DNA of 63,739 nt, counting the filler, from Reticulomyxa filosa (taxonomy: Eukaryota > Protista > Foraminifera): assembly GCA_000512085.1 (NCBI GenBank). It is 21 parts of 21 records of this genome, joined end to end, with 100 filler letters (N's around TTAATTAATTAA, not from the genome) between each part and the next. Parts side by side here need not be neighbours in the genome. Positions count along the whole stretch, not along the records: positions 11,576 to 23,615 come from ASPP01004436.1; 20 more parts are not named here. One strand, 5' to 3'. The translations under genes and the position numbers were made by a program. Under the pieces are notes generated by a model. The model made no database searches. It saw only the letters and a program-made list of their open reading frames with translations, and was not told the DNA's origin. This document shows, one piece after another, positions 1-63,739 of the stretch. Each line of letters starts with the position of its first letter. Positions within the stretch are counted from its first letter, which is position 1.

Positions 1-1260
1 TGTTTTGAAACGACCCAGTACATATTATCTACAGTTTGTTGCTCTATCAATATTGGAAGTGCTTCTATGTGCTCCAATTCTGTTTGCAAATTCGTCAAAT
101 CATCTTCTTCATTTGTGTTATGATATTTTTCAATGAATGCTTTCAAAGACGACATTGAATTCGATACACTGATGCTATTCGATCCCATCATGGATGATAC
201 CTCACTGCAGCATTTTAGATTTCGAATTACCGGTTCCACCAATTCATTTGGGATGCTGCATGCTTCGATCATACATTCTTTCGCTACATATTTCATTGCT
301 TCTACTGTTATATAAGTTTTCAGCCATTGTAATTTGTTGCTATTTTCATCTCCGTGAGATGAACAATTGTATTGATCTTTATATAGATCGATGAGATCCG
401 ACACGTTTATGTCTTTGTATTCGTTTTGATCAATCTTTTCTGTAATGAATGCAAGCATCGTTAAGACTCAACTTTTTCGATCCAAAAAAAAAAATAATAA
501 TAAATTTGATAGTACCTTCCGAAGGATTTCCTAACCAACTCAAAATGTGAGAGACCTTTTCTTGTTTATTTTTCACTGTTGCAGCTGCTTTGATATCTCC
601 TATTCTTCGTCTAACATACAGATACATATAAACATATGTACATGTTGTGAACGAAAGTCCTTTTTTTTGAAAAAGGCTAAACGGAGGGGCTCGTTGAAGG
701 ATTTTGATATCAACAGCAGTCCATGTGTCATTGCAATATTTACAACGGAACTCCACTTTATCTTTAGCCCTCCATTTTTCTTCTTTTGGCCATCATTCAC
801 GAGTTTCACTTTCGTTTTTGTTGCTTTCACATACAAAGGTGTTCATATATCATTCACAACATTGAATATTATAAAAATGTGTTACCATCATGATATATGG
901 ATGTTGTGTGCAATAGTACCGGTTTTGTGCAGTGCACTTGAACAAGTGCAAATTGAGAGTCATCATCTTCATTCACTTCACCTTGATAAAGCACAGGGAA
1001 TTCAATCTTGTCGACTCTCAACCCACTTGAGTTTGACTCAAATGAATACTCGCAAAGTATTTCATCTCCACTCTTTAAATCAAAATTTTTCCATCTGTCA
1101 TCATTTAAGTTAAATCTCATCAATTTTTCCTTTTTTTGTTGTTGTTTTAATTGTACTTGTTGTTGACTCATATATTTGAATTAAGAACTATTTTTAGCAC
1201 ATACATCCAGAGCAATGTTCGCCGCATTGTCATTGATTTTCAGAATTTGCGTGTACTCTT
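1..1260 (-). CDS. Internal part of a multi-exon gene of unknown function, possibly with OB/cold-shock-like segments
   Basis: Open minus frame from ~433 to the window start (IDQNEYKDINVSDLIDLYK...NMYWVVSK), plus exon-like segments ~880-1130 (EKLMRFNLNDDRWKNFDLKSGDEILCEY) and ~520-820, separated by short GT-AG AT-rich gaps. Confidence 0.55.
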
Positions 1261-1337
1261 GCCGTCTGTATCAATTAAACACAGCCATTTCTCTTTTCTC
1301 ACTGTGTCAATACAAAAATATATTGGCATATACATTT

Positions 1338-1437
1338 NNNNNNNNNNNNNNNNNNNNNNNNNNNNNNNNNNNNNNNNNNNNTTAATTAATTAANNNNNNN
1401 NNNNNNNNNNNNNNNNNNNNNNNNNNNNNNNNNNNNN
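1338..1437. other. Artificial contig linker N44-TTAATTAATTAA-N44 (first of 20; others start at 4138, 7657, 10317, 11476, 23616, 24730, 25989, 30442, 35986, 38741, 43895, 46378, 47533, 50135, 54499, 57019, 59345, 60783, 61956)
   Basis: Identical 100-bp spacer with stops in all six frames; genes are cut off abruptly at linkers. Confidence 0.99.
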
Positions 1438-2650
1438 GAAAGGTTATACATTCAATTTTTTTATGTGGCTTTTACAGTATGTCTTTTTTTTTAACAAAAT
1501 TTTTTTTATTACATCTCTATCAAACTGTAAAGAATTTTTTTAGTTACTATTGCGTGATACATTGATATGCTATCAGTTTTTTCCAATTCTCTTTGTATGT
1601 CCTTTGCAGTTTCACACTTCTCAGTTTCCAACCACTTGACCACTCTCATCCATTTGTAAACTTATCACAGTGCAGTCCATATTTTGCGTTAGATGCATTG
1701 AACAGCCCAGTAGTAATGTCTGTTTGGCATTTGCTAATTGAAAATAACCTATTGATTTTTCAACTGACGATCCAATAATAGTTTGACATGATCGTAGCAA
1801 TTTTTGAACCAAATAACGCAAAGTCATCATTTCTTTGTCACAAATCGACACAAGCGCATTTGAATACAAGAAATAATTACAGATGCAGCTGATTTATCAT
1901 ACTATCATTGGATAGTACATTGCAGTTTCAAAATAAACATGAAATACTATGTTGTTCGTCTTCTGTCATCGACTATTTTTTGATTCTGCGAGAATCAACA
2001 AACTTCAGTTCGTAAGAAGGAACAATTGCGAAATCCAATTGCTTGGTCTGCCAATGGTCCAATTTTTGCCATTTGCTTGAAAAACATATAGTTTGAACCG
2101 GTGCTCAGCATGCCCGCTCACATAAATACTCCAAATCATGTTTGCAACATCATACGGACAGCGAATCCTTTTTCCAGTACAGCGACTTCCCTTTTTAGAA
2201 AAACACAAAGATTGGTAAATAAAAAACTATGTTTGTCCGTATACAGAACTTTGTTTTGTTTCATTATAATTAATAACTAATTTTTACAACAATTTGTTGT
2301 TTAAGTAAAATATATCCTAAAAAAGTGTAATCCTTAAAAAAGCTACTTCAAAAAAAAACTGAACATATAATTTGCCAGAAATTCCTTTTACTCTTTTCAA
2401 AATTAAAAAGCTCGTACAAATGCATTTAAAACAAAACAATTGAAAGTGTGAAAATCTGGATAGATGGAAAAATCTGATGACAAGTCAAACCTGAAAAATA
2501 TTTCATGGCCGCTGTCTAAAACAAGTAATTGAGAAAGATATGATCTTTTTCAAAGTTAGTAATTGATGCACAGTTTTTTGTAGTTGGTTCCCTTTTTTTA
2601 AAAAAAGGAGTTTTGTAACCAAAAAAAGGGGTTTGACAAGTTAAAAAAAA

Positions 2651-3439
2651 TTGAACTGGGAGGACATGGCACAAGCAACTTCAAACTTAAGCCTCTCACA
2701 ATATGCAAAACAATTTTTACAAGAGAATTTTCCTGGTTGTGTGTTTGCCGACAAAGAGTCCAAAGCTTACAAGGCAATGGAATCTGAAAACCGTAAAAAC
2801 ACTTTTTTACAAACTGTTCGTGATAAAGAAACAGAAATATCATTGAAATTAATAATGCATGAAATTGTAACAGATTTAAATTTAAGTGATGGATATGGAA
2901 ACACAGCTTTACATTATTCTTGTTATTTTGGTCATTATTTAATTCTTCGTTTTTTGTTATCATGTTTAGAAAAGGATATTTCCCCAATAAGTTTATGGGC
3001 AATGAATACAGTTGGTGCTTCACCATTACATCTTGCTTCAGAAATGAAACAACTTTTATGTGTAAAAATGATATTAGAATCGATAAAAATGCGTCCAAGT
3101 TTAAAACAAATTAATCAATGCAATATCAATGGATGGAATGCATTACATTATGTGTGTTCTTTACGTGATGTAAATAATAATATTGGCTTGACATTGAATA
3201 ATTGCAATGAGATTATTGAATTGCTGATAAAAGCTGGAATCGATATTACAATTAAAACCAAAACAGAAAAAACAGCATTGGATATTTGGAATGAGAGTTG
3301 TGAAAAGACATTTAGTTTGACAGATACTGATGATAAGACAGCAATTTGGAAATCTCAAATTGTTGCTATTCAGAAATTGCTTGGTGCCAAACAAACAAAT
3401 GATAATGAAACAACTGAGGAAAAAGAAAGCAAACAATAA
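2651..3439 (+). CDS. Ankyrin-repeat protein (about 3-4 repeats); possible short upstream exon 2464-2524
   Basis: GNTALHYSCYFGHYLILRFLL, GASPLHLASEMKQLLCVKMIL, GWNALHYVC...IIELLIKAGIDITIKTKTEKTALD match the ankyrin consensus. Confidence 0.92.
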   Translation: MNWEDMAQATSNLSLSQYAKQFLQENFPGCVFADKESKAYKAMESENRKNTFLQTVRDKETEISLKLIMHEIVTDLNLSDGYGNTALHYSCYFGHYLILRFLLSCLEKDISPISLWAMNTVGASPLHLASEMKQLLCVKMILESIKMRPSLKQINQCNINGWNALHYVCSLRDVNNNIGLTLNNCNEIIELLIKAGIDITIKTKTEKTALDIWNESCEKTFSLTDTDDKTAIWKSQIVAIQKLLGAKQTNDNETTEEKESKQ

Positions 3440-4719
3440 CCCAACAAAAAAAAGGCAACGCTTTTTGGAAATGTAAACATATTTAGGGACGTTCAGTTAT
3501 CAACAAAAAATATCGATTCAAAATTATTTCTTTTTTTTAATGCATGTTTGATCAGATCCTTGCGCTACTTCAATAAAAATCATTTGTTTCATATGTTTTT
3601 CAAACAAAATCACAAAACATTTCATTTTTTACTCTTTAGAGTTAATGAAATGTACGTAATTATTTCCACACTAGCAATACGGCGCTATTTATTAGAGTCA
3701 CCAAGAGTTTTTTAGCTTGTCACTATCCAAACTGTGGTATATTTTGTAATTAATGCAAATGATAAAACATTGGACAGTGACAATTCTTAATTTTATTTTC
3801 GATGGTTCAGCTTTTCAGTAGCGCGCAACTTGATCCTGCAAATGACCAAGAGCACTCCCCCAAGTGAAGTTTTTGCGAAAACTGGTTAACAAAAATAGCA
3901 CAAAGCATAAACAGTGCCAAGAAAATTTAATTTTTTTTTTTAAAATTTGTCTCTTGAGTGAACTGGGAAAAAAAAAATTGTTGTTCACTTTTAACATCTT
4001 TTGACATATATATATATCTATCTATCTCGATAAGCATGCTCAAATTCGGTCTTTGCAATACTGATCAGCATCCTCATGTACGTGAGAAGTAATAGTATGC
4101 CGATAATGTGTTGGTTGAGGATATATGTACTAAGCTCNNNNNNNNNNNNNNNNNNNNNNNNNNNNNNNNNNNNNNNNNNNNTTAATTAATTAANNNNNNN
4201 NNNNNNNNNNNNNNNNNNNNNNNNNNNNNNNNNNNNNGCCCCCCGTCTCCGCAAGGAGTATAAATGGTTTGTTATATTTATACTTTTTTTTTTTGACATA
4301 ATTAACGTTGTTTGTTTGTTTAACAGCCGCAACCCATCTATCAAAAAAAAAAATGTATACGTCCCACTACTAATTTCCAACAAAGAAAATTTCGGGGTTG
4401 AAGCTACCCCGTGTTGCAAAAAAAATGAAAGGGTTTGTATCTTTCATTTTTTTTATTTTTATTTTTTTTATCAATGTTTGTTTGTTGTCAATAGGCATGC
4501 CCCCACCAAAAAAAAATTCTACTTGCCCACTCCCTTCGTAACAAAAGAAAAAAAATAGATTGTTATATTTTAATTGGAGCTGTCATCTCCAAGGCAAATG
4601 TATGTTATTGTTTGTTTTTTTTAAATGAAAAAATATATCAACATGTGACTGTGTCAATAGGGTTCAATAGTCGCAAAATGATATAAGTTTTTTTATTTTA
4701 TTTTTTATTTAGTTGATAT

Positions 4720-5090
4720 TGTAGGGATAGGGAAAAATGTGGAAAGGAAAAGTGGGAAAATTAATTGAAAAAAAGGGATTTGGAAAAAAGTTGAATGGAA
4801 AAGGGAAGAGGGGAAAATTAATGTTTGAAAGGGTGGTTGGGGGTTTGGAATTTTTTTTTGGAAAATGAAGAAAAATTAAAAAATGAAAAAAAAAAAAGTT
4901 GACAAATTGATAAGGAAAAAAAAAGATGACAATAGAAAAAAAAAAAAGATGGCAATAGAAAAAAGGAAAAAAAGTAAAAAAGAGAAAAAATGATAGAAAA
5001 ATAATAGAAAAGAAAAGAGAAAAAAAAGAGAAAAAAAGAAAAAAAAAAAAAAAAAAAGTTGAACAAATGGAAAAAGAAAAAAAGGGAAAT
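4720..5090. repeat. A/G-rich low-complexity tract
   Basis: Almost only A runs broken by G; ORFs over it translate to poly-Phe or poly-Lys. Confidence 0.85.
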
Positions 5091-5529
5091 TGTTCCCAAA
5101 AATTTGAATATGTGCGTACGGTTACACGCACGAACGCGATCAACCAATGCGCATAAGAGGTCCTGTACGAGCGATCAAGTTGATGGGGAAGTGGAGAAGC
5201 AAAGCCAAAATCAATGGCAAACAAAAAGATGTAAATTTGATGAAAAGTTATGGTTGCTATACATGACAGCGACAAGTGAAAATCGATCGTTGTGGAGTGG
5301 TGCAATTTTCAAACTTGGAGCAACAATCGACAGCAGAGACCGATATATCATTCGAACGTATACATACGTGTATTCGCAACTTTGGAACTTTATTCGTGAT
5401 TGTATCGATTATAGGTAGCGCAGGTGGCATTGAGCATTGACAAATAGATTGATATATCGATAAGAAAAAGAATTACAAGTCATTATCGTGTTGGTTAGAA
5501 AAAAAAATAAGTCGAACAAATTAGTGGCA

Positions 5530-7440
5530 GGCGATGAAGAAAATAGCGTGAAAGTTGTCATGAAATATTCGTTCATTGCGATCGAGCAAGCGATGAAATC
5601 GTGAGAATCGCTCAATGTGAAAACAGCTCAATCGGTGGAAGGAGTATGCAAAACTTGCGCCAAGACACCATGAAGTAAGAATCTGGAGATGATGAAAAGG
5701 AGGATGATGATCAAGAAAAGTAAAACAATGTTAAGTCTTTATCGTGTTAAATTTGTTTTTTTAAAAAAAACAAATCAGTCTGACGCTTTGTTCAATTTGC
5801 GCATTTCCGGACAATAAGAACAATTCCGTTACCAAATTCGCAAATCACGTAAGTGGCTCAATGGAAAATGAAAGTGCGGCAATTTCAAGCAGTAGAAGCT
5901 CGATACATTGTAAAGAACGTTTACCGTCAACATTGGCCTACAAAAGTCTCTGCGGATAATTGTTGGCGAGACACAGCACCAAAGAAAACGTCGAAATACA
6001 GTCTACCGTCGCCAACGAACAGTGATCACTATATCATTATAGAAATTGAGCTAATTCTGTTAGCTCAGATATCGAGCATTAGTACTGAAACTGGCTATGT
6101 GCGTGCGCACATGCACAACTTGGATTTTAAATCGTGAGCTCGCGATACATTGAGCTCTCTCTCTATCTCTCTTCACTGGTCAACATATCAGTTTCATTTT
6201 TCGGTTCCATCGCTGCAAGGGCTGTAGTCTTGTGTTTGTCGAGCAAGCGCTTATTACCATTGCCAAACTGTCTCCTTAATCGGCTATGAACTACTGGCGA
6301 CGTGTTGGACGATACTCAATAAATCGAGAAAGAAAAACAGCAGCAAATACGTCCAAAAAAAAAGAAATTATACATGATAGCCTCAGTCATCGTATCGCCA
6401 ATCCAAAAATTGCTGAATGAACGCATTGATAATAGATTCGAGAATTGCCAACGACGACCATTGTCCAAGACCAAAGTATGCCTCTCGTTACAAGAGCGAC
6501 AAGAGTGGATGCAATTCGTATTTCGAAGATATCAACTATATATATTGGTATTGGAACAGTTCAAAAAAAAATCTCCAAGTTCTATCGCAGACATTCTGGA
6601 CCTTGGTGCTGCCAGAATATAAAATCAGAAGAAAAAAAGGAAAAGTGAAAACGATGTCGACGTTATGGTGTAATAACGACTGTAGCGACTGGACCGACGA
6701 AAAAGTGGAAAACGAGGAAGAAAAAGAAAACAATCGGTATTGCGATCGAACGAACCATGTTAGATTGGTTCAATTTTAGTTGTGCGAGATTAACAAGGCT
6801 CCAGCAAGCAGAAGAAGACGAAGAGGATGAGAATGAAGATAACTAGTGTTCCGAGATTATATCGTGTTGGACTTGCTTAAAAGGATAGGAAAAAAAAAAC
6901 AATTAGTCCACCGGCTTTATTGAAATTGGATATATGAAATTAATCTTTATGTCTCGAAACGCGCAAAATCGCCACTCGCGGGCGTAGACTAACTGCCAGT
7001 AGCGCCCCCCCCAATGGAAAACGTCGAACGGATATGGCAATGTCTAGAAATAGTACCCGAAGTATTGCAAAGAACTTGTTTGCTAGCAACGTATGCTCAC
7101 ACAAGTCTCTGGCGCTTTTCCCAGCCAACAATTATCCGCAAATAAGGTATCCAGCTGCGGTCTACCGAGCCAACGAGCAAGAAAAACTCCGTCGTTATGA
7201 AAATGGAACTAACTATACAAACGCAAGACAATAGCCGAAACACGCAGATTGGGGCATACGTGTCAAAACTAGTCGTGTGTGCGCACATGCTCAAATTTGT
7301 GTTTTGAATCATGCGCGTTCTGATGGAAGGAATCATAAGCCCCCCCGGCGGGCGACATCGAGCATTGCGCATTTTTAAACATGGACGAACATAGTGCGCA
7401 CTCTCTCCCTTCACAATGGAAGTTGTTGCAAAAGTGTGAA
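5530..7440 (+). repeat. Two diverged tandem copies (~1.18-kb spacing) of a decayed repeat/pseudogene family
   Basis: Shared blocks in the same order: TTGCGATCGA, acidic GAGGATGA tract, A-run, CAATGGAAAA, AAACT..GTGCGCACATGC (6103 and 7279). Same blocks at 24850-25960. Confidence 0.75.
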
Positions 7441-7804
7441 TATCAAGCGCAGTCCAATGACGATAGCGACGAAATGCAGTCCGTTCAATCTTTTACTCAT
7501 TTGTCAATTGTCTAAACCATGGGTGCAGCTGCTGTATTCTACGATTTGATTTTTGGTGTGTGCGCGGGAGATCTAATGTTGTTCTCTCATTTCAAAAACG
7601 TAGTCGTTGTGGATACGAACGAATTGTTCGGTTACCAAAAACCGAATCATTCGGATNNNNNNNNNNNNNNNNNNNNNNNNNNNNNNNNNNNNNNNNNNNN
7701 TTAATTAATTAANNNNNNNNNNNNNNNNNNNNNNNNNNNNNNNNNNNNNNNNNNNNTTTTTCCCCCTTTTTTTTTTGAACCTCATTTTTTTTTTTTTTGG
7801 GTAG

Positions 7805-8555
7805 GCGTGGAGGTGGGATTTAAAGACTGGACGTGGGTTGACGAGAACGATGTGAAGTCGGACCCCATAGTCGCGGCTTTGAAACTACAAGACTTGAGCC
7901 AACATATCCCCCTATTTCATGTGGACTCGTTCGATCTACCGAACCGTGTGGAAACGAAACGCGGATTTATGTCCGTTCAATTGCTTGCCAAAACCGATTT
8001 GTACAACACACTGTTCAAAATTGGGAAAAACACAGTTTGGTTTTACGTTCGTCCATTACTTCGTTGCTGTTTTTTTTTATTATATCGGCCCCTTTTTTTT
8101 TTTTTTTAAAAAATAAAAAATAAAAATAACTGATTGAGCGTTTTTATGTGGCTCATTAAAAAAAAAAATAAAAAATAATAATAAAGTATGGCATTCAAGG
8201 ACATCCGGAAATCAAACCCGATTTGTTGAAAGTGTGGTGTCAAGCTGATTGGGGTGAAGCAAATGAACATGTCGTGAAATTGATGACTGGAGACACATTG
8301 GAATATTTGAACAAAAACTTTGATAAAATTTCATTGGGCGGGGACACGATTCTGAATTTGTGGATTGATGTTGTGTTCGGCTCTGAAATTGGTGACGTCC
8401 CTGAGGTCGGGTCTCGCGAAGCTTTTCAACAGTATTTGGTTGATGTTTTGCTACCAGCGGCTGAAATTAACACTCAGCAATATAAGAGATCACTCAATTT
8501 GAAACTCAGCTCTAGTAAATTACAACCTCAAACTTCTCTTCTGCCTGCAAATTAA
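7805..8555 (+). CDS. Class I glutamine amidotransferase-like protein (GATase1), 3' part; intron 8035-8186
   Basis: VEVG, FHVDSFDLP and, after splicing, KIGKNT|YGIQGHPE containing the catalytic H-P-E. The nucleophile Cys region is off the contig. Confidence 0.85.
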
Positions 8556-9589
8556 ATTTTTGATGCGAAGATTGAGAGAGGATCTCTTCCTTGCTTTCCT
8601 TTCGAACGTCATCAAAAAAAAAAAAGCCAGTAGCATCAAAGAAGGAATCACTTAAAACTGTCATGTACTCGTATGTTAATATATATAAAAATCCATTGTT
8701 GGATCATTAGAGGTTGAAAAAACACGCAAAGAACAAAATTTCATCTTGCGTGCATAAATACAAATTTTATTTTTGATCGTGTCTAGTAGCTTCACTGTCT
8801 TTTCTGTTTGGTCGTATAATTTCTTATTTTTCATTGTTTTTAGGAAATGACTTTTTAAACTCTTACTTGTATGCCAATTTTCAATGCCTGCATTACTAAA
8901 TCAAGCTTTATCTTTTTTTCTTTCGAAAGGTTTTAATACAAGCTATTCTCATTTCACTAACAAATGGAAAATTCTTACTCAATAAACATTCCAACAAAAG
9001 TTTCTTAGTGGAGGGATAAACAGAGTGACTTTTGTGTAATGAAACAGTAGTGCAGATAATGTAATAAAATTGTTGGAACAAATATATGATATTCAAGGTT
9101 ATTTTGGGACATTATTTGAACAGTAAAGAATAATGAAGTTTTTTGTGGTGACCACAACGAGAAAAAACAAAAAAAAGGGAGCAAGTAAATCAGTGAACGA
9201 ACGTGACAAGTGGCTATTAAATCTACGATCGTGTACAGTACACAGATGAAAAGCAAAAGCGAGCGTCTACACAAGAGCAATTACAAATTGATTTTTTATC
9301 TTAATGGCTCAATATTGCAAACGCCAAAAAAGATATTGTTTGATAATAAATTGGAAGAATCGTCGGTATAGTATTTAGATTGTTTCAGTTTGGTTCCCCT
9401 TTTCAATGTTATTGAGATTATTGTTGCAATTTTCCATACAAACAAGGACCTTTTTTTTTTTGAAAATAGAAGTACAAAGATCACTTTCACTGTATTTCCA
9501 GAGTTGTGAGAAGAAGCAAGGTTTGTTTGTGTTTTTTTTATGCTGTTTTGTAATCGCGAAATAAATTGATTCAAACATTAAAAATGCAT

Positions 9590-10240
9590 AGGAAACAAAT
9601 TTGGTTGGTAGATTCAACTGGTTTGGTATACAAAGTTAAGTAGAAAGGCTTGATGACGCCTTTTTCAATTTAAATTCGATTTGATTTGTTTTTATTTTGA
9701 TGTTTATCACAAAGGGACGTAAATCAGGCCGCATGGATGATTTGAAGCAACTTTATGCACATCCATGGGACAAAGATGATGTGTCCGACTTACATAAAAT
9801 TGTGGAAGTTGTGCAGGCCACTGCTCTCTTGGGAGTTAGTGGAACTCCTCAAAGTTTTGTTTAACCAATAAACAAAAGCAAGAGAGTAGTTGTTTAAATT
9901 GTTTTGTTTGTTTGTTTGACTGCAAATAATGTAACAAAATCCCCAGCGTTCACAAAAGAGGCATGCCAAGCTTTGATGAAAAACAACAATCGTCCAATTA
10001 TTTTTCCAATGTCCAATCCAACTAGTCAAGCCGAATGCACAGCTGAACAAGCATTTTCGTGGACTGAAAATAAGTGCATTTTTGCAAGTGGTTCACCATT
10101 TCCGAAACTCACTATTGATGATAAAGAAATTGTTCCTTCGCAAGGCAACAACGCCTATATTTTCCCTGGCGTCGCATTGGGAATTATCGCATCCAAAAGT
10201 TCTCGTGTTACTGACGGAATGTTTTTGTTGGCTGCTCAAG
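9590..10240 (+). pseudogene. Malic enzyme C-terminal (NAD(P)-binding) half, three exons, apparently lacking the N-terminal half
   Basis: KQIWLVDSTGLVYK|GRKSG...LYAH, LLGVSG, RPIIFPMSNPTSQAECTAEQA, IFASGSPF, QGNNAYIFPG. Family call is secure; pseudogene status is inferred from the missing 5' region. Confidence 0.75.
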
Positions 10241-10467
10241 TTTTGTTTTGTTTTGTTTTGTTTTCTATGTACTAACATTCCAATCCTTGGATGTAATAAA
10301 AGTTAAAAGCTATAATNNNNNNNNNNNNNNNNNNNNNNNNNNNNNNNNNNNNNNNNNNNNTTAATTAATTAANNNNNNNNNNNNNNNNNNNNNNNNNNNN
10401 NNNNNNNNNNNNNNNNTCAAAATGCAAGAGGGACAAAGGGGGGGAGGGGGAGAAAGAAAAAAAAAAG

Positions 10468-11464
10468 GTACCTAGGCGTTTTTGGCTCTTCATCGACACT
10501 GAGTGCCATATCTTCAGCAACTTCAGATTCGCCCAGATTGACACTGGTAAAATCGGAAGTGCTTTCGTTCCTGAAAAAGTGTGGCTGAAACTGGTTCTTT
10601 GCGGCAGCGCCTTGCATGGAATAGCTGTCATTGTTGATCAAGGCCAGAGGAGGGACGTATACGTGGGATGCGCCTGTCGGAGAAGCAGGTACGTCTTCTT
10701 GGTTCTTTTGCGGGACAGTCAAGGTGTTACGTCGGCCTTTGTCCCCTGCCATTTCGGGCGACGCCGTGATCATTTCGGTAGGTGCCACTGCCATTGTAGC
10801 CGCCGTCGCTGTCGCCGTCGCTGCAATTGGAGCATCAGTGCCAATGGCAGTAGCAATGACATTGGCAGTGGTGGTGGTGGTGGTGGTGACTTGAGTTGCT
10901 CCTTTGGAATGTCTGCGTGCTGAACTGACCATTGCAGGATGTGTGATTTTGCTTTGACTGTGAGGTTTGCGAGCAAATGATTTGCTCGTGCGCTCACTTT
11001 GCGGCTGTGGCTGTGGCTGCGGTTGCGGTTGCGGCTGCTGTGAATGTGGCTGCTCTGCAGACGATAGAACAACAGGACGAGACAAAGGGGCGGGACGAGG
11101 AGTGATATGCGACTGCGTGAATTTTTGCTTGAGCATGGACAAAAGTGCATTGCCACTTCTGACGCGTGCGGAACCTTGCACACTCGTTTCCATTGGCTCC
11201 GGATCCAAATAGTCCTTCAACAACTCCAGTTCCACGCCAAACGCCTTCGCCACCGTGATATACATTTGTCCGCAAATGTGTCTCTTTTCCGAACCAATGT
11301 TCACCTGGAACTCCGCCCGCTGTCCGGTGTAGCTGCCGTCGTCGAGGTACCTTTCGAACAGCACCAAATAGCACACTCCGACCAACTGGTAGTTCTTCAT
11401 CAATCGCGACTTGGGCAATGAAGGCGGAAGTCTTGGTAAGTTTGCTTCAGTCAACGCCTCAGGA
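10468..11464 (-). CDS. Internal exon of an unknown protein: short globular segment followed by a Q/P/T/A-rich disordered region
   Basis: GC-rich ~330-codon open frame bounded by an A-run+AG acceptor (~11465) and a GT donor (~10468); QPQPQP and poly-T/A tracts. Confidence 0.7.
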
Positions 11465-11645
11465 CTTTTTTTTTTNNNNNNNNNNNNNNNNNNNNNNNNN
11501 NNNNNNNNNNNNNNNNNNNTTAATTAATTAANNNNNNNNNNNNNNNNNNNNNNNNNNNNNNNNNNNNNNNNNNNNTAACAAATAACAAATAACAAATAAC
11601 AAATAACAAATAATAATAAATAATAAAATAATGATAAATACGTAG

Positions 11646-12558
11646 GATTCAATTCGATGATATGTCGAACAAGACATGAAGAGAAGGACAGCACAGTAAC
11701 ATATATGGGCTTGCTTGGCAAAGTGATATGGCCCTGCTTTTTATGGGGCAGCGGAACTGCAATTGGAGAAATTCCTCCTTATGCGGTCAGTCTTGCAGCG
11801 TCGCGGGCAGGGAAATACAATGAACAACAATGGGCTGAAACGAGTGCAAACCATTGGATCGATCACATGAAAAAACAAATGATTCATTTTTTAAGCAAAT
11901 ATGGATTTTGGGCTGTTTTGGCATTTGCTGCATATCCTAATATGGCCTTTGATATGTGTGGGTAGGTGTTAGATATCTTATGTGATTGTTGCCATATACA
12001 AAAAAAAATGATTGTTTGTATAATAAAAGAATTGCATGTGGACATTTTCAAATGCCTTTTTGGAAATTCTTTGGAGCTACTTTCATTGGAAAAGCATTAA
12101 TTAAAGTGAATCTTCAAGCTATGTTTTTCATTGTGGTATTTCATCAACATACTTTAAATTGGGTTATTCATCAAATTCATAGATGTAGATTGCCATCATT
12201 TGCTCGACAAGTTCAACTTTTTGTTGAAATGCAAAGAAAAGCTTTGATTGAAACAGATCAATCTAATTTACAAAAACAGGTTATATACATATATACATAT
12301 ATATTTGTATATGTATATATATAGTATCATTTACTTCATTTCGTTTTATTTTGTTCACAGACTTCTTTTTTGAAAATAATATGGACAATTGTAATATGGA
12401 TATTTATGCTCGTTTTTATTGGGTCTGTCATTCAAGCTTTTGCTCAACAAAAACAAAAAGAGATTGATGACAAAATCAACGAGGAATGGCTAAATACAAG
12501 TCAACATCAAAATCCAGAATATCAAACAATAATAGTTGATAATGAAAAAGATAAATGA
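11646..12558 (+). CDS. VMP1: Vacuole membrane protein 1 (VMP1/TMEM49), 3' part; introns 11962-12029 and 12280-12360
   Basis: LWGSGTAIGEIPPY, YGFWAVLAFAAYPNMAFDMCG|IACGHFQMPFWKFFGATFIGKALIK are VMP1 family motifs. Confidence 0.93.
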
Positions 12559-15500
12559 AACTAATGTTGCCTATTTTGAAATAAGATTTAGCAGTGTCGT
12601 TTTTTTTAAAATTGTTTTAATAAAATCGTCTAAATGTATCGATGATCATATGTTGTAATGTTGTTCTTCTCTTGAATGTGTAAAAATAAAAACAATTCCA
12701 AGTCAATAAATTCTTTCGTGTAGTTGATATAAAAAAAAGGGGTTGGTCATATAAAAAAAAAAATGTTCAGCGGAAAATAGTCAAACTGTGACATTAATCT
12801 AGATTAGACGTGTGAACGGGTTTTTGGAGCCGACAAGGAGACGTTAACAGAAGTAACAATATCACAAAATAAATTTCTTGAACAAAAAAACACAGACCAA
12901 CAGAGAACTTGGAAATATGTTGTATATTTCAAAAAAAAATTTTTTGTTAACTTGTGCGAAAGAAGAGCGATGGAGTAAGAACAATCATACTATTGACATG
13001 TGATGATAAATTTAACTATTTTTTTGGAGTGTGTGGATGGAGTTGCAATTGATGAAACTAACTCACACTAAACAAAAAAATGAGAAATGTATTCTGAAAG
13101 CAGTGTTTGACGAAGCAAAACATTTGTTTAAATGAAGAGTTTAACAGTTGCAAAAGAAGTTGAAACTTTATCTTGGAAAACATTGAAAGTAGAAATTAAT
13201 ATTGTATTTAAAATAAAGTGGCATTAAGGCTTGATTCTAAGTGCTCAAGAGAGTAAAAAGTTTTTTACTTCTTACAACCTTTTTAATTAAAATTGCAACA
13301 TTTTGAAAGATAATGTCTGACATGCTTCTTTTCTTTACTGACTCATGGCGTTGTAATGTGTGATTGCTGTATGATCTTGTGGAAACAAAGCAGTGACAAG
13401 CATGTTTTGCTGGCATTCTTCGAATGTGCTGACGAAGACACTTGAACGATCAATAAAAACATGTTCGCAAGCAGTAAGAAGGCGTTGCGTTCGAGTGACG
13501 ACACATATTACACTGACGACTTGATTAACTCTAATGATATGTTCAAATACTTGTACCAGCTGATAAACTAGCGAATAATAATTTGGATTGACAATGATAA
13601 TAACGATATAAAAGTATTGTTTGACATAGGAGAAATTTCGTGGACAACACTTTCAAGCGAATCAAAGATTTTGAAAGAAAGCGATGATTTGTTATGTTTG
13701 ATGCAGTCAAAGATAATTAAGTGCATTTACTTCAACTATTTGAAAGGTGATGCGATTATCGAAACTATAAATTTAAATGCTAATGCAATCTAGTTGTATG
13801 ATTACGACATGGCTTGTTTGTTGTGTTTTATTATTATTTGAAATTTTTTTTTGAAAAAAAATTGTTGTGAATATTCCTTTAAAAAAATTTAATTACAATG
13901 GAAGAAGATACATTCAACAATTTGTTTATCATGTACACAATTTCATTTTTTATAAAAGGTATATGATATCAAATTTGATGAGGTGAAACTGGCGAAGAAA
14001 GCATTAGCACAAATGTAAAAACTAAACGCGACTGTTGGTCTATAGTGCCGTTGGTCCAACAAATAAACAATGCTGATCTCGACTAATGCTGAAGGTAATG
14101 TGCTTTTATATCAAAGTTTATAGTATAATATTTGAATTAGCTCCAAAATGAAAAGTAGTTACATTTATATACAATATAATGCAAATGAAAGTTGACCACA
14201 TTATATAGATAATTGATCTTCTTCACGAAAAACAACATATATACATAATTTTTTTTTATTTTAAAAAATATATACGAATAGTGTAGTTTTTTGTATATGC
14301 AAACAAGTCAAGTTAATTCAAAAGTTTAAAAACTGAAAATTTTTTTGTGAGTGAAAATTATCATTTGATTAAATTACTTTTGCCCTTATAATGCTTGTAT
14401 TCGATCTGCATTGATCATGTTAAGTTTGTACATGTTTATTTGTCAATTTTTTATATTTAATTCAAATTGTTTGCAAAGTTCTTTTTTTGATCTGAATGGT
14501 CCGTTTTTGTATATTTTTGTTTACGCTATCCACAACAGATTTCCAAGTAAGTTTATGCAGGTATAGTTTGAATGGAAATTCAATATTTTGATATCGTTTT
14601 GTTCAAACTATTCATTTAATGTAATTACTGTGTGGCTAGTGGCATTATCTTGCTGAAATATATAATTTTCATTATCTTCTAACACAAATCAATGCTTTTA
14701 TGCATTTAATCAAATAGAATTTCTTTGTATATATGCATTGACACTCAATCAATTTTTCAGCATACACAGGTCATAACATTCCAAAACAAGACAAAAAATT
14801 ATATTTCAGCAATTAAATTTTGATGTTTTTATGATTGCATTTTCGGTAAGTTGTGCTAATGATATCTTATAAGTATGATGACTTCTATAAATACCTTTTA
14901 AATTAATTTACTTTCATCAGAAAAAAATACTTTTTTCAAATCATTGAATGTCAATTCATTGAACCTTTTTGTAGTCATTAAGTCATTTTTAAAAAAATAA
15001 AAAGATTAAAAATATTAAATATTGAACTGTACTGAACTAAAAAAAAAGAAAGAAAAAAGGATAAAATATTGAAATAATTATAATAAAAAACCAAAATGAT
15101 ATTTAAAAATTACGCGATTCGTATGATTTAAAAAGTAAGTCATGACGTTGTTTTTTCATGAAGAAAATCAATTATCTCAATAATGTGCCGTTTTAGATGT
15201 CAACTTTACTTTGCATTATACTGTGTTTTGATTTAATTAGTGAAGTTTACTTATGTCTTATTAGCTGTGTCTACTTCAATGAATAAACAAATACTTTTGC
15301 ATTGTATAACTCTTTACTAGTTGTACATTAATGACAGTGGTTTTTTGTCATTTTATTCTAAGCAGAAAATGAATTGGTATTATCATTGCAACAGCGATGA
15401 TTTGCAATTGTTGACACATAGTAGCCACAATCAAGACTTTTAAATTATTATCCTTTTAATTTTTTCTTTTTTTAATTGAAAATCCTTTTTGATTGATAGG

Positions 15501-15654
15501 AAAAAAATTCAAACAACTCGGTCAAAAGAGAGCTAAAAGAACGTCTACTTTTATAATGAAAAACAAATTTTAGCACAAAGATCATTTGTAAGCTTTATTT
15601 AATTTTTCAAAAAGCTATTTGTCTTTAAGTTTTCCGTTCATTGTATTTGTATGT

Positions 15655-15792
15655 GATTTGTTGGATCAGTCAGATTCAAGTATTCACTTGGCATACAAAG
15701 TGAGCGAATGCTGTTGAATATTCACCATTTGTAGTTAGTAATAGCAAAATTGGTGGTAGTTCGAACGTGATATGTTCTGGATCAAGTGACAC
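15655..15792 (+). pseudogene. WD40-gene relic, inverted relative to the neighbouring WD40 gene
   Basis: Translates as QIQVFTWHTK*ANAVEYSPFVVSNSKIGGSSNVICSGSSD, matching QIQVFNGHTDNVNAVEYSPFVVNNSKVSCSSNVICSGSLD at ~16140-16260 (minus strand). Confidence 0.85.
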
Positions 15793-15931
15793 ATCAAATT
15801 AACAAATATATCAACAACTTTTTATCATAGTAACTAAAGCAAATATATTCAACTCCATTTAAAACAAATGAATTTAGTCCTTTCACTGGCAAGAATTGCA
15901 ACAAATCTAAACAAAGACTTTATCACTACAT

Positions 15932-17340
15932 TCATCCCCAAGCGCGAATGGGGCCGTTGTGCGAGCCGTAAAATAAATTAATAATACAATCTCCATTTGT
16001 TTTTTTATTGTTATGTCCTTTGTTTCTCAATGATAAAAATTTAAGACAAAATATTCCATCATCTTCATTTCCATTTCCTTTGATAATGTGCAATTCTTTC
16101 TTATTTGATCGAATATCCCAAAAACGAATTGTGTTATCCAATGATCCGGAACATATCACATTTGAACTACAACTAACTTTGCTATTGTTAACTACAAATG
16201 GCGAATATTCAACAGCATTCACATTATCTGTATGTCCATTGAACACTTGAATTTGTTGAGTAGAACGAATATCCCATAAACGAACACTACAATCACGTGA
16301 TCCAGATAATATTGTATTTGCACAGCCAATATTTCCTATTTCATTTGATCCATATTTTACACTCCTAATCCAACTTTTATGTCCTTTGAATATAATTAAT
16401 TGTTTAGTTGTTTCAATATCCCATATACGAATGGTGTCATCAAACGATCCAGAGCAGATTGTATAACCACTACCACCAATCACACCAATAATATTACTGT
16501 TATTGTTATTACTTTGCAGTGGTGCAATATCTACACACCAAACACCAGCTTCATGCCCCTTGAAAACATACAATGATTTGGATATTTCAACATCCCATAG
16601 ACGAATAGTATTGTCACATGATCCAGAGCACAAATATCTACCACCATTAAATGTTGAGAATTCAATACCACAGACAATATTCGTGTGTTCATTGAAAATT
16701 TGAAATTGTTTATCATCTTTGAAATCCCAAAAACGAATGTTGTCGTCATTTGATGAAGAACAAATGACATTACGGCTGTAATTATAAAAATGATATTGTG
16801 AAAATTTTACGCAATTTACACAATCTAAATGTCCATTAAATAATTGAACTTGTTTGTTGGCGTGTACGTCCAATACACAAACAGTTTTATCTTCTGATCC
16901 AGAACAAATAAATTGATTACCATCGAATATTGAGTAATCAATACTATTCACACAACATGTGTGTCCAGTGAACGTTTTGAGTAATTTAGATGATGAACGA
17001 AATGTATCAAGCATGAATAAAATCGTCGTCTGTGTTAAATTGTGATTATAAATGATACCATAAATAAATATTTGCCATTAAACAAAATAGAAAACAAAAA
17101 AATCATAACATAATTGACAACAATTTTGTCAAAATCATTGATCCAGCCTAATTTGATGTTTAATATTCGAGTCCAATGCCGAATGATTATCTGAATCTCT
17201 TCTTTTCCTGACTGATTTAGTTACAAATCACAAATGCAATAATGCAAAAACCTGAAGACAGCTTGCTTTCAGAAAGACTGAAGTAAAACTTACCAATGCC
17301 AGTTGCATTGAATTTTTTTTTCATTGCTAAAAGTGGTCAT
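15932..17340 (-). CDS. WD40-repeat protein with N-terminal HWxR module; exons ~17294-17340, 17110-17211, 15932-17029
   Basis: About 7 GH...WD repeats in a 360-aa open frame; upstream exon SGKEEIQIIIRHWTRILNIKLGWINDFDKIVVNY with canonical splice sites. Confidence 0.92.
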
Positions 17341-17658
17341 TCGTTTAACTTGTTCTGAAACGTCTTGCTAACGTTAGATGAAAAAAGTTGAACTTTTTTA
17401 TAAAGGGGTTATTTAAAAATTTCAAAAAATATTTTTTCATTCATTCAAAAAAAGTAAAATTTTCTTGTTTACTGACTTTACTTTTTTAATTGTGGAGATT
17501 TAAAAGTTGATATTCTACCATCCAAAACCATTTCCGTTGATCTAAGAAACACATCAACATGTATGCCAAATTGGATATTTCGTATAAAAATGCATTTGAT
17601 CAAGTTTATAGACATAAAGCTTGTGATCAAACAAATCAATCATTAACTGTTTTTTTAT

Positions 17659-19851
17659 TTACAATGGTATCCACAATTGAATTGTTTCATTAGAGCATGA
17701 TATAATTTTATTCCCATCTGGGGAAATATCCGTACATGTTATATTTTTAGGCGAATGTAGTTTTTGCATTTCTACTCCTAATTGAACATCCCACAATTGT
17801 ATTGCACAATATTCTAAGCCTAATACAGTCTGTTTATCTGGAAAATATTTCACATCGTACAGTTCATCAGAGCGAAATTCTTTTACTTTTGTTTTTGATG
17901 CTACATCCCATATTTCAACTGACCACTTGATGGATTAGATATAATAGAAAAATTATGATAGTTTATATTTGTTTCTTCACCTGATTTGATATCAATAATC
18001 AAAATTGTGCTATCTTGTCTCAATATAATAATTTGTTGACCATTTGGTGAAAATGTTATACTTTGTACATCAGTCAAATTGTTTAATATTTGAATCTCTT
18101 GTCCAGATTGTATGTCCCATACTCTTATTGTGTTATCATTTGATGCAGACACTATAATCATACCATCTGAAGAAAATTGTACAGTCCGTACATTATCTGT
18201 ATGTCCTTCCAATTTTTTGACTTCAATACCAGATTTTACATCCCACAAACGAATAGTTTTGTCATTTGAACAGGATATAATCATAGTTCCATCTGGTGAA
18301 AATTGTGCTTCACAAACACGTTCAAAATGCCCTTTTAATTCTTTAGTGTTAACTTCATTTGCTGAGCTAACATCCCATATTTGAATTATATTCTCTTCTG
18401 ATGTTCTAACAAATGTACGACCATCTGGTGAAAATTTTACAGTTTTCAGATATTTTCCTTCATAATTAATTACTCTTAAAAGCCTAAAATATTTCAACTA
18501 TTATATATTATGATAATTATAATATTGTTTATTATTTATAGTAAAAATATACATAAGAAATAATCATACCAAAATATATTTTGAAATAATAGTACTGAAA
18601 TCATTAATCCATCCAATCTTTACAGATAATATTCGATTCCAATGTTCAAGTATAGTCTTTATTTCTTTTTTTTTCTATTCATAAAAAGTATATTTATATT
18701 ATGTAAAAAAATATAAAAATAAGATGATAACTCTATTTAACATTTTGATTTGAAAATTTGAATTTGCTTCTTTCATTTGTTCAATTGTTATCTTTTCTTC
18801 TTCTTCTGCTATTTTTTGTCTTTCTTTTTCTTTATTTATTTCTACTATCTCTTTTATATTCGTTTTTATATGTATTGAGCAATGAAAATCATTATAATAA
18901 CCATCTAAAATATGTACAAAATTATCATTTAATGTTGCAACACAACAGCTTAATGGAATAGGTAACGTTTGTTCAATTGTTAAACATCTTTCTTCTGATA
19001 TAATGTATTTATATATTTTATTTGAAATATCTTTATTTGAAATACAAGTGGAATAAAAAGTATTATTATTTGAAACACCATTCCATCCACCAAAAAAAAA
19101 AAATCATTAATATGAACATAAGCATAATAATTAATTGATGTAAGTTTTGAAAGAATATATATTTTGCGAAATTCAAATTTATTAATATTTTCATTATAGA
19201 TAATTGATAATATTGTTTCATAACAAAATAATAACATTTCATTATTTTCATTGTTTTTTATAAAACAATGATGATGAATATTATAATCTGTTGGTAAAAT
19301 ACTATGATTAATATATCGATATGTATTTAAATTAAATACATCAATATTATTTGGATAATATGTTATAAATAATAAATTGTTTTTTTTTCCACCTATTACT
19401 GCACGCATTCCATCATAATTATCTTTTTTTCTTCCAATATATACTTTGTTATTATTATTGTCAATTAATGGTAACCATTTATTTGTAAATCTTGTTTTTT
19501 TTATTTTAATAATATCTTCGCTTTTATTTGTATGTTCATCTTCATCCCAAACACTTATATAATCCATAATTAACGTATGTTTTTTATAACCACCAAAAGA
19601 TAATAATGTAAACCATTTTTATTCTTTGACCATTTTAATACACAATGTCCTTGTAATTCAACATTATTTGGATAATAATGTATAGTTTTGTATTCATTTT
19701 TGAGTATGTGATAGGAATAACAATTCCTTTCTTCGAAACCTCCACAAATTAATATTTCTGAATTATATCTTAAGCATTGACCTTGAAAAATTGGATGTGG
19801 CAAAGAGCCCAGAGTTTCAAAAGAAAGAATTGATGTAGCTTGAGTTGCCAC
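17659..19851 (-). pseudogene. Kelch-like propeller + charged helix + HWxR module + WD40 propeller fusion, frameshifted
   Basis: Kelch-like ILICGG..CYSY, LLSFGG, VIGG, FFGGW blades; EKERQKIAEEEE helix; exon 18570-18674; WD40 repeats LKGHFERV..FSPDG..IRLWD. Frameshifts near 19610, 19095 and 17920; no in-frame ATG seen at the 5' end. Confidence 0.8.
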
Positions 19852-20476
19852 TTTAGCTTGCTTTACTTGTCCTTAGATATTTTGAAATGTAAATTGAATA
19901 TCAAAATATTGATTTAATTTATACCTTTTTTCCTTTACAAAAAAACTTGATGACTCGTACAAAATGATAAATTCAAACTGGAAAAGGTTTTTTAAAATTT
20001 TTTTTTACTTCTCTTGGAAAGTTTATGCTTAACGTTATAATTGGACATTTTTCAATAACAATGACCTACTATTCTTGTAAAAACAAAGTTCATATGTTAG
20101 AGATTTTTGAGTGAAAGAAGCAAAAGTAAACGAGATTTTGAAATATTTTTTGCAATTTGTTTATAAATGTTTTTAATGTGATTTTATACAATTCAACACA
20201 AAATCACTTTTGTAACATATATTGTTGATTTGTCGTTTCACAATCAATTTTTTCTTATAATCTGAATAATTTCATTAAATGATTTTATAAAAAAATCTGA
20301 CAACTAAAATGAAATGAAAATTGGACAGCACATTTGCCGTTTGATATGTTTCACATTGGCTAACACATTTATTCTATCACTTGATTTGTTCTTTTTCAAA
20401 GTAAAAACAATATTGAATAAAATAAGGATTAAAGAAAATTGCACTTGAGATAAATATTCTCCTTCTATGTGTGTTA

Positions 20477-21894
20477 TTAAAGAATTATTGGCATCAAATC
20501 CAAATAAGATCCTTCCTCACCCCAAAACCGAATATGACCCTTGTATGAACCATAGCTCAAATAAATATCACAACCACGATCATAGTTGCTTTCTCTTTTC
20601 TTTCTCAATTTTAAAAATTTAAGACAATGTATTTCACCGTCTCCATCTCCTTCAAGTACATGTAATTCCTTCTTATTTGATCGAATATCCCAAAAACGGA
20701 TTGTCATATCACTTGATCCAGAACATATCACATTTGAATTACTACCAATTTCATTATTTTTTAACACAAATGGTGAATACTCAACAGCATTCACATAATC
20801 TGTATGCCCATTGAATGTTTGAATCTGTTGATCGGATCGAATGTCCCACAAACGAACGCTGCTATCATTTGATCCAGATAATATTGTATTTGCAGCACCA
20901 TTATTTCCAATTGTATTTGATCCATATTTTACACTAGTCACATCATTGTCATGTCCTTTGAATACAGTCAATTGTTTAGTTGTTTCAATATCCCATATAC
21001 GAAATTGTTGTGTCTCTTGATCCAGAACAAATAGTATATCCATTACCACCGATCACACCAATAATATTACTTTTATTACTGTTGTTATTGCTTTGTAATG
21101 ATGAAAAATCCACACACAACACAACGTTTGCATGTCCATTGAAAGTATGCGCTGTGTTGTATGTTTTAACATCCCATAAACGAATAGTATAGTCACAAGA
21201 TCCAGAGCACAAATATTGACCTCCATTAAATGGTGAGAATTCAATTCCTGTAACTTCATTAGTATGTCCTTTGACTACTTGCAATTTTCGATTATTCTTG
21301 ACATTTCCAAATCTAATGTTATTGTCAGATGACGAAAAACAAACGACTTGATGACGATGATGATAGTAATGATATGATGAAAATTTTACACAAGATACAT
21401 AGCTTGAATGTCTATTGAATGATTGAATTTGTTTCTTGGCTTCTACATCCCATACACTAACTGTTTTATCAAACGATCCTGAGCAAAGTAATTGACAGTC
21501 ATCGAATGTTAAAAAATCAATACTACTCACACAAAAGGTATGACCATGAGATACTCGGACTAGTCCGGATGATGAACAAAACGTATCAAATATGAAAACG
21601 GTGGTTGCCTGTGTTAAATAATGATTATGAATAAATTTTTATAATAGAATACAAAAAACATAACATAATCGACAACAAGTTTATCAAAATCATGGATCCA
21701 TCCTAATTTAGTGTTTACTGTTCGAGTCCAATGTTGGATAACCATTTGTGTCTCTTCTTTTTCAGACTGATTTAATCACAAAACAATATAATTAATAAAA
21801 TAAATACAACAGTGAAAACGAAATAAAACCAAATTACCAACGACAGTCGCGTTGAAGTTTCTTTTTTATCTCTTTTTTTAAAAAATGAAAACAT
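20477..21894 (-). CDS. WD40-repeat protein with HWxR module, paralog of 15932-17340; one frameshift at ~21003
   Basis: Exons 21838-21894, 21665-21766, 20477-21608. ORFs 20985-21530 and 20477-21049 join at DTTI/RIWD if one T is removed. Confidence 0.87.
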
Positions 21895-23743
21895 TCTTTC
21901 AATTTCTTATTTTTCTCTGATGACGAAAAATGTTTCTAAGGGTTTTCAAAAATCCTTTGACCTAGAAAGGCGAACAATATTTTTTTTAACGAACTAAAAA
22001 TTGTTTAAGTTGTCGTTTTGAGTGTAGTATTTAAAAAAGTCCATTTGATTAACATCCCCCTTAAATAAATTATTAAACATCATTTGTGGTATAACTGCAT
22101 AACAAAAATAAAAAATTCAAAAGGAAGCTGCTTCACAAAAAACAAAACAAGTTTTTTTTATTTAAAAATTAAACTACTAAAATTCAGCGTTAATAAATGG
22201 ATAATCAAAATACAGCTGAAAGACAAACCAAGCAAAATCTTACTCCATCAATTTTTTTCAAGGTTTGAACGATTCCTCAACTCACTTGTACTTCGACCCC
22301 CTTTAAAATTTGAAGGATTTTGTTGATATCAAATGTTTGGAACATTCAAATTCAATTAATTACTTTGTCTGGACCAAAAAAACTTTTACGCACATCTTTT
22401 ATGATGAACCAAGGAAAATGAAAAAATGTGAATTTTTGATTTTTTTGTTGGTCACTTTTTCGACATTCAATAAAAACAGTCTTAAAAGCCTGAAACATGA
22501 AAAAATGACATCTTTGAAGATTATCAATTTTTTTTTTATTGAAAATTAGTCTTTTAAAAATGTGTCAATCATGTGCTAATTTCTGAACTTACCGATATTA
22601 ATTTAAAAATTTGAAATGTAACTGTTCATGAACAATTTTGCAATAATTTATTGGTTTTCAAATTTATTGTGTAGGTCAAGCCATTATCACACATGGTTGA
22701 GCTCGTATTGAACTGATGAGCTACCTTTGGGTTAAACTTCATCAGTTAACTAATTCTTACTTCATTGTTTTTCTTACTTTCCTTTTTGTCATTATTCTCT
22801 TTAATTTACTTTCCTTTTACTGAAATTGTTCTTTTGGAACTAAATTCCTTTCGTATTACATTTAGTGCAGTTCTCCACAGTAGACTCCCCACAATGGTGT
22901 TGTTGCATTTTAATTATTTTATCAGAAAAGCAATACTTGAGAAAATTGTTTCTGGTATCACGTGTAAACATAATTTATATTTGCATTGAAAAGAAGAAAC
23001 AGAAAATTATTTTTTGTCAAAGTTATCCATAGATTACATGCAATGATTGCAGGAGCATTAAGCAAAATTAAATGTAATACGAAAGTGGCTTTATTCCGGA
23101 AACTAATTTTTAGTAAAATGAAAAAAATTAAATAATAGAAAAATTAAAAAACAGAAACGCAAGACTTTTGGTTGAAATGAAGCGAAAAGGTTCTGGGGAC
23201 AATGCCCAAGTCCGTTCCACTTCAGTAACAATTGGCAGTAGATTACCCTACAGCCTTGTATATGTCAATAATTTACTTTGTACAGACTTTTTCAAACGAA
23301 TTGCGATATGTAGTTATTGCAACAACAGTAAAAACAAACTATGAAAAAAAACTAAATAAACATGCTTTGAAGTCTTTCAGAAGTATTGTTCATCGCAAAA
23401 AAATATTGTTTGATTGTCACCTTTTTCATGTATTTGTTCCATTATCTTTGATCCCGACGATATGATGTCCAGTTCTGACAGTACAGTATGTTGCAAAGAA
23501 AACTGAACGCCTAAAAACGATATCTTATGATAATAATTGATTTTCTCAATGAAAAAATCAACATTTAGACCTAATTTTTTTTTAAAAATATCTACAAATC
23601 TTGCAGTTTTTAAATNNNNNNNNNNNNNNNNNNNNNNNNNNNNNNNNNNNNNNNNNNNNTTAATTAATTAANNNNNNNNNNNNNNNNNNNNNNNNNNNNN
23701 NNNNNNNNNNNNNNNAAAAAAAAAAAAAAAAACAAAATTGGAA

Positions 23744-24510
23744 CTGTTTCGTGATTAATTAATTTTTTGAAATTGTCCAATAATCGACACGCCTCAACAG
23801 ACCACGGTGACTCAGGCGGATTAAATTTTATAGCGTTTTCAAACACTGCTCGAACGTCTTTCTTCAACTGACTTGGCTTTTCATATTTATTCGATGCAAC
23901 GCGATTCTTCACATATCAACCCCATTGCCCGTTTGTTGTCAACACATACATCAAGCCAAAAACAATCAGAAAAAAAGTGTGTACCACTTTAAGCCCCCCC
24001 CCTCTTTTTCTCTCGTGCGCACACGCCTTGCAATAGTTTTTTTTTTTGAACATGTGATCCACTTATATGTATATACATATATGCATATATAGTAATGCGA
24101 ATCATTAATATTTTTATTGTCCAAAAGGTGTAAAACATAGGAAATGTACGGTTTGGAATTTTTATCGATTACATATACATATACATATATATATATTGTA
24201 TTTATCATTTTGGTAACAATACAAATATTGCCACAAAAAAATTAACTCTAATTGTCGACAAATCGATTGGTTTGTTTGGGTGTATTGTTTTACAATAAGA
24301 ATGGTATTCGGCTTCGCTATTAAAGTATTCTCTGCTTATTGGCTCTGAGTACCATGCTGACTTGTCGTCCATAATCAAGGTGTTTATTGTATTCAACAGT
24401 CTTCTCCACTCTGATCCCTCTTTTCCGTCCATTCGAATCATCTCAACTAACTTTGGTCGGTTGTCTAGATATCGTGGCTCTGACATTTTCTTCAAATTCA
24501 ATTGCGATAG
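23744..24510 (-). CDS. Bromodomain-containing protein, partial; intron 23907-24246
   Basis: AWYSEPI...YCKTIHPNKPIDLSTIR|NRVASNKYEKPSQLKKDVRAVFENAIKFN; the acetyl-lysine-binding Asn is retained. Confidence 0.9.
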
Positions 24511-24849
24511 GATTTGAGAAAATTGAGTTTGTTCAACTTTATTTTTTTTTTGTTTTATTTTGTTTTATTTTAATTTTGTTTTTGTTTGATCAAGTTCATT
24601 GGTTTTATCCCTTTTGTTAATCACGTTGGAACCTGCACTTTTTGACCCCCTTCCGTGGAAATGAAGGATTTTGTTGCAGGACAGAATTACACTTACTTGT
24701 GATTTCAACATACAAAAAGTCAACAAGACNNNNNNNNNNNNNNNNNNNNNNNNNNNNNNNNNNNNNNNNNNNNTTAATTAATTAANNNNNNNNNNNNNNN
24801 NNNNNNNNNNNNNNNNNNNNNNNNNNNNNAGCACTCAAGAACGCGAAAA

Positions 24850-25960
24850 CTGGAAGACGAGGAAGAAAAGAACTTGAACGCTGTTGGAAAATAATCGATA
24901 TTGCGATCGAGCAGCCACTACATCGGGGAGGATCATCCAATGTAAGAATGATTTAATTTAGTTGGGCCGAAATTCCAAGACACTGACAAGAAAGAATAGG
25001 AAGAGGAGGATGATAATGAACAAAAAGAAAGATAATATCAAGTCTGTATTGCGTTGGATTTGTTTAAAGAAGCAAAAAAAAAATCAATTGGCCGGCTTTA
25101 TTAACTTGGCTATTGCTTTGCTCTTTTAAATCTCGAAATGCGCAAAATCGTTACTCGCAACCATAGACTAACTTCCCATATCGCATCCCAGTGGAAATTG
25201 TTGAAAGAATATGGCAGTGGTAGCCCAAAGTATTGTAAAGAATTTGTTTATCATCAACGTGAACAGACACAAGTCCCTGACGCTGTGCTATGCCAACAAT
25301 TATTCGCAAAGGTTGTGTCGAAATGCAATATACTGGCGCTAACGAACAAAGGAAAATTTATCGTAATGGAAACGGCAATCTAATTTTATAAACTCACAAC
25401 AACAAGCAAAACTAGCTGTGTGTACGTGCGCACATGCGCAAATTTTGGATTTTAAATCATACACGTGCTAATAGGAGGAATGGTAAGCTCGAAGGCGACA
25501 TTGATTATTGATAATTTGTGAATAGATAGAAAGAGAGAGAGCTTATTGCATTGTTTGTGGACAAAGCTATCTTTAACAAACTGCCTCCAATATTGAGATT
25601 TGTTGAATATGGTTATAACTAGCTATTCACGCCTGCGAGTGGAGCCTTCGTGTTCCAGTCATGCAATACTTTCTCATAGAATGCCAGCCAAAGATAAATG
25701 TGTGGAAAATGTCAATAAATGGTAACAAGAACAATTAGAAATAAATTGGTTATCAGCATAAGTGCGCACAAGTCTATAGTGCTGTACCACGTCAACAATT
25801 ATCCGCAAAGATAGAGTCGAACTGAGGCTTACAAACTTCAAAGAATAAGAGAAGATCGACTGTTAAGAAAATTGCGCTACCTACTGTGTCGAAACTGGTA
25901 GTGTGCGTGCGCACATTGGCGATTTTGGTTTTTAATCTGAGTATGCTGCTGATGTGAGAA
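24850..25960 (+). repeat. One longer and one partial copy of the decayed repeat family seen at 5530-7440
   Basis: TCTCGAAAtGCGCAAAATCG..ACTCGC..TAGACTAACT, CACAAGTC...CAACAATTAT.CGCAAA, and GTGCGCACAT at 25426 and 25907. Confidence 0.8.
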
Positions 25961-26088
25961 ATTGTTGGTGCTGCTAGAGACGAAAGCANNNNNNNNNNNN
26001 NNNNNNNNNNNNNNNNNNNNNNNNNNNNNNNNTTAATTAATTAANNNNNNNNNNNNNNNNNNNNNNNNNNNNNNNNNNNNNNNNNNNN

Positions 26089-26691
26089 GGATGATGATGA
26101 CGAAGCAAAAGAAGAAGGAGAAGAAGAAAAAGAAGAAGAAGAAGATGATGATAACGATGATGACGATGAAGGCACAGATGAAGATGACACAGATGCCGTT
26201 TCTTTTGGAATGGAACCATTCATTGTTGCGCATAATTTGTCACTGTAAGAAATTTCCACGTAAGCAAATAAGTGGGGTTGTGAAAAAAAAATACGTATAC
26301 TCAAATCTTTGTAGCCGTAAATTGTGTCTTTGTGAAACAATTGGTGAGTATACATGGGACTAAAAAATCCATGGACCAAATCATCCAGATCTTTATTAAT
26401 ATCGTTTATAAACTTCAAATGAATTACATCTTTTGCATTACTTATGTATTCATTACTTGCGGTCATCCATGACAACGATGTCATCCCACTGCTTTTATAA
26501 AGTGTGTGTATCATGTGTTGGTGACTTGAATTGCTCACGTTCATTCGGCCTGATTTTTTCGATGTTGACGACTGGCCGTTTGTCACAATGCTGTCCGTAT
26601 AGTGGCGCTGTCGCTTTCTTCTTGGAAGAATATGATCAGATTCTTCTTGGTCTTTCAGAGATGATCTAGGACGTTTGGATCTTCGTGACAT
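26089..26691 (-). CDS. HAT1: Histone acetyltransferase 1 (HAT1), N-terminal part
   Basis: EYISNAKDVIHLKFI...FFSPMYTHQLFHKDTIYGYKDLSIRIFF...YVEISYSDK matches the Hat1 N-terminal domain; basic NLS-like leader; runs into a Ser-rich tract at the contig end. Confidence 0.85.
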
Positions 26692-27200
26692 TGTAAGAAT
26701 GAGTTTTCTTTCTTCCTTTGCTTATTCTCCTTTTTTTTCTTAACACTCAAAGTTCGCTTGTGTAAATAAGCATTTAATTAGTTTTGATTAAAGTAGACCC
26801 TTTAAGCAATTTATTTTTTATGACCTTAAAGAAGTAGATCACACAAAGCAGTATTGCGATAGAGAGGAAGTGTAAAAATGAATTACTTTAAAAAGTTAGT
26901 AATTTATTATTGTTTAACTTTTTTTTGCCCATACTGCACTTGTTGTCTGTTCTTTTAGTTTTCCCTTTTTTAGCAAAGGGGACGAAAAGTTCAAGAAATT
27001 TTAACTTGTTTTTTGTGTTTTTCTTTTCCTGGACCATGTGAGCATGTCCAATCGTTAAGTGTGTTTTTTTGTTTGTTTTCTTTCTTTTGATGAAAAATGC
27101 ATGCTGATAAAAAATGAAGCTTGCAAGGTGAAACTGACACCAACTGTGAAATTTTTTTAATTTATATCAAATGCGATAAAAAGTAACTAAAAAAAAAAAT

Positions 27201-27650
27201 AGGTACAAAAACGCACATGATGAACTAGTGGCGCCAGCAAGTAAACAAGTATGAAAAAAAAAAAATAATAAAATAAAATGAAGACTTTTACTATACACTT
27301 TGGATATGACGTGACAACTCTCCTGTCTGACCTTTTGCGAAAATAAAATTGTTTTTTGATTTTTTTTATATTTTGATAAACAAGTCGGTTGTGTTTGAAC
27401 AGATCAAAGGGCGCAAAAACGAAGTGATGGACTGGTGGCGACAACAAATAGAACAAGTATGTGAAAAAAAATAAAATAAAAAAAATAAAGTGATGATACT
27501 TTTATTGTAGCTTGGATTGTTGCTACTATGATCCATTTGTGGCAACGGTGACAAATATGAGGCATTTGTCTGATTTTTTGTGAAATGTTGTTTTTTAATT
27601 TGTTTTTTATGTCTTGACAAAAAAGTTTTTGTTGTGTTTTGAACAGATCA
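27201..27650. repeat. Diverged non-coding tandem duplication (units ~208 and ~242 bp)
   Basis: CAAAAACG..TGATG.ACT.GTGGCG.CA.CAA.TA..ACAAGTATG at ~27205 and ~27414; both units end in TTGTG(T)TTTGAACAGATCAA. Confidence 0.8.
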
Positions 27651-28433
27651 ACCGCAACGGGGTGAAAAATTTTGACAACTTTTCGCACTTGTTTGTTGAA
27701 GTTGGTTGAATTTTTTAAATTTTTGGCAAAGGCCACCTTTATTTAATAAAAAATTTTGTTGAAAAAAAGTCGTTCAAGACTTATTTATTTCAATGCAAAA
27801 AATTCTTAACATGCAATAAAAAGTATTTTTCGTTGCTGACAACGTTCGTAGTGTTTTTCAAGCGTACTGCTACTTGAGAAAACCAAGTAATGAAAAAAGT
27901 TAACGTTTTCATTTTTGAAAAATTCGTGTTAAAGATTAAATCGTTGACGTTTTTCAAAGTTTTTTTAAATAAACGTAATTTTAATGAATAAATGTTTATT
28001 GTAGTTGATATCTAATTTTTGAGTATTGCGTGAACTAATTTGCTGGTTCTTATATGTAATGGGTACTGAAGTCTGATAAATTCTTTTTCTCGATGCAAAC
28101 ACGAGATCACCGAGTGAAAAAAGTTAGAGGTAAAGAAAGATCGAAAAAAAAAAAAATAAAAACCAAAACAAACACAAACACCGAAAAAAGATAGAGGTAA
28201 AATCGCACAACACATAGATAACTTTTGTCAAGAAAACAAAGAATCTGATGCGATTTTTAAGAAAAACTAATATATACATGATCGCAAAATAACCAAAATA
28301 AAACCAAACTCGAATAATAAAAAAAAACTCAAGATTACATTAACATTAAAATCGAAGCGGCAATAAAAAAACACAAAAATAACAAAAAAGATTCACAAAA
28401 AAATCGAATATAAACCATCACAAAAAGTTGCTT

Positions 28434-30441
28434 TTAATGGTGACCTCCTTTTGACCACCATCCACCTGATGAACAAGGTTGTGTATTACATGGAGTTGTT
28501 GAAGTGGAATCTCCAAGACAATTGTCAACGGCCACGGTTGGATCACAGACACTGACACATGAACGGGTACGAGTCTGCTCGCCTCCGCCACATTGTGCAC
28601 TACAACTACCTTGCGGGGACCAATCTGTCCATTGGCCAAAGTTGCACACGTTGCCGCAAGGATTGGGGACTCCAACAGCCAGCGAATTACTCAAAGTTGA
28701 CACACATCGTTTCGATCCACCTAAGGTTACATCTCCATTAGCTTTCATTGTAACATTACCCTTTAATACAATTGTCAACACAGCAGAATTTCCTGCAGAC
28801 ACGTACAAATTACTGAAATACCAATAATCGGATCCCATCACAGCTGCAGGCGAAGTGGACTGAGTGATTGAGCTCAGGAACGTGGACGATTGAGGCTCAC
28901 AATTGCATCCCAAACGGATGGTCACGTCAGTTAAAGGCGAAGGATGGTAGCTCCTTCCGCAATATGGATTAGGTAAACTGCTGCTTGTGTTTACAGTCCA
29001 AGTAAAGGTTGTAGTTCGAGTAACGCTGCTGTAATACCAAGAATTGAACTTAATATTCCATTCGGTTTGTGATATTGAGTCACATTCAGACCAACACATA
29101 CTTGTCAAATATAATGGATCACGTGGTTGACATTCACCATCCTCACTTGATGAACTATCCCCGCCTGTGTTCGAGCCATGCGATGATGATGGCCACTGCC
29201 ACTGTCTGGAGGCGACTGGTGCGGGTGTCGGATTTGGAGTTGGTCGAATTTTTTCGCAAATGTCCGGAGCCATTATTGTATCATCCACACATCGCATATC
29301 TTTTTCCAAACAATTGGTAAAAACTAGGTTTCAATGTAGTATGTCCATTCAAAGTCAACTCAAACGTCTGACAATTACCAGGCTGCACTCTAACATTCCA
29401 TATCCATCCCCTGTGTATTTCCGTCACTGATCCTGCCGGGGATTGGCTGTTTGTCGCGCTGTCCACACAAAGCTCGCAATTGCATGGCATTTGTAAGAAT
29501 AATTTACTTAATGCCACAGGAGAGCTATGTGTGTTGCATGACCCAAAGGGATTTCTGCTGTTGACACACACTTGGTATTGCAAACTTGTTTTATCGGTAT
29601 ACACATTGTAATTATAGTCTACAAGTTCCAATGCCCATTCAGCTGTATCTGTTGAGCAAGAGCAGTTCGACTCATGCGGTGGGAGGGATACACATTGTTG
29701 GAGCGAGTGTCGGTTGGTCCGTCGGCGATAGAGTAGTTGGTCGTCTGTGTCAAAAAAAAAAAAAAAAAGTGAATCACTTTATATTAGCATTGCCCAGAAA
29801 GTACATGAATAAAACATACCCAGTGGGGGATTTCGTTGTGAGAAAAGTAGGTTTGTTTGTTGGAAGCTTGGTTGGGCGCGCAGTAGGCAATGAGGATGGA
29901 CGACGTGTTGGTCTATTTGTTGGAACCTTGGTTGGGCGCGCAGTAGGCAACGAGGATGGGCGACGTGTGGGCTTCTGGACTGGTACTGGCGTTGGCGATC
30001 TTTACATCAGATCAAATGTGTATGTTATTTACATTGTTCTTCGAGAAAAGTCATAGATAAACAAATTATATATATACATATATATCAACACATAAAAAAA
30101 AAAAAAAAAAACCTGCTCGTTGGTCGACGAGTGGGAGGCGTAGGTCGTTGAGTTGGATTTCGTGTTGGCCGAAGTGAGGTAGGGTTGCAAGTTGGCTTTG
30201 AAGTCGTTGTTGGTCGGCGTGTCGGAGGATACGTGGTACGACGCGTCGGGATCTGGCTTGGTATTTTCGTCGGACATATAGGCTTCTTTGTCGGAGGAGT
30301 AGTTGGTTTTCGTGTTGGCGCTTTCGATGGCTTTCTTGTTGGAGGGTATATTGGTTTTTTTGTTGGAGGAGACGTTGGCCTCTTTGTTGGTGGACTTGTT
30401 GGTTTTCTTGTTGACTGGGCCGTTGGCTTCCTTGTAGGAAG
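28434..30441 (-). CDS. Mucin-like extracellular protein: PT repeats + two Cys-rich domains + C-terminal thrombospondin type-1 repeat; 5' end off contig; apparent frameshifts at ~29680 and ~29303
   Basis: PTRKPT/PTKRPT repeats over three exons; TSP1 consensus WTDWSPQGSCSAQCGGGEQTRTRSC...CLG...PCNTQPC; 60-bp coding tandem repeat at ~29851-29970. Confidence 0.85.
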
Positions 30442-30541
30442 NNNNNNNNNNNNNNNNNNNNNNNNNNNNNNNNNNNNNNNNNNNNTTAATTAATTAANNN
30501 NNNNNNNNNNNNNNNNNNNNNNNNNNNNNNNNNNNNNNNNN

Positions 30542-33500
30542 CCTTGGGATTGATAACATGGGTGTGCACTATGATGGACATTGCCATCAACGATTGCTGC
30601 AGCAGTTGCCACAAAGTACTTTTTCCGCAGTTGGCTGGCCCGATCACTACAATGCCAATCCGTTGGGTCAGTGCTTCATATAATTCCAACACTTTCTTTA
30701 CTTGACAATCCAATACTGCCAAATTTTTTGCTTTCATTTGTTCTCTTACACACGCTTGTAACTTTTGTTCGAATAGCCCTTATCGCTCTTTGATATTGCA
30801 CTCTCTTTTCCAAATACGTCCACTATCAATCCTTCAAACCTTTGTGCATCGTTTTTTTTTTTTTTTTTTTTTTTACACATATACTCCATTGTACATCAAT
30901 GGCTCCATTTTTTTGTACGTATACATTTTTTGGAAAAGTAAAATTTTTTTTTTGGAGGAGGGAAGAGAAGGATGCGAAGGGGGGGGGGGGAAATGGAGTC
31001 ACTACAAAACCAGAAAATGTTAATTTTGCCAATGTGTTTCCTCTCAGCGCAGATAGCAATGCTCTCATTTCTCTCGCCTCTGGGACCTTGTGATCGCTCG
31101 TGTCGGCAGCGGCGGCCTTGGCTTCTCTTAACATTTTGCCACTGGAATTCAAAACTGTTTTGATAGCGCGTAAGCCCCAGTCGTAATGCTTTTGTGGAGT
31201 CAGCAGCTGCTGCGACAACGAAAATATTTCGCAAATCTTTTGTGCCCATTGCTTGGCTTGTTTGAACCCTTCAACGAATAATAAGACTTCGGAAATCAAC
31301 TTGGAGTCAGGTTGCGACATGGCCACTTCTCGAAGGAGCTGTTTCAAGTTTTCCGGAAGTTTGGAACGGCCACGGTATTCTTTGTTTGCAGGATTTAATG
31401 TGACAAACATGGCCGAGTTCAAGTTCAGCTAGAATTTTTTTTTTATACGTATTTACGTAAGTATGTTCCTTGCATTGCACCAAAGTCATTTTAAAAAAAA
31501 AAAAAAAAAATGTATACGTTGACAGTTTCGCCCAATAAATGTATTTGACTCTCTCTTTGTCGCAATGCATGTTGAATGAGTTGCAGCTGCTGCGACACAG
31601 CAGATAACTCATCTTCTTTCAATCGATTGAACTCGTCGAAACATCCCCACGCCCCGCACTGCACCAATCCAGTAAAAATCCTACTCATGCATTCGCAATC
31701 GATCGATTCGTCACAATTAAACACCAAAACTTGTCTGCCCAGCAAATATCCAAGCTCTTTTACAGACTCTGTTTTTCCCGTCCCGGCAGGTCCATAGGGA
31801 TTCCCTCCAAATCCCAAATGCATCCCTTGTGTCAACACCAAATAGCACTTATCCGTCAATGGCGTGTGCACCAATCGATTGGGGTTTCCTTGATATTCGA
31901 ACGAGTACTCGAATGAAGCGTGCACCATTTTAACGTATACTTTAACATTGTTTGGAGTGGCTACGTCAATGTAAAACCGTAAATGTCTAATCCACTCCCA
32001 GTCATTGACGTCGACCGCCTCCTTCTTTTCGAGCAAAGATTCGACGATATGGATTTGATGGACCCTGTCCAACAGCAGAGACTTGAGCTTTGCACTTCTC
32101 AATCCGCTGTGCTCGTCGTGTGCTAAAGTCGAGTATACGTCCAAGTCTTGCTGCATGTTTTCCAAATACCTTTTCAACTCACTCGGTTTCTTGTCTTGAT
32201 CCATCATCCACTCTTCCACCTGTCTGGTGAATGCAATGGACTGAGACAAGCACAGTATTTGAGAGCTGTACGTATCCACCACGTCCATTGCAAACCTTGC
32301 ACTTTGGTGCTGCAACACTTTCAAGCAATCCGTCAATTGTTTTTGCAACGTATACCACGTCTCTACTGTCAGCTGAGACAACCAACTTTCTACATCGCCA
32401 CTCACTTTTACAGGATTGCATAGTGGAACCTTTTCATCCATAAGACTCTGAAAAAAAATTATTTTTTTTTTTAATATAACACATAATAATAACAATAATA
32501 ATGATAATATTAAAAAAAAAAAGATAATTTTTTCTTAAACTTGAACACTTTCAATAAATTGCAAGTCCGATGAAAATTGCACTTTGGCGATACCTTGATA
32601 CAATTTTTTCAGGTGTGATTGAACGACGTTTGGGTTTGTGGACTGACTGACGATTTCCAACAAGTCGTCGTCCCCAAGGAAGTAGAAGCGAGGGAACTTT
32701 CTGCGTTTTTCCTCCAAAAATTCAGTCAAAGCTTTTTGACATCTTTCCAATTGATCGAACATGGCAGACAATTGATTGGTGACATCATTGCCAATACTTA
32801 GGAGACTGGTGACATGCATGTGTGTGGCGATGACGTTCATAATGTGTCGAAAGCTTTCATCGATGCGTTCAAACCTCGACTGCTCTTGCGGCAAAGCGCC
32901 TTTGCTAAAAACGGGTTCCAAAAACACCCATTTTTTTTGGACTTGGTTCAAATAACGCAGACTTTGGTCTAATGTGACAAACTTGTCTTGCAACGTTTTC
33001 AAGCGGTCACTAAAGGGAGGAAAGTACGGAGACTCTTTCAACGACGAGAGTGTGGACAATTGATCTCCCAACTTTGTGAGCAGGTGTTGCCAGCCTTTGA
33101 TCAATGCCACCTGTTTTGCACCGTTGCTTGCGAGATGCACTTTCAATTCGAACTTGGTGTTTTCGATCCACAAATGCAACTCTTGAATAGCTTCCCGAAT
33201 GGTCACCTCACCTTTGGCACGATTGCATAGCTGTTTTAGAAACTCATTCTGCTCGATCAATGTGCTGGAAGCGGATAACAGATCGCCCAAGGTCAAGTCC
33301 TGCAAGCTCACTTTGCTGCTCGGCTTCGTGTTCACTTCGGATGCTTTGCGTTTCAGGTTGAGTTTGAAAAACAACAGATTCCAATGCTCACTTTCAAAAT
33401 ATTCGCCTGTGATCAATCGCAAGCATGGGAATACGTCTTCAAACATCCCGACTTGTTGCTTTATGTTGTGCATTACGTTCGTGTTTATTCTATTTGTAAT

Positions 33501-35985
33501 TTTTTTTTAAAAAAAAAAAAAAATTATACGTCTTTTGCAACGTATACTTTTTTTTTTTTTTTTTTTTTTTGCATTTGAAACTTGTTGTTATTTGCCAAAG
33601 CAGCTTCCTTCATTTTATTGATCCACAGCTGATAAAAGTCTTGGAAGTCCAACAGACGTGTACGGAATGATAGCCATAATTCTTGTGACATTTTTGCAAC
33701 GACGCTTGTGAACTCAGTGTACGTGTTCGAGGAAGTTTCGTAATCACAAAGCTCTTTGTCGATCGCCGTTAACAATGACCTGTCTATCGCATCTATGCTA
33801 AACAAATTGATCTCGGTTTCTAATTCCTTTGCGCGCTCATGCCATTTGTTCCACTCTTGTCTCCATTGTTGAATTTGAACGTTCAGTTCGCCCGTCACAC
33901 CCGACGTTGGCTTATGTACGTATACGTATGTGTATATATATTAAAAAAAAAAAAGTGTATATACGTATATATATATATATATATATCATTGAAACACAAT
34001 TAAGGAGGTGGGGAAAACACTTACATCAGTGATGGATTTGGGTTTGAATGTAGTCCAACGCGAATGGAATTGCTGAATGCTGCCCTTGAATTCGTCGATT
34101 TTTTTCATCATCAGGGATTTGATTTCTTGCGTTTTGTTTGCCAAAGATTGATAGAAAATTCGAATGGCATGCTGGTAATGCTCCCATCTTTGCTCGATCC
34201 CATCAATCATGGACGTGCTACCACAACTTGCACCTTTCAATAACAACGCATCCCACTGCTTCGTAGAGCGTATCATCTCCTCGTATTTGGGTTTGTTGCG
34301 TGTCAAGACTTCGACTTGCGCTTTGCACTCGGATAGATCTTTAATGGATTGTGGCTGTCGACTCAACACAACCAATCCTAATTCCATGTGTTCCACAATT
34401 GCTTTCATTTCTTCTTTTATTTTTTCTTTTATGTCCTCCATTATCTGTTGTTCCAATCTTGCTAACTTCTCACTCACGGCTGTATGTGTGTATACGTGTA
34501 GTCATTTTTGAGTGCATGTATACGTATGTACGCATAAATATATATGTATACGTATGTACCATTTTTGAATGGGCCCAAATTTGTGTCAAAAATATCCAAT
34601 AAAATTGTATCTTTGATTGCTTGCAAACTCTCCATTTGTACGTTAATTTTGTTCAACTCGGTTCGACACGAATCTATGTTGTAATGCTCCTTTAGGTCAA
34701 GGTGAAATAACCCACTCCATTCTTCATTGTACTTTTGAATGACGTTGTCAAATGTTTTTATTTTGCTATCAATTGCGTCGTGAATCTTTTTCACACTATT
34801 TAATGTCTGTTTGTCACCCATAATTTGAATAAACATTTTATTCGCCTCTTTCACTTTGTCGTCGCTTATTTTGTTTTTAGTGCTATGCATTTCATCCATT
34901 AGACCCTCTATAAGTCGTGCCGTAAAGCAGCTCATTTTCAAAGGCTTCAAAAGAAATATATCCAATTGTGATGTAATTTGATCTTTTAAAAGGTCCAATG
35001 AAGGCTTAGATGTGACATGTTTGTTTGAATAATCATAGATTAGAAAACATTGAATAACGGGAAAATAATCTTTGTCCGTCCCCATTTTTTCGAGCATTTT
35101 TTGATATTGATCATTAAATATATTGTAAAGTTGTCTATCCCAATATGAAATCCATAAGTGAATTGACTGACTGTGGTCATTTCTAATCACAATATTGATT
35201 TTTGTTTATCGTTAATTTTTATTTTTTTTATCTTTAATTTGGAGTTTATGTCTTTTTTTCTAAATTTATATAAGTTAACTTGGCCTCTTTTGCCAATAAT
35301 TCCTTGATCTGAGCAAGCTTCTGTTCCCATTTTGTTGAATTTTCAAATACGCTTTCATTTATTAATACACTCATTTCATTGTTAATTTGATTATGCAAGG
35401 TTCTCAGTTGTCGGTTTCGAGACAACAACTGGGTTTTGTTTTTAAAAAAGTTCAGAATGAAATGGCTACTAAAAATGAAAAAAAAAGAAATTTGTTGTTT
35501 TTAAACTCACTTTTTCCGAAGCTTTGATTAGTTTGTTGATGAATAAAGTACAACTTTCCGGTTTGTCCCAAAGAACGTCGTTTTGTGTTTTTACCAACTG
35601 TTCGAATTCTCTAGCTTCCGACAACAACATTCCTTTTTGCGAATCGATAATTTGTGTTGACATGGTGTTGTAAAAATTGGCTATTTGTTTCAATTGATTT
35701 GCGTACAAATAAAAGTTATTTCCATAGGTGTATAGTTGTTCAATATGCTTTGAAACTTTGTGTCCAAATTCTTTTAATAGTCGCACTTGTTGAATCAGTG
35801 AAATAAAATCAATTGAATAATTCACTTTCAATTCTCCTTTTCCGCTAACATCTAACTCCAACAACTTTTTGTTTTTGTCATTTAAATTTTTAAACTGGTC
35901 CATAACACTATTTGTCCAACTTTCAAACATTTCATTACTTCCTTCAACCAATTCATTCCATAAACGTGACAGTGTTTCCTTTTTT
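30542..35985 (-). CDS. DYNC2H1: Cytoplasmic dynein-2 (retrograde IFT) heavy chain, internal multi-exon fragment: tail, linker, AAA1, start of AAA2
   Basis: FPRFYFLGDDDLLEI, LVHTPLTDKCY...GGNPYGPAGTGKTESVK, WGCFDEFNRL, LLTPQKHYDWGLRA, QRIGIVVIGPANCGKST. GGNPYG and LTDKCY fit dynein-2 better than dynein-1 (GGSPFG, LTDRCY). Confidence 0.9.
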
Positions 35986-36955
35986 NNNNNNNNNNNNNNN
36001 NNNNNNNNNNNNNNNNNNNNNNNNNNNNNTTAATTAATTAANNNNNNNNNNNNNNNNNNNNNNNNNNNNNNNNNNNNNNNNNNNNGTCTTTTTTTCTTCA
36101 ATAATAAGCGATCAATGGTTACAAGCAATATTTTGAAATGTCATGACCACAATACAATGTTCTTCATTTTTTTTTGTTATCAAACAATTTCAATATCAAA
36201 ACAAATTTTTCAAAAAAAAGAAGTGTAATACATGTGAAATCAAAAGGGTATAAATACCCAAACCATTTTCTGTAGCCAGTCCATTACGATAAATATGAAA
36301 AAAAATAAAAAATATATAAAAGAGATGCCCTTGACTTGGGCTATAATTGGGTGTATTTTCACCAAAAAATCTCAATTCTAAAATCTAATTATACCTCCGG
36401 ATCTGATCACATGAATTACACTTTTTATAATATTTTCTTTATTATTATTTTTTTTAATAATAAAATTTATCGATATCTACATTAGTTATTGGAAAAAATA
36501 CATGAAATGAATTTCATAATAACAATTGTCTGGTGAAACATCAAACAAAACAAAATAGAATAAAAGATTGAATCTTTGTATAATCATTATGTCTTTTTTT
36601 TAAAAGTGTAAGAGAAAAGCACTACAGATAAATACAACAACTATTGAAAATTTGAATTAACATTTATTATTTAATCATTTCAATAAAAAGTAATTCAAAT
36701 TGAAAATTGTCTCGTTCCTCACTTAGAGATATGTCAAAAATCAAATGATTGACATATTATCGAAGCAATGAAAAACTGCAAATATTTATCACAATACATG
36801 AAAATGATTCAAAATGCAATCAATATGCAGTAATATTGGCATATCTTTAACGAATAATATATACATATGTATGTTATTTTATCTTAATGAAGAAAGACAA
36901 AAATATGTTTTTATTTAATATAGTTTATTTACAAAAAATAAAAATAAAAAAAAAT

Positions 36956-38740
36956 TCAAAATTTTCCACCACGTTGTGTCACAAGTAATTTTTGTTGTGA
37001 TGTTAAACCATTCGTATTTTTCCAAATACTATCTCTCATTGATAAACCAAAACGTTGAGTACCACCTTGCCAAATACATTTTACTAAACTAGTTTCATTT
37101 ACATCAATCATTTTACAATTATTACTACTCCATAATCGAATTGTTCTATCTTCTGAACATGATACAAGTGTTGAACCATCTGGTGATAATTGTGTTCCAC
37201 ATAGATATGCAGTATGTCCTTCTAATAATTGAATTTGCTTTCCTGAAGATACATTCCATATTCGAATAGTTCTATCTGATGAATGTGAGATAATTTTTGA
37301 ACAATCAGGTAAAAAGTATGCATATAATACAGCACGTAAATGTTCTGTAAATACTTGTAATTGTTTTCCAGATAATATATCCCATAATCGAATTGTTTTA
37401 TCAGCGAAACATGATATAAATGTAGGAGAATTGGATGAAAATTGAATTTGTAATATAGAATTTGAATGACCTTGTAATAATAAGAGTTGTTTTCCAGAAG
37501 ATACATCCCATAATCGAATTTCTCCATTCGATGAACCTGATACAATTATCTTCTTCATGTCCTTCAAATGATTTAAGTAATTTCCCAGAAGATGTTTCCC
37601 ATAATTTAATAATAGTATCACGAGAATAAGATATAATTTTAGATCCATCTAAAGAAAATTGTGCTGCATTAACATAATTTTTATGTCCTTCTAATATATG
37701 AATCTGTTTTCCTGATTCCATATCCCATATTCGAACAGTTTTATCATTAGAAGAAGTTAAAATTTGTTTACCATCTGGTGATAACATCATTTCAGTTATA
37801 ATATGTGAATGTGCTTCTATTATTTGAATCTGTTTTCCTGATAATACATTCCATATTCTAATTGTACCATCAAATGAAGATGATATAATTTTTAGAATTA
37901 TCTAATGAAAATAATACTCGATTTATACGACTTAAATGACCTTCAAATACTCGAATTTGTCTTCTTGATTGTACATCCCATAATCGAATTGTTTTATCCA
38001 ATGAACATGATACAATTTTAGAACCATCTGATGAAAATTGTACATTTACTACACTATTTGAATGTCCTTCTGTTAATTGAATATTTCTTTCTATACCTAT
38101 ATCCCAAATACGAATAGTTTTATCTTCTGAATATGATAAAATTTTAGGATCTTTTGGAAAAAATTCAACACCATCAACTGTATCAGAATGTCCTTCAAGT
38201 ATTTGAAGTTGTTTTCCAGAGGATAAATCCCATACTCTAATTGTTTTATCAGTTGAACCAGATACAACTCTAAAACCATCATGTGAAAATCGTGCTACTT
38301 TTACACTATCAGAATGACCTTCTAATAATTGAATTTGTTTTCCAGATAATAAATCCCATAATCTAAGTGTATTATCCCATGAATATGATAAAGCCATTAA
38401 ACCATTTGATGATAATTCAATTCCATTTATACCAGAGGAATGTCCTTCTAATATTTGAATTTGTTGACCTGATAATATATCCCATATTCGAATTGTGTTA
38501 TCATTAGAAAATGATATAATTTTTAATCCATTTAATATAAATTGTGCACCAAGTACAGGTTTTGTATGTCCTTTTAATATTTGAAGTTGTTTTCCAGATA
38601 ATATATCCCATATTCGAATTGTTTTATCATTTGAACATGATACAATTTTAGATTCATCTGGTGATAATTGTATTGTAATAACACCATCAGTATGTCCATC
38701 CCAAATTCTAATTGTATTATCCCATGAACATGAAATAATT
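36956..38740 (-). CDS. High-identity WD40 array (~14 repeats, 126-nt period) with STAND-type C-terminal cap; disrupted; 5' end off contig
   Basis: Repeating LEGHS..V....FS.DG.KI.S.S.DKTIRIWD..SGKQ; frame breaks at ~37885 and ~37553; ends GLSMRDSIWKNTNGLTSQQKLLVTQRGGKF*. Confidence 0.88.
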
Positions 38741-41700
38741 NNNNNNNNNNNNNNNNNNNNNNNNNNNNNNNNNNNNNNNNNNNNTTAATTAATTAANNNN
38801 NNNNNNNNNNNNNNNNNNNNNNNNNNNNNNNNNNNNNNNNTTATAAACACCACTGGTTGGCATACGAAATGGCTTTCAATTCATTATCATAGTCCAAAGC
38901 AACATATGACAATTTTTTTTTAATGTCTCACAAAATTTCCTCTCGGCGATTATTGTGAAGAAATATCTTCTTCAATTAAGATTTTTCCAAATTGTTCACT
39001 CTTATGCTCGACGACTTGATCGATATACTTGCCAAGCAATCACTTTTGTGTTTTTTGATAATTAAATCAGTAGTCTTTTCTTTCGCCGTGTTGTCTGCTT
39101 CTTCTTCCTTCGGATGTACTATTCTTAGTCTTTGTAACATACAAAAGAAAATATTTTTTTTTTTACAGTTTGAAAAAAATTATCAGAAATGGAAACATAA
39201 ATCATATTTGATATATACGTAATACATAACATGCACAAACTTGAGCTTGGTCTTTACTATTGGCTGATAGAAGCTTGGACCGATGTCGGCTTTGATGTTT
39301 CCGCCAGAAAGCAGGTTTGACGAATTCTTCTATATACTTGAATGAATGACATTACTGTTTGTTCCTGTTGGAGATTATATATTTGTGACATAATTTGATA
39401 ATCTTCTCTTTACAAAGTATGTGAAGTAAAATAACGTTACCAAATACCTGATCACATAGCGAATTGACCCGTAGCCATAACCTCCTTCTGGACTTAGAAT
39501 TTGTCAAAAACTTGAATCAGCAACTGATTTTGACTTTGGTGCATTTTTCTTTCGAGTTTGCTTCATTGCCATTGTTTTCCATTTGCTCAATTACATTCTA
39601 ATGATCAAATAGTATGCTGAAGATACTTTCCAAATGATCATTCATTGACTATGATTAACGATACGATATTTCAAAAAACACATGACTTGATTATCTTTTT
39701 GAAAAAGTCAGGACTGCACGATCTCAATCTCCACTTCAGTTCTACACGCAAGTAGCAGTGAACTCTTTGTTGTTTGCTACAAAACACAAACATTACAAAA
39801 TTAAAAAATAAAAAACTTGAACCGCATCCCCCCATCCGACGCTTTTTTTTAAAAAAAACTGGTTAATTTTTTAAAAATTGGTTCAAAAAAAATCAAAAAT
39901 GACCCACAAACCACAAAAAATGACCCAAATCAAAAAAATTCAAGAACACTTCATGACAATCAATAGCATTCATTTTTCATTTTTTAGGAAAAAAAGTTGA
40001 TGTGGAATTGGCCGGTATATGGTTAGACTGAGAATGTTCATTTTTTTTTACGTTTATAAATTTTGACAAATGATAAAAATAAAAATCACCAACATTAAGC
40101 AACATTAAAAAAACAGCAAAAAGCACATATTTGCAGAAATTACAAAAAACTGCATCAAAAGAAACATTACAAAAAATAAACAAAATCACAACAAATTTTT
40201 TTGTTACGTACATAATTGTTTTTGAATAATTATTGTATGTACGTATTTTTTTTTGGTATGATACGTGTTATGATAATGGAAGAATCAATTACTTATTCGA
40301 AAAGCTTATTACAATTTCACGTTCCAATACTAATGGTCTCGTAGTCCTTTACCAATACGTATACCCAGTCTTGGTCCTTCGCTTTGTTCTTCATACCCTG
40401 CAATAAAAAAAAAAATAAACATTTTTTTTCTTAGTTAGACATTAACAAAAAGACAGTTGTGTGTATAATAAAAATATTTACCACTTTATTTCTAGTTTCC
40501 ACGTTTGTGGCTTTTATCAAGGAAATTTGATAAAATGTGTAATAACGTTCGCTTTGCAGTATTTGGTTAAATTTTCTTTGAGGAACTCGAAATATTTTTG
40601 ATTAACGATATACTGCACATTAGTTTCATTACGTTATCCAATATTATTTTGTTTGGATTTTTGTCGAGTATTCTATCACTAAATCCAATGCAGAACAATC
40701 CAGCCAAAAACTATTGTGATTTGATAAACATTTGCTATGATGATTCGATGGACAATACACAAATTATTTTTTCCAAATCGAATATTCATATAATAGTCAG
40801 TACATACAAACAAAAAAAAATTTTTAAGTTAAAAAAAAGTGTTGTCGGCAAAAAAAAAAAAGCAGTTAATACCAAAAGAAAAATTGCAATCGTGGTCACT
40901 TGTCAAATACTATTTAATCATGATATTACATTCAATACTTTTTGCTTTGTCATGTGCGATTTGCATGTATAGTAAGTAGGATAATGGTCATTAATCGCGT
41001 CGATTGTTCTTTTTCTCTTGGACTGCAGTAAATATTGAATAACAGATGATTGATAAAATAAAATATCCAAATTCGTGTCAACTGATGACTATACTGGCAT
41101 TTCAATTGATAAGTAAATAGGCCATTGCAATCGCATTGATAAGCACGATGACAATGATTGTAATGAATATTAAGGCGTAGTGAATGTGTATGATAGATGG
41201 TAGAGCAGTCAAAGCCATTTTCGTAGTGATATTTGGCAAATAGTAATGCAGTTATATCCAACGGCTGCTCCAATAATTGCACTGGCTCTTTGTTCATCGT
41301 TTCACTCAGATTATTGTTCTTGCAATTTTGGTCTGTGTTGAGAATAGAAATATTGTTGATATTGATATATGCACTCAGTCTTTATTTATGGAATCTTTGC
41401 TTGTCTCAGCTGTTCGCTAATGTTGTATTTGTCACTCTGGCTGCTGCAATAGTGACAGCAATACGACGTGTGACAATCTAGTTTCTTGATTTTCGATTGG
41501 CCTTTGCAATGTCGAACGAGCCAATATTTTTCCAAGGATAAATGCCTTTTCTCAATAAGAGTAACGCGTTGTTAAGGACAAGGTATCCATCGGTAATAAG
41601 TCCAAACCCTTTTTCAATACATACTCCTCCATTTCCCCGTTTTTTTCAAACTGGTCTGCATTTGACTACTTTTTGCTGCTTTGCAAGGCGAAACTAAATT

Positions 41701-44700
41701 TTGCGCGTCATATCAATCAATATCTGACCACTCAGTAAAAAAAATATTCATTCAATCAATTTTCATAAATAAACTTTTTGTGTTCTTTATTTATTCTCTA
41801 TGAAATACAATTCGCTATTGCTCTGTTTTGTAAATACTTTTAGCAGCTATATGTTATCAAAAGATAAAATCTCAAACAGAAAAACCAAATTTAAAAATCA
41901 TATTTGAGGGACGAAATAATTATATTATACTATATTTCTGAAGAATTATTGATAAAAAATATAACTTTTGTTTTCAAAACTATTTGCAAGAACAGTACAG
42001 ATATAGAATTCAACAGCAAAAAACCCAACAGACAGAAATGGACAAAAACTATTCCTTGAAAGCAAGAGATAGCGAGATATTCTCTTTGTCACTACTTTTA
42101 CAAAAAGCGTTCAATTAATCCTTCAAAAATTACTTTCAACCTGTTCAAATGGAGCCTTATCGTTAGCATGACGATGCAAAGACTATATGAGAAGCCATTA
42201 CCTGAGAAAATACTTACAAACATAATAATCACTTTATAATCGTTATTTTAAAATAAGCAATTATCCAAACATTCTTTGTGAATTGGAATATTTTGTGTAT
42301 ATGTGACTATTATAAACAATCCATTTTTTATTATAATAAATATTTTACAATTGATTGTATTTGCTCAATTTTTTGTAGTTGTTGTAGTATGTGCATTTTG
42401 ATTATTGTCTTTTTATTCGTACAGCAGATACTTGGACTTAATTTTTGTAAAGATCAGTATCATGCGTACTTTTTTTTATCAATCAAATATTTTAATTTCT
42501 TCAAATTAAAGCGTTGCAGCGGATTTGCAATTTTCAAAAAAAGACAAAATTCAAGCATTAATGTTGATTTTAGATTATTAATATTAATTCTTAAATTCAT
42601 GAAATAATTTGTTATTTACATTTCCGTTAATTTGTATTAAATTTCAACTTTTGTTTTTTTCGAAAAAGTCATTGTTACAGCAGAGTCAATTTCTATATTT
42701 ATTTATTTTGAATCAAATTGCGAATGTTATTGATTTTGTAATGTGAAAAAAAATTATATTTCATTACAACAAAAGAAATTTGGTGTGCTGTTGATGAGGA
42801 ACTTTTTCTCCACTTTTTCTACAGTTTCGCAATAAGTTTGTCCAGCGTCGGTGGAGCAAAAATTGTCGATTCCAGTGCATATTTCGTTTCGATGAAGGTT
42901 ACCAAACAACTTTTTTTTTTTGGTGTTGTGTTTTCTTAGCTCCAAACTTTTGATATTTCAAAAAACAAAGAAAAAAAAGAAAAAGACGTCGATGATTGTT
43001 CATATTGAATTGAAACTATGGGTTCCGATGCCATTTCGATTGTGGGCTCCAGCGTGGTTTCGGTTATGTGTTCCAGTATTAATTTAATTGTAGATGGTAC
43101 CGTGATGATTGGTGGTGGATTCCTGTATTGATTTGGATGGAGCCAAGTCAGCTATCAGCGCATTGCAGCGCTTACCACATTTGCGATGTATAATCGCAAC
43201 AGGTGCGTGCGACACAGGCGCATCGGTGTTTGCAGCAAACCAAAGATACTCCAAAGGTTTGCATTAAATGCATCACCGAAACAATTATACTTGCAGGACT
43301 GATGTTGCGATGTCCATTTGTGGATGGACATAAAGTCAGATCTCCACCTTGGTATTACCGGCAGTGTACCGTGCTAACAGAGGGACGTAGAGGCCATACG
43401 ATGATTACAAAGGCGCATACTGGGCTGACGACTGCCGTTGTACGATATTGACCCGTATTGGAAGTTAGTTCTATTTAATTAATGCCAATATTTATACTAT
43501 TTTGATTGTCTTTTGTAATAGATTGGCATGACATTATTATTGGAGATTATGGTCGATTATTGTAATTTCAATTATTCATGCTGGGTTTTTGTGTGTGTGG
43601 TACTTGTTGCTTCCTTTTTGCATTTGCTTTCACCTCTTTGCTCATTGTTGCCACCTTTGCATCTTTTACCTACCGTTGCTCGTTTTTCACCACTTGCAAT
43701 TTTTTTTTTCACAGTTTATTTGTTTTCTTTCTTCGCTGTTTTTTGGTATAATTTTTTTCTAATGACTATGTAGGGGAGGACCACCATTTCTATTTGCTTG
43801 CTAGGAGTAGTTATTTGACACCAAAAAGATAAAAAATAACAGTAATTTTTTATTGATCATATGTTATTTTGATAGACTATGCAATGACGTGTGANNNNNN
43901 NNNNNNNNNNNNNNNNNNNNNNNNNNNNNNNNNNNNNNTTAATTAATTAANNNNNNNNNNNNNNNNNNNNNNNNNNNNNNNNNNNNNNNNNNNNGATCTA
44001 ATTTGTTGTTGACTTTTGTTCAACTCTAAAAAAAAAAAATTTCATATTTTATCATGGAAGAAGGTTTCACAACCAAAGATGGATCAATACCGCAAATGTG
44101 TTGTGTGGGTAGCTACGCCCTAAGAATACTGTTGCTTGTACGTGTCCCTTCCTGCTCTAAAAGTGCCTCAATATTTTTATTTTTATTTTTTACTTTTTTT
44201 TTAAAGAATGTTGTTTATGATGAAGAAAATGTCAAAAAATGTTTTGTCTAGCTAAATGAAATTTTTACAATGAAATATAAAGCTTTTTCGCAATCATTCT
44301 GGATTTGATAATAAAATTTAAAAAAGAAATTAAGTAAATTACAGAAAAGATACTATCATGTAAAAGGTTTCTTTACGAAAGTAAAAATTTTCAAATATCA
44401 AAATTACAAATTTCAAGATTATCGTCAAAAAAAAGATAAAAATGTTACAAACTAAAATCAATATTCAGCATAATGCTCCAGGCTTTGGTATTCAAGTGCT
44501 CAATGAAAAATCGGATGTCAGCAATCTTTGGATTGAGTCAGAGACAATTTAAAAAAAAAACAGTCAAACACACATAGCATGAATGACTACCAATTCTGAG
44601 TAATATTCCCCGCAACTAGGCAAGATGAAAAATGTTGATTATACTTTCGCTTTCAACAATAAAATATTAAATTTCCTCTTCTCTGCATTTTATTTAACGC

Positions 44701-44842
44701 GGTAGGAATAAAAATCCAAAAAAATGAGAACTTGAACTGAGGAGTTAAAATATTACAAAAATAAAAAATCATAATAAAAAAAACAATTATTAGTGGTTTC
44801 AATCTCAAAAAGTAACTTTAAAAGGTGTCAAAACTAAGTTAA

Positions 44843-46340
44843 TTATTCGATACACCACACCTCCACATTTCGGATAAGAAAGTCCCCGTTGACATCTTGC
44901 ACGAGACGTGGAGATTTGAGGGACACACAGCTGGATGTTGTTCCATGGTTTAAATTGTTATCGATAAAAATGGCATTTGTTTCACTAATTTTTGGCACAT
45001 ATATGGCCACACAAAAAAAAAAGCAAATAAAACGTTACAAACATATATATAAATGTTATTAAAAAAAAAAAAAAACTTGACTTGTCACCAATAGCCATAT
45101 AATCTTGATGAACGTTGATATAGGTATGCGGATTTGCAAGACGAGAGGAGCTATGCGTGTCATTACTGTTCCTTTTTTAAATCGGAAATAACTTTTTCTT
45201 CAGATTGAAAATTGTCAAAGGAGTATTGCCTGGGCGATTTCAGTTGTTCAGTTTCCGAGTTGCGATTAACAAAGCTGCGATGACGAAGAGAAGAGTTGGT
45301 GGTGAGCGGATTGAATGAAGGTGTCTCTGGCAGTGTACGATGAGAAGTGATCGAATTGCCAATGGAGCGCGATCGCTGTTGCAAGGATTGTGTAGGCGAG
45401 ATAATTCGCCAAGAGAATTTTTTCCATTTACTTTTTGTTTCATCAACATCAAACAAAGCAAATTCTTCGTCAGTAAACTCTTCATAATTTTTTTTTTTTA
45501 GATGAGCAGCAGAGTCGGTTTTGGACAATGCTAAAGCGGTTGATGCCCTTTGCAGCAATGAGGAACCACTTGACTTTTTTTTTTTTCGCTAACAATTCTT
45601 GCTCGTCCATTTGTTGTGACGGTGCTATCGCATTGTCATTTTCTTCGCTCACGGGCGGCATTTGCAAACGCGAAAAGTCTTCCTCAGGCAAAGTTTTGGA
45701 ACGACCCAATGCCAATGACGTGATGACGTGTTCTTGCAATGCCGCACTTCTTTTGTTCATCAATGAGGACGACGGCACTCGCGAGTGGTCTTTTTTCGAA
45801 AACGTAAGGTGCGGTCCCCCCGTCGAAGCCGTACTTGCGTTGGGAGAAGAGCAAGTAGTAGTAGTCGAGGATGTGGTAGAGGACGAGGAAGAAAGAGGTG
45901 GAGGGACCAATTGAACCGACGTTGGGATGGACAATTGAGAAGTAAAGGGGATAGGAGGACTTTTTTCTTTCAGTTGTTCTTGTCCGACATTTTTTTTGAA
46001 AGTATACGTGACATTGGCACTAGACCCATCCTCTTCCCCTCCTTCAGTAGTTAGAATTATACTGTCACTGGCAGTCTTTAACAACCTTGGCTGTGACTTC
46101 ATTTGCTGCAAACTCAGACTCCTCTCGGGCTGGTTGTGCAAATAGGAAAACTGGATTTGCGGAGGCTCGAACACTCGTCGGCTAATTTCTTTATTTGGAT
46201 ACGACAGCATAAACACGACAATTTGTGTGTCCACAAACCGTTCCTCTTGAGGGGCTTCATACAACGATGACACGTGGAAACCAAAGCTTTCACTTGTTGT
46301 TGTTTCAATCAATATCAATAGGTTCTGTCGTCCTGCGCAC
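44843..46340 (-). CDS. TLDc-domain protein, 3' part, domain interrupted by a long low-complexity insert; last intron 44985-45081
   Basis: N-half CAGRQNLLILIETTTSESFGFHVS...IVVFMLSYP; C-half YMAIGD|NETNAIFIDNNLNHGTTSSCVSLKSPRL...DFLIRNVEVW. Needs two frame corrections in A runs (~45580, ~45175). Confidence 0.78.
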
Positions 46341-46377
<37 letters not shown>

Positions 46378-47632
46378 NNNNNNNNNNNNNNNNNNNNNNN
46401 NNNNNNNNNNNNNNNNNNNNNTTAATTAATTAANNNNNNNNNNNNNNNNNNNNNNNNNNNNNNNNNNNNNNNNNNNNGTGTCCTTTTTCGTGCAAGTGAA
46501 GATCACAGTGCATTTGAATTACACACACACACACAACCGATTTCAGCGCTGTGCTTGTATTGCCTATTGGATGAATATTTCACGTATGGAATTTTTAAGG
46601 CATGTCTTATGCCGGAGTCATGGGAAAAATTATAATGATGTCGTTCACCACGAGGTGTACATTGCAGAATACTAGGCAAGCCACTTTCTTGATAAAACGC
46701 TATGCGCATCAAGGTAAACCCTTTCGGGATTGGAGCGATGCTAGAAAGTTGAAATTAATGTGAACCTTGCATTTGGAGATCCTAAATTTCATGAATATTT
46801 AAAAAAAATAAAAATATGTACAACTTATGCCACCACAAATACCTGAGCTATAATATACAAAAATAATGTCAATGACCTAAATCTTCTAATGTTTTTTTTC
46901 ATTGCTTTATCGACCTTTTCAATTGCCATTGCGGTGAGGCCTTTGAAAAAATTAAAAAAAATCAAACATGGAGGAAAACACGTGCTCTCCTACATTAATT
47001 GTGATATAAAAATGCTTGTAATGCAAGTCCTTTTCTTTTTCTTTCTTGCCATTGTCTTTATCATCTCATGTTATACGTATTCTTCTTTTCGTCCCTACAT
47101 GACGGCAAAAAGATAATACTAGAAGTCTTTTGCCAATAGTGACCAGAATCAATTCCTATTTCGCTCAGTCCAATGCGCTTTCTTTTAGATTTAAAATATT
47201 AAAGCTCAGAAGTTTTTTACGATGAGTATGCTTTGATTATGAAGAAATCAAGTGAGATGGACATTATAATTATCACTAAAGAAAAATTTTAAAAAAGTAC
47301 AATCCACACAAAAAATAAATTTTTCAATCAAAAAATGTGAGACAAGCGTTAAATACTTGCAATCAAATATCACACAAATTTGGCGTTGTTTGTACTTCGC
47401 TTCACCCTTGCTTGGCACTGCAACCAACAGTCACTTTCCAAGTTCTTGATAGACAGGTATTATATTCTTTGTAGACCTATGTTATATACGTACGTATGTA
47501 TTGTCATACATATTTCAATCACATTACAAAAANNNNNNNNNNNNNNNNNNNNNNNNNNNNNNNNNNNNNNNNNNNNTTAATTAATTAANNNNNNNNNNNN
47601 NNNNNNNNNNNNNNNNNNNNNNNNNNNNNNNN

Positions 47633-48419
47633 TCATTGTCATTATGCTTTGCAATGGTGAAATATCAACAGAAAAAACAGTATCTTTATGTCCATTGAAA
47701 ACATGTAATGATTTGGATGTCTTAACATCCCATAAACGAATAGTGTTGTCAAGTGATCCAGAACACAAATATCTACCACAATGAAATGATGAAAATTTAA
47801 TACCATAAACACTGCTAGAGTGTCCATTGAGTATTTGTAATTTTCTGTTATGTTTAATATCCAAAAAACGAATGATTTTATCACATGATGAAGAACAAAT
47901 GACATTTTGATGATGATTGTGATAATGATATTGTGAAAATTTCACACAAGTTACAGCGCTTAAATGGTAGCTCGATAATTGAATTTGTTTGTTGTTTTCA
48001 ACATTCCATACACAAACTGTTCTATCATATGATCCAGAACAAATAAATTGATCCCCATCAAATGTTGAACAATCAATACTATACACCCAATTGGTATGTC
48101 CATTGAATGTATTAAGTAATTTGAATGATGAACAAAAGTTATCAAGCATGAACACATTAGATGCCTATGTTGATAAATATTTAAATATTTCGATTGGCAC
48201 TAAATGAAAGAAAAACAAAAATCATAACATAATTGGCAACGAATTTGTCAAAGCCATTGATCCATCCAAATTTAATATTTAATATTCGAATCCAATGATG
48301 GATAATTATTTGAGTTTCTTCTTCTTTTGACTGTTTTAATCATAAAGCAAAAAAAAGATAAATAGATAAATACCTAAAGATAAACTTGAACACACTTTCA
48401 TTGATAAGTTTAAGCTCAT
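47633..48419 (-). CDS. WD40-repeat protein with HWxR module (exon 48229-48330), 3' end off contig
   Basis: SKEEETQIIIHHWIRILNIKFGWINGFDKFVANY then FMLDNFCSSFKLLNTFNGH..., collinear with 15932-17340. Confidence 0.88.
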
Positions 48420-48941
48420 TCCTTAATTTTTCTCTTGAGATGATGCAAGATGAAAAAAATGGGTCAATTTTTTTTCTGTCAAAATCAGCGAAGGTTCTTC
48501 TAAATTAGAAGAAAAAATTGTTCAAAATTGAGTACGCATCTTATAAGCAGGATGATTTTAATAAAAATTTTAAAAATAAAAAATGGAAACAAAACATAAT
48601 ATCAATAAATAATTGTAAAAGGAAAAATGGTATTGGTCAAAAATTCACAAAAACTAAAATTATACTTCATAATTTCATTATATAAATTATTCAACTATTT
48701 CAAATTAATTGATAAAAACACATTAATTCATGTAATCACATAATCTTTGATTATTTACATTAAAAAGTAAATCGTTTTCCATTTTACATCATCAAAACGA
48801 TTTAAACAAAAAAAATGACAACTCTAGTACTGAAAAACAAATTCAACACAACTAGGTTGGTAAGCCTATTACAAATTTTCAAAAAGTTTGTTATATTTTT
48901 TCTTGTTTTTTGTTGTATGAAATTTGTGATTAAAATAGTCT

Positions 48942-49042
48942 AAAAGAAGATTCAAGTAATTATACAACATTGGATTCGAATATTAAATAAGTATGGATTT
49001 CTGGATCTGGTGACGAAATATTCGTCTGTGTGATATTGAAAC
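48942..49042 (+). pseudogene. Relic of an HWxR-WD40 gene
   Basis: KIQVIIQHWIRILNK followed within ~15 bp by SGSGDE / IRLCDIET-like remnants. Confidence 0.65.
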
Positions 49043-49403
49043 ACGTTTTCAGTGAACATAAACTGTTTTTGTGTTGATATTTCACTCCTTTTTTTTTGTT
49101 GGTTTTTTTTGAACCGTATATTTTTTGTTCGAAGTACGTTTACAAAACAAATTTTTGCTATGATTCACAATCCCCTTAGAGAGCAAAGGATATCGAAATA
49201 TTCATTGATTTGTGAGAGTTGGAATACATAAGGATGAAAAGTGATGTTGTATTATATCAAAGCGAGGCAATGATTGCCGTCCCTCCAATATAAAATCAAC
49301 AAAAATAGTGAAAGATCAAGTGTTACGAATCGCAACGAAAATGTGTGTTAGTTACAAAGTCAATTTTTATTCCAAAAAAAAAAAATAATAATAATAATAA
49401 TTT

Positions 49404-50095
49404 TTAAGCCAGCGATGATTTACGACCCTTTAAAGTTCTTCTAGCGGCAGCTACAATAGAGGCAGTGCTGGGCAATACCATTTCTTCCAAATTCGGACAA
49501 TAAGGCATTGGCACATCAATTCCACAAACCCTTTCAACAGGGGCATCCAAATAATCAAAGGCTTCACCTATATTGAATTTTCAAAAAAAAAAAATAATAA
49601 AAAAAAAGAATTGAAAGAAGAGAGATATTGCTTCACAAATTTGCAAAGTGCAATCAACAAAACTTTCCATGATAGTAGCACACACTTCAGCGGCGATACC
49701 GCATTGTGGCCATCCTTCTTCAACATAAAGCAAGCGATGTGTTTTCTTGACGGAATTGACAATGGCACTTCGATCCATGGGCCTTAGGCAGCGATTATTG
49801 ATGACTTCGACACTAACTCCGTCCTCTTTTTCCAGAATGGCGGCTGCTTCTAACGCAAATGCGCACATCCGTGCATGTGTGACAATGGTCAAATCCGAGC
49901 CGCTTTTCAGCAGTCTCGCCTTGCCAATTTGTGCCAATGTGATTGTGCTTTCGTCGAACCACGACTCAGGCACCTTCACTTTGCTCCCATACATCATTTC
50001 ATTTTCCAACACTACACAAGGGTCGGGATCTCGAATAGACGCCTTCAATACTTCTCGGGCATCGATTGTATCATAAATCGCAAATACCTTTAGTC
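49404..50095 (-). CDS. PDHB: Pyruvate dehydrogenase E1 beta subunit, 3' part; intron ~49568-49663
   Basis: LKASIRDPDPCVVLENEMMYG, SVKKTHRLLYVEEGWPQCGIAAEV, EAFDYLDAPVERVCGIDVPMPY. Confidence 0.95.
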
Positions 50096-50103
50096 CTTAA
50101 TTT

Positions 50104-50134
<31 letters not shown>

Positions 50135-50234
50135 NNNNNNNNNNNNNNNNNNNNNNNNNNNNNNNNNNNNNNNNNNNNTTAATTAATTAANNNNNNNNNN
50201 NNNNNNNNNNNNNNNNNNNNNNNNNNNNNNNNNN

Positions 50235-52556
50235 CCTTGGAAATGTTCAAAGTTTTTTCAAATTTTTATTTTTTTGTATTTATTTTTTTTTTTAAAAAAA
50301 GGGGGTTCCCAAATTTTATTGAATCTCGATTGCAACATAATCAATCAGTTTGCAATGCTTGTGTGACGGCGAGAGATGATAGTCGAACAAGTACAAAGAA
50401 GAGCTGATAAGTGAAAAAATCGCGGATGGCGACAAGTGCACAGCGTACCGAAGTGGTTGGCTGGTCGACCTGTGCACGGGGCCGCACATTCCAAACACAG
50501 AGATGATAAAGGCATTGAAGGTGTTGAAAAACGGATCGACGCGTTGGAACGAGCAGAGCATGGTGCAGTTGCAACGCATCTACGGGATCTCCTTCCCGGA
50601 CTTGTCACTGATGAAAGACTACGAGACACGCCGGAAACTCGCCCAAGAGCGCGACCATCGCCACATTGGGCAAGAGCAACACCTCTTCTTCTTCCACGAC
50701 TGGTCTCCAGGATGCTGCTTTTGGCTTCCTCACGGCACCCGCATTTTCCACAAATTGCAACAGTTCATTACTGATTCTTATCGAGATCGTGGATTTACTG
50801 AAGTTAATATTTTATGTTATTAAAAAAAAAAAATATATATATGTATGTATACGTATTTTGTATATGTACATACATTATGTATAAGTTCATTTGTCGCTGA
50901 ATGGTAGTTTGCAAAACAATGCTCGGGGGGGGGGGATGCATAGGTAATGACTCCGAACATGTTCAACTTCAAGCTGTGGGAAACAAGTGGACACGCCCAA
51001 AACTATGCCGAAAATATGTTCCTCTTTGATATTGAAAAACAAACGTTTGGATTGAAGCCAATGAATTGTCCCGGACATTGTCTTATCTTCAAAAACCAAT
51101 TGAAGTCTTATCGAGATTTACCTGTTCGATACGCTGGTATATCATATACACATAAATATAAATATATATACATATATACATATATATATATATATGTATA
51201 TATGTATATATGTATATATGTATATATATTTATATTTATGTATTTATTTATATATACGTATTGGGAAAAACAAAACAAAACCTTTATCTATCATTAATAT
51301 ATACATATACATGTATGTCAACTACGATGTGAAAAGACTTTGGAGTGCTGCATCGCAATGAATTAAGTGGAAGCTTGACAGGATTAACTCGCTTACGCAA
51401 GTTTCAACAAGACGACGCGCACATATTCTGCCGACGCGACCAAATCGAAACCGAGGTGCATGAATGCCTGCGCTTTTTGGACCACGTGTACTCAAAGTTT
51501 GGGTTTTCGTTTGAACTGTCGCTGTCGACAAGGCCGACGGAGAAGTTTCTTGGCGATGTCCACATTTGGGACGAGGCGGAACAGATGCTCACGAAGGCAC
51601 TGAATGACTTTGTTCAAACGCATCCATCCATTCGATCTTGGAAAATCAGCCCCGGGGAAGGAGCTTTTTACGGACCCAAAGTTGATGTTAATGTCTTGGA
51701 TTCTCTGTCGCGGCAACATCAATGCGCAACCATTCAACTCGATTTTCAATTACCCATTCGTTTTGATTTACAAGTATGTTTATATGTGTACATACATATA
51801 CATATACATATATACATATACATATATACATATACATATATATATATGCATATGTATATGTATATCTTAAGAAATGTGGAGAAACAACCCCATTCGTTAC
51901 ATGTCATTGTTTTTTTTTTCTCCCGACTTTTGATAGTTCAAAACAGAAAGCGGTGAATCAGACAGACCTGTCATGATCCATCGTGCCATTTATGGCTCAT
52001 TCGAACGCTTTATCGCCATTTTGTGTGAACACTTTGGCGGCAAGTGGCCGTTTTGGCTGTCTCCTCGTCAAATCTGCGTCGTTCCTGTGAGCTGTTGAGT
52101 GAGAGAGAAAGAGAAGATATGGTGATAGGGATACACTTGGTAGGAAAACAAACAAAATACTATGTAACATAAAAATAAACAGCGGAATTCAATGACTACG
52201 CACATAAGGTGAAGGAGACAATACACAAAGCTGGCTATTGGATCGACGTCGACGACTCAAAAAATCGCCTCTCCAAAAAAATTCGTAATGCTCAAACGGA
52301 CCAATACAACTTTATCTTGGTTGTTGGACGAAATGGTATCTTTTTTTTTTCCACCCCTCCGCCCCCCCCCCCCTCCCTCCTTTGTACAACCTTTGTCGTG
52401 TTTGGCATGTCCCATGTTTGCTTTGTCTTGTTTTGTACTTTAGAACAAGAAGCCAATACGGTCAATGTACGAAGAAGAGATAACACTGAACATGGGACAA
52501 AAAGTGTTGATGAACTGTTGCAATGGTTTAAAGAATTGACTGATAACTTTCAATAA
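50235..52556 (+). CDS. TARS: Threonyl-tRNA synthetase (eukaryotic type), multi-exon, 5' end off contig
   Basis: [108 protein letters not shown]. Confidence 0.97.
51141..51315. repeat. Intronic (TA/TG/CA)n microsatellite; similar tracts at ~12281-12323, 33916-33987, 51775-51865, 53589-53630, 60709-60782
   Basis: Imperfect alternating purine-pyrimidine repeats filling short introns. Confidence 0.9.
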
Positions 52557-53016
52557 AAAGTACTTGATGTTGCATATGTCACTTTCTTTTTTTTTTTTTG
52601 CTGTTTGTTGTTATTCACGGCTTAATCTCATCAAAAACAAAAGAAAGTGCATTTTCGTCAAATCAGGATGGTACTTTTTATGGATTGACTATGGAAAAAC
52701 TCAACAAAAGCATTCACGCACTGCCTCTATCAAGTAGAACGACTCTAAAAATAAGATCAAAGTTGTTCCATGAAGGCCAGAAAAACAAAACGAATGTTTT
52801 ATATTTTCTTGAGTGAATAAAATATCTCATAGAAAAAATATCGTATAAAAAAAATGGTAAACATTTCAGAACGTTATTTTGCAAAAATTGTTAGCCTACT
52901 TATTGTCGCGCCTTGGAATGAATTAACTCTGATCTATGCATACGAAATCTCAACGTTCTCGTGGCCCGAATAAAAAAAAGTTCACCACATTATAAAAGAA
53001 ACAAAAAGAGTCGATA

Positions 53017-54313
53017 ATGGGTGAATATGGGGATTGTATAGCTATGGATCGAGCTTTTGCACCTATTGTGATCCTATGTCTTAGTGCAAGCGTGCATTAT
53101 GTATTGTGTGTCGTTGTTTTTTGGAAATTTGGCAGTAATGTCTCCGTTTTCCTTTCTCTTCATGACACATATATATTTACTACTGCGCATTAACAAAAAA
53201 AAAAAAAATTGGACACAACGTGAAGACCACGGATATACGTCACTGTCTTCTGGACAGCCAGTGCACGTGTTTGGAACAGACGACGAAGACGAAGAGACTT
53301 GTCTGCATTGCTATTGTTGGATCAAAGCATCAAAAGGATTGTAGCTGTGGGGGTCTTTGTTTGCAGCGTCATCCAAGTTAAGCAACGCATGTGTTGCACA
53401 TTTACAATGTTTCTGTCCATATATTGCACATCCAAAAAACTTTCTCTCTGACAAACCATTCAAAACAATACCCAAGTTGGTGCTTGACTATTCTCAATTT
53501 TCGTCTTATGTCAACGATTTGGGGGGCTTTTTCACTTGGAAAACTTATCAATGCGCAGTTAACAGCAACAACAAAACAAAAATTATGTATTATATATACA
53601 TACATATATATGTATATATATAATATATAATTTTTTTTAATACTTAAAAAAAGAATTGTTTCTGTCCCCTTGGGATGCACTGTGAACATTGGTAAGGTTT
53701 TCATATTCACGAACAGTGGCAATTGGGTCCATTCTATAGCAGCAATATTTGCACTGTTTACGGCGGTGTTTATGCGCAGGTTTGATAAGGCACACCGTGA
53801 CTTGTTGCTCCTCATGCTCGGTGGTGAAATATTGTGCATTTGTGTATCGCCTTTGTTCGTCGCGCTGTTCACTCATTTAATCGCTGGAGTATTTACGTAT
53901 CCTTGGCTCTCTTTTCCCATTTTGGTTGTTGCTACTTTTTTGCTTGTTAAAGTTTTGACATTTTTTTTATTATTTAAAAAAACGATTTGTTTTTTTTTTT
54001 TTTTTAAGCTGTTAATATTTAAAAACAAATAAACAAATAACAATATAAACAATAAAATCGACCAATAAAGACAAATGAGAAAAGCATTCAGTTGTCCACA
54101 ACAACAATGGTCTTGGGGGCTGGAGTGTTTCTGTCAATGGTTTTGACTGTGTTGTTAGCAATTGTGGTGATGAATGCTCAGATTAAACTTTACGATGGCG
54201 AAACTTATTTGATGTCCGTCCAACGCACTATTACCCAACGCAAAGTTCACTCTTATTTTCAAAATATATCTTCATTTGATCGATGTTACACTCTCATTTG
54301 GCTTATTCTATGA
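53017..54313 (+). CDS. Multi-pass membrane protein of unknown function, multi-exon
   Basis: ATG at 53017; several hydrophobic exon segments (IVILCLSASVHYVLCVVVFG; IAAIFALFTAVF; LLLLMLGGEILCICVSPLFVALF; LGAGVFLSMVLTVLLAIVV) separated by GT-AG gaps. Confidence 0.65.
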
Positions 54314-55912
54314 TAACATCTGTAAAATGTTATTATTTATTATTATTTTCATTAATACTATTTTTGTGTTTTTTTATTACACATTGAACACTTTCTGAAA
54401 ATACTTTAAAAAAGTTAGCAAATTTCATTGTTACTACAAAGTCACGAGTGTAAGCTTTTTATCGAAAATTTTCAAAAATCAATAAAATATTCAAATTTNN
54501 NNNNNNNNNNNNNNNNNNNNNNNNNNNNNNNNNNNNNNNNNNTTAATTAATTAANNNNNNNNNNNNNNNNNNNNNNNNNNNNNNNNNNNNNNNNNNNNTT
54601 AGCGGTCGAATTGGTTGCGAGAACTTTTTTTTTTTAAATTGTCATGTTCCTTCTAAGGACTGTTGTTGGAAAAGATTTTTCCTGACAAATTCGATTCCTT
54701 GTCTGGATATGGACACTGGTCCTTTTCCTTTTTTGGTAGATCTTTTGGGAGAAAAAATTTCGTTCAATTTCTGTTCCCACGCGAAAGGGTTTGAAATAGG
54801 AATTAACGATCTCGAGCCTTTTAAAACGTATACAACGTATATACTTCTTTACCATTTATTATTTTCCTTCAAATTAATCAAGTTCAAAGAAAAAATTTTC
54901 TGAAAAAAACGATTCATGTTCAGGTAGAGATGTACATTCTCTTAGAAAAGATGAATTAATACATTTTAGATAAAATTTGATAAGTATTGACTGGCAGTGC
55001 ATAAATACAAGTGGTGCGCCAATAAGTGATAGTTACGAGCCTCTCAATGTCAATTTTAATTGTCCCCCATAAATTGTGAAAGTAGAATGTTTCGTTGCTT
55101 ATAATGACGAATTTGTAATTACCAAAATTTTTTATCATGTTTTATTACATGTTTCTGGAAGAAACTAACAATATCACACCAAACAAAGGTTAATTGTGAT
55201 GAGTGTTTAGATCTTTTGTTCCATTTGTTTATTAATTCAATTCATTTTATTTAGTAAAGCTATATTCTTCTCTACTTTAATGTATTACTGTAATCTATTT
55301 GAAAACTTCATATGTAAAAAACAACGTCTTAACTGATGTAGCGACACCACTTACATCACCATAGAACCGGTGTGACTCCAAATATTTCACTTTTCTTAAA
55401 AATTTACTTTCCCGCTTCAAATTCTCTACACTAAAAAAAGTCATAAACATCAGTGTTATCAAAGAATTTTATCTTTATGGATATTGCAAGCAAAACTATC
55501 ACATTTTAAAACAAATATATTGACAACAACAATGAAACTACAAAAGCGTTTCATTGCTTTCATCGTTTTTTCAAATTAATGTGCCTCACTATAAATCTAC
55601 TTCAAAAAAAATTGTGTTAATCCGCGATACTTCAAACTTTGAATTTACAGTTAGATCATCTCTACAATGAATAGATGGCGATTATTACACAATTCGTTCT
55701 AAACCTATCAAATTATGATTACACCTTATAGTTTATCACACTATTTTAGTGTAATAATTGGACTAAATATTCCTCCTGATGGGAACGCTGCCCAGTGAAG
55801 CAAAAGTTTACTAGTGAAACGTAGAACCAGGGCGTCCACAAAACAAAAAACTTGCGTTGTTTGTTGCCTTTCTTGTTGTCTTTTGAGTAGATTATTTGCC
55901 TACATACTAAAA

Positions 55913-56943
55913 ATGGTGGTTGTTCATTTAACTTCAGCCTACGGTTCAACCTCAGGGACCTCTACAGGACCTTCAGGACCTTCTGGTCAAAGCACTGCCA
56001 TCACTAAATTCAGTGTTTGGGCAACCAGTGACTACCTTTGTTCAGTATTTCTTTTTGTTTTTCGTGTTTTATTTTGTGATACAAAATAAATTATGAATAA
56101 AAAAAAAATGGATGGTTTTATTTAAATAAATAGGTGCATTCAAATTGTTTTGGGGGACAACAAATGTCGTTTATGGAGACAACAGTTAAAAAAAGAAAGA
56201 GAGAAAACATAAAATAATAATGCATTACAAAAAGAAAATCTTTGTAAACAACATAAAAGATCATGGAACGAAAACCACGGTTGAGTTAGGAACTGGTGAA
56301 TGGGTTTCTGCAATTTATGTGGATGTGGATAACCAAGGAATACTTCGAGGTATCAGCTTTGACAGCAACATTGTTCAACAAATTATGACTGTTGGATACA
56401 TCGGTTAGGACCTTCTTCTTCGAACAAAAATATTTTTTATGTACATATGTATGTGTACGTACTAGTGTCAGTACGTAAAACAAAGAGGGGGAAATTTTAA
56501 AAAATCTGGATTGAACGTATGTGTGTGTACGTATTGTATTTGATTGATTTGAATAGGTGATGGTCTTACAACGTTTCGTCGATGTTTACCGATTTCTTTT
56601 TATACGCTCTTACCTTTTGTTTTTTTTTTTTCCCTTAAAAAACAGAGTAATTAATAACTCGACGTATAAATGGACGGACATAATTGCGTATACCGGAACA
56701 TTAGGTGGTATCACAGTTGTGTGGGGAATAAAGTTTTATTACACTACTCCAACTTTCTCTGCAGTTGCAGATCTGGCTCTTCCTGCATTGGGACTTTTGG
56801 CTCATTCTGCTGTTGTGGCAAGTAGTATTTCTAAAGTGGGCGACCTGAGAACGCAATTAAGTATTGCTGCTCCAAGTTGCGATCCTCCTCAAGGAATTGA
56901 TCCACAAAAAGCGCAATTATGGTACCGAACTTTCCGTGCTCAA
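55913..56943 (+). CDS. Jacalin-like lectin domain protein, multi-exon, 3' end off contig
   Basis: AYG...ITKFSVWA...HGTKTTVELGTGEWVSAIYV...LRGISFDSN...YTG..VWGIKFYY follows the jacalin beta-prism pattern. Confidence 0.7.
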
Positions 56944-57419
56944 GTTTTGTGTGTGTGATTCTTATTTGGACTTTTCAGCAAGATTGAAAGAGAGAAAGGG
57001 AAGAGGAAAAAAAAAAAANNNNNNNNNNNNNNNNNNNNNNNNNNNNNNNNNNNNNNNNNNNNTTAATTAATTAANNNNNNNNNNNNNNNNNNNNNNNNNN
57101 NNNNNNNNNNNNNNNNNNAAGGGTATCGAGACAAGTGGTCATTCGATGAAATCATTTGCTGAAAACTAAAAAAACAAAAATATTTGTAATTATCAGTGGT
57201 AACGCATCACACTAAAATTAGAGAGTTACTTGTGCCCACAACAAAAAAAGGAAGATCTTTTGGAAAAAAATTCAGAACCGGGATGGAGCCCGGTTCCAAC
57301 TACCATTACATTGTGTTGGAAACAAACAAAAAAAAAAGGGGTGACCAGTGGGAAACATGAAAAAATTGGGATGTGTATTTCAAAAAGTGGGGAGGAGAGA
57401 CAAAGAAGACAAAAATAGA

Positions 57420-59019
57420 TTAATCGACGTCGAGAATATCTTGGTGATTGTGTTTTTCCTCTTGCACATGTGTTGATTCATTTTGAATAAATCCAAGATA
57501 TTCTTGTCTTTTCTTATTGGATTCGTTCTGATGTGCTTGAGACATTTGATCCAATTGATTGGCCACCATTAAAGCCTGCATGCCGGTGACGGGGTCAATC
57601 TGCACGCGTGCGGATTGGTTGACTTTTCGTTCATCTTCCGAACTTAGCACGTCGACCGTAGTTGTGGCAACGACCCGTTTTGCCAAGGCGCTGACGCCAA
57701 GTTTGTTCACATTTGCCGCTGTTGACGCTGTGTCGCTAACAATTGTACTAACGTCTTTTGCAACTGCATGAACTTCGTTCCCTTTTTTTTTTTTTTAAAA
57801 AAAAGGAGCCACACCAAAAGTTTAACACAACTCCATTTCTTTTTGTTTGAAAGTTGAAAAAAAAAGGGAAGAGAGAAAGAGAGAGAGAGTAGGAACCATA
57901 TTTATGTCCAACAACTTCCGCAGTCGCATTGGAGGCTTCTTTGATCACATGCACGCCAGCATTGACTGTCTCGTCAAACAGTGTAACCGCTCCGGCGATG
58001 GTAGATTTGACCACTTCTTTGGCCGCTTTGATTTTTGGATTGTCGGTCGCGGACACCATTTGTCCCATCTCAGTGTTCGACAATGATGCGCTAATTTGTG
58101 TAGACAATGTATTTGCCGCTGCGACTGCTCCAGTCACTAGAGCTGATGATACTGTCACTGCTGCTTTCCCTGCCAATTTTGCTATTTTTTTTTTTAAAAA
58201 AAAAATCAATGTTTAACACTCATAAAAAATTTATAATGTTCTTTTTAATTGTTTAAAACACCTTTGGCGATACTGGATTGCGTTGTCGAAGATACTTTTG
58301 TAGGCTGCTCATTTGGTACAATGCGCTCCTTCAATTTGTCACTTCCGATCTTAAGACCCGTTCCCGACTTTTCACTGACTAAGCGAATGCCTTGGACCAA
58401 CTTCACTGTTCCCAGTCGAATGTACTCTGCCAGTTTCAATCCAACCAACGCGACTTGGTCGGGCGGACCGCAATACAAGTCCTTGTTTTCGTTGTACTTT
58501 TCCAGCAACGAACAGCTGCCTTTGCCGTCTCTCATTTTCAAACTGCTGTATTCTTCGATTATCGCTTCCAATGACAATATCACGTCTTGGGGAATATTCA
58601 AATCTAGTATCAATCCATAGAATTCATGTGATCCACTAAACACGTAGTTTCGTGGGAATGTTCTCTTTTTTTTTTTTGTTTTTAGGTTTTAATTGTTTCA
58701 GCCGTATTGTGTGTCTTCGTTTTCTATTTTTTGTGATGTACAAATTTTTTCTTTCCTTCCATACCATCACAAGTGATTGCTTAGATAATACGTACGTAAA
58801 TTTTTTAGATTTGTCCGCCAGAGAGTCAAACACAAATATCACATAATCTTTTGAGGTTGGATGTGTAATTATTTTCATGCCACCTGCGTACAGTTGCTTT
58901 CTTTGATTGTTTTTCAACAAAAACCATAACACGTTTGAAATTTCTAGTATAAGCTCCGATTCTTCCTTCTTTTCTTCTGCTCCTGAAACAGGTGGAGCAG
59001 AATTGTTTGATGCTGACAT
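57420..59019 (-). CDS. Spartin/senescence-domain (ERD7-like) protein, four exons
   Basis: FYGLIL...LEAIIEEYS, LAEYIRLG, KLKERIVPNEQPTKVS, AGAVTLFDETVNAG...ATAEVVGHKYG match the senescence domain. Confidence 0.85.
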
Positions 59020-59840
59020 TTTATGTTGAATAATTAATTTGATTGATTAAGGAGCAAGGAGAAACAAAAAATTCTTACAAAGTTCTTCCTGGCTGTGACT
59101 GCTAATATCATTGATCTCTTCCGACACAGTTTTCGTACGCTATTGTTTCTGTTAACATGTTTTATTGCAAGTTATTTGAATATTTTTTTCTTCTACAATC
59201 TAAAACGGATATCGTTGCATACTACGGAGGAAAAAGAAACAGAATTTTCAAGACATTAAATAAGGTCGAAGAATAAAGGTATTTTTGTCCACAAACAAAA
59301 ATCAAAACTAGAGCATTAAATTTCGACATTTTGGAGAGAACATGNNNNNNNNNNNNNNNNNNNNNNNNNNNNNNNNNNNNNNNNNNNNTTAATTAATTAA
59401 NNNNNNNNNNNNNNNNNNNNNNNNNNNNNNNNNNNNNNNNNNNNTCTTTATATACATATATTTATATATAAATATATGTATATAAAGAAATTAACTTTTG
59501 ATAACCATAACGACAAAGGTCTTTTCATCCGATTCACTCATAGAACCAGTGACAACTCCGATGGACCAACACAGAGACTTGCCCTTTTAAATAAAATTAT
59601 GGAATTATTCAGTTTTTTGCAGGGAACTTGATGTTAATAATGTCATAGTCTGTGGAATTAAAGATTTTTACTTCTACCAATACAAAAACGGGAATTTGGA
59701 AAAAAAGTAAGTTGTCAAATTTCAGTATGTACGGTGTTCACAAAAAACAAAAAATTGGAGAGAAAATTTAAAAAAAATAGAATTTTACCATCACATTCTC
59801 AATCTGACGGTCTAATCTTCCTCCACATCATACTATCACA

Positions 59841-60690
59841 ATGTTACGTGTATCGCGTTGGGCCGTGGCCTTACTTGTACTGTTGATGTGCAGTAGTAGC
59901 TGGGAATGTGCAAGTGGTTGCACAATGAACGAAGATTGTGGGACAATGACAAAGTATAAAGTGTGTTCAAATCACGAATGTGTGCCTTGCACAACGAATA
60001 GTAATTGTACGATAAACAAGCACGACGAATGTGACAAAGATAGTGGTCATTGTGAGTTGGACACATTATTTGAAAACTATGACGTACATAAAGCAGCGAC
60101 ATCAGTATTGATATTCCTTGGATCAGTGGTGGCTGCTGGAGGAGGATTAGGAGGAGGAGGCGTGTTTATTCCGATATTCATTCTTGTTGGTGGTAAGTGG
60201 ACGTTTTTTTTTTTTTTTTTTTAAATTATAACTGATCGATTTTCTTTTGCCTAAAATTAACCACCTTTTTTTTTTAAAAAAAAAAAAAAAAAAAGGATAT
60301 GATTCGAAATCAGCATCAGGCTTATCATTGGCGACAATATTTGGAGGAAGCATAGTGAACCTAGTGATGAACTTTTTGCAACAACACCCCAATCGTAGAC
60401 ATCGCACATTGGCAGACTTGCAAACGATTTTGATTATGGAGCCGATGTTGTTGGCCGGCACAAGTATTGGCGTGCTGTTGAATGTGATTTTGCCTGGTCC
60501 AATCCTGTTGGCCTTGCTTGTCACCGTGTTGGGTTACGTCACGTATCGCACCACCAAAAAAGGAATAGAAATGTGGAAGCAAGAGAATGAAAAGCGCAAA
60601 ATTGAACAAGAAAAGCAAAGAAAGAAAGACGCCCAAGATACAGCTTCGCAGTCGTTATTGAACAGTGTGGAGCTTACACAATTTAAAACT
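59841..60690 (+). CDS. TauE/SafE (TSUP) family transporter, 5' part, with signal peptide and Cys-rich N-terminus; intron 60193-60295
   Basis: GSVVAAGGGLGGGGVFIPIFIL, ASGLSLATIFGGSIVN...HP, IMEPMLLAGTSIGVLLNVILP. Confidence 0.9.
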
Positions 60691-61199
60691 AATAATTACA
60701 GTTTGACGTGTATATACAATATATGTATATATTATATACTATATATATTATATATAATATATATAATATATATAATATATATNNNNNNNNNNNNNNNNNN
60801 NNNNNNNNNNNNNNNNNNNNNNNNNNTTAATTAATTAANNNNNNNNNNNNNNNNNNNNNNNNNNNNNNNNNNNNNNNNNNNNAAAAAAAACTCCATTTTA
60901 TGTCCTGCATCCAGAAAACAATGTCAAAGATTGAAGTCAATCTGTCAAGACGCGACAAGAAAGTTATTGAACGGAAAGAACAGAAATTGGTCGAGAAAAG
61001 CAAAAGAATCACAAGCTTGCCCCAGGACAATTACAACGACGAGTACAACAACAAATGAACCAGCAACATAGAAAATGATCAATGAACGAATTCGAAAGCT
61101 CAACTGCTGGAGCAGAACCTCCACGCAGTTCAACCACATATCTGTCTCCTTCAGGAGTTCCAGAATATGTACAATCAATTCTGGAAATAAGCTGCCCAA

Positions 61200-61955
61200 T
61201 GGAGCTGGTCTCCTAAACAATTCAGGTTGGTTGAACTCTGCTTGGAATCTTGCACTCTTTGCCACTGCGTCAGCCAGGAATACCAGAATGTCCTTTGATC
61301 CAATAGGAAATTTTACTTCAATCCATTGCGATTGAGATGGATCTTGTATAACTCCAATACCTGGATCTGGCTTGCTACCATCCGCAAATATCACAGTTGT
61401 TCTTTCATCCAAAGTATTTAGTATCTCTTCTTGTGTTGGTTTCATTCACTTCCCAAATGGAGACTTGGTTGGGTGTGGCAATCGTGCGATCTGCATTGGC
61501 AATTTGCTCTGGTGTGGATATTGATCAGGCTTTGCGCTGGAACTCCAACTTCAGACGCATGAATATATGCTCTTGATAGTGTAGATAACTTTCCTCTCCA
61601 ACTTATTTTTACATCACTTTCAATATCGTGGTTGCTTCTCCACAATTGATATGCCATTGTCAAATTGTGATACAATTTCACTTCTTGTTGCCTTCGAAGT
61701 TCCAGAGGTGGAATCTGTGATATCACATTTACTGTGTCGTATGCTGTCGATTGCATCACTCCAAGTATCCTGCACACTGCAATTCTTTGTATCCTTTCAA
61801 GTCTTTTCTTGTGAGATTCTGCTGCTCCATTCCAGAATGCACAGTCATATTCCAGCGATGGCCTAATAATTGTTGTGTACAATAAATTATAAACATGCAA
61901 ACTTGGTCGAATTCCTTTGTTCGAGCACAGGAATGTTAAATATCCAAGTTTCTTT
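61200..61955 (-). mobile_element. Degenerate non-LTR retrotransposon fragment: RT C-terminal region and start of RNase H
   Basis: LYTTIIRPSLEYDCAFW...LERIQRIA..RILG..STAY...IPPLELRR (LINE-type post-RT region); TVIFADGS (first RNase H motif); frame breaks. Confidence 0.85.
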
Positions 61956-63739
61956 NNNNNNNNNNNNNNNNNNNNNNNNNNNNNNNNNNNNNNNNNNNNT
62001 TAATTAATTAANNNNNNNNNNNNNNNNNNNNNNNNNNNNNNNNNNNNNNNNNNNNTTGCAACGTCCTGAACGAAATTGATAAATACTATGTTTCAACTCG
62101 TACTGCCTTTATGTGGCGAGTTTTAAAAGGGATATTGCAAAATGATCAAAGAAGTAAATTAGTAAACGTAAGCACAAGTGGGGAATAAAGAAATTTTGAA
62201 CGCAAGCTCCCCGACTTATTTGACAAATTCGCACAGAAAAGAAATTCATACATTCATCTTAATAATTTATTTTCGGATTATTTTTGTCCAATTACAATTA
62301 GTTTTTGTTACATGTACGTCAATTTTGGAAAATAAAAGTACATCAGAGGCAACAAGTTATTATCGTTTCATTACCATTAATAGAAAGAGATAGGTGTTGC
62401 TTTTTCATAATAAAATACTCAAACAATGTTCATAGTTACTGATTTTGCTACGAGTCTAATTCCAGTTTAAGATACCCATACAATAGCCCAACGCAGCAAC
62501 CTTCATTACATCATTAAAATAATACCAAATTAATATCTTTCATTAATTTATCTTCGAGCTGTTGCACGTAACGGCGAGTATCATCACAAATCTTTTAATA
62601 ATAAATACAATTATGTATTTACATAAAAATTTCAGGCCAAGCAAAGTCCAATTAATATACGTAATGGCCGAGTCATGGATAAAAAAGAAAACAGTAATAA
62701 TCCAATTACTCATAGTAAAATGAACAAGTAACAACAAAACTCACCACCTCAACAAGAAAAACAAAAAAATTTATTGTTCTGTGGATATCATTTCAGTGAG
62801 ATTAATACCATAGCCCATTAGAGACACCGCAATAGAATATGCAATTTTGCTGCTAGCTCATTACACGCGATTTGAACGAATTGTCTCTAATTGGCAAATT
62901 GTAAGGGAGAATTGAAAGACACAGAACTGATATATCAACAATATTGATATTTCAAATAAAGACAAGACGATAAAAAATGTGCAAGATTTTTGTTGTTACA
63001 CATCGCCTCATTCTCACACCACACACCCTCTCCTCCTCAAGCACACAAAGTATAGTTTTAAGTTTGCTCGTGATCGGTTGTGATATTTGAAACCGCCTTG
63101 AAAAACAAAACAAACAAAAAAAAACAAACAAAAAAAACAAAAATGCGAGTTTGCAAAGATAAAAAGTACTACACTTCACACAGTTACACAACTTTTTATT
63201 CACAAGCAAAACGTAAAACACAACAATACGAACACATTTACGCATTTTGCAACTGATCCAAAAAATCAGCGCAAAGAAAAATATGTCATTTAACGAAAAG
63301 AAGAGAGGAAGAAAGGAAAAAAAAGAACATTGCAGTCAATGGGTTAAAAAGAGAAAGAGAAAAAAAAAACAACGTATTTTTGCAATAGAAATTAGAGATT
63401 CCATCAACCCAGAAGAACATTGGAACCCAAATCAACGTTAATAATGATAACAATAAAAAATTGACACTTAAAACATCCAAATATTTAAATTTGGACTTGT
63501 AAAACAAAGTATTAAAAAAGATGGTTGTCGTGTAATTAATATTTTTTGTATCGAAAAGAGAAAAAAAAATAGTGATTTGCCTCAAACATCTATGAGAGGT
63601 AACGGATAGTAGGTACTCCATTGAGGTTTTACGTTTGAAACCGAATTCCATTCGTTCGCCAATTTTTTCAAATGGGTCAGCTCTTCACAAGAGGATAGCC
63701 ACGGGTGTTTCAATGCAAGCTTTTTTCCAAAAAAAAAAA

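What the first reader, a model, noticed from the sequence alone, without database searches (positions are those of the whole stretch)
17110..17211. Single-exon 'HWxR' module shared by an expanded beta-propeller family: candidate adaptor box of a diversified receptor system
Seen: a ~34-aa motif, EE(I/T)QxIIxHWxRxLNxKxGWIxDFDKxVxxY, is encoded on its own exon in four genes. The exon is 102 nt at 17110-17211, 21665-21766 and 48229-48330, and 105 nt at 18570-18674. It reads in frame from first to last base (phase 0-0), and a fifth relic lies at ~48945. Four of the five propeller genes carry it; the fifth has its 5' end off the contig. Established: a short conserved helical box plus a variable WD40 or Kelch propeller is the design of F-box, SOCS-box and BTB cullin-ligase substrate receptors, which expand by birth-and-death evolution. 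Inference: the W-I-x-D-F-x-x-I-V-x-x-Y half loosely echoes the F-box/cullin-box L-P-x-E-I-x-x-x-I-x-x-Y pattern, so this may be a lineage-specific E3 adaptor box on a shuffle-ready exon that feeds a large recognition repertoire, perhaps for defence or self/non-self recognition. I know of no characterised domain matching it, but I could not search.
Basis: partly seen in the sequence, partly recalled or inferred. Interest (0 to 1): 0.8.

Follow-up and report, generated by a model that had tools for sequence, protein, structure and literature searches.

The report
Foraminiferan receptor docking exon
A giant amoeboid protist attaches the same short, conserved, undescribed protein tag, on its own exon, to hundreds of fast-varying binding proteins; it probably plugs them into one shared machine such as a protein-destruction (ubiquitin) ligase, but that partner is not identified.

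Summary
The piece is Reticulomyxa filosa contig ASPP01004436.1. All three propeller genes in it carry the 34-35 aa module on an AG/GT-flanked, phase 0-0 exon. The profile hits 206 protein clusters; all hits that could be identified are R. filosa. The module precedes two different WD40 classes, ends Kelch proteins, or sits between Kelch and WD40. It lies outside the propeller in the model, so it is not a closing strand. It is under purifying selection (omega about 0.4), while WD40 top-face sites are hypervariable (3.1 versus 1.0 bits). No Pfam, PDB or Atlas family matches. The F-box echo failed: profile comparison scored at shuffle level and there is no proline. It shares only the hydrophobic register of BC-box/Cul2-box motifs; the strict consensus is met in 0-1 of 104. 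Best reading: an undescribed docking box for a diversified receptor repertoire, most likely feeding a cullin-type ligase (about 0.5). No binding partner was tested, and no RNA was available to confirm splicing.

The parts
17110..17211 (-). HWxR module exon of gene A (34 aa), phase 0-0
21665..21766 (-). HWxR module exon of gene C (34 aa), phase 0-0
18570..18674 (-). HWxR module exon of gene B (35 aa), phase 0-0, between Kelch/coiled coil and WD40 class B
17294..17308 (-). Gene A short leader exon (in-frame ATG at 17308; the family-typical ATG at 17340 is one base out of frame across an A run); intron 17212-17293
15932..17029 (-). Gene A WD40 class A exon, open 365 codons, 7-bladed propeller family; intron 17030-17109
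21838..21894 (-). Gene C leader exon (19 aa); intron 21767-21837
20477..21608 (-). Gene C WD40 class A exon with a frame switch near 20991-21007 (pseudogene or assembly error); intron 21609-21664
18732..19851 (-). Gene B Kelch-like propeller plus charged coiled-coil-like tail; GTG at the presumed start and frame switches (one near 19615-19630); intron 18675-18731
17659..18497 (-). Gene B WD40 class B exon with a frame switch near 17930-17970; intron 18498-18569

Best explanation
The exon encodes an autonomous two-helix docking box. It couples many variable beta-propellers (two WD40 classes and a Kelch class) to one shared partner. Shown: autonomy, position independence, purifying selection on the box, and hypervariable ligand faces on WD40 class A. 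Inferred: each propeller binds a different target, and the box recruits a common machine, most likely a cullin-RING ubiquitin ligase through an Elongin C/Skp1-type adaptor that co-diverged in this lineage, so bound targets are ubiquitylated. The repertoire grew by a few domain fusions and then birth-and-death duplication.
For: Architectures among 150 cluster representatives: box-WD40A 61, box-WD40B 30, Kelch-box 16, Kelch-box-WD40B 11, no partner recognised 33. The phase-0 acceptor lies 11-12 codons before the Trp in every class, and the donor 0 or 6 nt after the Tyr codon where a WD40 follows. It is helix-linker-helix outside a complete propeller in the full-length model, with conserved residues on one face of each helix. 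Box omega 0.40, 2dlnL 32.4 against omega=1. Top-face entropy 3.07 versus 0.96 bits, P=9e-11; pN 0.58 versus gene-wide pS 0.36. Kelch plus C-terminal box is the layout of KLHDC2/3/10 (PMC10591846), and KLHDC10 is the second-best PDB hit of the Kelch profile, E=7e-9. The same WD40A clade can instead carry a RING-like/TRAF zinc finger plus coiled coil. The hydrophobic register fits BC-box then Cul2-box (52/104 and 101/104 with relaxed patterns).
Against: No strict box consensus is met: BC-box 0/104, Cul2-box 1/104, Cul5-box 0/104, F-box LPxE 0/104. The relaxed patterns were written after seeing the module, and any amphipathic helix fits such a register. The Kelch+module profile did not extend into the KLHDC boxes. 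The module's structure is unresolved: pLDDT 46-63 in context, and one long helix (pTM 0.44) alone. No complex could be modelled, and the presence of Elongin C, Cul2 or divergent Skp1 in R. filosa was not checked. An ML test on the 18 top-face codons was unstable and did not exceed omega=1. RING/TRAF replacements are rare (2 of 51 module-less proteins).
Confidence: 0.5

Rival explanations
1. The module is a dimerisation or signalling adaptor (LisH-like, or a death-fold-like role). It oligomerises ligand-bound propellers or links them to caspase/TRAF/NACHT-type effectors of an innate-immunity-like system, without a cullin.
For: The first helix fits a loose LisH helix-1 pattern in 65/104. LisH plus WD40 or Kelch is a common layout (own knowledge: LIS1, TBL1, muskelin). 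The same Kelch family is joined to a caspase domain in one annotated gene model on L081. Hypervariable WD40 faces are the mark of fungal HET-E/HNWD non-self sensors (PMC12222747).
Against: Strict LisH pattern 0/104; no Pfam LisH hit in 104 members. No NACHT-module-WD40 architecture was seen beyond one weak NACHT hit (P0246, E=0.005).
Confidence: 0.3
2. The module is a structural hinge of an ancestral Kelch-module-WD40B gene. It was carried along passively when either propeller was lost or swapped and has no partner of its own.
For: The module tree is clustered by partner class, and WD40B carriers are the most diverse. All identified carriers come from one genome.
Against: It is kept at the free C-terminus of Kelch-only proteins and at the free N-terminus of WD40-only proteins with the same near-invariant residues, under purifying selection in both (NG dN/dS 0.29 and 0.41). 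It lies upstream of 11 of 12 genomic WD40A exons, two of them partial.
Confidence: 0.1
3. It is a divergent but true F-box or PRANC-like box that binds canonical Skp1.
For: The second half can be laid by eye on L-P-x-E-I-x3-I-x2-Y. A proline-containing look-alike with the same spacing precedes an ankyrin array in a Bacteroidetes MAG protein (L087).
Against: hhalign against nine viral F-box(-like) sequences, themselves picked by that pattern, scored 7.85 versus a shuffle mean of 8.3; 105 of 200 shuffles scored as high. Only 2 of 104 have any proline in the linker. The L087 similarity is not significant (hhalign E=0.17; rank 5 of 1142 windows).
Confidence: 0.1

Closest known systems
CRL2 receptors KLHDC2/KLHDC3/KLHDC10 (Kelch propeller + C-terminal BC-box/Cul2-box)
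   Same: Kelch propeller followed by a short C-terminal helical box; Kelch part hits KLHDC10 and KLHDC2 in PDB; similar hydrophobic register
   Different: Ile instead of Cys/Ala/Ser at BC-box +4, Glu/Lys instead of Ser/Thr/Pro at -1, no proline in the second half; the box itself does not align; it is also used N-terminally on WD40; hundreds of paralogues
F-box-WD40 / F-box-Kelch expansions (plants, nematodes)
   Same: Conserved short N-terminal module plus variable propeller, tandem clusters, broken copies, birth-and-death pattern
   Different: No LPxE motif, no Pfam or profile similarity, about 30 aa with two predicted helices, and C-terminal placement in Kelch proteins
SOCS-box proteins (e.g. 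WSB, ASB)
   Same: Short mobile box attached to several unrelated binding domains
   Different: No LPxP Cul5 box (0/104) and no BC-box consensus
Podospora HET-E/HET-D (HNWD) WD40 sensors
   Same: WD40 top-face positions hypervariable on a conserved scaffold (PMC12222747)
   Different: No NACHT or HET domain; variation is spread among hundreds of paralogues, and repeats within a gene are not homogenised
LisH-WD40/Kelch proteins (LIS1, TBL1, muskelin)
   Same: About 30-aa two-helix motif beside a propeller; loose match of the first helix
   Different: Second-helix LisH consensus absent; no Pfam hit

Membership tests
F-box | L-P-x-E/D-I motif | tested here: not met
   0/104
F-box | Profile similarity to F-box families | tested here: not met
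   No Pfam hit at E<=10; hhalign at shuffle level
F-box | Binds Skp1 | not testable with these tools
   No complex modelling or experiment available
VHL-box / SOCS-box | BC-box (S,T,P)Lxxx(C,S,A)xxx-hydrophobic (PMC4878042) | tested here: not met
   0/104 strict, 5/104 relaxed; register-only pattern 52/104
VHL-box | Cul2-box hydrophobic-P-xx-hydrophobic-xxx-hydrophobic (PMC4878042) | tested here: not met
   1/104; without the proline 101/104
SOCS-box | Cul5-box LPxP (PMC13342108) | tested here: not met
   0/104
VHL-box / SOCS-box | Three-helix fold bound to Elongin B/C | tested here: inconclusive
   Two helices at pLDDT 46-63 in context, a single helix alone; complex not modelled
LisH | Two-helix LisH consensus | tested here: not met
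   Strict 0/104, helix 1 only 65/104 (pattern from own knowledge); no Pfam hit
LisH | Homodimerisation | not testable with these tools
   Single-chain prediction only
Cullin-type substrate receptor design (works-like claim) | Short conserved module on several unrelated binding domains | tested here: met
   WD40A, WD40B and Kelch partners, N- and C-terminal
Cullin-type substrate receptor design (works-like claim) | Module purifying, binding face diversified | tested here: met
   omega 0.40; top-face entropy 3.07 bits; formal positive selection not proven
Propeller-closing (velcro) element | Supplies a strand to the last blade | tested here: not met
   Helical and outside the propeller; solved WD40s align to model residues ~55-415 only

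The most novel reading that the evidence does not exclude
An undescribed class of ligase-adaptor box that docks on a co-diverged adaptor protein and serves several hundred diversifying propeller receptors as an intracellular non-self recognition system in a giant multinucleate protist. It may be a derived form of a wider proline-containing motif that bacterial symbionts also place in front of ankyrin arrays (single lead, L087).
Probability: 0.25. Interest if true: 0.8.

Novelty: new variant of a known kind. Interest (0 to 1): 0.58.

Why it matters
The very large WD40/Kelch expansion of R. filosa is annotated in databases only by best-hit names. A shared conserved box plus hypervariable binding faces turns it into a testable receptor system: one 30-residue bait should identify the machine that hundreds of genes feed. 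If that is a cullin ligase, it adds a box type outside F-box, SOCS/VHL and BTB, and is a rare case of immune-like receptor diversification in Rhizaria.

Tried and rejected
Blank searches: Pfam on three exons and on 50 and 104 members; PDB by profile; ESM Atlas features (structure neighbours were generic helical hairpins); viral and metagenome scans; a DNA pattern scan of metagenomes gave 33 chance hits, many with stops and none resembling the module. The isolated AlphaFold model is a single helix, so I did not fold-search it. Fold searches with the full model report only the propeller. F-box homology was rejected. The proline-containing look-alike motif was recalled from memory; a pattern scan gave one credible instance (L087), but a homology search from it was blank and its similarity to the module is not significant. 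No RNA run was listed.

Full report
Observation. The three copies inside my piece are on the minus strand: 17110-17211, 21665-21766 and 18570-18674. Each has a (C/T)AG acceptor and a GT donor, is open end to end, and joins whole codons on both sides. The piece is Reticulomyxa filosa contig ASPP01004436.1. Gene A is leader-module-WD40 and looks intact from an ATG at 17308. Gene C has the same layout with one frame switch. Gene B is Kelch-like, coiled coil, module, then a different WD40 class, with several frame switches. No RNA run was listed, so splicing is inferred.

Family size and partners. The WD40 exon of gene A has 509 relatives at E<=1e-60, and the 120 listed are all R. filosa. Of these, 69 carry the module; 29 of the other 51 simply start at the propeller exon. 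In genomic DNA, 11 of 12 class A exons have the module upstream, two of them partial. A module profile against 1.84 billion representatives hit 206 clusters. Among the 150 shown, the module precedes WD40 class A (61) or class B (30), ends a Kelch protein (16), or sits between Kelch and class B (11); 33 had no recognised partner and look like mis-predicted fragments. Ten of the weakest listed hits are all R. filosa; 56 weaker hits were not visible. Viral and metagenome scans found no relative.

Exon structure. In all classes a phase-0 acceptor lies 33 or 36 nt before the Trp13 codon. The donor follows the Tyr34 codon directly or 6 nt later when a WD40 follows; in Kelch-only genes the module is the last exon and ends in a stop. 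A module tree is poorly resolved but clusters by partner (17 changes versus 57 shuffled). This fits a few fusions followed by expansion better than constant shuffling.

Structure. In a model of a natural full-length member (P0086), the module is helix-linker-helix at pLDDT 46-63 outside a complete seven-bladed propeller, and solved WD40 structures align only from about residue 55. Alone it collapses to one uninformative helix. Its conserved residues fall on one face of each helix. It is therefore not a propeller-closing element, but its fold is unresolved.

Selection. The module evolves under purifying selection: counting gives dN/dS 0.41 in the WD40A class and 0.29 in the Kelch class, and an MG model gives 0.40 with 2dlnL 32.4 against 1. 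WD40A top-face positions, defined by the standard repeat pattern, have mean entropy 3.07 bits against 0.96 for the rest (P=9e-11); I had noticed this variability in the consensus before defining the set. Their pN is 0.58 (0.52-0.63) against gene-wide pS 0.36 (0.33-0.40). An ML fit on these 18 codons was unstable and not above 1, and AT-rich codon bias can depress pS, so diversifying selection is likely but not proven. The pattern recalls Podospora HET-E sensors (PMC12222747).

What the box is. No Pfam, PDB or Atlas family matches. The F-box echo fails: no LPxE, and hhalign against natural viral F-boxes scores at the shuffle mean. Published BC-box, Cul2-box and Cul5-box patterns (PMC4878042, PMC13342108) are met by 0, 1 and 0 of 104, although the hydrophobic register fits a BC-box followed by a proline-less cullin box. 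The Kelch part is near KLHDC10/KLHDC2 in PDB, receptors with a C-terminal BC/Cul2 box (PMC10591846), but the alignment does not reach that box. Strict LisH is met by 0 of 104. Related propellers also occur with a RING-like/TRAF zinc finger and, in one annotated model, with a caspase domain. A proline-containing look-alike precedes an ankyrin array in a Bacteroidetes MAG, but the similarity is not significant and stays a lead.

Verdict. Shown: an autonomous, conserved, exon-bounded and undescribed module on three propeller classes, one with a hypervariable ligand face. Inferred: it docks these receptors on a shared machine, most likely a cullin-RING ligase via a diverged adaptor (0.5), otherwise a dimerisation or signalling scaffold (0.3), a passive hinge (0.1) or a true F-box (0.1). 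It works like a substrate-receptor box but is not a member of the F-box, SOCS/VHL or LisH families by any test run here. The genome paper was not available, so prior mention cannot be excluded.

Noticed in passing
window 15638-15793 (+): Fragment of a class A WD40 gene on the opposite strand, 82% like genes A and C, with no module detected: a relic of an inverted duplicate.
   Followed up: partly
window 11657-12558 (+): Spliced gene with a VTT domain (PF09335, 248 aa as annotated), unrelated to the propeller genes.
   Followed up: no
window 14156-14232, 15151-15239 and 23514-23557: Related AT-rich non-coding stretches in inverted orientation (36-44 nt arms, 77-89%), possibly ends of a small mobile element.
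   Followed up: no
window 17294-17340 (-): Family-typical leader exon of gene A is 47 nt, one base short across an A run: homopolymer error or recent decay; a downstream ATG is in frame.
   Followed up: partly
L081 7916-10471: Annotated R. filosa gene model joining the same Kelch family to a caspase (Peptidase_C14) domain, without the module, inside a WD40 cluster.
   Followed up: partly
L080 8051-9553 and 7512-7892: Class A WD40 exon preceded in one open frame by an unknown ~130-aa domain instead of the module; no Pfam match.
   Followed up: partly
L087 115-3630: AT-rich Bacteroidetes MAG (JAAGZN010000551.1) encodes a 1171-aa ankyrin protein with a short GYIR...IPPEI motif before the repeats, beside gyrB-like and resolvase-like genes; looks like a symbiont effector layout.
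   Followed up: partly
P0156 (annotated product, L001 1722-5715): The public annotation fuses genes C and B into one 1021-aa protein with two modules; probably a gene-prediction artefact.
   Followed up: partly
L080 3653-3745: A second, orphan module copy about 380 nt upstream of a complete module-WD40A gene.
   Followed up: no
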